Shown piece after piece: positions 1 through 64,000 of a DNA stretch of 64,000 nt. The translations under genes and the position numbers were made by a program. Location: the NCBI RefSeq assembly GCF_964213995.1, contig NC_135801.1:84568001-84632000 (forward strand), given 5' to 3'. Position 1 is the stretch's first letter; each line of letters opens with the position of its first letter. Origin of the DNA: Mustelus asterias. Lineage: Eukaryota. The notes below the pieces were generated by a model. The model was not told the DNA's origin, did no database searches, and saw only the letters and a program-made list of their open reading frames with translations.

Positions 1-631
1 CCTCACTACCCACTCCCCTCCCCCACCACACATAATTGCTAACCCCCTCCCCCGGCACAGCCCCCTCACATGGGCTGATACTATCAGATTGGCACAGTGC
101 AGGGGATTGTGCCAGGGCACTGCCCTGACATGCCCCCCCCCCCTCCCCCTGGCGAGCTATACTTAGCTTTGTGCCTCCAGGGGGATCTCCTCAACTGAAT
201 CTAATTTTCAAAAAGCTGTTGTAAACCTCGCCGACGTGATGTGATGTTGGTAAGGTTTGAATATTCAGTGAGGGGGGATGATCTGGCAGGGTGGCTGGAT
301 AATAATATTAAAATGTATTTAAATCTATTGAAATCAGGTTCTTGTCCTTTGTATGAGTGAACCTCGTAACATCACCAGCGAGCGGCAGGGAAAATTGAGA
401 AACATAATCGCTCCGGAGAGAATCACGTTTTCTGATTCTCTCTGGATTTTCCACCCTCATTGCCGTTCTCTCTGACGGCTAAGGTGGGCTGAATGTCTCC
501 CAGTAATCCATTGTAACATCTAATCCCCGAGTGGAGATTACTACTTTGTAATCACTGCAATATCTATTTGTTCATTACACAAACAGATTATTGAATTCAC
601 AAGGTCTGTTAGTTCATACTGTTCCCACTGG

Positions 632-1287
632 AATGACAGAGGTTGACCTGAAAGAAGTCATAGAATCATAGAAACCCTACAGTGCAGAAAGAGGCCATCT
701 GGCCCATCGAGTCTGCACTGACCACAATCCCACCCAGACCCTACCCCCATATCCCTACATATTTACCCACTGATCCCTCTAACCTACGCATCTCAGAACA
801 CTAAGGGGCAATTTTAGCATGGCCAATCAACCTAACCCGCACATCTTTAGACATCTACAAAATTAGAAGTCTACAAAATTAGAAAGTTAAATTAAAAATT
901 TAAAGTTAATTAAAAATTAGAAATTAGAAGTCTACAAAATTATGAGGGGCATGAACAGAGTGGATAGTCAGAAGCTTTTTCCCAGGGTGGAAGATTTAAT
1001 TACGAGGGGGCACAGGTTTAAGGCGATGGAGAAGGTTTAAAGGAGATGTTCAAGGCAAGTTCTTTTTTACACAGAGGGTGCCTGGAACTCGCTTCCAGGG
1101 GAGGTAGTGGAAGCAGATACGATAGTGACTTTTAAGGGGCATCTGAACAAATACGTGAATAGGATGGGAATAGAAGGATATGGTCCCCTTAAGGGTAGGG
1201 GTTTTTAGTTCACATGGGCAGCATGGTCGATGCAGGCTTGGAGGGCCGAAGGGCCTTTTCCTGTGCTGTAATTTTCTTTGTTCTTTG
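632..1287 (+). mobile_element. CR1 3'-end fragment interrupted by a SINE
   Basis: gaagtctacaaaattatgaggggcat...tttttacacagagggtg...ggccgaagggcc...ctgtgctgtaa, then a (ttctttg)n tail. Confidence 0.85.
659..850 (-). mobile_element. HE1-type V-SINE, 5'-truncated
   Basis: Tail (tctatgat)n and body match the other copies in the window. Confidence 0.85.
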
Positions 1288-1419
1288 ATATAGTGCTGAA
1301 AATTTCAAGCAGTCATTTCAGTTAGTGCATAGATCAAGCATTATTTTAAATGTTAAAAATAGGCATTCTTGTAAATACCTCCACCAGGTGCTCAGCACAT
1401 TTCCCCACTGTCACATTCA

Positions 1420-1587
<168 letters not shown>

Positions 1588-1743
1588 CTAATTTAAAAAT
1601 ACATACAATGCATATTAGTTTAGACAGCATAAGCAACAGCAATTTACAGAGAAATACATTTCTGAGTCATTTGATGCCTCACAAAGTAATTTTGTTACAA
1701 ATTGCTGAACATAACTGAAATTCGGGCCTTTAAAAGTTTTTAT

Positions 1744-2014
1744 GGGCGGCACAGTGGTTAGCGCTGCTGCCTCACAGCACCAGGGACCCGGGTAAAATTC
1801 CAACCTCGTTTGACTGTCAGTGTGGAGTTTGTGTGGTTTTCATCCGGGTGCTCCAGTTTCATCCCACAGTCCAAAGATGTGCGGGTTAGATTAATTGGAC
1901 ATGCTAAACTGCCCCTTAGTGTCAGGGTTATGGATACAGGCCTGGGTGGGATTGTTGTTGGTGTAGGCTTGATGGGCTGAATGACCTCCTTCAGCACTGT
2001 AGGGATTCTGTGAT
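1744..2014 (+). mobile_element. HE1-type tRNA-derived V-SINE (diverged)
   Basis: A box ggcacagtggttagc, V-domain gggtgctccagtttcatcccaca, CR1-like tail. Confidence 0.85.
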
Positions 2015-2492
2015 TTAAATAATTTGATGTGCAATTCCCACATTCTTTAATCTTCAGTGGTGCTTCCTACTCCAGATGTGGTTTAGCACCGACCCAAATG
2101 GAAAAATCTCTGTCATTAAGCGATTTTGACATTTGAGAACAGAGTCAAGTGCCTTCAGGACATGTGAGCATGCTGCATGTCCTGAACGTCACAAGAGAGA
2201 CAACATCAACCTAGACTGTAATTTTTTTTACATACTGAACACCCATTCATTGAATCAATGGGAAAATCCATCATCCCTTTATCCATTTCCAGATCATTGT
2301 TTGCTTCCATCCTTAATTCCCCCTATTTTGCCCTATGTTTTTTGCCACTTACTAACCACTAAAAACTTCAAATAGTTTCAGAACTTTGTCATTAATGGTT
2401 ACCAATTACTGTGCCCCAGCAAACTGACTGGAATAGCCTTGTCTCCTTTATCAACCCTCTATATAGCCTTGCACTCTGTCATATATACAAGT

Positions 2493-3496
2493 GATGTGGA
2501 GATGCCGGCGTTGGACTGGGGTAAACACAGTAAGAAGTTTAACAACACCAGGTTAAAGTCAAACAGGTTTATTTGGTAGCAAAAGCCACACAAGCTTTCG
2601 GAGCTGCAAGCCCCTTCTTCAGGTGAGTGGGAATTCTGTTCACAAACAGAGCATATATATCTCGCCAAGGCCATCCCCACACCCCCACTTCTTGCCTTCA
2701 AACAACCGCACAACCTCAAACAGACCATTGTCCGCAGCAAACTACCCAGCCTTCAGGAGAACAGTGACCATGACACCACACAACCCTGCCACAGCAACCT
2801 CTGCAAGACGTGCCGGATCATCGACACAGATGCCATCATCTCACGTGAAAACACAATCTACCAGGTACACGGTACATACTCTTGCAATTCGGCCAACGTT
2901 GTCTACCTGATACGCTGCAAGAAAGGATGTCCCGAGGCATAGTACATTGGGGAAACTATGCAGACGCTGCGACAACGGATGAATGAACACCGCTCGACAA
3001 TCACCAGGCAAGACTGTTCTCTTCCTGTTGGGGAGCACTTCAGCGGTCACGGGCATTCGGCCTCTGATATTCGGGTAAGCGTTCTCCAAGGCGGCCTTCG
3101 CGACACACGACGGCGCAGAGTCGCTGAGCAGAAACTGATAGCCAAGTTCCGCACACACGAGGACGGCCTCAACCGGGATATTGGGTTCATGGCACACTAT
3201 TTGTAACCCCCACAGAGTTTCACTGGCTGTCTTGTCTGCAGACAATACACATCTTTTTAGCCTGTCTTGATGCTCTCTCCACTCACATTGTTTTGTTTCT
3301 TAAAGACTTGATTAGTTGTAAGTATTCGCATTCCAACCATTATTCATGTAAATTGAGTTTGTGGCTTTATATGCTCTGTTTGTGAACAGAATTCCCACTC
3401 ACCTGAAGAAGGGGCTTGCAGCTCCGAAAGCTTGTGTGGCTTTTGCTACCAAATAAACCTGTTGGACTTTAACCTGGTGTTGTTAAACTTCTTACT
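2493..3496 (+). mobile_element. Penelope-like element (GIY-YIG, Neptune-like Cys linker), truncated, with inverted pLTR
   Basis: PCHSNLCKTC...VVYLIRC...YIGET endonuclease remnant, with a premature TAG near 2940. Inverted arms at about 2530-2657 and 3368-3496. TSD atatatacaagt at 2481-2492 and 3497-3508. Confidence 0.92.
3395..3439 (+). ncRNA. Minimal hammerhead ribozyme motif (antisense copy at about 2585-2630)
   Basis: cac-CTGAAGA-a-ggggc(ttgca)gctcc-GAAA-gc-TT-gtg. Confidence 0.75.
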
Positions 3497-3569
3497 ATAT
3501 ATACAAGTCTCAGCTCAAACCCTTCAATCCAATCCCCTAACTCCAGGCTACTGTTAGCTCCAGGCTACT

Positions 3570-3697
3570 GGGGTGGCACAGTGGTTAGCACTGCTGCCTC
3601 ACAGCGCCAGGGACCCAGGTTCGATTCCCGACCTCTGGTCACTGTGCGGAGTCTGCACGTTCCCCCCGTGGGTTTCCTCCGGGTGCTCCGGTTTCCT
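3570..3697 (+). mobile_element. HE1-type SINE 5' half, followed by a CR1 3' end to about 3847
   Basis: A box and B box ggttcgattcc. The V-domain is truncated. Confidence 0.8.
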
Positions 3698-3982
3698 TCT
3701 TTTTGATCTACAAGGCAGTCAAAACTTAGCGGTGAAAGACTGCGAAGTAGAGTTGAGACCACAATCAGATCAACCATGATCTGACTGAATGGGGGAGCAG
3801 GCTCGAGGGGCTGAATGTTCTACTGCTCCTGTTTCTTATGTTCTTATCCCTAGTCTCTTCATCACAAAAGTAGATGATCTGGTCACTACCACATTTCTGC
3901 CTCTGGGAGCTTGCTGTGAATAAACTGGCTGCATGTTTACTACATTACACTTCAAAAGTAAAATACTGGTTATGATGTCTTC

Positions 3983-4329
3983 ATAGAAATCATAGAAACC
4001 CTACAGTACGGAAAGAGGCCATTCGGCCCATCGAGTCTGCACTGATCACAATCCCACCCAGGCCCTACCCCCATATCCCTACATATTTTACGCACTAATC
4101 CCTCTAATCTACACATCCCAGGACACTAAGGGGCAATTTTAGCATGGCCAATCAACCTAACCCGCACATCTTTGGACTGTGGGAGGAAACCGGAGCACCC
4201 GGAGGAAACCCACGCAGACACGAGGAGAATGTGCAAACTCCACACAGACAGTGACCCAAGCCGGGAATCGAACCCAGGTTCCTGGAGCTGTGAAGCAGCA
4301 GTGCTAACCACTGTGCTACCGTGCCACCC
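3983..4329 (-). mobile_element. HE1-type V-SINE, full length, young
   Basis: A and B boxes, V-domain and tail. TSD tgtcttc at 3976-3982 and 4330-4336. Confidence 0.93.
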
Positions 4330-4539
4330 TGTCTTCTGGCAGTGAAAGGCACTACATAATTGCAAGGATTTCTTTCCTTGTTCTTTTGAGACTCATAAAA
4401 ACCCTCTCTTTGACCGAGTTTCTGACCACTTGCCTTAATACCTCTGCATGTGGATCGGTGTCAAATTATGCTCTATGAATTCAACTCCTGTTAATTATTT
4501 TGCACCTTTATTATGTCAAAGATGCTATATGGATGCATG

Positions 4540-4825
4540 TATAGAATCAGAGTACAGAAGGAGGCCTTTCAGCCCACCAACCACAATCTCACCCAGGCCC
4601 TAACCCCAAAACCCCATGCATTTACCATAGCTAGTCCCCCTGACACTAAGGGGCAATTTAGCATGGCCAATGGACCTAACCTGCACATCTTTGGAGTATG
4701 GGAGGAAACCGGAACACCCGGAGGAAACCCACACAGAAACGGGGAGAACGTGCAGACTCCGGACAGGCAGTGAGCCAAGCCAGGAATCGAACCTGGATCC
4801 CCGGCGCCGTGAGGCAGCAATGCCG
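4540..4825 (-). mobile_element. HE1-type V-SINE (older subfamily)
   Basis: Colinear similarity to the 3983-4329 copy. Confidence 0.85.
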
Positions 4826-5298
4826 TGTTGTTGAGAAAAATGTAGAACTATGCACCAGCAAAACCTGAACAATAACTAGATTCAGAAACTTGGAAAACAA
4901 AGATGCATGAATCTGTAATAAAATCTGTGCCGATCGAGAGTGCAACTGCAGGAGGGTTTCTCTAAGTTCTCTGTTAAACTGTAGCAGTGCATTACATGGG
5001 CTATGGACATTCTAGGATTATTGCCCCATAACCTCGCTTTCAGGGATATTTTAAAGATAACTGTTCGCTGCCATGGAGCAGCAATTCCTTTTCTTACTGT
5101 GGGAAATGCCAATATTAAATATGGTGCTGTAACTGCCTACAGGAACAACAACAGGAACAGCAGCAAGCGGAAGCAGTTCCGAGTTGAAGAGTCCTCGTGT
5201 GTTCCTCTTTGCACTGGGATACGAGCACCCTTAGCTACTCCATCCTCTAAAATAGACGCCTTGCGCTGTAAAGTTACCGCTCGCTGCCTTCCCTTTAC

Positions 5299-5382
5299 CT
5301 TTACAAAGGAGATTGGTGTTGTGGTCCCCTCGATATCCAGCAGAAACACTTTGATTGCCGGAGGAACAGCAGTTGGCACCAT
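5299..5382 (-). CDS. ENOPH1: Enolase-phosphatase E1, coding exon 1
   Basis: Translates MVPTAVPPAIKVFLLDIEGTTTPISFVK with HAD motif I (DIEGTTT). Ends at donor AAG|GTAAAG. 84 nt, phase 0. Confidence 0.96.
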
Positions 5383-5997
5383 GACTGTATAGCTATAGCT
5401 CTTTCTTACAACTGCAATCCGGTGTCTCAGCGCAAGGCGGCAGCTATCTCACCATAAGGGAACTGGCGAGCTCTTAGCCGGCAGAAACTCTCAGAGGAAT
5501 CAAGCGCCTACTCAGTAGCGATACTTTTCTTCTTCAGTCACTGGAATTGTTGATCTTATTTTTAAAATAATGTTAAAACAGCTCTACATCGGAGTATATT
5601 TGCCATCAGCACTTCCTTGGTACATTTCGAACCAGCCTGAATGCCAGTTGTTGACAAGAACCTATTTCCTTGACCCAATTAAGGATTGTTGTGTTCCACT
5701 TCACTTGTCAGTGATCTGTCCCACATTTCATTAAAGAAATTTCTCCTACACTTCCTATTTCCTTAGTTTCTAAACTTGACCCAATGAGTTTACATTATGT
5801 ACAAGGCCAGTGAGCTAATTTGGATCCAATTTGTCCCAACCTTTTATCATTTTTAACACCACTATCATAGCCCCTTTCCATGTTCTTTTTTTCAGGAGGG
5901 AACCATTGAAAAGGTTGTCAGTCTTGCCTAATAAACTGTTCCCTTGTTTTCTGGGTTCAACTGTGCAGCCCTTGTGTATATATCCTCTCCAATCTCA

Positions 5998-6350
5998 CTG
6001 AGGTGTACAAAATTCTTACAGGGCTTGACAGGGTAGATACAGGAACGTATGTTTCCCCTGGTTGGGGACGCAGTCTCAGAATAAGAAGTAGGCCATTTAG
6101 GATTGAGATTGGGAGGATTTTCTTCAGTCAGAGGGTAGTAAATCTTTAAAATTCTCTACCTAGTCAGAGGGCTTTGGAGGCTCAGTCATTGAGTATGTTT
6201 AAAGTTGAGATTGATAGATTTCTAGATACCAATTGCATCAAGGGGTACTGAGGAAAGATGGTGCTGAGGTAAAAGATCAGCCATGATCTAGTAGTTCTGG
6301 TTCTTTGTAGTGGGCTTGAGGGGCTAAATGGCCTGCTCCTATGTTTCTAT
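5998..6350 (+). mobile_element. CR1 3'-end fragment
   Basis: gaggtgtacaaaattcttacagggcttgacagggtag...gatcagccatgatc...ggcctgctcctatg. Confidence 0.75.
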
Positions 6351-7199
6351 CCCCTCATTTTTCAATAGAGAACAAAATTGCATCAATAACCCCTGAGAAT
6401 ATTGTGCTGATGACTTTAGTGACCTACCAACTAAAACAGCCAAATGTTTCTCCTACACCTCAGGCATATTCCCAGTTCAGAAGATAACCCATATCAATCC
6501 CCCTGCTTCCAAAGTTCACCATTTTTATCTTCCTATATTAAATTACTATTTCTCCAACCACTGATGGAGCTTGTCAATATCCTTTTGAATTTTGAGGCTT
6601 GTACTCTCCATAAACTTGAGCTTTCCAAAACTTTGCTGCCCGTCTCCTATTTTGCATGCAATTCTGTTCAGGCTTGCCAACCTATACTGGCACCTCGTCT
6701 GGCAGCTTCTCCATTTTAAAATTCTCATCCTTGTTTTGAAATCCCTCTAAGAATCCCTCCCTCCTTATCTCTTCTGAGACATCTGCACTACTTCAATTCC
6801 AGCCTCTTGTGAATCCCCATTGTCATGGTTCGACCATTGGCAACTATCAGACATCAATAATCTGATATTTGCATGCACTTCCAATTATCCATTCTAAAAT
6901 CCTATGTCAAGATTTTTAAAGAAACTGGCTAAGTGAACTTGTCACACAAAGTATCTTGACCCCAACCTTCCCATTAACATTATCACTGGCAGATAACATC
7001 ACAACTATACATGAAAAGTTATATTCCTGTGGAAATAGGTAGGTAATTAACCTTAGATACACAAAGAACCATAGACATTTCTGTCCATTAGAGAGAGAGA
7101 GACAATTGGTTATGTATCTTGAGGGGCACTACCTTAAGCACGGGGCAAACTAAGAAGGCAGGCCTACATGAGCTACCATAACTGGCCTGGGAATTGTTG

Positions 7200-8113
7200 T
7201 CATGATGTGGAGATGCCAGCGTTGGACTGGGGTAAACACAATAAGAAGTCTCACAACACCAGGTTAAAGTCCAACAGGTTAATTTGGTAGCAAAAGCCTC
7301 TAGCTTTCGGAGCGCTGCCCCTTCGTCAGGTGAGTGGGAGTTCTGTTCACAAACAGGGCATATAAAGACACAAACTCAATTTACAAAATAATGATTGGAA
7401 TGCGAGTCTTTGCAGGTAATCAAGTCTTAAAGGTACAGACAATGTGAGTGGAGAGAACGTTAAGCACAGGTTAAAGAGATGTGTATTGTCTCCAGACAGG
7501 ACAGTTAGGGAGATTTTGCAAGCCCAGGCAAGTCGTGGGGGTTACAGATAGTGTGACATGAACCCAAGATCCCGGTTGAGGCTGTCCTCATGTGTGCGGA
7601 ACTTGGCTATCAGTTTCTGCTCAGTGACTCTGCGTTGTCGCGTGTCGTGAAGGCCGCCTTTGGAGCGTTCTCCAAGGCAGCCTTCACGACACATGACAAC
7701 GCAGAGTTACTGAGCAGAGACTCATAGCCAAGTTCCGCACACATGAGGACGGCCTCAACCAGGATCTTGGGTTCATGTCACACTATCTGTAACCCCCACG
7801 ACTTGTCTGGGCTTGCAAAATCTCACTAACTGTCCTGTCTGGAGACAATACACATCTCTCTAACCTGTGCTTAACGTCCTCTCCACTCACATTGTCTGTA
7901 CTTTTAAGACTTGATTACCTGTAAAGACTCGCATTCCAATCATTATTTTGTGTCTTTGTGTCTTTGTGTCACAAAATTGATTTGTGTCTTTATATGTCCT
8001 GTTTGTGAACAGAACTCCCACTCACCTGACGAAGGGGCAGCACTCCGAAAGCTAGTGGCTTTTGCTACCAATTAAACCTGTTGGACTTTAACCTGGTGTT
8101 GTGAGACTTCTTA
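7200..8113. mobile_element. Penelope-like element fold-back copy (inverted arms of about 420 bp)
   Basis: Antisense 3' end followed by a sense copy, turning at ttggag-cgtt-ctccaa (about 7660-7675). TSD ctgggaattgttg at 7187-7199 and 8114-8126. Inserted in an older tRNA-headed SINE. Confidence 0.92.
8022..8058 (+). ncRNA. Minimal hammerhead ribozyme motif (antisense copy at about 7297-7335)
   Basis: tcac-CTGACGA-a-ggggc(agc)actcc-GAAA-gc-TA-gtgg. Confidence 0.72.
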
Positions 8114-8254
8114 CTGGGAATTGTTGGCATTATATTCTACTCCAGCCATCCAGCTAACTGAGCTAACTAATCCCCACCCTGTGCCTATAGGAACTTGAAA
8201 TTTAAATATAAAATAACATAGAACTTTAAAACAGATCAATTACTCAAGTTCACA

Positions 8255-9388
8255 TTTTTAATGTTTTTCTACTCATTTGCAGAATGTGGCATTTATTGCC
8301 CATTCCAAATTGTCCTTGAGAAAATGATACACCATTTTTTTGAATTGATGCAGTCTAAGTGGTGAATATACTATCACAGTGCTGTTAAGTAGAATTTGAT
8401 TCAGTGATGAAGAAACGGTGATGTACTTCCAAGTTAGGACAGTGTGCTACTTTGAGGGGAACTTTCAGGTGGTGGTGCTCCTATTTGCTTGATAGCCTTG
8501 TTCTTCGAGGTGATGAGGTTGTAAGTTGGGAAGGTGCTGTCAAAGAAACCTTGGCAAGTTACTGCAGAGTATTTTGTAGATGGTATATGCTGCAACCACA
8601 TTGTTCTCATGATGGAGGGAATGAGGCTGGTGGATGGGGTACTCATCAGGCTGCTTTTGTTCTTGATGGTGTCAAGCTTCTTCTGTGTTGTTGGAGCTTC
8701 ACTCATTCAGACAAGTGGAGAATATTCCATCACACTCCTGACTTGTGCCTTATATAAGGTAGAAAAGCTTTGCAGAATCAGGAGTTGAGTTACCCACTCC
8801 AGAATACCCAGCCATTGACCTGCTCTTGTTGCTGATGTATTTATATGGCTGGTCCAGTTAATTTTCTGGACAATGGTGACCCACAGGATGTTGATAGTGG
8901 GTGATTTCATGATGGCAATGCTATTTAATGTCCAAGAAAAATGGCTAGATACTCCCTTGTTGGAAATAATCTGAATGTTATTCTGGTCTTGCTGCAGTCA
9001 AGGCACTGTTTCATTATTTGAGTAATTGTGAATGGTGCCAAACATTGTGCAATCATCAACAAATATTCCCATTTCAGACCTTATGATGGAGGGAAGGTAA
9101 TTAATGAAACAGCTGAAGATGTTTGCAACTAGAGGCCAACCCTAACAAACTCCGACAGTAATGTTCTGGAATTGAGATGATTGGCTGCAGCAACCACAAT
9201 CCTCTCCCTTTATACTCGGTATGACTCCAACCAGTGGAGAGATTCCTTCAATTACCATTGATTTCAATTTTACTATGCTTCTTTTGTTCCACACTTGGTC
9301 AAATGCTGCCTTGATGTCAAGGGTATGTCACTCTCACACACATCTAGAATTCAGCCATTTTGTTAATGTTTGTACCAAGGATGTAATA
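8255..9388 (-). mobile_element. CR1-group LINE, family B (RT 3' part), decayed
   Basis: ORF 8707-8910 reads LSTLYKAQVRSVMEYSPL-like (FSTLYKAQVRSVMEYSPL). Colinear with the copy at 59452-61213. Confidence 0.75.
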
Positions 9389-11589
9389 AGGGCCGGCGTT
9401 TTCCAGACCCCTCGTACTGGGTTTCCCCATAGCAGATACAGTGAGTCATTGGCTACAGGTGAGATCTTCTGGTCCTGCTAAAATCTATTGGCTTTTGCGT
9501 GGCTTGCCTGCCTCACTGCTGGAGAACCCATCACGAGTGGTCAACTCCAGCAGGACCAGAAGATCCTGCTGGCTGGAGGGACTGGAAAAACCCACCCAAA
9601 ATCATGGAGCCTTTAATTTCACACTACCATTCATGGCTGGATGTGATAGCTTTTGACTTGATTACATAATCACTTAGCTGAAAGGAAAAAGTCTTGCATT
9701 TCTACAGCACCTTTCACAATCTCGGCATGCCCCAAATGACTTTAGCCATTTAAGTACCTTTTGAAGTATTGCCATTGTTGTAGTGTCCATAGCATTCTGC
9801 ACCTGCTGTTTAGCATGCATGTAATCCTGAATTGCGGTTTCACCAAGTTGGCAGCTTATTTTCAGGAAGGCATGGTGCTGTTCATAACATACATACACTT
9901 TTATACTCCTCACTGAAGTAGGCTCGGCCAGCTGGCTGAATGATAAACAACAACTTTTATTTATCTAGCACCTTTAACATAGTAAAATGTTCTAAGGCAC
10001 TTCACAAGAGTGTTGAAAAGCAAAACTTGACACCAAGCCACATAACACCATATTCAGTCAGAAGACCAAAACCATAGATTAAGAGGTAGTTTTAAAGCAG
10101 CCCCTTAAGGGAGAAAGGAGAGGTAGGCAGGGCGATTCATAGAGTGAATCGCAGAGCTTGGGGCTTTGGCAACTGAAGACACGGCCTCAATGGTGCAGCA
10201 ATTAACCTCAGATATGCTCAAGAAGCCAGAATTAGATGAGCACTGACTTCTCAGAGAGTTGCGGGTTGGAAGAGATTACAGAGATGGGGAGGGGTAAGGG
10301 GGGGCCATTGAGGAACTTGAAAACAAGGATTTCAAATATGTTGCTTACCTGGGAGCCAGTGTAGGTCAGCGAGCACGGTTAAGTAATAGTAGAGTGAGAG
10401 ATATGTCAGGCCATGTGGTTACAGATTGTAGTGGAATACAATTCTCAGATAACCATTTTGAGTTGATGGAACTGTTCTGAATCTATTCCATTTAGCATGA
10501 CCTGATGGTGTAGCACGATTGCAAAGGTTTGACACCTGCTAAGGACAGCAGATTTCCTTCCCTTCACAGTAACTTCATTGGAGTGTTAATGTAAGGCTAT
10601 TTGTGACATTAATAAATAAACCTTAAACTTTAAACATCAGTGAACCAATTGGGTTTTTAAGACGATCTATTAACTTCATGGTCACCATTATATTACCAGC
10701 CTTTTACTGCAGTGTTATTTAATTAACTGCATTCAAATTCACAAGCTTGAACTCGCATCTCCAGATTAGTAGTCCAAACATCTGGATCTCTGGTCCGGCA
10801 ACATAGCCACTAGTGCACCATCTGATGCTTTATTCAGATAATGATTAAGAATAAGGTTGTCATTTGGCCCATGCCATAGCATATAAGGCTACAGACCAAA
10901 TGCTGGAAAATGGGATTAGAACAGATAGGTGCTTGATGGCTGGTGCAGACATGTTGGGCAAAAGAGCCTGTTTTTGTGCTGTACGACTCTATGGCTAGTC
11001 TATGATCTGGTTACTTACATCCAAAAAAACGTACAATTTTGCACCGGCATGCCCTTCACCCACCCTGCCATTGATGCATTCAGGCCAGCGTAGAATTTTA
11101 ATAAACCGTTTGCTACTGGCCCTTTACACAAAGGACGAGTCAAACTTGTTTGTCTTTGTGGAGCCCTCAATATTTACCCAATAGTTGCCAGCATGCAAAC
11201 AAAGTGTCCTCCTAATGAACCCACAAACCCTAATAGGATTAGCTCCAGTGGATGTTGGCAGTTACACTAGAAATATATCCTGCAAGTTTTCAAAGCCATT
11301 GTATTCATACGCGTTCAAAAGATGGAGACCACAGTTGGTTAAAATGCAGATAAGCTGATTTTAATTTTGTTTCTCTAATGACTGAAAATAAGCAATTTGT
11401 TAACCAGTCTAAGCAGTTGCTAAACAGCTCACATCCATTGTTCAAGGAAGTCTCGACTTTTGACTACCAACAGGTAAATATTAAAATGCCAGTCATTTTT
11501 CTAATAGTGTTGCAAAGACAACTAAGTTATGCAAAAGCTTTGAGGTGGTTTAAATGCAGGGAAGTACAATCGTTAGACATTACTTTAGA

Positions 11590-11970
11590 CGTTGCATTGG
11601 CTCCATGGTCACATTTGAGTCAAAGGTTGTGAATTCAAGCCTCATTCCAGAGACTGCAGACTGACAGAACTGTACTGAGGGAGATGCTGCACAGTGACAT
11701 TTTGCGATGTTAAACCAAGGCTCCACCCACTCGCGTCATGCAAAACGCAGCAGGGCGGTTCTCCCAGTATCCTGGCCGATATTTAGTTCTCAATCAACAC
11801 TTCTAAACCAGATTATTTTATCAGTAATTTCCTTGCTGTTGTGGGACTTTGCTGTGCAGGAAATAACTGCTGCATGCCGTTACCTGACAGTAATGACTAC
11901 AATTCAAATTACCTTAGTGGCAGTGAAGCTCTTTGGGATACCTGGTGAAAGGCACTACATAAATGTACGT
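11590..11970 (+). mobile_element. Ancient Deu-domain-like SINE (SacSINE1-like); relatives at about 33080-33350, 51535-52150 and 61870-62110 (minus)
   Basis: Shared blocks tgagtca-aaggttgtg..ttcaag, gtactgagggag.gctgcac, gatgttaaacc and tcctggcc. Family assignment is from memory. Confidence 0.55.
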
Positions 11971-12189
11971 TGTTCACTCACTTTGGTTGAGCAAAACAAC
12001 CTACGTGCGTGCAGATATATGGTATCTTCATTATTTACTACATAGCGAGGCAACATTGATAAAGTGCACTTGATGATTAAAATGGTTATATATGAAATGA
12101 GGCAGTCTAGTAATTCATATCATAAATTGTTGATCAGCTTGCAAAATAACTGAACAAACAAGCGTGCAAGACACAGTTATCCAGGTTCA

Positions 12190-15100
12190 GATCACAAGGG
12201 GGTGATATTACAGCCCTGGATGGTTAGATGTTGGGGAGACTATGGCCAATCCCAAGGGGGTGACATTACAGCCCGGGATGGTTAAATGTTGGGGAGACTC
12301 GGGTCACTCTGGGTGGTTAGATGTTGGGGAACTCTGGTCATTCTGTGGGATTAGTTGTTGGGGGGACTCTGGCCAGTCTGGGTGGTTAGATGTTGGGGGG
12401 ATTCTGGGTGGTTAGACATTGGGGAGACTCTGGGTGGTTAGATGTTGGGGAGACTCTGGGTGGTTAGGTGTTGGGGAGACTCTGGTCACTCTGGGTGGTT
12501 AGATATTGGGGAGACTCTGGGTGGTTAGATGTTGGGGAGACTCTGGGTGGTTAGATGTTGGGGAGACTCTGGGTGGTTAGATGTTGGGGAGACTCTGGGT
12601 GGTTAGATGTTGGGGAGACTCTGGGTGGTTAGATGTTGGGGAGACTCTGGGTGGTTAGATGTTGGCGGGATTTTGGGTGGTTGGATGTTGGGGAGACTCT
12701 GCATGGTTCGATGTTGGGGAAACTCTGGATGGTTAGATGTTGGGGAGACTCTAGTCACTCTGGGTGGTTAGATATTGAGGAGACTCTGGGTAGATGTTGA
12801 GGGGTCTCTGGGTGATCAGATGTTGGGGGACTCTGGGTGGTTAGATGTTGGGGGGACTCTGGGTGGTCAGATGTTGGGGTGACTCTGGTCACTCTTGTCG
12901 TTAGGTGTTGGGGGGACTCTGGTCATTCTATGTGGTTAGGTGTTGGGGGTCTCTGGTCACTCTGGGTGGTTAGGTGTTGGGGAGACTCTGGGTGGTTAGA
13001 TGTTGGGGGGACCCTGTGTAGTTAGATGTTGGGGGGACCACAGGGTGCTTAGATGTTGGGGGAACTCTGGGTGCTTAGATGTTGGGGGGACTCTGGGTGG
13101 TTAGATGTAGGGGAGACTCTCGCCACTCTGGATGGTTAGATGTTGGGGGGACTCTGGGTGGTTAGATGTTGGGAAGACTCTGGATGGTTAGATGTTGGGG
13201 AGACTCTGGGTGGTTAGATGTTGGGGAGTCTCTGGGTGGTTAGATGTTGGGGAGACTCTGGGTGGTTCGATGTTTGGCAGACTCTGGCTGGTTAGATTTC
13301 GGGAGCCTCTGGTCACTCTGGGTGGTTAGATGTTGGGCAAAGACTGGGTGGTTAGATGTTGGGGAGACTCTGGTCACTCTGGGTGGTTAGATGTTGGGGG
13401 GTCTCTGGTCACTCTAGCCGCTTAGATGTTGGGGGGGTCTCTGGTCACTCAGGGTAGTTAGATGTTGGTGGGTCTCTGGTCACTTTGGGCGGTCAGATGT
13501 TGGGGTTCTCTGGTCACTCAGGGTGGTTAGATGTTGGGGGCATCCCTGGTCACTCTGGGTGGTTAGATGTTGGGGGGTCTCTGGGAGGTTAGATGTTGGG
13601 GGGTCTCTGGTCACTCCGGGTGGTTAGATGTTGGGGGTCTCTGGTCACTCTGGGTGGGTAGATGTTGGGGGGGCCTCTGGTCACTCTAGGTGCTTAGATG
13701 TTGTGGGCTCTCTGGACACTCTGGGTGGTTAGATGTTGGGGAGTCTCTGGTCACTCTGGGTGGTTAGATGTTCGGGGCGTCCCTGGTCACTATGGATGGT
13801 TAGATGTTGTGGGCTCTCTGGTCACTCAGGGTGGTCAGATGTTGGGGTTCTCTGGTCACTCAGGGTGGTTAGATGTTGGGGGGACTCTGGGAGGTTAGAT
13901 GTTGGGGAGTCTCTGGTCACTCTGGGTGGTTAGATGTTCGGGAGCGTCCCTGGTCACTATGGATGGTTAGATGTTGTGGGCTCTCTGGTCACTCAGGGTG
14001 GTCAGATGTTGGGGTTCTCTGGTCACTCAGGGTGGTTAGATGTTGGGGGGACTCTGGGAGGTTAGATGTTGGGGGGTCTCTGGTCACTCCGGGTGGTTAG
14101 ATGTTGGGGGTCTCTGGTCACTCTGGGTGGTTAGGTGTTGGGGGTCTCTGGTTACTCTGAGTGGTTAGATGTTGGGGTCTCTGGTCACTCTGGGTGGTTA
14201 GATGTTGGGGGGTCTCTGGTCACTCTGGGTGGTTAGATGTTGGGGGGTCGATGGTCACTCAGGGTGGTTAGATGTTGGGGGGGTCTCTGGTCACTCTGGG
14301 TGGTTAGATGTTGGGGGGGGTCTCTGTCACTCTGGGTGGTTAGATGTTGGGGGGTCTCTGGTCACTCTGGGTGGTTAGGTGTTGGGGGGGTCGCTGGTCA
14401 CTCTGGGTAATTTGGTGTTGGGGGGTCTCTGGTCACTCTGGGTGGTTAGATGTTGGGGAGACTCTGGGTGGTTAGATGTTGGGGAGACTCTGGGTGGTTA
14501 GATGTTGGCGGGATTTTGGGTGGTTGGATGTTGGGGAGAATCTGCATGGTTCGATGTTGGGGAAACTCTGGATGGTTAGATGTTGGGGAGACTCTAGTCA
14601 CTCTGGGTGGTTAGATGTTGAGGAGACTCTGGGTGGTTAGATGTTGGGGGGATCCTGGGTAGATATTGAGGGGACTCTGGTGATCAGATGTTGGGGGGAC
14701 TCTGGATGGTTAGATTTTGGGGAGACTCTAGTCACTCTGGGTGGTTAGATGTTGGGGGGACTCTGGGTGGTTAGATGTTGTGGAGATTCTGGATGGTTAG
14801 ATGTTGTGGAGATTCTGGATGGTTAGATGTTGGGGAGACTCTGGGTGGTTAGATGTTGGCGGGATTTTGGGTGGTTGGAAGTTGGGGGGACTCTGCATGG
14901 TTCGATGTTGGGGAATCTCTGGATGGTTAGATGTTGGGGAGACTCTGGTCACTCTGGGTGGTTAGATGTTGGGCAAACTCTGGGTGGTTAGGTGTTGGGG
15001 AGACTCTAGTCACTCTGGGTGGTTAGATGTTGAGGAGACTCTGGGTGGTTAGATGTTGGGGGGATCCTGGGTAGATATTGAGGGGACTCTGGTGATCAGA

Positions 15101-17308
15101 TGTTCGGGGGCGTCCCTGGTCACTATGGATGGTTAGATGTTGTGGGCTCTCTGGTCACTCAGGGTGGTCAGATGTTGGGGTTCTCTGGTCACTCAGGGTG
15201 GTTAGATGTTGGGGGGACTCTGGGAGGTTAGATGTTGGGGAGTCTCTGGTCACTCTGGGTGGTTAGATGTTCGGGGGCGTCCCTGGTCACTATGGATGGT
15301 TAGATGTTGTGGGCTCTCTGGTCACTCAGGGTGGTCAGATGTTGGGGTTCTCTGGTCACTCAGGGTGGTTAGATGTTGGGGGGACTCTGGGAGGTTAGAT
15401 GTTGGGGGGTCTCTGGGTGGTTAGATGTTGTGGAGATTCTGGATGGTTAGATGTTGTGGAGATTCTGGATGGTTAGATGTTGGGGAGACTCTGGGTGGTT
15501 AGATGTTGGCGGGATTTTGGGTGGTTGGAAGTTGGGGGGACTCTGCATGGTTCGATGTTGGGGAATCTCTGGATGGTTAGATGTTGGGGAGACTCTGGTC
15601 ACTCTGGGTGGTTAGATGTTGGGCAAACTCTGAGTGGTTAGGTGTTGGGGAGACTCTGGTCACTCTGAGTGGTTAGATTTTGGGGAGACTCTGGGTGGTT
15701 AGATGTTGGGGGTCTCTGGTCACTATGGGTGGTTAGATGTTGGGGGGACTCTGGTCACTATGGGTGGTTACGTGTTGGGGGGACTCTGGGTGGTTAGATG
15801 TTGGGGGACTCTGATCACTCTCGTTGGTCACTCTGGGTGGTTAGGTGTTGGGGGTCTCTGGTCATTCTGGGTGGTTAGATGTTGGGGGTCTCTGGTCACT
15901 CTGGGTGGTTAGATGTTGGGGAGTCTTTGGTCACTCTGGGTGGTTAGATGTTGCGTGGTCTCTGGTCACTCTGGGTGGTTAGATGTTGGGGGTCTCTGGT
16001 CACTCTCGGTGCTTAGATGTTGGGGGGTCTCTGGACACTGTGGGTGGTTAGATGTTGGGGGGTCTCTGGTCACTCAGGGTGGTTAGATGTTGGGGAGACT
16101 CTGGTCATTCTGTGGGGTTAGTTGTTGGGGGGACTCTGGCCAGTCTGAGTGGTTAGATGTTGGGGGGATTCTGGGTGGCTAGATATTGGGGAGACTTTGG
16201 GTGGTTAATGTTGGGGAGACTCTGGGTGGTTAGATGTTGGGGAGACTCTGGGTGGTTAGATGTTGGGGAGACTCTGGGTGGTTAGATGTTGGGGAGACTC
16301 TGGGTGGTTAGATGTTTGGGAGCCTCTGGTCACTCTGAGTGGTTACATGTTGGGGAGACTCTGGGTGGTTAGATGTTGGGGGTCTCTGGTCACTCTGGGT
16401 GGTTAGATGTTGGGGGGTCTCTGGTCACTCTGGGTGGTTAGATGTTGAGGCGTCTCTGGTCACTCTGGGTGGCTAGATGTTGGGGGCGTCTCTGGTCACT
16501 CTGGGTGGTTAGATGTTGGGGGTCTCTGGTCACTCTGGGCGGTCAGATGTTGGGGCTCTCTGGTCACTCTGGGCGGGTAGATGTTGGGGGTCTCTGGTCA
16601 CTTTGGGTGGTTAGATGTTGCGGTGTCTCTGGTCACTCTGGGTGGTTAGGTGTTGGGGGGGTCTCTGGTCACTGTGGGTGGTTCGATGTTGGGGGTCTCT
16701 GGTCACTCTGGGTGGTTAGATGTTGGGGAGTCTCTGGTCACTCTGGGTGGTTAGATGTTGGGGGGTCTCTGGTCACTCTGGGTGTTTAGATGTTGGGGGT
16801 CTCTGGTCACTCTGGGTGGTTAGATGTTGGGGTTCTCTGGTCACTCTGGGAGGTTAGGTGTTGGAGGGTCTCTGGTCACTCTGGGTGGTTAGATGTTGGG
16901 GTTCTCTGGTCACTCTGGGTGGTTAGATGTTGGGGGGGTCTCTGGTCACTCTGGGTGGTTAGATGTTGGTGGGTCTCTGGTCACTCTGGGTGGTTAGATG
17001 TTGGGGGGGTCTCTGGTCACTCTGGGTGGTTAGATGTTGGGGGGGGTCTCTGGTCACTCTGGGTGGTTAGATGTTGGGGGGGTCTCTGGTCACTCTGGGT
17101 GGTTAGATGTTGGGGGGGTCTCTGGTCACTCTGGGTGGTTTGATGTTGGGGGGGTCTCTGGTCACTCTGGGTGGTTTGATGTTGGGGGGTCTCTGGTCAC
17201 TCTGGGTGGTTAGATGTTGGGGGGTCTCTGGTCACTCTGGGTGGTTAGATGTTGGGGGGTCTCTGGTCACTCTGGGTGGTTAGATGTTGGGGGGTCTCTG
17301 GTCACTCT
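12190..17308 (+). repeat. G-rich minisatellite array, about 5.1 kb, units of about 25 and 34-35 bp
   Basis: Tandem ctctgggtggttagatgttggggaga and ctctggtcactctgggtggttagatgttgggggt variants, with larger duplicated blocks (about 175-bp period near 13700-14050). Confidence 0.97.
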
Positions 17309-17309
17309 C

Positions 17310-18000
17310 ACCCCTCCCGTTGCGTTCCATCTGAGGAACGTTTCATTGTTTGGAACCTTGCCCCTGGTTCGGAGTCTGCGCACTGGCTGCTGATCCGCCC
17401 CATCCCCCGCCCTGAGTCCCGGAGAGAGTGAGTGACTGAGTGAGTGAGGCCGAGCCGGGCGGACTGAGCACTGGGCGCCCAGGACAACCACACAAAGAGT
17501 TGAGCCAGGCCCGGCGGCGCGGGCCCTCGTGCGATTGGGCGGCTCGCGGTCACGCGGCGGCCGGACTCCCCCCTCCCCCCCGTCCTGCGCCCACCGCCAT
17601 TTTGTAGCCAAGGAGGAGCAGCAGCCGCCGCGGTGCCAGCTTGGCCGGGTGGTTCCAGGCAGCAGCATCTTTCTAGGTCCGCGTGTCCCACCCGCCGCCC
17701 TTCCCCTCCCAACAGCCCGCCGGGGGAAGAGGAACCCGATGGACCCTCAGTACGGTTACAACCCGCCGTCCGCTGGTCTGATGGAGCAGAGCATGGCGGC
17801 GCCCGAGGAGTTCCCCGAAGGAGCCAAAATCAACGCCAGCAAAAACGAGGAGGACGAGGGGTGAGTGCGCAGGAGACGGTGCCAACTTCTCCTCACCGTG
17901 AAGACAAAGAGCGGTTAGCTCCCGGCCTGGAGGGAGGCTTTCCCCCCGGGGCGCGAGCTCCGGATACCGGACCCGGAGCGCGTGTGAGCGTCAAGCTCCG
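17310..18000 (+). promoter_or_regulatory. CpG island promoter, 5'UTR and exon 1 of HNRNPDL
   Basis: High GC and CpG. GC boxes (ccgccc near 17395 and 17406), reverse CCAAT (gattgg at 17533), YY1 motif ccgccattttg at 17594-17604. Confidence 0.85.
17739..17860 (+). CDS. HNRNPDL: hnRNP D-like, coding exon 1
   Basis: Translates MDPQYGYNPPSAGLMEQSMAAPEEFPEGAKINASKNEEDEG. Donor GG|GTGAGT. Lies in a CpG island. The start ATG could be one of the downstream in-frame Met codons. Confidence 0.9.
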
Positions 18001-18002
18001 CC

Positions 18003-19475
18003 CACTCCGGCTTACTGTGAACAGCACTGAGCCACTCTGGCATTGCCCAGTCTGGGTTACTGAGTGTGAACAGCACTGAGTCACCCTGGCATTGCCCAGT
18101 CTGGGTTACTGAGTGTGAACAGCACTGAGCCACCCTGGCATTGCCCAGTCTGGGTTACTGAGTGTGAACAGCACTGAGTCACCCTGGCATTGCCCAGTCT
18201 GGGTTACTGAGTGTGAACAGCACTGAGTCACCCTGGCATTGCCCAGTCTGGGTTACTGAGTGTGAACAGCACTGAGTCACCCTGGCATTGCCCAGTCTGG
18301 GTTACTGAGTGTGAACAGCACTGAGTCACCCTGGCATTGCCCAGTCCGCGTTACTGTGAATGCACTGAGCCACCCTGGCATTGCCCAGTCTGGCTTACTG
18401 AGTGTGAACAGCACTGAGTCACCCTGGCATTGCCCAGTCCGCGTTACTGTGAATGCACTGAGCCACCCTGGCATTGCCCAGTCTGGGTTACTGAGTGTGA
18501 ACAGCACTGAGTCACCCTGGCATTGCCCAGTCTGGGTTACTGAGTGTGAACAGCACTGAGTCACCCTGGCATTGCCCAGTCCGCGTTACTGTGAATGCAC
18601 TGAGCCACCCTGGCATTGCCCAGTCTGGCTTACTGAGTGTGAACAGCACTGAGTCACCCTGGCATTGCCCAGTCTGGGTTACTGAGTGTGAACAGCACTG
18701 AGTCACCCTGGCATTGCCCAGTCCGCGTTACTGTGAATGCACTGAGCCACCCTGGCATTGCCCAGTCTGGGTTACTGAGTGTGAACAGCACTGAGCCACC
18801 CTGGCATTGCCCAGTCTGGGTTACTGAGTGTGAACAGCACTGAGTCACCCTGGCGTTGCCCAGTCTGGGTTACTGTGAATGCACTGAGCCACCCTGGCAT
18901 TGCCCAGTCTGGCTTACTGAGTGTGAACAGCACTGAGTCACCCTGGCATTGCCCAGTCTGGGTTACTGAGTGTGAACAGCACTGAGTCACCCTGGCATTG
19001 CCCAGTCCGCGTTACTGTGAATGCACTGAGCCACCCTGGCATTGCCCAGTCTGGGTTACTGAGTGTGAACAGCACTGAGCCACCCTGGCATTGCCCAGTC
19101 TGGGTTACTGAGTGTGAACAGCACTGAGTCACCCTGGCGTTGCCCAGTCTGGGTTACTGTATGTGGACTGCACTGAGTCACCCTGGCGTTGCCCAGTCTG
19201 GGTTACTGTATGTGGACTGCACTGAGTCACCCTGGCGTTGCCCAGTCTGGGTTACTGTGTGTGGACTGCACTGAGCTCCCCTGGCATTGCCCAGTCTGGG
19301 TTACTGTGTGTGAACAGCGCTGAACCACCCTGGCATTGCCCACCTGGGTTACTGTGTGTGAACAGCACTGAACCACCCTAGCATTGCACATCCCAGTTTA
19401 TTCTCTGCTTTACTGTTTGTGTGTGTTCCCTGTTTTACTGTGTGTGTGAATAGCACTGAGCATTGCCCAACCACC
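18003..19475 (+). repeat. 49-bp/44-bp minisatellite with a 142-bp higher-order repeat in HNRNPDL intron 1
   Basis: Unit ccctggcattgcccagtctgggttactgagtgtgaacagcactgagtca (49 bp) plus a 44-bp variant. The 49+49+44 period shows up as ORF starts at 18564, 18706, 18848, 18990 and 19132. Confidence 0.97.
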
Positions 19476-19782
19476 CTAGCTCTTCCAGTATACCTGTTTA
19501 AACTCCCTGTTATTCTGGGTTTTCCCTTTCTCTTTGTTTTTGTTTGGTTCGGTAACGTGGCACAATGACTTGATTCCAGGCTGTGTGTGTGTGTGTTTGT
19601 GACCTAGTTTCAGCATTTCTGTCTCTCTCTCCCTCTACTTCTCCATCTCAACCTGCAGTCAGGTTTACCCATTAGTTTTTTTCACCCTCCCTCTTTCTGA
19701 TGCTGCAAGAAGAATATCAAAAAGCCAATGTGGCTTCGAAAGTTCATTATACAAGATCAGGTGCACCTATTTAATTAAAAAA

Positions 19783-20470
19783 AATATTGCAAATGCTCAG
19801 CGGGTCAGGCAACATCTGGGCAGGGAAAAACAATTAACGTTCCAGATCTGTGGCCTTTCATCAGAATTGGGAATAGATAGAAATGTAATAGGTTTTGGGG
19901 AAGGGGGAGAAGAACAAAAGGGAAATTGTGGTAAGGTGGAGGGCAAGGGAGATTGAATGACAAGATTGAATGGTGCAAGTTGAAAGGAAGTGTTAATGGA
20001 ACAAGTAAAGAAGCAATCTATATGTCTAGAGGAGGTGTAGGTATAGGATAGCTGCCGCAAACTAAAGGAAGTGGAGAGAAATCTAGCAGAGACAAAACAA
20101 TATGGGCGCAGTGGTTGTGATCTAAAGTTGTTGAAATCATTGGTAAAAGGCTGTAAAGTGCCCACTCGAAAGATGAGGTGCTGTTCGTCAAGTTTACATT
20201 GAACTTCACTGGAATGGATGGGAACTAATTGGGCCTCCGTTCAAAGAAAATGCAGTGAGCTCTGAGACTGTCTTGGTGGGTGGGAGGACAGGAAAGAGGC
20301 AATTGGGGCTAAGAAACACATACATTTTAAAGTGAAGGAAGCCATCCAAAAAGTCACTGGTGTAAGTGGCAAGAGACTGGACAAGGGAAGAATAAAATAG
20401 AACTGAGATGGGCTAAAATCAGTTCATTGGGACAGGAACGTGCTGAAACGATGGGTCTACTCGGGCAGTC
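19783..20470 (-). mobile_element. Decayed Penelope-like element of a second family
   Basis: Minus strand reads EQHLIF-/-GTLQPFTNDFNNFR, a typical PLE GIY-YIG C-terminus, followed by a degenerate hammerhead CTGATGA-aaggcc..gatct-GGAA-CGTT at about 19831-19868. Confidence 0.7.
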
Positions 20471-20804
20471 TATGATGAATTATTACACTGTATTGATGCA
20501 TTTAAGTTGGCTGTAAAAAAAGCTCCATCCTCAATACTTAATTTTAGGGAAAATGTTTGGCAGCAAAACCCAACAGATATATTGCGTTTTGTAATGAAAT
20601 ATTAATATTTGCATTTAAAATGGAAAAAAATATGCATCCAAAGGACATGGTAACAACCTATCCACAAGATATTACTACCTGTTGAAATACCATGGACAAC
20701 TTGTTTTGAACTTTTATTACGTATTGCTATTTTAAACATTATAAACAGTACATTACAATATACCAGAATTGACAGGATCACTTTATAAATATTATTCTTC
20801 ACAG

Positions 20805-20973
20805 AAAAATGTTCATTGGGGGTCTTAGCTGGGATACAAGCAAGAAGGATTTGACAGATTACTTGTCCAGGTTCGGTGAAGTAGTGGATTGTACCATAAA
20901 GATGGATGCAGTGACAGGGCGGTCAAGAGGATTTGGTTTTGTACTATTCAGAGAACCTGCAAGCGTGGACAGG
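20805..20973 (+). CDS. HNRNPDL: hnRNP D-like, exon 2 (RRM1)
   Basis: Acceptor cag|[39 protein letters not shown]...RGFGFVLF carries RNP2 and RNP1. Donor AGG|GTAAAT. 169 nt. Confidence 0.97.
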
Positions 20974-22297
20974 GTAAATCAACTCTCAATGTCATTACAA
21001 ATTACATCAAAATATGTGTATACTCTTGCACGTGTGTCTTTGGATAAAAGTTGTTTTGAGAAATGTTAACAATAGCTTGTTACAAATTGGTATCAACTAT
21101 TTAAAAATGTAAATATCCAATTGTGACATTCAGAAACACAAGCATAACAAAGCTGTGGAACTTTGTTTTCCTCCTTTGGTTCCAATGTTTCGTGAAATCA
21201 GTAGTTTATTTTCATTAAGTGTTTTGGTGGCCTAGTTCAGATGTGCTACTAGTCTGTTATTTGATTCAAACACTTGTATATGTAACCTCAATAATGTTAA
21301 TCCATTCTGTGGGGGGGGGGGGGGGGGAGCTTATCTGTTTCCTGGGGTTAGTCCATAATGATGGGGGATGTTCATGGACAACTTTACATATTAGAACTCA
21401 CTTTATAATGAGATTTTAGTGGTGGCTATGCAAGAATTATCTTGCAGAAAGCTGTCTCTGGATATTCATTTGGATAATGCTACTTCAAATGAGTTCCACA
21501 ATGCAGTGATTTATACCTAAATTCTTTCCATTATATGCATTATGAATTATAGATTACTTGTGAGAATTTTGTACAAAACCCAATCCATTTTTGAAGATTT
21601 TGTTGTCAGCAGGGAATGATACCAAGAAGCGTGCAGTTTGTGTTCTTGTGGCACTGACCTCTGCTTTTCACCCCAGGTCATGACTCTAATTGGCAGGAAG
21701 CTAGGTGAGTAAAGAGCGGATGTGATCATTTTAAGTACACAAATGTGCTTTTTGTTATTGATCCCCGCTGGGAAAAATATATTGGATTGAGGTAGGAACT
21801 TCTCCTGTGCATCTAAATTAGACCTTTGCTGCAGAAGTTTGTATATCTTTATGGTACCAGAAATTGAATTAAACAAGGGGGTTATTTTGGTGGCTTTCTG
21901 ATGTGATTGGATACAATTTTAACTAAGTGTGAATTTACCAGCAAGTATAATTTGGTCAAGAGCTAGTAAAATGTAAAATTTCAAAGCAGCCTTGATTATT
22001 ATAGAAATGCTTTTGGAGCCAGGAGGAGTAGCACAGGCAGTATTTCTGCTTGTGTTGCTGTAGAGAAGTGAGCACTGAACTCAGAACTGGGACTTAAACA
22101 GAATGGTTGAACTTCAGAGGTCACAAATTCATTTTCCCCCCCTCTACTTCTTACTTTGTTATCGCAAATACGAGTAAATGTTCTCTGAAAGTTTTTAAAT
22201 AAGGTTCAGAGTCGGTTATTATTTTGATATTGCACAAGTATGTATTGTCTCTGAAAATTGTAGTTTTAGTGCAGAAACTGTTCTTAAATTCTTGTAG

Positions 22298-22459
22298 GTC
22301 TTGGAACTGAAGGAGCACAAGCTGGATGGAAGGCTGATTGACCCTAAAAGAGCAAAGGCAATAAAAGGCAAAGAACCAGCTAAGAAAGTTTTTGTTGGTG
22401 GCCTAAGTCCTGATGTACCAGAAGAAATGGTTAAGGACTATTTTGGAGCGTACGGAGAG
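22298..22459 (+). CDS. HNRNPDL: hnRNP D-like, exon 3 (end of RRM1, start of RRM2)
   Basis: Translates [39 protein letters not shown]...YFGAYGE. 162 nt. Donor is GAG|GCAAGT (GC-AG intron). Confidence 0.96.
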
Positions 22460-23106
22460 GCAAGTTATACTTCATAACCTCAGTGGCAGAAAGATTTTGA
22501 TGTAAACAGCCACCATTAGCTCTAAATATAGCTAATTTCTATTTTTATGACCTGCCATAAACCTACACTAACTTAGAGAGACACTACTTTGCTGACATTC
22601 ACAGATATACTACGCTTCTTTGCACGTGTATTAATGCATTGGGAAGATAATTACCCAAGTTTTTATATATAAATGTTGAAGCTTTACTCAAAAATCAGGG
22701 CAGCAAGTAAAAGTAATATGGATAAGAAATACATGCTCTGCATAGGACTATTATATTACAGATCTATTCTGTTTTGTATGAGTAATGTTACTGGCCTGCA
22801 TTAAAAAATTGCCAGTAGGTCAGCATTTAAAAACAGCACATACATACTGTTCCATTTAAGTTTGAAAGCATAATTCAAAAGGATACCCAATATTATTGTG
22901 GAGTTGGGAGGAAATGGTCCCCAATAAAGTCACAGTTAAAATTATTTGATCATTCAACTATTTTGAGCACTAAATTACCACCTTATGGTGCTTAATTAGA
23001 ACTTTCGTATTAGCAAAAACATAAAATATTTGGTAGATTATAGTTCTTTTAAATAGTGATATGAGCAAGACAGCACAAAAATTATACCTGAACTGTTTTT
23101 TTGTAG

Positions 23107-23238
23107 ATCGAAGGCATCGAACTTCCGATTGACAACAAGACGAATGAACGGAGAGGTTTTTGCTTCATCACGTTTAAGGAGGAAGAACCAGTAAAAAGGC
23201 TATTAGAAAACAAGTATCACAACATAGGATCTAGCAAG
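23107..23238 (+). CDS. HNRNPDL: hnRNP D-like, exon 4 (RRM2)
   Basis: Translates [44 protein letters not shown]. Boundaries tag| and |GTACGT. 132 nt. Confidence 0.97.
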
Positions 23239-23555
23239 GTACGTCTAGTAAAGTTGTCAATACAATTCAAGATTTAGCGCGTTTGGGGATAGAAGTTTTT
23301 TTTTCCAATTAATGTCCTGCATTTATAGAGAGCAATGGATTTTGAGACATGAGACAAAATGTTAGAAGAGTGCCCAAAAATTGGTCAGAGATTTATTTTA
23401 AGGAGGGTGTTGGGAAAGATAGGAAGATGAAAAGAAAAAGGGCTTTAGACAGGAAGTTGCAGAGGTTGTGGTGGCTAGATGCACAGCTGCCAATAGTAGA
23501 GTGAAGGGAACAGGATGTGCAACATAATCTAGAGTCAGGAACTGACCTCTTTATT

Positions 23556-23900
23556 TTTTCATGGGATGTGAGTGTCACTGACAAAGCCAGCATTTATTGC
23601 CCATCCCTAAATTGGCCTGGAATTGAGTAGCTTGCTAGACCATTGCAGAGGGTAGCTAAGAGTCAACCACATTGCTGTGGATCTGGAGTCATGTGTCGGT
23701 GAGACTGGGTAGGGATGGCAGATTTCCTTCCTTAAAAAACATTAGTGAACCAGGTAGCTTTTATGGCAGAAGTCATCACTACTGAGACGCATTAATTGAA
23801 TTTAAATTCCACAAATTGGTGAGGCGAATTTGAACTCATGTGCCCAGAACATTAATCTGGGCCTCTGGATTATTAGGATTTTATAACTTCACCACTATCT
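23556..23900 (-). mobile_element. tRNA-headed SINE with a Meta-domain-like core; relatives at 46852-47225 (+) and about 10530-10820 (-)
   Basis: Core ggaaggaaatctgcc.tcc.tacc..tgactccaga.ccacagcaatgtggttgactctta. The tail is shared with LINE family B. Confidence 0.65.
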
Positions 23901-25266
23901 CTGCTAAAGTTTGGGTGAACACTGGAGGAGGTTAGAAAAATGAGGATGGATGAGACAGTGGGAGGATTTAAATACAGGGTGATTATTTTAAGTAGTTAAA
24001 GGGGAAATGGAGTCTTTAGTGTAAATAAGACTCCTTTTGTTAGCTTTCTTACAAAATGGGTAAGCAAGAAGGAATCAATGCTGGATCTAATAATGGGAAA
24101 AGAACCATTGCAAATGAGGAAAATATCTAGACAATAACAATCACAACAAAACAAGGTTTAAGCTCAACATTGGGAAGGACATCAGATAAGATAAAGACCA
24201 AAGTAATAGATTGGAAAAAAGCCGATCTTAAAAGAATAAGAATGGCACTCGGGAAATAAACCGGAAAATAATATTGACAGAATAAAAAAGGCAAAAATAT
24301 GATCATTAAAGGATGAACACAGTAAACCCACACGTAATGGCAGCATAGTCTCCTGGTAAATAACTAGGCTAACAAATGACATTCAAGGAAATCCAAAAAA
24401 ACTATTTAAGATAGAACTAGGAAAGACCAAACCTATAAAAAAATAAAATCCTGGGTCTGAGTGAATTGTGTATATTAAAAGAAGCTAGGAAAGAGATGAC
24501 CGGGGCACTATTACACGTATTTCAAAAAATGATTAGGAAAAAGTGCCTGGAGGATAGATAGGTGAACACATGGTATTCATTATTTAAGACAGGCTATAGA
24601 ACAAGTCCAGGAACGTATAGATCAGTTAGCTTAACACTGATGGTATATAATTGGAAAACAACGAGAAATTGAAATTAAAGAATAGTCAGTACCTGAACAA
24701 AATGCTGTTCAAACAAAAATGTTGTGCTTGATCAACCTTACTGAATTCTTGAAGTAAAAGTGAGAGTAGATGGGATAAAACAGTAGATGATCTTCAAAAG
24801 GCCTTCAGTAGAGTACCTCATAGTGAGCCTATTGCTAAGAAGTGGGACAGGCAGCACAAAGGATGGCCAGTTGGCTTAAAACAGTGGAGGCTAGAGGTAG
24901 TTCCTCAGCCTGACAAAGGTAGAAAGTGGTGTTCTGTAGAGATCAGTGCTAAAACCAATTTCCGCTGTTGACAAAGAATTTGGACTTGGAAATCAGAAAT
25001 CAAATTTCAAAATTTGGAATAACATCAAATTAAGAGGTATAGTCAACACTGACAAATTACAAGATGATAAACTTGCAGAATGGGAGTGTAATTAACAAAT
25101 TAATGTCAATATAGATCAGTGTGAGGTCATTGAGGTGGTGCATTTTGCCAGCAGGAATGTGGAAGTCATCTTTTTAGAAAATAAGTATAAATTGGTTAGA
25201 GGAGCAAAGAGAGCTAGGGGATATACATATAAACATCAATTTTGTAAGGCCATATAAATTGTAAAC

Positions 25267-28200
25267 TGTCGGCAGTACCAGGGTGCAGGGTGCTGCAGCA
25301 ACGGAGAAATCAAAGAGAAATGTAGTAGTAATTGGGGATAGTGTAGTTAAGGGCATAGACACTGTTCTCTGTGACCAGGATAAGGAATACCGTAGGTTGT
25401 GTTGCCTGCCTGGTGCTCGGGTCCAGGATGTATCATCTGGGCTGCAGAGGAATTTGGAGTGGGAGGGTGAAAATCCAGTTGTCGTGGTCCATGTCGTGCC
25501 AATGACATGGACAAAACAGGAACTAAGGATCTGCAGAGGGAGTACGAAGAGCGAGGGAACAAATTGAAAAGCAGAACCAACAAGGTGGTAATCTCTGGAT
25601 TACTACCTGAGCCACGTGCGAATTGGCGCAGGGTTAATAGGATTAAGGAGACGAATGCGTGGCTCAAGGATTGGTGTGGGAGGAATGGGTTCGAATTCAT
25701 GGGGCATTGGCACCAGTATTTGGGCAGATGGGACCTGTATAGATGGGATGGTCTCCGTTTGAACCGTGCTGGGACCAGAGTCCTAGCGAATCGTATCACT
25801 AGGGCTGTAGATTGGGCTTTAAACTAATTTATGGGGGGGGGAGGGTGCAGAGGTAAGAGGAATTACGAAATCAATGGTAGAGGAGAGGGAGCGAGTGCAA
25901 GTGAATGAGGGCATTCAAGTAGTTAAAGGAGTAGAGGGCAAGGGAGAGGTTGATAGCGTTTCATCAAATCGGGTCCAGATAAAAGCTGGAATAAAGACAC
26001 TTTGCCTGAATGCACGAAGCATTCGGAACAAAGTTAAGGAGTTGATGGTGCAAATCAGCACAAATGGGTATGATCTAGTGGCCATTACAGAAACGTGGCT
26101 GCAGGGAGACCAGGACTGGGAGATGAATATCCAGGGGTATCAGGCATTTAGGAAGAATAGACAGGAAGGAAAAGGTGGTGGGGTAGCTCTGTTAATAAAA
26201 GATATCAGGGTAGTAGTGAGGGATGACATAGGCTCTAAGGAACAAAACGTGGAATCGTTATGGGTAGAGATAAGGAATAGTAAGGGGAGAAAGACACTAA
26301 TAGGTGTGGTCTATAGGCCCCCAAATAATAACTTTGAGGTGGGGAGGGCTATAAACAAGCAAATAATAGATGCGTGCAAAAACGGAACGGCAATAATCAT
26401 GGGAGACTTCAACCTGCATATTGATTGGCTGACTCAAGTTGGAAGGGGTGGGATGGAGGAAGAGTTCTTAGAATGCTGTTGGGATAGTTACCTTGAACAG
26501 TATGTTACAGAACCGACGAGGGAACGGGTTATCTTAGATCTGGTAATGTGTAACGAGGTAGGTAGAATTAAGGATGTTCTTGTGAAGGACCCTCTTGGGT
26601 CAAGTGATCACAATATGGTCGAATTTCTGATACAAATGGAAGAGGAGAAAGTAGGGTCCCATACCAGTGTCCTCTGTTTGAACAGAGGGAAGTATAATAG
26701 GATGAGGGCTGAATTGGCTAAGGTGGACTGGGAGAGCAGACTGGTAGGTAGGACAGCTGAGGAACAGTGGAGGATTTTTAAGGAGATCCTTTTCAGTACT
26801 CAGCAACAATATATTCCGGTGATAAAGAAGGACTGTAAGAAAAGGGATAACCAGCTGTGGATAACGAAGGAAATTAAGGAGAGTATTAAATTAAAGACCG
26901 ATGCGTACAGAGTGGCCAAAAATAGTGGAGAATCGGAAGATTGGGAAAACTTTAAGAAACAACAAAGAACGACTAAGAAAGCGATAAAGAAAGGAAAGAT
27001 AGGTTATGAAGCTAGGCTAGCTCAAAATATAAAAAATGATAGTAAGGAATAGAGTGGCAAGAGTGAATGTTGGACCCTTGGAGGACGAGAGGGGGGATTT
27101 AATAGTGGGAAATAAGGAAATGGCTGAAACTTTAAATAAGTTTTTTGTGTCGGTCTTCATGGTGGAAGACACAGTTTACCGAATATTAACGATAGAGGGT
27201 TGGTAGGAGGAGAGGTACTCAATACAATTAATGTTACCAAGGAGGCAGTGCTTGGTAGACTAACGGGACTGAAGGTGGACAAGTCCCCGGGCCCGGATGG
27301 AATGCATCCCAGGGTACTGAAAGAAATGTCAGAGGTAATAGCGGATGCGTTAGTGGTTATTTATCAAAATTCACTGGACTCTGGGGGTAGTGCCGGCGGT
27401 TTGGAAAACGGCTAATGTTACGCCACTGTTTAAAAAAAGAAATAGACACAAGGCGGGTAACTACAGGCCGGTTAGCTTAATGTCTGTAGTTGGGAAAATG
27501 CTGGAATCCATCATTAAAGAAGAAATAGCAGGCCATCTGGATAAGAATGGTTCGATTAAGCAGACGCAGCATGGATTCACGAGGGGAAAGTCATGCTTGA
27601 CGAACTTGTTGGATTTTTATGAAGATGTGACTAGTGCGGTTGATGGAGGGGAACCGGTGGATGCGGTGTTTTTGGATTTCCAAAAGGCGTTTGATAAGGT
27701 GCCTCACAAAAGGTTGCTGAAGAAGATTGGGTCACACGGAGTTGGGGGTAGGGTGTTAGCGTGGATTGAGGATTGGCTATCCGACAGGAAGCAGAGAGTC
27801 AGAATAAATGGGTGCTTTTCTGGTTGGCAGATGGTAACTAGTGGCGTGCCGCAGGGATCGGTACTGGGGCCTCAACTATTTACCATTTATATAGACGATC
27901 TGGAGGAGGGGACTGAGTGTAGGGTAACAAAGTTTGCAGACGACACAAAGATAAGTGGAAAAGTGAATTGTGTGGAGGGCATAGAAGGTCTGCAGAGAGA
28001 TTTGGACAGGCTGAGTGAGTGGGCGAGGATCTGGCAGATGGAGTATAACATTGACAAATGCGAGGTTATTCACTTTGGAGGAAATAATAGCAAATTGGAT
28101 TATTATCTAAATGGAAAACAATTACAACATGCTACTGTGCAAAGGGACCTGGGGGTCCTTGTGCATGAGATGCAAAAACCCAGTCTGCAGGTGCAACAGG

Positions 28201-29275
28201 TGATCAAGAAGGCAAATGGGATGTTGGCCTATATCGCAAGGGGGATAGAATATAAAAGCAGAGATGTCTTGCTGCATCTGTACAGGGCATTGGTGAGGCC
28301 GCAGCTGGAATACTGTGTGCAGTATTGGTCCCCTTATTTGCGGAAGGATATATTGGCCTTGGAGGGAGTGCAGAGAAGGTTCACCAGGTTGATACCAGAG
28401 ATGAGGGGTGTTGATTATGAGGAGAGACTGAGCAGATTGGGTTTGTACTCGTTGGAATTAGAAGGCTGAGGGGGGATCTTATAGAGACCTATAAGATAAT
28501 GAAGGGGCTGGATAGGGTAGAGATGGAGAGATTCTTTCCACTTAGAAAGGAAGCTAGAACTAGAGGGCACAGCCTCAAAATAAAGGGGGGTCAGTTTAAA
28601 TCATAGAAACCCTACAGTGCAGAAGGAGGCCATTCGGCCCATTTAGGACAGAGGCTCTGTTTAGGACAGAGTTGAGGAGGAACTTCTTCTCTGAGGGTGG
28701 TGAATCTCTGGAATTCTCTGCCCATTGAAATGGTGGAGGCTACCTCGTTGAATATGTTTAAATCACGGATAGATGGATTCCTGATCGGTAAGGGAACTAG
28801 GGGTTATAGGGATCAGGCAGGTAAGTGGAACTCATAGAAATCATAGAAATCCTACAGTACAGAAAGAGGCCATTCGGCCCATCGAGTCTGCACCGACCAC
28901 AATCCCACCCAGGGCCTACCCCCATATCCCTACATATTTTACCCGTTAATCCCTCTAATCTACGCATCCCAGGACACTAAGGGGCAATTTTAGCATGGCC
29001 AATCAACCTAACCCGCACATCTTTGGACTGTGAGAGGAAACCGGAGCACCCGGAGAAAACCCACGCAGACACAAGGAGAATGTGCAAACTCCACACAGAC
29101 AGTGACCCAAGCCGGGAATTGAACCCAGGTCCCTGGAGCTGTGAAGCAGCAGTGCTAACCACTGTGCTACCGTGCCGCCCCTGATCCACTTCAGATCATC
29201 CATGATCTTATTGAATGGCGGGGCAGGCTCGAAGGGCTAGATGGCCTACTCCTGCTCCTATTTCTTATGTTCCTA
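25267..29275 (+). mobile_element. Young CR1 LINE, near full length (ORF1 SGNH esterase; ORF2 APE endonuclease and RT), disabled
   Basis: ORF1 has VVVIGDS...DGLRLN. ORF2 has NARSIRNK, ITETWL, GDFN, SDH, QGSVLGP and FADDTK. Frameshifts and a deletion near 27045. (tatgtt)-type tail. TSD tgtaaac at 25260-25266 and 29276-29282. Confidence 0.95.
28832..29180 (-). mobile_element. HE1-type V-SINE, full length, inserted in the CR1 3' end
   Basis: gggcggcacggtagcacagtggttagc head, V-domain and tail. Confidence 0.93.
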
Positions 29276-29699
29276 TGTAAACAAAACACGGACTCTTTTC
29301 TACCGGGATAGAATCTTAAAAACTGAAGTTATGTCGGACCGTGGCGGACTGTACATAGATCTTGACTCTTGTTTAAAAAAGAACATGCAGGTGGTAAAGA
29401 GGGCAAATGGTATGTTGGCCTTCACGGTGAGAGGATTTGAGTACAGGAGCAGGATGTCTTGCTCCAATTATACATGGCCTAGGTGAGACCACACCTGGAA
29501 TATTGTGTGCAGTTTTGGTCACCTTATCTGAGGAAGGATGTTCTTGCTTTAGAGGGAGTGTAGCGAAGGTTTACCAGATAGATTCCTGGGATTGGGGGAC
29601 TGATGTACGAGGAGAGATTGAGTGGATTAAGATTATGTTTCATTGGAGTTCAGAGAAATGAACACTATAATGATTTCCTTGGGTATGTATGCTGATCCT

Positions 29700-31000
29700 T
29701 TGACTATAATAGTCCTGCATTTTATTTGTTGGTGCTGTTCTATAGTGGCTGGATAGATCATCATCTACATTTGCATCTGTTTTAACTTCATCTATAACTG
29801 TTGGCACCTCCAGCATTCAGTAACACCCTTATCATGTCTGTTAATGTTTCCTAACTTCTTTAGAGGTTTTGGGATAAACTCTAGCTTTCCTTGGTGGTTT
29901 GTACTGAGCTCACTGAGCATGTAAAAGCTTTCCATTTCATTAATTCTATTTGGATAATTTATATTTTGGCGAGTACGTTGCTTGCTATCTTGCTGTGAAT
30001 ACTTGAGTTAAATCATACTGTCTTATTAGCCATCTTCTGTTTGCAAACATTTATGATCCTTCCCATTTCTCAAGCTGCCCTTTTACAGAGAATTGAGAGA
30101 TTTATTTTCTGTGCTACAATGAGTTGTCAGGTTTCTGCTTCTCTAATCACCTGTTTAACTTGTGTCTGTGTATTCCTATACTTATCTCAGTTGACTCTAT
30201 CTCCTTTGCAAATGCAGGATTTCTGGAGTTTTTTTCCTGCTTCATTTGTCTTTAATTTCTAAATTAATTTAGGATCTCACCTGTTTAGTCCACACTTGCT
30301 GATTATAATTGTTTCTTATGCAAGCTCAGCATCTTGACTTTAGTGATGCTCAGATCATCATCTACTCCAGTGTTGGACAAAACCCTTAAATAATTTGCCT
30401 AAACAGTTCTTTCATTATACTGTAGCTGACTCCTGGTCCTTGCTGTTTTTGAATCCCATGAAATGTAAGACTTGATCCATTATGTTGGCACTGCGCCTGT
30501 GGCTTTTCCCATATGTTGTCTGGGTCACTGAACAGTAACCAAATCAAGATCTGCTCATGGCTTCCCTGACACTAAATCCGAAATGCAAACTATTTGGGTA
30601 TACCCAATTTATATTTGGTTGGTTAAAATTGTTCATCAAAATAACTTTCCTGTTACCATGTATCCTTCTAAATTTCAATCTCTAAATCTAGATCATAAAG
30701 CAAATAGTTATCATTTCTGGATCTGTGGTGTGAACTAAATGTTTTGTCTTTTTTGCATTAAACATACTTCTTAGTTAATTTTGTAATTCTTAACATCCCA
30801 CAGCATCCATCATCATTAATCTACTAGTTGTCTCTGCATAGATACACCATCTTCCTTCCTATTTTCTGATCCCACTATATAAATGTATGCTATGTTCATT
30901 GCCATCAGGCATGTTTCTGGCATTGCTGCTACATCATAGTTCCCCACAGTGCCCAATTTTAACATTTTATTCCTAATGCTTTGTGTTTCTGTGTATACAC
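29700..31000 (-). mobile_element. Ancient CR1-type endonuclease relic
   Basis: Minus ORF 30816-31097 contains YTETQSIRNK...YDVAAMPETCL, a decayed NARSIRNK/ITETWL. Bounds approximate. Confidence 0.5.
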
Positions 31001-31435
31001 CTGGTTCCAATGAGCCTCCCTGTTCTGCGTCTGGTTCCGGTATGCCTGAGTTAAAGACTAAAATTTCAGCAGCAGATTGCCAGCGAGTTATTTCCATCCT
31101 CAGTTTTCTTGGTGAACTCCCCTTCTTTCACAAACAAGTATATTAGAGAGTATCATTTTGCATCCATTATCTCTGAGGTAGTTCTTACATGTATGACTTC
31201 CAGGACTTCTATATTCTTTCCATGTTGTTTTATCCAATGGACTCCTAACACTGGGTCTTTGTATTCTCTTCTAACCTTTCATACATGCTACTCCAACTGC
31301 AGATAGGCAATGCTATTCTAAAGATATTATCAGTACAGTGCATTCCACTTTCCTGAAGAGCTCTGACTAATTTGCTTTTCGATCTGCAGATTTATACGAG
31401 GTATATTTTCTTTTTGCTACCTCCTAAAACTTTGG

Positions 31436-31825
31436 GGGCGATTCTCTGGCCCTGTGCATCCAGATGCAAATTGGGAGAGGGGCTATATTAAAATCTTAAT
31501 TTAGTTATGCAATTTCAGGTTTTAGCTGGCTCCCAGTATTCCCTGGTGCAACAAGAAGTTGGCAGAAATCACCACTGGTCTCCACAAGCAGACACCATGG
31601 GGTTTCGCACAATTTGGGAGGGGGTGAGTGGAACCTGTGGTGTTGTCCTTTAAACAAGGTGCTCCAATCTCTGAGGAGCTAGACTGTAGGTCCCACACAT
31701 CTCTTTGCCAGCGAGAGTCTCCTCAAGCTCAAAAGAAATGACTGAAGTGTATGGGTGGATTGTGATGTGTATCATACCATTCCTACCGGAGACAACATTA
31801 GAATTTTTTTGGGAGAATTGCGCCC
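31436..31825. mobile_element. MITE-like element with GGGC termini (PIF/Harbinger-like)
   Basis: Ends gggcgattctc and gagaattgcgccc form imperfect TIRs. A similar element lies at about 9390-9597 (gggccggcgttttccag / ctggaaaaacccaccc). Confidence 0.5.
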
Positions 31826-33450
31826 ATTTTTCCATTAGCATTTATGATGTTGCCTGGTATCTGTATTTGGAATCTGAATATCTTGACAGGTTTCCTTGCC
31901 TTTCCTGCTACTTATGACATTCAGCTGTCTAATATCCAATTTCCTACGTTTTCTTGTGATTTGTTTCTCTTTCTTGGCACCCTAGTTGTAGTGGTAGTCT
32001 TTGGTTCTGATTCCTGATGCCTTACTTCTGAGGTCAACTTCCAGCTCAGCCATTCCAGCTGTTGCCACGCTGATGATCAAAAAATTGGTTGTTTTAAGGA
32101 TCCAATCTGCTTACAGCTGTATATTCGGATAGCTTTGTGCAATTTTTGAGAGGTTTGCAGTGCTCTCTGTCCTGAGTTTTCATGAAATTTGTATCTGTCC
32201 TCTTGTCGTGATTTTCCTCCAGGAACTAGTCCTGCTATTTCATTCCTCTGCTATGTTGGCAGTGGAATTCTTGTGCAACTTTGCATTAAGCAAAAAGTCG
32301 TTTGGAGAAATGATATTAAAGTTCTTTTTCATTTTTTCTCTCCTCTTGAAGTAATTGACTGGGATCCAAATGATCAGTTTTCAAGCACAGTCTAGATTCT
32401 GTCTGTTGGCAAGCTTTTTGATTCTAGATGGCATCATGTATGAAACCAGTTCAGTTTTGAATTCTTGTCGAGATTTGTCTAGAGAACTGCAGCGAGAAAC
32501 TGCCACCTCAGCAGAGACTGCGAATTGATTTGGGACATCTGTATTCTGTAAATATGTTTGTCTCCATTTACAGTTGTGCTGCAGGTTGACAGTCCTGTAG
32601 ATCTTCTTCCAGCATTGTTGGAAGTGATGTTTTTCAGTAAGTTGTTGAACCTGTGGTCCGGTGCTGCATATAAGCTTTGACAACTTGGCCTAGAAACCCA
32701 AGACAGTCAGTCATTTTTGCATTTAGAATTCTTGTGTTGCCTTGCCTTGGGTTTATTTTCTGGACCTGGTGATTTGCCAGCAACTTGAGGTGCAAATGAC
32801 TGGCTTCTGAGACTGTAGAGTATTGATCCATATGTTTCTAAGCTTTTAAGAAAGTGAATATTTCTTGAAAATTATTAACCATCAGAGATCTTTTTATTAA
32901 TCTACTCGGGTGAGATTGGTGAGTAAGTATTGTCATAGGTCTATTGAGGGGTATTGTCATAGTGAGCCTGTTAATTCATCACAGCACTAACAAAGGCCCG
33001 AAATCAATGAGAAGCTATGATCCATCAGCAACAGCAGAGCTGCATCCCACCACAACCTGTAATGAGGTTTTAGTTCTCAGATGTCAGCCCTGACTGAGCA
33101 CTCATGCCACTTGAGTTAGGGAATTGACAGCTGAACACACAATCTAGACTGACACTGAGAGAGCACTGGTGTGTTGGAGTTGGTGTCTTTTGGGTGAGAA
33201 GCTAAACCAGAGCTTCCGCTGGCTCTGCAAGTTACTATCGCCATCCAAGCAGGAAGTGTCCTGGCCAAAGCCCATTGCCACCGATGTAATTTGGATATAT
33301 TGTCTTCATGAATAGCCTGACACAAATGCAAGTTTGTAATTTCCTACCTCCCGCTGACTCTTATTGATGTCTTCCTGGTTGTTTTCTCCAGTTAGAAAAC
33401 ACAGAAGATAATACCATCCTGGGTACTTTTATAGGCCAAGAAGTCATTGC

Positions 33451-33700
33451 CATTTACCTAGCAGAGTGAAACTATCATCACCTGACTGGGGTGCACTTCT
33501 CGGCCTTTTGGTTAAGCCAAGCGTCAGATCAAGCCCCAGATCAGGTGCAATGCCATTTCTTGTCAGCTTGGATCTTATATGTCTCTCTTGTGGAGACCAT
33601 GAATTGGATTCAATTTGAATTGGCTTTTGGAGCAAACAAGGCGATGAATTAAGGGCTCATCCAATCTGCTTTGCGCAGTGGTTTTGTAATAAGATTGGAG
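33451..33700 (+). pseudogene. U1 5'-fragment plus diverged U2 snRNA-derived sequence
   Basis: Exact 16-mer cttctcggccttttgg matches U2 nt 5-20. Colinear U2-like blocks follow (ttcttgtcagctt, gtctc/gagac stem, ttttggagca, tggttttgtaata). The upstream ttacctagcag...atcatcac resembles U1 nt 5-33. Confidence 0.7.
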
Positions 33701-34929
33701 TTTTTTTTTAAATTAAAAATCTATTGCTCAGGGGAGATGTCACAGATGAGCCTGAACATCACCCTGTTTCCTCACGTGCAATAACACCAAGGTTAATTGT
33801 GGTGGCTCTTTTGCTGGCCCAGTTTGTTTATTAGCTAACTCATTACAGATATAGTCTATTTGTTGTGGCTGCTCACTGATTAGGCAGCAAAATGGGTGAT
33901 TGGATGGATGTTGCAGTGAGTTAGATGCAGGAGTTTTCAGCACTGGGCCCTAGGTTGCAATCAAGTGTTCAGTTCTGTAGCTTCTTTATGTTTATGATGT
34001 ATATCAATCTCTATATAATCCTAGAGGGCATGTGGAAATTTGCAGGTGATACCAATATAAAATTGTGTACACGCACAATTTTGGGGAGGTTAATTCTTTA
34101 GGAGACCAAAGGAAATTGCAAAAGGATCTTGATACCTTGAAGAAAATGGATTTAAAAAGCGACAGAATTTAATACCGATGTGAGGGGATGCATTCAACAG
34201 TAATTGTATTCTGAATAGAAGTTGGTTTGGTGTTATGGAAAAACAGCAACTTGCAATACAAGTTCACAGAGCACTGAAAGAAAATTATCAATCCTAAAGT
34301 GTTGCCTTTAGAGCGTCAATAGAACATTTAAAACTTCAGTAAAGTCTTATTAAAACTTAGTATTGTGTGCGAATTCACCTGACAGGAAGGATATTGAAGT
34401 TTTTAGAGGGGTTATCGTACAGATTCACTAGGATGCTGCCTGGTATGAGGAAACAAATATTAAAAGCTTGAAAAATTGTGGGAGGGGGACGTCTTCTTTC
34501 AACTGATAACAGATTATGGGATTATTAGAAGTATTTCCAATTGTACAGGAATAGGACAGGTTAAATCGAAGCAGGGTGGGTAAATAAAAGCAGACTGTTT
34601 CCAGTAGTTGAAGGACTATAGATATAGGATTAAATACAATAGGGTTTAGAACAAAGTACAGTTGAGGCAATTTGAACTCTTTGTACTTGTGGCAAGTGCT
34701 GATGCAAACAGATTGGGTTGAAAAGTTGGTTTCAGTGAGTTTCTATGTAGTAACTGTCACCCAGTCTTAACTATATTTAGTAAATAGTAATTTTTGTTTT
34801 CGCTGTTATACGTAATAGGTAAACAATAAGAAGCACACCATTTTTGTATTCTTCTGCATTCAACTGAACTGTTTTAGGAACATCTGCTTTTCAGATTATT
34901 TTAACCAAATACTTCTGTACTTTTAACAG

Positions 34930-35032
34930 TGTGAAATTAAAGTGGCACAACCCAAGGAGGTCTACAGGCAACAACAGCAACGAGGAGGCAGAGGTGGAGG
35001 TGGGTTTGGTGGAAGAGGTCGTGGTAGAGGGG
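34930..35032 (+). CDS. HNRNPDL: hnRNP D-like, exon 5 (RRM2 end, Q-rich and RGG segment)
   Basis: Translates CEIKVAQPKEVYRQQQQRGGRGGGGFGGRGRGRG. Boundaries cag| and G|GTAAGT. 103 nt. Confidence 0.96.
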
Positions 35033-36208
35033 GTAAGTTAATTTCCTGACGAGTGGGTTTTGAACATGAAATGGTTTCTTTACTGGAAAGTAAAGGAATG
35101 CATAGCTAGGTAATTATCGGTTTATCCGGTTAACCTTTTCCCACTTGTTCAATGGGGGATTCAGTCTGGTTCTGACTGTTGGGTGGGAAAGAGTTAAAAT
35201 GCATGGTTCTGAAGAATGAAATCACATTACTTTGTTGAATGACGCAGTTGTGAAGAGGTATTTACCGTATATCTGTTAATCTATATAGGATTTTGTTTGC
35301 AACTTTTTAGTTAGTGGAAGAGTATGCTAAGAGGTGTTGCCTGTACACTAAACCCATCCTGCAAGGCCTGTTTACAAGGAATGGGAGAAATAAAAGGCCA
35401 GCACATTGAGATTTCCATCTTCCCACCTTGGTGTAAAAAGAGTAGTGATACCTCAGGTAATTGTAATGCCTATTAACCTGACTGACAGCAATGATTCTCC
35501 CAGTTTTTCTGTACACGATATGAGGTTGTCTCTGCTCTTTACTTATCTACATTATACTCTTATGATTTGGGGTTTTGGGTTAGTTGGGGATGAAAAATAC
35601 TAAGTATAATTGTAGTTATCTTGAACCTGTATTGTATCCTAGTGGGGTTATTTTTGTGTAACATACAGTAAAATTACTTCAGGAGTAATGTATTGTAAAG
35701 CTCATTTTCAGAAAACTTCATTCTTTTAATAATTAGTCAAACAAGCATTTTCCACAACTGTCAAATTATAATTAAACTTTTATCGGTCACTCTGCAATTT
35801 TCAAATACATATACAGAAAGTATTACTGGAATTTAATTTTTTTTCTCATCTAGATATTTGTAGCTTATCCTTTGTATTTTCCTTAAATCTCAGCTCAGTA
35901 TATAGTTAAGTAAATATTTGTGAGGCCCTTGTTCTGCTTTGGGGAATATCCTTTCATATCCAAACATTTTAGGATTGATAAATGACACATTACATGCACA
36001 CAATTTCTCTTGTGCAGACTTTCCATTTCTTCATATATGGAAGGTTCCTACAAATTTTCTGGGATTTCGCATAGGATACATTGAGTACTGTGTTTGCAGG
36101 CTTCATCACGTGATGGTTTTAGGTCACAGGTTTCCTCTTGTAGACGTTCTGGGTTGTTCCGTGTCTTCGAACAAACTCCAAATTGTTTGTATTGCTATCT
36201 TTTCCTAG

Positions 36209-36376
36209 GACAAAATCAGAACTGGAACCAGGGATACAACAGCTACTGGAATCAAGGTTATAGTAGTTACAACAATGGCTATAGCAATCCAGGTTACAAT
36301 GGCTATGGAGGTTATGATTACTCTGGGTATAACTACAACAACTACGGATATGCTCCAGAATATGATACCTACAATA
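36209..36376 (+). CDS. HNRNPDL: hnRNP D-like, exon 6 (Tyr/Gly/Asn-rich low-complexity domain)
   Basis: Translates GQNQNWNQGYNSYWNQGY...YDYSGYNYNNYGYAPEYDTYN. Boundaries tag| and A|GTAAGT. 168 nt, so skipping would preserve frame. Confidence 0.95.
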
Positions 36377-37275
36377 GTAAGTTACAGCATTTGGCTAAAT
36401 GGCTGGTAACAGTTTTTGTGAAGTGGTAAGATTTTGGAGACATGTTAATAAACTGTTGAAAGGCCTCCAAAATTATATTTATTTTCTGAAAGTGTTTTAA
36501 CAAAGTAATTGAACATTTTGAACAACAAAACTTTTATGGGAGAGGTGTTAAAGCTTTGTAGCCCCTCTGATATCTCTTCTATTTCTTAGTGCTGTTGGTT
36601 AAGCACCATTTTAGCTTTGCTGTTTATTTAACTACCTGAAGTCTGCATGTTATTTCTGATGACGCCACATTGGTGTCCTTCAAGGTGCTTCATCTATAGA
36701 TAGATTGAATTGGCCAGAAAACTTTTGGACCTAAACTTCTGTAAAGGATTAAGGTAGTGGAACCAGCTTGTTTTATGTTTGGAAGCTTTTTGTTATTACC
36801 CATGATAAGTGGAGTGTTTAGCCAGCTTTTGTCCAGGTAACAGCATTTCCATCTTGGAGAGGAGGAAAAACTAACATTACTCATATCTCCTCGTAGCAAA
36901 TGTGCCTCCTGATGGTCAATCAAGGAGCGGCATTGATGGTCGTGGAGAAGTCTGCGGCCTGGACTGCCTCACCCTCTCTGCTGAAGGAGGCTGTTTAGAG
37001 GCAAGTGGCCAGGTGGGTAAAATTATAGGGGTGAAAGAAGAGAATAGGATACGCCGTAAATCAAAATGAGCTTTTACCCATTTTCTGCAACCTGCAGAAA
37101 ATCAAACTTTGGTACTGAAATTCATATTTCTGTCCAGGTATATTACTAAGTTAGGCCAAAGATGTTATAATGATTTAAATTAGTAAATGGGCCACTTTGT
37201 TATGTTTTGTAATTTTGTGTATATGTAGATATACAAATTGCATGTTAAACTTGTAAAATCCAATCGCTTTGACAG

Positions 37276-37346
37276 GTCAGCAGAGCAGCTATGGAAAGGC
37301 ATCTAGAGGTGCAGGCAGTCACCAGAATAACTACCAACCATACTAA
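37276..37346 (+). CDS. HNRNPDL: hnRNP D-like, exon 7 coding part (PY-NLS and stop)
   Basis: Translates SQQSSYGKASRGAGSHQNNYQPY*. The exon probably continues to donor CAG|GTATGT at 37376. Total CDS is 927 nt (308 aa). Confidence 0.96.
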
Positions 37347-37698
37347 AGAAAAATTGATATAGTTATTTCACTGCAGGTATGTAACAGATCTTGTTGCAGC
37401 TAATGGAGGAAAAAAGAACATTTAAATAATTTGTTTTTAATAATGTAAAATGTCAGATTTTGTAAAATAAATTTTGGTTTAAGTACTGAACATCAGGTAT
37501 CCTTAGAGTTTTCACTTGAAGTGATTTGCAGCTTTTTATAACAGGAGGTGTTAAAAGGTCTGAGGGATTAACACTTTTTAACAAGTCTGTAAATTTAACA
37601 GGTAAAGTACTGCTAATGGGTGCAAATAAAGGACCCAGCAAGACGAAAGAAAAAGTTGCCTTCTAACTCTGACATTATACCTTGTTTGTACCCGCCAG

Positions 37699-37803
37699 CG
37701 GGAACTTCATTGCAGGACACGTGTCACCCTGACCACACGATTCTCTTGGGGCCGCGCATTGCGGACAGAACGTGAGGTGTGCTCGTGAAAATGCTGCCCT
37801 GTG
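37699..37803 (+). other. HNRNPDL: Non-coding 3'UTR cassette (NMD poison) exon of HNRNPDL
   Basis: cccgccag|CGGGAACTTCATTGCAGG...ATGCTGCCCTGTG|gtatgg, 105 nt, with branch-like TTCTAAC at 37661. Resembles the autoregulatory 3'UTR exon of mammalian HNRNPD/HNRNPDL as I recall it. Confidence 0.85.
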
Positions 37804-38317
37804 GTATGGTCTCTTCAAACATCATGTATCAACGTTAAAGATAAACTGGAAAACTTCAGCCTTTGTCTTCAGTCATCTTTGCATATATATATATACATAT
37901 ATATATAACATTGGCTAAACATTTCTTACAGGCATATTTTAAATGTATAATGACTTACTGCATAATTAATTCAGTACTCTTTATTTGGTAACATCTTGTA
38001 TTTCAGTTATGGATCTGCAGTGTGGTAATTTTTTTTATTTAAAAAGTTAAATGTTAATGCTGTTTTATTTTTCTTTGTAGCTCAGTAGTGAAAACTACAA
38101 ATGATAACCAAACAACATCAAGCAAGCTGTAGTATATTTTGGTTTGACTGGGTTAAATGTGTCAGACTTGATAAAACCAGGTCTGATGTCATTAGATCTG
38201 CTGCAGTAAAATGCTTTCCAGTGCAGCACCTTGAAGTATTGGCCAGTGTGTGTTATAATCTTGTGTGAAAGTTTGTGAACTTCTTTCCTGTTCTAAAATG
38301 TTTTTATTCTCTCCTAG

Positions 38318-38660
38318 GTGGAGAAACGGAGGTATAAACATCAGTGTAGCAGAACAGCATGTCAAGAGGAAATGTTAAATCTGAAAGCATCTTTGTTTCC
38401 CTTTTGGGACTTTTTTTGTACCACATTAGATCTGAAATCAACATCTTTTGTGTCCCAAATGTATATAGCATCTAAACATTTTTTTTATGTTGTAGTTACT
38501 TTGCTTTGTACAACTTAAGCTCATTCCTTAACTTGTGTACTGTGATAGTATATAATAAAATTGCTACTAACTGGTGATGCAGCACTTGTTTGTTGGTGTA
38601 CCCTGTTGTATGTGATACACTGCATCTGTTGCTGAAATAAAATTGGGTATGAATGCTCAA
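38318..38660 (+). other. HNRNPDL: Probable terminal 3'UTR exon of HNRNPDL
   Basis: Pyrimidine tract and ctcctag|GTGGAG acceptor, AU-rich sequence, AATAAA at 38554-38559 and 38636-38641. The 3' end is approximate. Confidence 0.6.
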
Positions 38661-40109
38661 ATGTTAATTGTGGTTTTCTATACAGCCATGTATTTATCTG
38701 ATTGAATGTTGAGGAAAATAGGCTGTTGGTTTGCATTACAATATGAAATAGGGGTGCAGTGTGTCCTTCATTATAGATAAAAGTAAATACAGATTTCCTA
38801 TTTAAATTTGGTTGCTCCGATCTTCATCTATTTAGCCTAATGCTTGTGAAAAAATCTTTAATTATGGGATTCTGTGCTGCAATTTAGTTGACATTATTTA
38901 TGTGTTCTCTAAAATGCAAACATCGCCCAAATGTACAAGAGATCTGAAAGTTAGTTTATTGGGATAGGCTCACCCTCCTCTATCCTTTCCTTCTCTGCCA
39001 CCCTCCTGGAGTACGTCCTAATTCCATTTCATAATTTGAAGCCCTTTGCAAGGGCTATCTTGGAGTTAAGTTTGTTGAAAAATGTGTTCTTATCTAAATT
39101 CATATAGTGAGTAAATGAGGGCTGCCAACTTCTCATCTGTTGAAATGTTTGCTTAGCAACCTCTTTGGAGCGTAATAAGACTAAAACTATGCTATATATA
39201 TTCAAAATCAAGCTTTAAACTGTATAGCCAGTTATAGTGGATGTCATTTAATTTATGTCCAAACTTGAACTTAATTTCTGTTTTTGAAATAAACAACTTA
39301 GGTAGATTTGAATTTTAAAATGATGGTATAATCGTTTGTTCTGATGAATTACAAACTCTGTTTTAAGACAATCATTGGAAGTTGATTGAAATAACTCGCA
39401 TACTGCAAATTTCAAGTTGATATTAGACATATCAAAGCTTTTATTCTTGCATTTATCAGGATCTTTCACAAGAATGCCAGTGTAAGAGGAAACAATTTAT
39501 ACTGTATGAGAAAAGAGCACTGGTTGGCAAATGGACTCTGGCACAGCTGTTGCCATGGAGAATGCACTAGTTGAAGACTGACAGATAACTGCAAAGTATT
39601 TTTCAAAATTTAAACCAGGCAGCTTGACCCTGGATTGGGAATGATTTGGCAATTGGTTTACAAATCAGAGCCAGGGAAATGCAGGCTCATTAGTTTGAAA
39701 TGCTTATGGGGATCTTATGAGATGCTTTTTATGATTACTGGGAAAGAAGGTATTAGAGGTACTCAAAGCTGGAAATGATGTCATATGAACTTATTCGATA
39801 TTTTCTAGGTCAGTGGATGAAGTGAACCTGGTTGACATTGTCTAGCTATTACAAAGCCTTTGATATGGTGCCTCACAGTAGGGTATTTCATAAGAATGAG
39901 TGAAGTGCATTGTATTCAGTTCAAATCAGAGAACACCTATCTGTCCTTGCGTCTCTGGTTAGACCACATCTAATGTAGTGGTTTTACTTCCGGTCCCCTC
40001 GTGATTGGTAATATGTTGTGGAAACTGTTTAAAAGTGAACCCCTTTTTTAATTCATTCATGGGATGTGAGAACGTAATGCAGTAAAAGACACTGGAACTC
40101 ACCTTGAAG

Positions 40110-40408
40110 TGCACGGTGGTTAGCACTGCTGCCTCACAGCAACAGGGATCCGGGTTCAATTCTGGCTCTCGGATCACTGTGTAGAGTTTGCACATTCTCC
40201 CTGTGTTTGTGTGGGTTTCCTCCGGGTGCTCCGGTTTCCTCCCACAGTCCAAAGATGTGTGGGTTAGGTAGATTGGCTGTGCTAAATTGGCCTTAGTGTC
40301 AGGAGGATTGGCAGGGTAAATGTGGGGGTTTAGGGCCTGGGTGGGATTGTAGTCACTGCACACTCAATGGGCCGAATGGCCTCCTTTTGCAACGTAGGGA
40401 TTCTATGA
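40110..40408 (+). mobile_element. HE1-type V-SINE
   Basis: gcacggtggttagcactg...gggtgctccggtttcctcccacagtcc...gggattctatga. Confidence 0.9.
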
Positions 40409-41717
40409 CACTTTTTAAAAAATGTGGTCTGCACTAGTTATTGCTACACCGGGCGGTAACTTTGCCCTCATGGCTATCATAAGCTTTAGATAACAAGTAA
40501 ATTCTTAAGTAAAAAAAAAAGAATTTAACATTTTAGATTTAACTTGAGTCCTTGGTATTTGAACATTTCACCTTAAGAACAGTTTGGATGGATCAAGTTT
40601 ACTCTTTGCAACAAACCTCAGATCCTCAAAATAATTTCTTTGTAAAGAAAATGAACTCAACGTTATGTACCTTTTCTGACCCTTTAAATGCTTACATTGA
40701 ATAGGGTAATTTTTATGGTTATACTATGTAAAATTTGCTCTGAAAAGACCAGTTCCTTAAAATAGTTTCTTGGCAGAACTGATCAGGTTTGATCTTTCAG
40801 GCAACATATTCTGTCCATTGTCTGGAGGAGTGACTGATACAGGTGAGAGAGGTAGTTTTATATAGTGGAGGATGGGAAAATGGATAGGATCTTACTGCTG
40901 ATTTGCATTTGCACTAAATTAATACATGTTATTCTTATTGCTGATTGGATACTGTGCAGAATGGATATTAATGTGTTTCTTGAGTAAGGGTAACTAGATG
41001 TCACTGATGAGAAGGCCGCAGGCTTGGGGGAACAATGTAGTTTGGTAGATCTCCACAGCCTCCCTGACACCTCTTGTATGCTTGTGCATGATGGATAAGA
41101 TAGTCTCGAGTTGGACCATTGAATGTGGTGGTGGTGAAGTTCAAGCAGCTTTCAATTTAAATGCTTCAGTACGCTTCCAGGCAGTAAGACAATGATTAGC
41201 TGGTCAGGATGGAACACAGTACGGCAGATGGGGAGAGATCATGTGATACAATAGATCTTTTTTATTTGCTTAAGAATCCCTTGTCCAAGTCAGTGCTGTT
41301 AAAGAGAAGAGTCCAAAGATTTATCTTCTTCCATTCTAAGATTTCTTTCATAATCATACTATGTCAGTGTTCCATTGATTCATTGCTCCTATATTAATTT
41401 AATGCCTGAAAGTTTTGTTAATACTTTAAATATATTCTTGACAGAAGTCTGCTCCAGGATGAAGTGCTCTATTTTTTAAATTCCATCCTTTTCTGACGAT
41501 TTCCTCTCTGGTAGGAGAGGATGGCAGTAAAGAAAGAGGCAAAGAACTCTATAGTTTGATGGGACATGCACAGAAGTACTGCTGCAGGCTGTGACAAGGT
41601 GCACATCAAGCAAACAAAGCATTGCACCTCTTGCAGGAGTACTGCATTCTGCTTCTAGGTGTGTTAAGACAGTATAGTGATGTTGGAAAACATTCACTGA
41701 CTCCATTAGAAGGGCCA

Positions 41718-44130
41718 ATAGAATCATCAAAGGGTTACAGCAAAGGAGGAGGCTATTTGGCCTGTTATGTCCATACTGGCTCTCTGCAAGAGCAATTAAG
41801 CTAATCCTATTTCTCCACCCACCCCTTTCCTCATAGCCCTGCAAACTTTCTTCAAGAACTGATCCAAGCCCATTTTGAAAACCCCGTTTGAATCTGCCTC
41901 CACCACAGCTTCAGGCAGTGCATTCCAGATCCAAACCACTTGCTACATAAAATGTTTAATGCACAAAATTGCTTCTTTTGCTGACCACTTTAAATCCATG
42001 TCCTCTGGTTCTCGACCCCTTTTGCCAGTGAAAAGATTCCCCCTATCTGTCTAGACTCTTCATAATGTTGAACACTTTTATCAAATCCCCTCTCAACTTT
42101 CTCTTCCTCCAGAAGTCCGAGATTCTCCCACAAGAGGAAACATCCTCTTCATATTGACCCTGTCAATACCTCTCAGGATCTTGTATGTTTCAATCAAGTT
42201 GCTTCTTACTCTTCTAAACTCCAATGGATACAGACCTAGCTTGGACACCTTTTCTTCACAAGACAACAAGCCCATTCCAGGCATTAGTCTGGTAAACCTT
42301 CTCTGACCTGCTTCCAACACATCCTTCCTTAAATAAAGAGATTGCACACAAACGTGGTCTCAGTTGCATAGGTCAACGGCCTGTACTATTGAAGCAGAAT
42401 GTCACTACTATTGTATTCAATTTCCCTCGTAATAAACTACAACATTCTATTAGCTTTCCTAATTACTTGCTGTACCTGCACACTAACCTTTTGTGATTAA
42501 TGTACTAGGGCACCCAGATATCTCTGCTTCTTGGTGCTCTGCAATCTCTCGCCATTTAGATTATGCTTTTTTTTTATTCTTCCTGCTAACATGGACAATT
42601 TGACATTTGCCAGATCTTTGCTCATTCACTTAACATATCTATGTCCCTTTGTAGCCTCCTTACGTCCTCTTCTCAACTTACTTTCATACCCTAACTTTAC
42701 TACCATATTTTTGGGTCATCAGCAAATTTAGAAACAATACCTTTGGTTCCTTTATCCAAGTCATTTATATAAAATGTAAAAGTTGAAGCCCGAGCATTGA
42801 TCCCTGTAACACACCATGCATTACATCTTGACAAACAGAAAATTATCAATTTATGCCTCTATTTCCTGTTGGCTGGCTAATCTTCTCTCCATATCAATAT
42901 TCCACCCCCATACCATGAGCTTTTATTTTTCACAATTACCTTTGATGTGGTACCTTATCAAATGTCTTCTGGAAATCTAAATACAGTACATCCACCGGTT
43001 CCCCTTCATTCAAACATGTTACTTCGTCACAGAACTCCAATAAGTTGATTAAACGTGATTTCCCTTTCACATAACCATGTTGACTTTGCTGATTACCTTA
43101 AGTATTTCCAACTGCCCTGCTATAAAGCCTTTCGTAACAGTTCCTAACATTTTTCCTATGACATGTTAAACTAACTGGCCTGTGGTTTCCTTGCTTTCTG
43201 TCTCCCTCCCTTTTTGAATAGGGAAGTTACATTCGCTCTTTTCCAATCTAATGGAACGTCCCTAAAATTAAGGAATTTTAGAAGATTAAAATTAACATAT
43301 CTATCTCACCATCCACTTCTTTTAAGACCCTAGGATGAAGTCCATCAGAACCCAGGAACTATTAGCCCACAGTTCCAACAATTTGTTCAGTACCACTTCC
43401 CTGATAATTGTAATTTTTCAGAGTTCCTCCCTCACATCCATTTCCTGATTTGCAGTTTGTTTCTGGGATGTTATTTATATCCTTTATAGTGAAAAGTGAT
43501 ACAAAATACTTGTTCAATTCATCTGCCATCTCATTTTCTATTATTAGTTTTCCAAGCTAACATTCTAAAGGACAAATGCTAACTTTGTTAACTATTTCCT
43601 TTTTAAAATATCTATAGAAACTCTTTTCTGACTGTGTCTAGCTATCATTCTCTTGTACTCGAATTTCTCCGTTCATTTTTATTGTCACTTTTTTAATATT
43701 CTGTCCAATCCTCTCACCAGCTGCACACTCTCCTGATCTGCCACCTACCTTACTATCTTTAACTTTAGTTAACCACAGATGGTGGGTCCTCCTCTTGGAA
43801 TTCTCTCATTGGAATGAATCTATTCTGTGTATTCCAAAATATCTCCTTAAATGTTCGCCAATGCATCTATACTGACCTATCCCCTAATCTAATTTGCCAA
43901 TTCACTTTAGCTAGCCCTATCTTCAATTCCTCATGATTGCTTTTATTTAAGTTTAAAATAATAGTCTTAAACCAATTCTTCTCTCCTCAAACTGAATGTA
44001 AAATTCAATCATATTTTGAACCCTACTACCTAGGGATGCCTTCACTGAGGTAATTAATTACTCCTATCTCGTTGCACAATACCCAGCTCTTTGGCTCAAG
44101 AACATGCTGTTCTAAGAAACTATCCCAAAA
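41718..44130 (-). mobile_element. CR1 LINE relics (at least two 3' ends or copies)
   Basis: ORF 42093-42347 reads QRRFTRLMPG...LIETYKILRG. Decayed RT and EN continue to about 44100. Confidence 0.8.
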
Positions 44131-46019
44131 ATCCAATTCCTTTTTGAAAGTCACAGTTGAATTCCAGCAACTGGGAAACAGATTCCCTCTATTTAGACCA
44201 GTGCTTCCTAAACTTTTCCCCAGTGTAACCCCATTTTAATACCTCAGATTTTGTGTGACTGCAAAGTAAAAATCAGGGGGCGCGTATGACAATTGTTGAA
44301 CAGGGGTGGGTGTATGGTCTTCAGTTGTTGAGTTTTGGGTGGGGGGGTGGGGGAGGGCACCAAAATGAAGCAGAACAGCATGATAGTAATTTTTTGTATT
44401 ATTAAAGTGAACACTAACTTTTAAATCTACAAAAATGTGTTTTAAATGATTTTCTGAAAAAATTATCTTATTCACTGGAGTATGGGCATGACAGTTGTGA
44501 TAGTCTCAACGTCTGGCAGTGTATCATCTGCCATCTAATCTCTGATGTGACACCCAGGTTTGATCAGTATAGAGATTTGATGCAGAGTGGTGCACTAAAA
44601 ATAAAATTGGGCGTGCTCAAGGTAGACACCGAGGCTATTTGTGTGAAACATGTTCATTCCCTACCCCTCCCAGTGAATTGCAAGCCAGAAAAAAACATCT
44701 GCTAAACAAGTTTTCCTGATTATAATGGCCTGAATTTTCATAAAACTGGAATGCTCCACACCCCAGCCAAAATGGGATTGGAGACATGATTTTGGAAGTC
44801 ACGCCATGTTTCTGACCCTGGGGGTGGAGGGCGGGGTTGGGGTAGGGAATAAGAGACATTTCACATCTGTGGTTCATATTCAGAAGTGCAGCTGCCATCA
44901 AACAGAAGCAATTTTCATCAGCCAACTTGCTGAAACATGGGTTTTTACACGTACGAAGAAAAGGTCTAAATCTACCAGTGTTCTTTGGCAATGTGAGGTA
45001 CCCTCTTGGAGAGATAAGGTACCCCTTTGGGAGAGGCCATGTACTCTTTGTGATTGTTAACAGTAGACATGAATGTGCATAAAAAGTGGATAAGATTTGT
45101 GGAACTGACAAACTGTAAAGTCATTTAAATTCCCACTCTTTGCATTTTTGGAAAAAATAAAATCATGCTTACACGAAGTTGACATAAGTCTGAGTGTGAT
45201 CATTTGTGGGATTAGTGCTGTTCGACCACTTCCACAACCTATCATTAATATAGTGGGGCCTGTAAATTCAGTTTGTTTCACAGCTCCAAATGGCCATAAA
45301 GTGATTAGCTGTCTTTAATCTGGCATGGGACTGTGAAGGACCATGAGGTTGGTATAGGTTGCCATGGAGGATATGAGGGACAATAGGGCTGGACAGGTAT
45401 GAGATAGCATAGATGGGTCATAGGTGGGGGGGTGAGGGCTAATGTGTTGCTTTTGGTTTTGCTGTTTTAACTGTATCTGGGACAAATTCCCAGAGTACTG
45501 AGGTAGGTCTTTAGAACAACCCACCTCAGCATTTGGTAATCCCTGTGACTGTGTCTGCAAATTTTCCAGGATTGACAGGCCCAACTCCAGTTAGCACCCA
45601 CCCACCAAAAATGAAAATAAGACTAGTTGGGTAAGTTTCTCCCTAGTCGAATTTGCAAAGCCGGGCAATTTCCTGACCATCAGGAGCAAACACTCTGCCC
45701 AATGTTTATGCCTGTGAAACAATAAAACACTCAAAGAGACTGATACATTCTAACCCTCTCCAGCTTCCATCCCAAACCTTTAAAACAAAAAACTACAGGT
45801 ACTGGAAATCTGAAATTAAAACAGAAAATGCTGAAAATCATCAGCAGTTTTGACAGTTTCTGCTGCAGAAAAATAGAATTGAGGGGAAAACTCATTTCAC
45901 CTCACCCTCACTTGTTGCGGTGCATTTGTCCATGACAGTATTAGGAGGAGTGACCACCACACAGTCCTTATTAAGATGAGGTTCCATCTTCACATTGAGC
46001 ACACCCTCCATCATGTTGC

Positions 46020-47420
46020 ATAGCACTGCCGCCGTGCTAAATGGGACAGATTCAGAATAAATCCAGCAGCTCAAAACTGGGCATCCACAAGTTGCTGTGG
46101 GCCATCAGCAGCAGAAGAATTGTATTCAACCACACCCTGTAACCCCTTGGCCTGGCATATCCCCCCCCCCCCCCCCCCCCCGCTATCATTACCATCAAGC
46201 TAGGCAACCAACCCTGGTTCAATAAGGGCATGCCAAGAGCAGCACCAGGCATAGCTAAAAGTGAGGTATCAACCCGGTGAGGCTACAATACAGGATTACT
46301 AACTTGCGTGCCAAACAGCATAAGCAACATGTATTGATAGAGCTAAACAGTCCCAAAACCAACAGATCTAAGCTCTGCAGTCGTGCCACACAGTCATCAA
46401 TAGTGGTGAACAATGAAATGACAGTTGGCAGAGGAGGCTCTACAAATATCCCCATCCTCAATGAGCATTCACAACAATCTTCAGCCAAAAGTGCTGAGTT
46501 AATGATCCATCTCAGCCTCCTCCTGAGGTCCCCAGCATCATTGATGCTAGACTTTGCCCAATTTGATTCACTCCACGTGATATCAAGGAGGAGCGAAGGG
46601 CACTGGCTATTGCAAAAGCTATGGGCTTTGACAACATTCTGGAGGCAGTACTGAAGTTTGTGCTCCAAAACTAGCTACACCCCTGGTCAAGCTATTCTAA
46701 TAAAGTTACAACACTGGCATATACCAAAGAATTTGGAAAATTGCCCAGGTACTCCTGTAGAGAAAAAGCAGGACAAATACAATTTGGCCAATTACCATCC
46801 AATTAATCTCCTCTTGATCACCAGCAAGGTGATGCAAAGTGTCATCAAGAGTAGGGGAGACGGTGAAGTAGTGTCACTGGACAATAATTCAGAGGCCATG
46901 CTAAGGCTGTGGGGAAACATGTTCAAATCCCACCACAGCAGCCTGTGAAATTTAAATTCATTTTTAAAATGAATCTGGAACTGAAATCTAGATTCATTTT
47001 GAAAATAGTTATGAAACCACTATTATCATAAAAACCCATCTGGTTCACCAATGTCCCTTTCAGGAAGGAAATCTGTCATCCTTACCTGGACTGGCCTATA
47101 TGTGACTCCAGACCCACAGCAATGTGGTTGACTCTTAACTGCCCTCAAATAGCATTCAGGGGGCAATTAGGAAGGAGCAAATGCTGGCCCATCAGCAACA
47201 TCCACATCTCATGAGAGAATTAAAAAGAAACTTACAAGGCAATAAACTGCTCACTGATACTCAGTTTGGATTATTGAACTCACTGCAGCCTTGGTCCAAT
47301 GATGAGATGAGAGCAACTGTCCTTGACATCAGGGCACCAAGTGTGACATTAAAAACCCTCACAAAATTGAATTCAGTGGGGATCTCTCCACTCCATAATT
47401 GGAGGCATGTCGTCGGCCCA
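46020..47420 (+). mobile_element. CR1-group LINE family B fragment interrupted by a SINE
   Basis: Translates KKQDKYNLANYHPINLLLITSKVMQSVI and NKLLTDTQFG. Confidence 0.7.
46852..47225 (+). mobile_element. Meta-domain-like SINE inserted in LINE family B
   Basis: B box gttcaaatccc and core ggaaggaaatctgtcatccttacctggactggcctatatgtgactccag. Confidence 0.65.
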
Positions 47421-48121
47421 CTGGGCTCCACACTTTGGAATCCTCTTCCTAAATCCCTTTTACCTCTCCACTTCTCCCTTCTTAATTAAGGCCCTGTTTA
47501 AAATCCAACCCCTTTCACCAAACCTTTAGTCAATCCTAGTAGTTTCTCCTTTGGCTTGGTGTCCAGTTGTATCTGATTATGCCTCTGTGAAGATCCTTTA
47601 GAATGTTCAAGGTTAAAGTTGTGATATAAATGAAAAGTTGTTATAAATTAGTCAGTGTTAATCAGGATAGACTAGCCTTGAAGGTTAATTTCTTAACCGG
47701 TGTTTTACTGCATTGTAACACTCAAAGATGCTACAGCTAAAGGCGGAAGCTAATAAATATTTGAGATACTGAATTATCCACATAGTAACCGAATTTAGAC
47801 TGGAACATAGTATACTGATTGGAGAGGGAGGCTTAATCTGAGTTAACCACTAAATATTGTTTTCCATGAAAGTCGCTTTGCCCATGTCAAACTTTGTGGG
47901 ACACTATTGGGGTTTTTAACTTGGTGATGGGTTGCAGAGATCAGATGGATTTCCTTAATTTCTGCAGCAGCACAATACATGGAGGTTCAAACCGATGTAT
48001 AATATCCCAAGGCAATGTTTATAAAAGGAGCAGGAGTTTCCACTGATGTCCTGGCCAATACTTATTCTACTAGCAGACTGGTGTCAAGTTTCAGGGTCTT
48101 TTGTCCATTTTTCCACAAAGA

Positions 48122-49576
48122 ATTGGAGGATTGAGGATGTGGTTCCTATTTTCAAGAAGGGGAATAGGGATAGCCCAGGAAATTACCGACTGGTGAGTCT
48201 AACCACAGTGGTTGGTAAGCTGATGGAGAAGATCCTGAGGGACAAGATTTATGAGCATTTAGAGAGGTTTAGTATGCTCAAGAATACTCAGCATGGCTTT
48301 GTCAAAGGCAGATCGTGCCTTATGAGCCTGGTGGATTTCTTCGAAAATGTGACTAAACACATTGACGAAGGGAACGCAGTAGATGTGGTTTATATGGATT
48401 TTAGCAAGGCGTTCGATAAGGTCCCCCATGCAAGGCTTCTAGAAAAAGTGAGAGGGCATGGGATCCAAGGGCTGCTGCCCTGTAGATCCAGAACTGGCTT
48501 GCCCAAAGGATAGTCATGATATGGAGATGCCGGCGTTGTCACCCTTGCCCAAAGGAGGCAGAGTGGGTATAGATGGGCCTTTTTCTAAATGGAGGTCGGT
48601 CACCAGTGGTGTGCCCCAGGGATCTGTTCTGGGACCCTTGCTGTTTGTCATTTTCATAAATGACCTGGATGAGGAAGTGGAGGGATGGGTTGGTAAGTTT
48701 GCCGACGATACGAAGGTTGGTGGCGTTGTGGATAGTCTGGAGGGATGTCAGAAGTTACAGAAGGACATAGATAGGATGCAAGACTGGGTGGAGAAGTGGC
48801 AGATGGACTTCAACCCAGATAAATGCGAAGTGCTCCATTTTGGCAGGTCAAATGGGATGAAGGAGTACAATATAAAGAGAAAGACTCTTAGTACTGTGGA
48901 GGATCAGAAGGACCTTGGGGTCCGGGTCCATAGGACTCTAAAATCGGCCCCGCAGGTGGAGGAGGTGGTTAAGAAGGCGTATGGTGTGTTGGCCTTTATC
49001 AATCGAGGGACTGAGTTTAGGAGTCCGGGGATAATGATGCAGCTATATAAGACCCTCGTCAGACCCCACTTGGAGTACTGTGCTCAGTTCTGGTCGCCTC
49101 ATTACAGGAAGGATGTGGAAAAGATTGAAAGGGTGCAGAGGCGATTTACAAGGATGTTGCCTGGATTGAGTGGCATGCCTTATGAGGATAGGCTGAGGGA
49201 GCTCAGTCTTTTCTCCTTGGAGAGACGTAGGATGAGAGGAGACCTAATCGAGGTATATAAGATGTTGAGAGGCATAGATCGGGTGGACTCTCAGAGGCTT
49301 TTTCCCAGGGTGGAAATGTCTGCTACGAGAGGACACAGGTTTAAGGTGCTGGGGTGTAGGTACAGGGGAAATGTTAGGGGGGAGTTTTTCACACAGAGGG
49401 TGGTGGGCGAGTGGAATCGGCTGCCGTCAGTGGTGGTGGAGGCAAACTCAATAGGGTCTTTTAAGAGACTCCTGGATGAGTACATGGGACTTAAAAGGAT
49501 GGAGGGTTATAGGTAGGCCTACGTTCGGCACAACTTGTGGGGCTGAAGGGCCTGTTTTGCGCTGTAGTTTTCTATG
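48122..49576 (+). mobile_element. 5'-truncated young CR1 LINE (RT)
   Basis: ORFs 48046 and 48458 carry NYRLVSLT, DFSKAFDKV, QGSVLGP, FADDTK and HLEYCAQFWSP. The frame is broken around a 33-bp insert with a 13-bp TSD. Confidence 0.95.
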
Positions 49577-50379
49577 AATTTGAAAAAAAAATGGTTTTAA
49601 ATCTTTCATTTGAACCAGGAAGTGGTTAACATTCTAATGAGCTAGCCTGGATGGTATTTCCAATTGAACTGTAAACAATAAAGACTTCACCAATTTATCT
49701 CCATTACTACACATCTTACTCCCAAAGTTGGAATGATTCTTGAATCTCAGATATAGAAAGAGCTGTCTAGCTTTTGCAACTGAAGCTACAGTCAAGGCAG
49801 CAAATCCCAGGAAATGCAACTTCATAAAAATCAGGGTGCAGTGGAGTTACTGTCCATAAACCAAAGTGAATTTGATTTGTCACATGTATTGGCATGCAGG
49901 AAAAAGTATTGTTTCTTGCGTACAATACAGACAAAGCATACTGTTCATAGAGAAGGAAAGGAGACGGTGTTTTCCTTATTTAATCATTACATGGAAGGTA
50001 CATTTTCTCAACTGTCCCAAAGGAAATCAGATCAGAACTGTTTTCCATATGTTCATTTTAGTGCAAGGAAAAATCAGTTTAACCATTCAAATTAAGCCTG
50101 GCCTCATCTGATGTTAATCTGATCACCACTTAGGGCAGAGGTTTGTCCAGGCTTTTCATTTGGCAAGGGGCGCATTTCCATTTCCTTCTCACTCAAGGGG
50201 TTGATGAGCAAGTTTCAGAAAGGCAAGGTTTGGCATACATTAAATGTTGATTTCAAAATAAAATTGAGGTATTAAGAAAAGAAACAACTTTCTGAACAAG
50301 AATAATGTCAAAGCAATAAATGGATAAATAATAAGAGTAATTAACAAAGATCACCAGTAGAGTGCAAGAGGGACAGAAG

Positions 50380-51050
50380 CTGCTTGTCTGGCTCACTCCC
50401 AATCTCTTTATGCTCACTCACTCTCACAAACGCATACTCCTCCGCCAAACACACATTCTCCACCCCCCCCACTCTCACGTTCCAACCATCACACTCAATA
50501 ATGACAGCCATCTTGATTTCACTGCTACTTCTTCCAACGCCTCCACTGTTGCTAAACTATCATCCTGCTTATTCGACTCGGTGAGCAGAAATTTCCCCAA
50601 TTAAATATTGGGAAGACTGAAGCCATTGTTTTTGGCTCCCACTTGAATCCCCATTCTGTAGCTACTGACTCTATCGCTTGCCCTGTCAATAGGTCGAGAT
50701 TAAGCTAATTTGCAACCTTGGTGCCATGTTTGATCCCAAGATAAGCTTCTAACCTCATATTTGCATCATCACTAAGACTGTCTCTGTAATCACACTTGGT
50801 TTCACCCCGTCTCAGCTCGTCTGTTGCAGAAACCTTTATGCCTTCGTCATCTCTAAATACGACTCCCCCATATGCATTTACATGGTCTCCCACATTCTAG
50901 CCTTGTAAAACTTGAGGCCATCCAAAGCTATTGTCCTTATCTCAACTCACATCAAGTCCTATTTCCCCATCATTCCAGTGCTGGCTATTCTGCACTGGCT
51001 CCTGGTAAAGCAATGTCTTGATTTTTAAATTCTCCTCCTGTTTTTTCAAA
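50380..51050 (+). mobile_element. L2-type LINE RT 3' fragment, decayed
   Basis: gggaagactgaagccattg...catcactaagactg...tttaaattctcctcctg, the last part shared with the fragment at about 6670-6850. A minus-strand L2 tail lies at about 9950-10380. Confidence 0.5.
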
Positions 51051-51669
51051 CATTATGGGGGAGAGGTTAACCAGGGAAAGAGTACAGCCCCTTCTCGACC
51101 AAGGGGGAAATCTGTATGTGAAGGCACAGGACATTTGAAGAGTGTTAAATGAATACTTCTCATCGATCTTCACGAAGAAAAAGGAGAACATAGAAACAGA
51201 ATTCAGGAAAAGGGACTGAGGGGTCATTGAACAGTTTGACATAGGAAATCAGGAGGTATTGGAGGCACTGACCGGCTTTAAAATGAACAAATCCCCAGGT
51301 TGCTGTAGGAGGCAAAGCAGGAATTTGCAGGGGCTCTGACACAAATGTTTAATTCCTCACTGGCCATGGGGAAGTGTCAGCAGACGGCTAACGTGGTTCC
51401 CAGGGAATTCCCATGCAGTTCTTACTGGAGGACTTCTTTGGGCGGGGGGGGGGTTTTCTGAGGTACCTTTGGGGTACAACCCCCTAGGGAAACAGAAGTT
51501 CTGAGCCATTGTTTAATACATATGTCAGATTAGTTCGATTGGAAGCACACTTCCCATTGAGTCAGAAGGTTGAGAGTTCAAATTCAACTCCAAGCATATA
51601 ATTGAGCTTTAGATTCCAGTGCAGTACTGAGGGGGCACTGCATTGTTCGAGGTTATCCCTCAGATGAGA

Positions 51670-52009
51670 TCATAGAATCATAGAAACCCTACAGTGCAGA
51701 AGGAGGCCATTCGGCCCATCGAGTCTGCACCGACCATAATCCCACCCAGGCCCTACCCCCACATATTTACCCACTAATCCCTCTAACCTACGCATCCCAG
51801 GACTCTAAGGGGCAATTTTTAACCTGGCCAATCAACCTAACCCGCACATCTTTGGACTGTGGGAGGAAACCGGAGCACCCGGAGGAAACCCACGCAGACA
51901 CGAGGAGAATGTGCAAACTCCACACAGACAGTGACCCGAGCCGGGAATCGAACCCGGGACCCTGGAGCTGTGAAGCAGCAGTGCTAACCACTGTGCTACC
52001 GTGCCGCCC
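51670..52009 (-). mobile_element. HE1-type V-SINE, full length, nested in a Deu-type SINE
   Basis: Complete head, V-domain and tail. The host sequence cagatgagat|gttaaac is split by it. Confidence 0.93.
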
Positions 52010-52402
52010 GATGTTAAACTAAAGTTACCATTTCCCTTCCCAAGCATTCAATTGAATGTTTAAGTTCCAATTATATTATTAGAATTCAAGGAGTTTTTTT
52101 TGGTGTCCTGGCCAACATTCCTCCCTCAATAACACCAAAACAGATGAATTACTTGTTGAAATAAGAACAAATTTTTGGAAACACCTGGAGAGTGGGAGTA
52201 AACATTTCAAATCCAATGTTGACTCAAAATGTTAACTCTCTCTCTCTCCACAGAGAAACACCTATATACATAACAGAGAAAGAGTTAACATTTTGAGTCA
52301 ACATTGGACTTGAAATATTAACTCCCACTCTCCCTCCACAGGTGATGTCAGACCTGCTGAGTTTTTGAAGTAGTTTGTTCTTATTTCAAATTTCCAGTAT
52401 CT

Positions 52403-52634
52403 GATTTGTCACATGTATACAGTGAAAAGTATAGTTTCTTGTGCACTATACAAAAAATACAGTTCATAGAGTACATAGGGGAGAAGGAAAGGAGAGTGTA
52501 ACACTATATTTTGCACAGTCATAGCCAGGGTGTAGAGAAAGTTCAGCTTAACATATGGCAGTTCCATTCAAAAGTCTGATGGCAGCAGGGAAGAAGCTGT
52601 TCTTGAGTCAGTTGGTGTGTGACCTCAGACTTTT
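52403..52634 (-). mobile_element. Non-LTR element 3' end (Rex1/Babar-like); second copy at about 49866-49965
   Basis: Both copies share gatttgtcacatgtat...aaaagtat.gtttcttg...agaaggaaaggaga. This copy also has the gggaagaagctgttc motif. Confidence 0.45.
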
Positions 52635-55600
52635 CTGCAGTATTTTGCTGTTAATTACTCATTGATCTAATTGTTATTGAATTTACTTACACAGCAACAG
52701 GCACTGGATCTCAAAGTACCTTTCATTAAAAGTAAAGCACTTTTGAGGTATTTGTAAATAAATAAGGCACAAGTCAAAAACTTTATTTTGAATGTTTTAG
52801 TTGATGCAAAAATACTAATAAAGAAGATATTTAAAAATATGCACAAGTTATTATAAAAACTTATTTTCAGTTACATTATTGCAACTTTTAGACAAATAAA
52901 TAATTTTGAAGACATAATCTTAGTTTGGTGAAAAAAGTTGTTATATCACTTAGTTATAAATAACATATAGAAGCACCCATCAGTGTGAACTTGAAACTGT
53001 ATCGGTACTCCTGGAGCTGTTCAGTTCTGATTTCCTATTCCACTGAGTTTCTAATAAGTGCTCCTGTAGTGAGATGGAAAGAGGCTGCCAGTCACTCCCT
53101 TGCAAAACTGATGATGGAAGTAAGTGGAGACAAGAATAAATACAGATGGGACACTTTCATACTTCCACTTAGAGGTTCAGCAAAAACACCACTATTTTCC
53201 TCAGAGTAGGTTAGTCGATAGACAGTAGGGCAGTGCTGTGATAGAATGAAAATGTGTGTGTGGCGGGCGGGAGGAGGGGGGGGGGGGTGGAGGAGGAAGC
53301 GAGAGAGACTAGATAAACAAGTAACAAATCTTTATTTTGGTTGTGTTGCAAGACATTTAAAAACACATTTCAGTTCTGAGCATAGCCAAATCTCAATTTA
53401 CTGTTGCGATGGAGAATTTTCAGTAACTTCCACAATATCAAAAAGGACAAAGTTAAAAGGGACAATGTTAAAAAGGAAGAAAAGTTAGAAAAATATTCAA
53501 GATGGCAGAGATTAAGCATCACGCAAACTAACTGCAGATTTAAGCCAACAATATACAGAAAAGTAACCAGTGGCTAATATTTATTTGCAATGCAAAACTA
53601 ATAATCAAATGTTTTGCAGTCAGAGCAATCAAACTTAATTGTTTGGAAACCTTGCTGAGGGATGATGATAGTAATCTCTGACCCACCACCTGAGCCACAT
53701 GCAAATTGGCATTGGGTCGAGCAGATTAGACAATTAACAGTGTGGTTCAAAGAGTGGTTTGGGAAGAAATGTTTTCAATCCATGGGTCATTTGTCACCAG
53801 TACTGTCTTACATCAGCAACCCCTTATTTTTGAACAGTGATCCCCTGGTTCTAGATTCTCCCACACGAGGGAACATCCTTTCCATATACATCATAGAACT
53901 AGGACAGGGCAGTGGATGGCAATTTAACCCAAAAGGCAGGCTGGGCTGGGTTGAGTCAGGTTTAAAAATTCAAGGCAGCAGAACAATGTATTGATTTGGG
54001 TAAAGACAAGCAAACTGGGACAATGTGGCACAGAGTAATATTGAATAAAGTCCATGCAACGAATTTTGGTTAAAAACAAATTAAAGGCTCTTTATTTGTA
54101 TGCACAAAGCATTCATAGTGCGAAATGCAAACTAACAGCACAAATAGATACAATTGGTCTGTTTCTATTTGTCATATAGGCAGTTGGTTACATGGTAACC
54201 AAGGTTCAAACATAAATATTCCAGGATTCACTAAGTTTTGAAAAGACAGTCAGAATGGAAAAAGAGTAGTGGCCTGATGATGAAGGATGGCATAAGGACA
54301 GTGATAAGAAAGGTGTTTGGCTCAGATTAGGCAGTAAAATTAGCATGGCGTGCAGATTAGGAATAACAAAAGTCAGGAACTGTTAGTGAAGGTAGTTTAA
54401 AGGTCCCTTAATGGCACACGCATCATTGGATAGTGTATTAAGCAAGAAATAATCGAAGCTTGTCACAAAGGTAATGTAATAAGTGTGGAAAAATTCAAAC
54501 ATCTCAGTCTGAACAAATCAAATTGGCTGGAAAATGAGTTTGAAGAATGCTTTTTAACAGCCACTTAACACATTATGGAACAAACTAGAAATAAGGCAGA
54601 GTTAATTAGTAATCTCATAGTAAAATATCCTCTGGTGAAAAAGTGATAATACAATTGAATTCCATATTAAATTTGAGTGCGACAGATTTCAGTCAAAAAC
54701 TAGAATCCTAAACTTCAACAAAATCAGTTACATCGCGATGAGTGGACAGCTGGGCAAGGTTTATTGGGTCAATAAACTAAGATATGGCAGTAAATAAAAA
54801 GTGGGAAACATTTCAAGAAACTATTCAAATGCTTAACAATACCATGTTCTATTTTTAAAAATTGAAAGATCCACCCGTGCCTAACTAAGGGAGCTAAGGA
54901 TAGTATTGTATTAAAGGAGGAGGCTTATAATATTGCAAAGAATAGCAGTAAGCCTGACAATTGGGGGAATTTTAGAAAGCTTCAAAGTATGACCAATAAA
55001 AAAAATACAATGAGAGTAAAATAGCCAGGATGTGGAGATGGATGTGGAAAGGATACTTCCTCTGGCAAGTGAGTCCAGAACTACGGGGCACTATTTGTAA
55101 ATTAGAGATCACCCTTTTAGAACAGAAGTGAGGAGAATTTATTTCTCTCAAGAGGGTTAGACAACTTTGAAACTTTGCACCAGAAGGTGTGTATACTGAA
55201 CATTTTCAAGGTGGAGGTAGTTAGATTCTTGTTAGGTCAGGGAATCAAAAGTAATAGGGGGTAGATGGGAGTGTGGAATTCAAAACTCAAACAAATCAGC
55301 CATGACCATTTTAAATGGTAGAGCAGGCTCAGTGGGCCAAATGGCTTACTTGTGCTCCTATTTCTATGTTCACACAGACATTCTTGAAGTTCACATCACT
55401 CAAAAGAAGATTACAGAGAGGGGAAAGATAGATTGTCAAACTAGAGTCCATTAAATTGAGAGAGAGTATGTATAGTCTAGTTTGCGGACTCAGCTGGCTT
55501 CAAACTTAATATGAACTATCTTGATGCTTCCAATTTAAAGATGTAAACAACCAAGTTGGTTGTTCTTCAGGTAACAGTACAGACAGATTGGATTCTTTAA

Positions 55601-56406
55601 AGAAATCTCTATCTGCAGTAGTGTGTCCCTGGAAAATCAGAGTCAGCTAACAGGGCTTGGAACTTATCAAGTGGGTTGGAGTAAAAAAATTACTATTGGC
55701 ATAAAGCACATCTTCATGACAGTATATAAAAAGGAGAATAGCAAAAGTAAACATTGGTCTTTTAAAGGCAGACAGGAGAAATTGGGAATGAGTAAATGCC
55801 AGAGACGTTGAACAAATATTTTGTTCCAGCCTTGACAATAGAAGACAGAAATTACATATCTGAAATAAAGGACAACTAAGGGCGAAGAGTGAGGAACTTA
55901 ATTAATATCAGGAGAGAAAAGAAAACTATGGAACTAAAAGCTGATAAATCCCAAGGGCTTAATGGCAAACACCTAGGGTCTAAACGAAGTAGCTTCAGAG
56001 ATAGTGTATACACAGGTTGTAATTTTCCAAAACTCCCATGTCTCAGCAGATTGGAAGTTAGCAAATCTAACATCCTATCCAAAGAAGGAAGAGACAGGAA
56101 ACAGGAAAGTACAGGCCAGTCAATCTAACATGAGTCATTGGGAATCCAATTTATCAAGAGTTTTTTGAGGATATAACTGATGGGATAAGTAATGGAGAGC
56201 CAAAAAAAAATTAATATACTTGGCTTTCCAAAAGACATTTGATAGGATGTCACACAAAAGGTTTATATGCAACATAAGGGCTTGTGGATTAGTAGTAGTA
56301 CATTAATATGGATGCTGGGTAGGGTAACAGGGAGTTAACAGTGAATTAGGATAGCTGGGCATTTTCAAGTTGACAGACTGTACCTAGTAGAGTGTTGCAA
56401 GGATCA

Positions 56407-58363
56407 TTAGAGTCATAGAGGTTTACAGCATGGAAACAGGCCCTTTGGCCCAACTTGTCCATGCCGCCCTTTTTTTAAAAAAACCCCTAAGCTAATCCCA
56501 ATTGCCCGCATTTGGCCCATATCCCTCTATACCCATCGTACCCATGTAACTATCTAAATGCTTTCTAAAAGATAAAATTGTACCCGCCTCTATTACCTCT
56601 GGCAGCTTGTTCCAGACACTCACCACCCTCTGTGAAAAGATTGTCCCTCTCAACACTTTTGTATTACTCCCCTCTCATCTTAAACCTATGCCCTCTAGTT
56701 TTAGACTCCCCTACCTTTGGGAAAAGATATTGACTGTCGACCTTGTCTATGCCCTTCATTATTTTATAGACCTCTATAAGGTCACCCCTCAGCCTCCAAA
56801 ACTCCAGAGAAAAAAGTCCCAGTCTATTCAGCCTCTCCTTATAACTCAATCCATTAAGTCCCGGTAGCATCCTAGTAAATCTTTTCTGCACTCTTTCTAG
56901 TTTAATAATATCCTTTCTATAATAGGGTGACCAGAATTGCACACAGTATTCTAAGTGTGGCCTTACCAATGTCTTGTACAATTTCAACAAGACATCCCAA
57001 CTCCTGTATTCAATGTTCTGACCGATGAAAGCAAGCATGCCGAATGCCTTCTTCACCACTCTCCACCTGTGACTCCACTCAAGGAGCTATGAACATGTAC
57101 CCCTAGATCTCTTTGTTCTGTAACTCTCCCCAACGCCCCACCATTAACTAAGTCCTGCCCCTGGTTCAATCTACCAAAATGCATCACCTCGCATTTGTCT
57201 AAATTAAACTCCATCTGCCATTCGTCAGCCCACTGGCCCAATTGATCAAGATCCTGTTGCAATTGGAGATAACTTTCTTCACTGTCCACTATGCCACCAA
57301 TCCTGGTGTCATCTGCAAACCATGCCCCCTATATTCTCATCCAAATCATTAATATAAATGACAAATAACAGTGAGCCCAGCACTGATCTCTGAGGCACAC
57401 CGCTGGTCACAGGCCTCCAGTTTGAAAAACAACTCTCTACAACCACCCTCTGGCTTCTGTCAAGAAGTCAATTTTGTATCCATTTAGATAAATCTCACAG
57501 GATCCCGTGAGATTTAACTTTATGCAACAACCTACCTTGTCAAAGGCTTGCTAAAGTCCACGTAGACAACATCAACTGCACTGCCCTCTTGGTTACCCCT
57601 TCAAAAAACTCAATCAAATTTGTGAGACATGATTTTCCACTCACAAAGCTATGATGACTGTCCCTAATCAGTCCTTGCATCTCTAAATGCCTGTAGATCC
57701 TGTCTCTCAAAATACCTTCCAACAATTTACCCACCACAGATGTGAGGTTCACTGGCCTGTAGTTCCCAGGCTTTTCCCTGCAGCCCTTTTTAAACAAAGG
57801 CACAACATTTGCCACTCTCCAATCTTCAGGCACCTCACCCGTGACTATCGATGATTCAAATATCTTGGCTAGGGGACCCCCAATTTCCTCCCTCGGCTCC
57901 CACAACGTCCTGGGATATACTTCATCAGGTCCCGGGCATTTATCTACCTTGATGCGCTTCTCTGTAATATGCACACTCCTCAAGATTCCCCAAGTTCCCT
58001 AACATCCATGCTTTTCTCAACAGTAAATACTGATGAGAAATATTCATTTAGGATCTCACCCATCTCTTGTGGATCCGCACATAGATGACCTTGTTGATCC
58101 TTAAGAGGCCCTACTCTCTCCCTTGTTACTCTTTTGCCTTTTATGTATTTGTAGAAGCTCTTTGGATTCTTCTTTGCCTTATCTGCCAAAACAATTTTGT
58201 GTCCCCTTTTTGCCCTCCTGATTTCTCTCTTAATTCTACTCCTACACCCCCTATACTCTTCAAGAAATTCACTTGATCCCAGCTGCCTATGCATGTCATG
58301 CGCCTCTTTCTTCTTCTTGACCAGGGTCTCAATATCCCAAGTTATCCAGGGTTCCCGACTTCT
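56407..58363 (-). mobile_element. 5'-truncated CR1 LINE nested in an older CR1
   Basis: Minus-strand RT ORFs across 56664-58456. 3' tail at about 56410. Confidence 0.92.
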
Positions 58364-58740
58364 AACAATAGGCCGGTGCATTTCAATGGGGTGCAATGAT
58401 CTCCTGCTAAGTATCAGTAGAGTGCAACGACCTTTGATGGGTGATTGATGGGTCAAGCCCAGACATGTTTGTGTATTTGTACAATTGGCCTGCCCGAGGT
58501 TTGACTGTTTGATTTTAATATGCCCAATTCTTTAATTTAGGATATCCAATTTAATCAGCCTTAAAACTAGGCCCTGGTTATATTACCACATTCCCTCCTC
58601 TTGATCCAGTGAGCGTCAGCGAACCGGATTACATAATTCTTACCAAACCATCTCAACAAGCAAGTACCCGAATCTGGGGTTGATAGCATCATCCCTAACC
58701 CACAATAGTACCAACAAATTTAAATGAAGTAAAATAATTT
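58364..58740 (-). mobile_element. Possible LTR-element/ERV fragment (PPT and start of the 3' LTR)
   Basis: Minus strand reads AAGAGGAGGGAA|TGTGGTAAT at 58602-58582: a polypurine tract immediately followed by TG. Confidence 0.5.
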
Positions 58741-59451
58741 TTTAAAAAACAATAAGATGCTGAGGACTCTGCTATTTACAAGCTATATTAATAGCTTAGA
58801 CAAAGAGATCAAAAGTAATGGGTCTGGTTGGCTAATTACACAAGTTAGGTAGGAATGTAAACTGAGGAGAACACAAAGAGGCTGCAAAGAGAGGTAAGTA
58901 GATGGACAAAAAGATGTCATATAATGGGGGGATGTTTAGGTCATTTGCTAATAAGAATAGAAAACCAGATTTTTTTTTAAAAAGGTGTGGAACTTTTAAA
59001 TGCTGATGTTCAGAGAGACTTGGATATGCAAGGAACGAAGTTAGCATACAGAAAAAGCAAACAAGTGGCATGTTGGCCTTTATTGCAAGTGGATTGGAGT
59101 ACATGAATATGGAAGTCTTGCGACAATTGCACAGGGCTTTGGTGAGACCCACATCTATAGTAGTGTGTGCTGTTTTGGTCTCCACACCCAAGGATGAATA
59201 TACTTGCAACTGTCCAGCAAAGATTCACTAAGGTTCACAAAGGTTTCCGGGATGAAACGCTGAGTAAAGTGGAAATTAGAAGAGTAGATGATCTCATTGA
59301 AACATAAAAGATTCTGAAAGGGCTTGATAAGGTATATATGAAAAGATTGGTTCCGCTGGCTGAGGAATCTAAAACCCAGGGGCAGAACCCCAGGATAAGA
59401 GTTAGGACTGAAATGAGAGGTAATTTCTTCACTCAAAAGGTTGTGAATTCC

Positions 59452-61213
59452 CTAGCCAAGCCGTTCCAGTACAGCTACAACACTGGAATCTACCTGGCAA
59501 TGAGGAAAATTGTCCAGGTTTGTCCTTGCACAAGAAACGGGACAAATCTAACCCGGCCAATTATTGCCCCATCAGTCTACTCTTAATCATCAGTAAAGTG
59601 ATGGAAGGGGTCATCAACAGTGCTATCAAGCGGCACTTACTCAACAATAACCTGCTCACTGACACTCAGTTCAGGTTTCACCAGGATCACTCAGCTCCTG
59701 ACCTCATTACAAACATGGATAAATGAGCTGAGGTGAGAGTGACTGCCCTTGACATCAAGGCAGCACTTGACTGAGTATGGTATCAAGGAGCCCTAACAAA
59801 CTGGAGTCAATGGGAATCAAGGGAAAACCCACTGCTGGTTGGAGTCATGCCTAGCACAAAGGAACATGGTTTTGGTGGTTGGAGTTCAAGCATCTCAGTT
59901 CCAGTTAATCACTGCAGGCGTTTCTCAGGCTAGTGCCTTAAGCCCAACCATCTTCAGCTGCTTCATCAATGACCTTCTTTCCATCATGAGATCAGAGGTG
60001 GGGATGTTCGTTGATGACTGTATAATGTTTAACACCATTCACGACTCCTAAGATACTGATGCAGTCCAAGTCCAAATGCAACAAGACCTGGACAATATCC
60101 AGGCTTGGGCTGACAAGTGCCAAGCAAAATTTGCACCATGCAATGGCCAGGCATTGACCATCTCCAATGAGAGAATCTAACCACCACCCCATGACATTCA
60201 ATGGCATTATCATCACTGAATCCCCCACCAACAACATTCTGAAGGGGTTACCATTGACCAGCAACTGAACTGGACGAGCCACGTATATAGTTTGGCTACA
60301 AGAGCAGGTCAATGCCAGGAATCCTGCAGCAATAACTCGCCTCCTGACTCCCCAAAGCCTGTCCACCATTTACAAGGCATAAATCATGGAATACTCTCCC
60401 TTTGCCTGGATGAATGCAGTTCCAAAAACACTTGAGGCTGGACACATCCAGGACAAATCAGCCTTCTTGATTGGTACCCCTTCCACAAACATCCCCCACT
60501 GATGCAGAGTAGTAGCATTTTGTATCATCTACAATGTGCACTGCAGGAACTCACCAAGTCTCCTTAGGCAGCATCTTCCAAAACCATGACTGCTACCATC
60601 TAGAAGGACAAGGGCAGCAGATATACCTGGGAACACCACCATAGAAATCATAGAAACCCTACAGTGCAGAAGGAGGCCATTCGGCCCATCGAGTCTGCAC
60701 CGACCACAATCCCACCCAGGCCCTACCCCCACATATTTTACCCGCTAATCCCTCTAACCTACACATCCCAGGACTCTAAGGGGCAATTTTTAAACCTGGC
60801 CAATCAACCTAACCCGCACATCTTTGGACTGTGGGAGGAAACCGGAGCACCCGGAGGAAACCCACGCAGACACGAGGAGAATGTGCAAACTCCACACAGA
60901 CAGTGACCCGAGCCGGGAATCGAACCCAGGACCCTGGAGCTGTGAAGCAGCAGTGCTAACCACTGTGCTACCGTGCCACCTGGAGGTTCCCCTCCAAGTC
61001 ACTCACATCCTAACTTGGAAATATATCGCTGTTCCTTCACTGTCACTTGGTCAAAACCCTGGAACTCCTGCCTAACAGCATGGTGGGTGCACCTATAGCT
61101 CTGTGACTGCAGCTGTTCAAGGCAGCAGCTCACCATCACCTTCTCAAGGGCAATTAGGGGCAGGCAATAAATGTTGGCCTCGCCAACGATGCCTGCATCC
61201 TGCAGATGGATAA
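59452..61213 (+). mobile_element. CR1-group LINE family B (RT to 3' end)
   Basis: Translates DKSNPANYCPISLL, TAGVSQASALSPTIFSCFIND and MFVDDC. 3' end gggcaattaggg..caataaatgttggcc. Confidence 0.85.
60640..60979 (-). mobile_element. HE1-type V-SINE, full length, nested in a LINE
   Basis: Complete head, V-domain and tail. Confidence 0.93.
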
Positions 61214-61248
61214 AAGACCCCGTTCAAAGGGCCTGGTCAAAAATTAGA

Positions 61249-61490
61249 TGTGGAGATGCCGGCGTTGGACTGGGGTAAACACAGTAAGAAGTTTAACAAC
61301 ACCAGGTTAAAGTCCAACAGGTTTATTTGGTAGCAAAAGCCACACAAGCTTTCGGAGCTCTAAGCCCCTTCTTCAGGTGAGTGGGAATTCCCACTCACCT
61401 GAAGAAGGGGCTTAGAGCTCCGAAAGCTTGTGTGGCTTTTGCTACCAAATAAACCTGTTGGACTTTAACCTGGTGTTGTTAAACTTCTTA
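61249..61490. mobile_element. Minimal palindromic Penelope-like derivative
   Basis: Tail plus a perfect palindrome (61284-61491) centred on GAATTC. TSD caaaaattaga at 61238-61248 and 61491-61501. Confidence 0.92.
61391..61435 (+). ncRNA. Minimal hammerhead ribozyme motif (mirror copy on the minus strand at about 61340-61384)
   Basis: cac-CTGAAGA-a-ggggc(ttaga)gctcc-GAAA-gc-TT-gtg. Confidence 0.75.
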
Positions 61491-62177
61491 CAAAAATTAG
61501 AGCCAGGCCTTTCAGGAGTGAAATTAAGAAACCTTTATAAAGCTTTTTCCATGAGCAAACAATAGCAAATGCAGGGATTAGAAAGTGGAGTTTAGTTGTT
61601 CTTGAAGCTGAACATCTTCCTCAAGACTTTTACCATCTTCATTTGGTGACTGTTGAAATTATAGCACCATTGTTTTTACAAGCAACCGTGACAGTACTGG
61701 AGGGATTAATCACCTGAGCATTTGCCTGCAAACAGATCATAGCCTAGTACATGCAAAGGATTGTAGAAGTTTGGGATACTTTTCCACAAACAGCAATTGA
61801 TAATCAGTCATTAAGATTAAATTGGAGATTGACACTTAGGTGAGCCACATTCTTACAGCACCTTTCAAAGGAGAAAAGACTTGCATTTAGATGGTGCCTT
61901 TCAATGTTGATTGAAGGATAAATGTTGGCCAGAACTGTAGGAATAACACTCATAGGCATCTTTGAAATAGTGTCAATGGATCTTTTAAGTCCACCTGAGA
62001 GGGGTCAATTCTAACGTCTCATCCGAAAGACGGCACCTCCGACACTTGCAGCATTACACTGACGCCTTGATTGGAGTGAGAGTTGAACCCAAAACCTTCT
62101 TATGGGAAACTTATGTGGACTTGCCAACATTATTGCATCCCAGGAACAAAAACATAACCACTGCGTTTCTCTAATCG

Positions 62178-63277
62178 TGATGTGGAGATGCCGGCGTTGG
62201 ACTGGGGTAAGCACAGCTGAAAGATGCCCTCATAAGAACAGGATATGGTGCTCGACTCATCGATCAACAGTTCCGACGCGCCACAGCGAAAAACCGCACC
62301 GGCCTCCTCAGAAGACAAACACGGGACACGCTGGACAGAGTACCCTTCGTCGTCCAGTACTTACCCGGAGCGGAGAAGCTACGGCATCTCCTCCGGAGCC
62401 TTCAACATGTCATTGATGAAGACGAACATCTCGCCAAGGCCATCCCCACACCCCCACTTCTTGCCTTCAAACAACCACGCAACCTCAAACAGACCATTGT
62501 CCGCAGCAAACTACCCAGCCTTCAGGAGAACAGTGACCACGACACCACACAACCCTGCCACAGCAACCTCTGCAAGACGTGCCGGATCATCGACACGGAT
62601 GCCATCACCTCACGTGAGAACACCATCTACCAGGTACACGGTTCCTACTCTTGCAACTCGGCCAACGTTGTCTACCTGATACGCTGCAAGAAAGGATGTC
62701 CCGAGGCATGGTACATTGGGGAAACCATGCAGATGCTACGACAACGGATGAATGAACACCGCTCGACAATCACCAGGCAAGACTGTTCTCTTCCTGTGGG
62801 GGAGCACTTCAGCAGTCACGGGCATTCAGCCTTGGATCTTCAGGTAAGCGTTCTCCAAGGCGGCCTTCACGACACACGACAGCGCAGAGTCACTGAGCAG
62901 AAACTGATAGCCAAGTTCCGCACACATGAGGACGGCCTAAACCGGGATGTTGGATTTATGTCACATTATCAGTAACCCCCACAGCTTGCCTCCTGGACTT
63001 GCAGAATTCCACAAGCTGTTCTGTCTGGAGACAATACACATCTCTTTAACCTGTGTTGAATGCTCCCTCCACCCACATTGTCTGTACATTTAAGACCTGG
63101 CTGGCTGTAGAGATTTGCATTCTAATCAGTATTCTGTAATTTGATTTCTGTGTCTGTGCCCTGTTTGAGAACAGATATCCACTCCATCTGACGAAGGAGC
63201 TCTGCTCCGAAAGCTTATGGTATTTGCTACCAAATAAACCTGTTGGACTTTAACCTGGTGTTGTGAGACTTCTTACT
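62178..63277 (+). mobile_element. Penelope-like element, 5'-truncated; open frame 62217-62975 covers RT C-terminus/linker and GIY-YIG
   Basis: Translates RVPFVVQYLPG...PCHSNLCKTC...VVYLIRCKKGCPEAWYIGET...GLNRD. Inverted 39-nt tail at the left end. TSD gtttctctaatcg at 62165-62177 and 63278-63290. Confidence 0.93.
63184..63220 (+). ncRNA. Minimal type I hammerhead ribozyme motif in the Penelope pLTR
   Basis: ccat-CTGACGA-a-ggagc(tct)gctcc-GAAA-gc-TT-atgg. Stem I is ccat/atgg, stem II is ggagc/gctcc, and stem III is the palindrome AGCT. Confidence 0.8.
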
Positions 63278-63659
63278 GTTTCTCTAATCGAACAGCTATT
63301 ATAGTGCGAGGCTTGGGCACCGCACATAACTAGGCAGTGATCCGGTTATACTGAACAGGGGTGAAATATCTTTCTACATTGTAACAACTGGCAACACCCA
63401 AGGGTTACAAAGTAGCAGCAATCAGCTGCGTGCCATGAACGACAAGACAGGATGAATGCACTTACCAGGCAGTGTTGTTGTTGCATTCTAAGGTGGGAGG
63501 AGCTAGGCAAGAGACAACAACAAAAATAAATAGCATTTTCTTGTAATCCGAAAAAAAACAATTCCAGTCCAAGCAATTCCCCATTTTATATCTGGTTAAA
63601 GACATTTTGAGATGTGTGGGCAATGCACGAAGTGGATTGCTCAACACTGCACTGCACCC

Positions 63660-64000
63660 GATTGAATGGACACAGCCAGCAGCAGCGCAGACCCCGCCCT
63701 ATCCAGGAAAACCCCTCTCCTCCAGCACCTGACATCACAATGGCCACTCTATTCCTCCCGCTGTTCACTTCCGGCAGCGCGGTTATCTCTTGCCCGCCGC
63801 GCCGGCTCACTGCACTCTCTTTGGTAACATTCCAGTTCTCCCCTCCCCCTCCCCGCACGGCGCCTGCGCCGGCTGTTCCTGAGCCGCGGTTGGTTGCCGC
63901 CCCGGGATCACGTGACCGATGCTGGGCCTTGGTCCCGGCCGCGGCGGCCATTTTGTGAGGACACCATTATTTAAAGAGAACAGCGTGCGCGGCCGCTCTT
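63660..64000 (+). promoter_or_regulatory. CpG island promoter of the next gene, probably HNRNPD by synteny
   Basis: CpG-rich. ETS cacttccgg at 63766, NRF1-like gcgcctgcgc at 63860, E-box tcacgtga at 63908, YY1 gcggccattttg near 63944-63955. No coding exon is in the window, so gene identity is inferred. Confidence 0.7.

Follow-up and report, generated by a model that had tools for sequence, protein, structure and literature searches.

A short stretch in an intron of the HNRNPDL gene of Mustelus asterias begins like the U1 snRNA and continues like the U2 snRNA, which raises the question of whether it is an isolated relic or belongs to a family of snRNA-derived retroposons. We consider it likely that the stretch is an old and decayed copy of a high-copy family based on a nearly full-length, mutated U2, which would have spread as a retroposon of the SINEU type by means of a LINE reverse transcriptase. 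On the best reading, the family is real, abundant and SINEU-like, and the form that combines U1 with U2 is a minor subgroup of it. All coordinates refer to the window, by which we mean the whole 64-kb stretch of DNA that was analyzed, and the features of the locus are collected in Table 1.

The window contains HNRNPDL, with coding exons near positions 17740, 20805, 22300, 23107, 34930, 36210 and 37280. The exons give RRM matches, and the best PDB match for two of them is the hnRNP D-like structure 7zir. This match and the exon and intron layout bear out the placement of the element in intron 4 in the preliminary description, a number that holds if the coding exon near 17740-17860 is counted as the first. 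The element is in sense orientation to the gene, about 1.2 kb ahead of the 3' splice site, and occupies approximately 270 bp between flanks that are single-copy at 80% identity. No second copy was found in the window by blastn or nhmmer, and ARAGORN found no tRNA genes there. The same intron also contains broken frames at 25265-28469 that we take, by eye, to be the endonuclease and reverse transcriptase of a CR1-like LINE, and the segment at 33060-33300 resembles what we presume to be a decayed Deu-domain SINE, of which the part at 33200-33300 is single-copy at 80% in the contig alignment.

Table 1. Features of the U2-derived element and its host intron (window coordinates).
Feature	Position	Strand	Basis
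Host intron of HNRNPDL	23239-34929	+	Separates the fourth from the fifth of the coding exons identified
Candidate degenerate TSD, 5' copy (weak)	33438-33452	+	Score reached by 375 of 4979 random flank pairs
Putative U1-like head, decayed, about U1 nt 3-46 (5' splice-site-pairing end and stem-loop I region)	33452-33496	+	U1 alignment, shuffles
U2 5' unit, nt 5 to about 36, with 16 nt identical to U2	33496-33526	+	Alignment; consensus of the loose ends ahead of 33518 and 33527
Short internal repeat of U2 nt 25-31, middle unit of a triplication, common to other copies	33527-33537	+	Contigs align across it without gaps
Diverged U2 core, nt 23-86, with altered branch-recognition region and equivalents of stems IIa and IIb; peak of family depth	33538-33602	+	
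Sm-site region, 11 extra nt compared with U2	33603-33632	+	Alignment to U2
Remnant of the U2 3' domain (about nt 113-170), decayed and without the final 20 nt	33633-33691	+	Alignment and profile
Non-U2 3' end, T9 run followed by a short A-rich tail	33692-33719	+	Depth at 33705 just 1.4-4 times the flank
Candidate degenerate TSD, 3' copy (weak)	33715-33730	+	Score reached by 375 of 4979 random flank pairs

The relationship of the body to U2 is clear. The U1 and U2 genes used for comparison were taken from public contigs, four of these loci were verified with Rfam, and all are from organisms other than sharks. The identity of 33496-33511 to U2 nt 5-20, which had been noticed by eye, was confirmed against the verified U2 genes, and the sequence at 33496-33691 is colinear with U2 nt 5-170 (reference L039), with the match resuming after 23 extra nucleotides. 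Thus, the colinearity previously reported past the triplication extends to nt 170. A U2 profile built from 36 of 40 fetched U2-motif sequences (four were dropped as non-U2 or truncated) produced a sole nhmmer match in the 64 kb, at 33496-33657 with an E-value of 2.2e-5. Its score was reached by none of 1000 shuffles, with or without the identical 16-mer, and the score of the U2 3' domain alone by 1 and 8 of 1000.

Nevertheless, the element is not a working U2, as the preliminary description had also maintained. It obtains 18.9 bits with the Rfam U2 model RF00004, against a gathering score of 46 (E 0.57), the branch-recognition motif GUAGUA is absent, and no PSE-like site was found upstream, where scores of -0.7 and 1.2 compare with a background mean of 0.8 for a rough matrix made from 18 non-shark U1 and U2 upstream sites. 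The Sm site at the U2 position is degenerate in this copy. The Rfam search of the window yielded zero matches at gathering level, and the U1 model gave no match at E≤10. In folding tests, the element as a whole (z -1.42) and three of four sub-regions fold no better than shuffles, and an 8-bp inverted repeat ahead of the T run (33660-33667/33692-33699) is not significant (z 0.34). The stem IIb equivalent does fold, with one double change relative to fish-type U2, but 18 of 200 shuffles fold equally well; the suggestion that its preservation points to evolution as a transcribed RNA is thus not upheld.

Words of the segment 32600-34600 are contained in 20 runs from nine studies; no RNA data set was among those listed, which is uninformative as to expression. 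Four of 21 listed runs were analyzed: X1 from the species itself (species A), X4 from species B, X10 from species D and X20 from species H. Contigs were aligned to 33200-34000 at a minimum of 80% identity, giving 4,960 (X1), 4,195 (X4), 3,467 (X10) and 3,778 (X20) aligned contigs, numbers that exclude a single-copy pseudogene. The depth is flat over the flanks, at 23.8 in X1, 6.5-7.0 in X4, 10.4-11.4 in X10 and 9.7 in X20 (3' side only). Over 33551-33604 it climbs to peaks of 300,191, 95,976, 36,031 and 64,828, respectively, which corresponds to peak-to-flank ratios of 12,587, 14,156, 3,306 and 6,683. Depth is not copy number, since short overlapping contigs inflate it, and we read these values as thousands of family copies. 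Canonical U2 arrays are excluded as the cause of the peak: over 33538-33602 the 40 U2-motif sequences are at most 72% alike to the element, below the 80% threshold, with 77% in the best 31-nt window and a longest exact run to the core of 9 among the eight best of them.

The copies share a consensus, as indicated by a change at 33555 that is found in 122,290 of 125,966 depth units in X1. The listed loose ends of the contigs agree only to about 0.5 and reach lengths up to the 255-letter ceiling, which fits the expectation for dispersed copies with differing flanks; a few single contigs show local back-jumps. With thousands of contigs in four species sharing U2-derived changes next to differing flanks, the element belongs to a family of abundant repeats built on a mutated U2, as had been proposed, and the alternative of a single copy is contradicted by the thousands of aligned contigs in all four runs. 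The four related species that carry the family are probably sharks, a reading that draws on the label of shark metagenome carried by one of the 20 runs.

The typical layout of a family member can be read from the positions where the alignments break. At 33518, where 93-102 contigs per run break off, the preceding consensus is U2's own 5' end after mixed A/T-rich letters, and the consensus ahead of this commonest 5' break is not the head of our copy. At 33527 (64 contigs in X1) the preceding consensus is U2 to about nt 36, which makes the triplication a family trait. Family members thus consist of a U2 body that has diverged, preceded by a 5' piece of U2 that is nearly intact. Behind 33615-33628 the consensus runs into the Sm region and the U2 3' domain, mixed with A-rich letters, and beyond 33659 the depth is just 1.4-4 times that of the flank, so that a common 3' tail is barely visible. 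This drop is explained either by indels of our copy that break the alignment or by variable 3' ends.

Such a layout could also be produced if the snRNA-like stretch were the 5' head of a longer Tx1/Keno-type LINE or another larger repeat, of which the locus would then be a fragment. Crocodilian Tx1 families carry U1 or U2 heads (Kojima, 2015; PMC4494074), the cleavage site of Keno and Utopia in U2 falls between nt 38 and 39 (PMC4640811), near the nt-36 break seen here, and the loose ends after 33628 are long. However, past 33621-33628 the consensus reads as U2 3' domain or is rich in A, with an agreement of about 0.5 and no single shared body, and our copy closes with a T/A run, after which single-copy flank begins. 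We therefore find this explanation improbable.

A second possibility is that the copies are processed pseudogenes, produced in mass from one or a few divergent U2 variant genes with an external snRNA promoter, each copy being dead on arrival, in which case they would not form a SINE family in the strict sense. This would be consistent with a body that is colinear with almost all of U2 and has no foreign tail, with most copies starting at U2 nt 1, with 3' ends that look mixed and with the lack of an internal promoter, and the same bar was set for 7SL retrocopies by Kojima (2020; PMC7245038). Among the fragments of copies we observed structural variants, however: the triplication, alternative core letters and a headed subgroup, which point to several sources. 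Moreover, the headed form occurs in at least nine contigs from four species, which indicates that the chimera was itself copied. For these reasons we regard mass processing of variant U2 genes as unlikely and favor a SINEU-type family.

We turn now to the head that precedes the U2 body. The preliminary count of about 22 matches in 29 positions between 33454-33481 and U1 nt 5-33 could be reproduced exactly with one gap (reference L027); furthermore, the alignment to U1 continues to nt 46 at 33496, and the head joins the U2 start over a 3-nt overlap (33494-33496). In comparisons with three U1 genes the score of 33452-33496 was reached by 0, 1 and 2 of 3000 shuffles, and 40 of 51 U1 heads give P≤0.01 on this region, with a local P of about 0.001-0.014. 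Across the window, the likeness is not significant: with a broad U1-head profile the head is the best match, at an E-value of 0.8 in 64 kb, and with a vertebrate-only U1 profile it is not among the five matches. A covariance model of stem-loop I, built from 26 of the fetched U1 heads, assigns it 6 bits, which is the ninth of 14 matches in the window (E 0.014 within 121 nt). The folding of the head reaches z -2.42, although its register is not that of U1.

It is therefore appropriate to ask whether the head might instead be flanking DNA that was carried along from one source copy as a 5' extension and resembles U1 by chance. The part that is common to other copies, 33466-33496, reaches its score in 25-211 of 3000 shuffles when taken alone (the 5' half in 11-14), and the low score with the stem-loop I model points in the same direction. 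In addition, 33488-33495 resembles a motif within the family core, as seen in the loose ends, and SINEU-2 carries non-U1 5' extensions (PMC4494074). On the other hand, the two halves match U1 in order, starting from the U1 5' end and abutting the U2 5' end, and it is their combined score that so few shuffles attain. The orthologs in species B and D, moreover, read G at 33465, which is the U1 base, where our copy has A. The letters inserted in species D just before 33455 suggest that the head start is less U1-like in that species. Taken together, we hold a chance resemblance to be doubtful, noting that it concerns the head alone, leaves the family real and overlaps with our preferred explanation; from the alignments, an origin of the head from U1 seems quite probable.

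How widespread is the head? The depth above flank at 33472 is 246, 60, 9 and 0 in X1, X4, X10 and X20, or 0.08, 0.06, 0.03 and 0% of the peak, and the X1 value amounts to roughly an eighth of the depth found at 33516 in that run. Among the 32 pieces listed, seven are orthologous, and nine of the 25 non-orthologous ones begin no later than 33479 and extend across the junction between head and U2, with 0-3 gap letters and 81-85% identity, in all four runs. The listing favors long pieces, and identities close to the 80% floor imply that headed copies are undercounted. In six of the nine, the alignment stops at 33466/33467 while the contig goes on, at a site where our copy has a private base (A instead of the G of species B and D) and a 1-nt gap relative to U1; the aligner could have been halted by these differences, or the shared part could truly end there. 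Among the listed non-orthologous pieces one contig reaches about 33460 and none reaches 33454, so that the best U1-like part (33454-33465) is seen in other copies in no more than one listed contig. The head is thus common to a small subgroup from 33466 onward, and in these other copies it presumably also includes the U1 5' end. The notion of a family of U1+U2 fusions would consequently hold for the subgroup that shares the junction but not for the majority of copies, which start at the U2 5' end and lack the U1 segment.

The insertion at this locus predates the split of species A, B, D and H. Orthologous junction contigs were recovered on both sides in B and D and on the 3' side only in H, and they differ from our copy at 38 of 724 letters (5.2%), 61 of 735 (8.3%) and 33 of 367 (9.0%), respectively. 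In the four runs the element is not covered from end to end by any single contig, and an empty site was not encountered. Two stretches present in species D are missing from species A, one of about 15 nt immediately ahead of the head (33440-33454) and one of 13 nt at 33285; the contig from B shows the same total of 28 gap letters. Among the positions listed for D, about 26 of 221 on the element differ, against about 35 of 514 on the flank, and thus no constraint is visible; two of the changes in D are 1-nt deletions in the head.

These comparisons also bear on whether the locus could be a functional variant snRNA or a regulatory RNA of HNRNPDL. The placement in sense within an intron of a gene for a splicing regulator and the presence in four species would agree with such a role. 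Given that the differences in D spare neither the element nor its head, and given the missing PSE-like site, the folding score and the low Rfam score reported above, we regard this role as extremely unlikely. The single intronic copy is itself probably inert.

We also looked at the ends of the copy and at its promoter features. The weak candidate copies of a target site duplication sit at the expected ends of the element. The tail has short A runs after T9, and the loose ends of other copies are A-rich but noisy. With consensus motifs we found neither an octamer nor an A box, and one B-box-like 9-mer at 33527. There are four internal runs of at least four T. This combination of T runs with no internal Pol III promoter is as reported for SINEU (PMC4494074).

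Our preferred hypothesis for the origin of the family is that a U2-derived source locus escaped its splicing function and lost the branch-recognition sequence, but would have remained transcribed, driven by an external Pol II promoter or owing to read-through. A Tx1-type LINE enzyme may then have reverse-transcribed this RNA and pasted the products at dispersed sites. At times the enzyme would have jumped to another snRNA and thereby added a new 5' piece of U2 reaching about nt 36, a step partly visible in the contigs, as is the next, in which a jump would have added a U1 5' piece over the 3-nt overlap in a small subgroup, with the headed copy then being copied in turn. The copy in HNRNPDL was inserted before the split of the four species and decayed thereafter. 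The RNA intermediate, the Tx1 partner, the template switching and the activity of copies as sources are what we infer. There is a precedent in the crocodilian SINEU for the U1+U2 structure, for repeated 5' additions and for mobilization by Tx1, and a template switch from a mobilized U2 to U1 was proposed as the origin of SINEU-2 (Kojima, 2015; PMC4494074). Tx1 repeats are also present in the whale shark, in which no full L1 was reported in the available text (PMC8455134). A different master for the family would be an expressed, divergent U2-type or U1-U2 fusion RNA gene of sharks, in which the branch-recognition region is rewired while stems and Sm binding are retained, and whose RNA would act on its own account in the spliceosome or alongside it; we judge this to be very improbable.

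Among known systems, SINEU-2 of the crocodile and the gharial is the most similar in that a 5' U1 piece of about 50 nt is placed on a U2-derived body, the length is below 500 bp, no promoter is recognizable, and there is internal oligo-T and repeated 5' additions (PMC4494074). Unlike the repeats described here, SINEU-2 is young, with 137-1,058 copies, is headed by U1 throughout, has a poly(A) tail and is weakly targeted to Mariner-N4 (PMC4494074), whereas the present family is older than the four species, apparently larger, mostly U2-headed and heavily altered in the U2 core. The head reaches less than 0.1% of peak depth here, and the majority of copies have a U2 start. With single-copy flanks at 80%, no repeat target like Mariner-N4 was found at this locus. 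The shark family is probably independent of, or convergent with, the crocodilian SINEU-2, as far as a comparison by description rather than by sequence can tell.

The other crocodilian families share single traits with the present one. SINEU-3 contains U2 as its only snRNA, the 5' 32 nt of which form its start, but has an internal 50-bp deletion and a unique end of 40 nt, whereas the middle of U2 is kept and partly duplicated here; SINEU-1 has stacked U1/U2 heads and partial head duplications, but a long non-snRNA 3' half of a kind not seen here (PMC4494074). Processed or tailless U2 retropseudogenes are similarly promoterless snRNA copies inserted by a LINE enzyme (PMC5322556), yet they are independent copies of canonical U2, while thousands of contigs here share non-U2 changes. 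Keno (Tx1) and Utopia break U2 near nt 38 and are a candidate source of U2 5' fragments, but these are autonomous, kilobase-long elements that insert into U2 (PMC4640811), and no such body adjoins our copy. The traits shared with the SINEU class are a U2-derived 5' region, many copies of one derived structure, a non-coding length below 500 bp (at this locus), internal oligo-T and no internal Pol III promoter.

The accessible accounts of SINEU place it in crocodilians only (PMC5381603), with none found elsewhere (Kojima, 2015; PMC4494074), and the chondrichthyan SINEs described are of the tRNA-headed CORE and Deu types (PMC5499810). The available text of two genome papers lists 1,221 and 870 predicted snRNAs without comment (10.1101/2025.02.19.638963; PMC12946260). 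Our survey of the accessible literature, which had Repbase, Dfam and most subscription papers outside its scope, found no report of an snRNA-derived SINE in sharks (including PMC4758252, PMC5786205 and PMC7245038), and an uncurated entry for the family in Repbase or Dfam is quite possible. A second vertebrate family with a U1 addition onto U2, older and apparently larger than the first, would establish that new retroposons can arise repeatedly in this way. How promoterless, snRNA-headed SINEs are transcribed was left open by Kojima (2015; PMC4494074), and thousands of copies would allow tests of the transcription source and the partner LINE. The insertions also supply presence/absence markers for shark phylogeny, and some caution is called for because U2-like matches in shark genomes are mostly copies of this family.

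Some further observations were made in the window and in the searches of other sequence collections. Four near-full copies of a young repeat of about 345 bp, 92-98% alike and probably a SINE, are located at 3981-4329, 28832-29180, 51670-52009 and 60640-60980, accompanied by older partial copies, and the first HNRNPDL coding exon lies between two long tandem arrays (12216-17308 and 18000-19390). The exact pattern of U1, gap and U2 had no matches in metagenome contigs, a result that is uninformative as to sharks. Scans of viral contigs gave 3, 2 and 2 short matches, with L174 and L175 being chance 18-mers. One IMG/VR contig of 1,767 bp that is filed as viral contains U2 nt 1-42 followed by unrelated DNA (L173, positions 577-620), which may be eukaryotic contamination or a truncated U2 retrocopy. 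The 87 exact U2-motif stretches in prokaryote bins (L085-L171), many of them in tandem arrays of about 1.4 kb, are eukaryotic host DNA inside GTDB bins. Finally, U1 and U2 genes are at most 1.5 kb apart in four contigs (L004, L027, L039 and L050), together with U5 and U6 in L027 and with U5 in L039.
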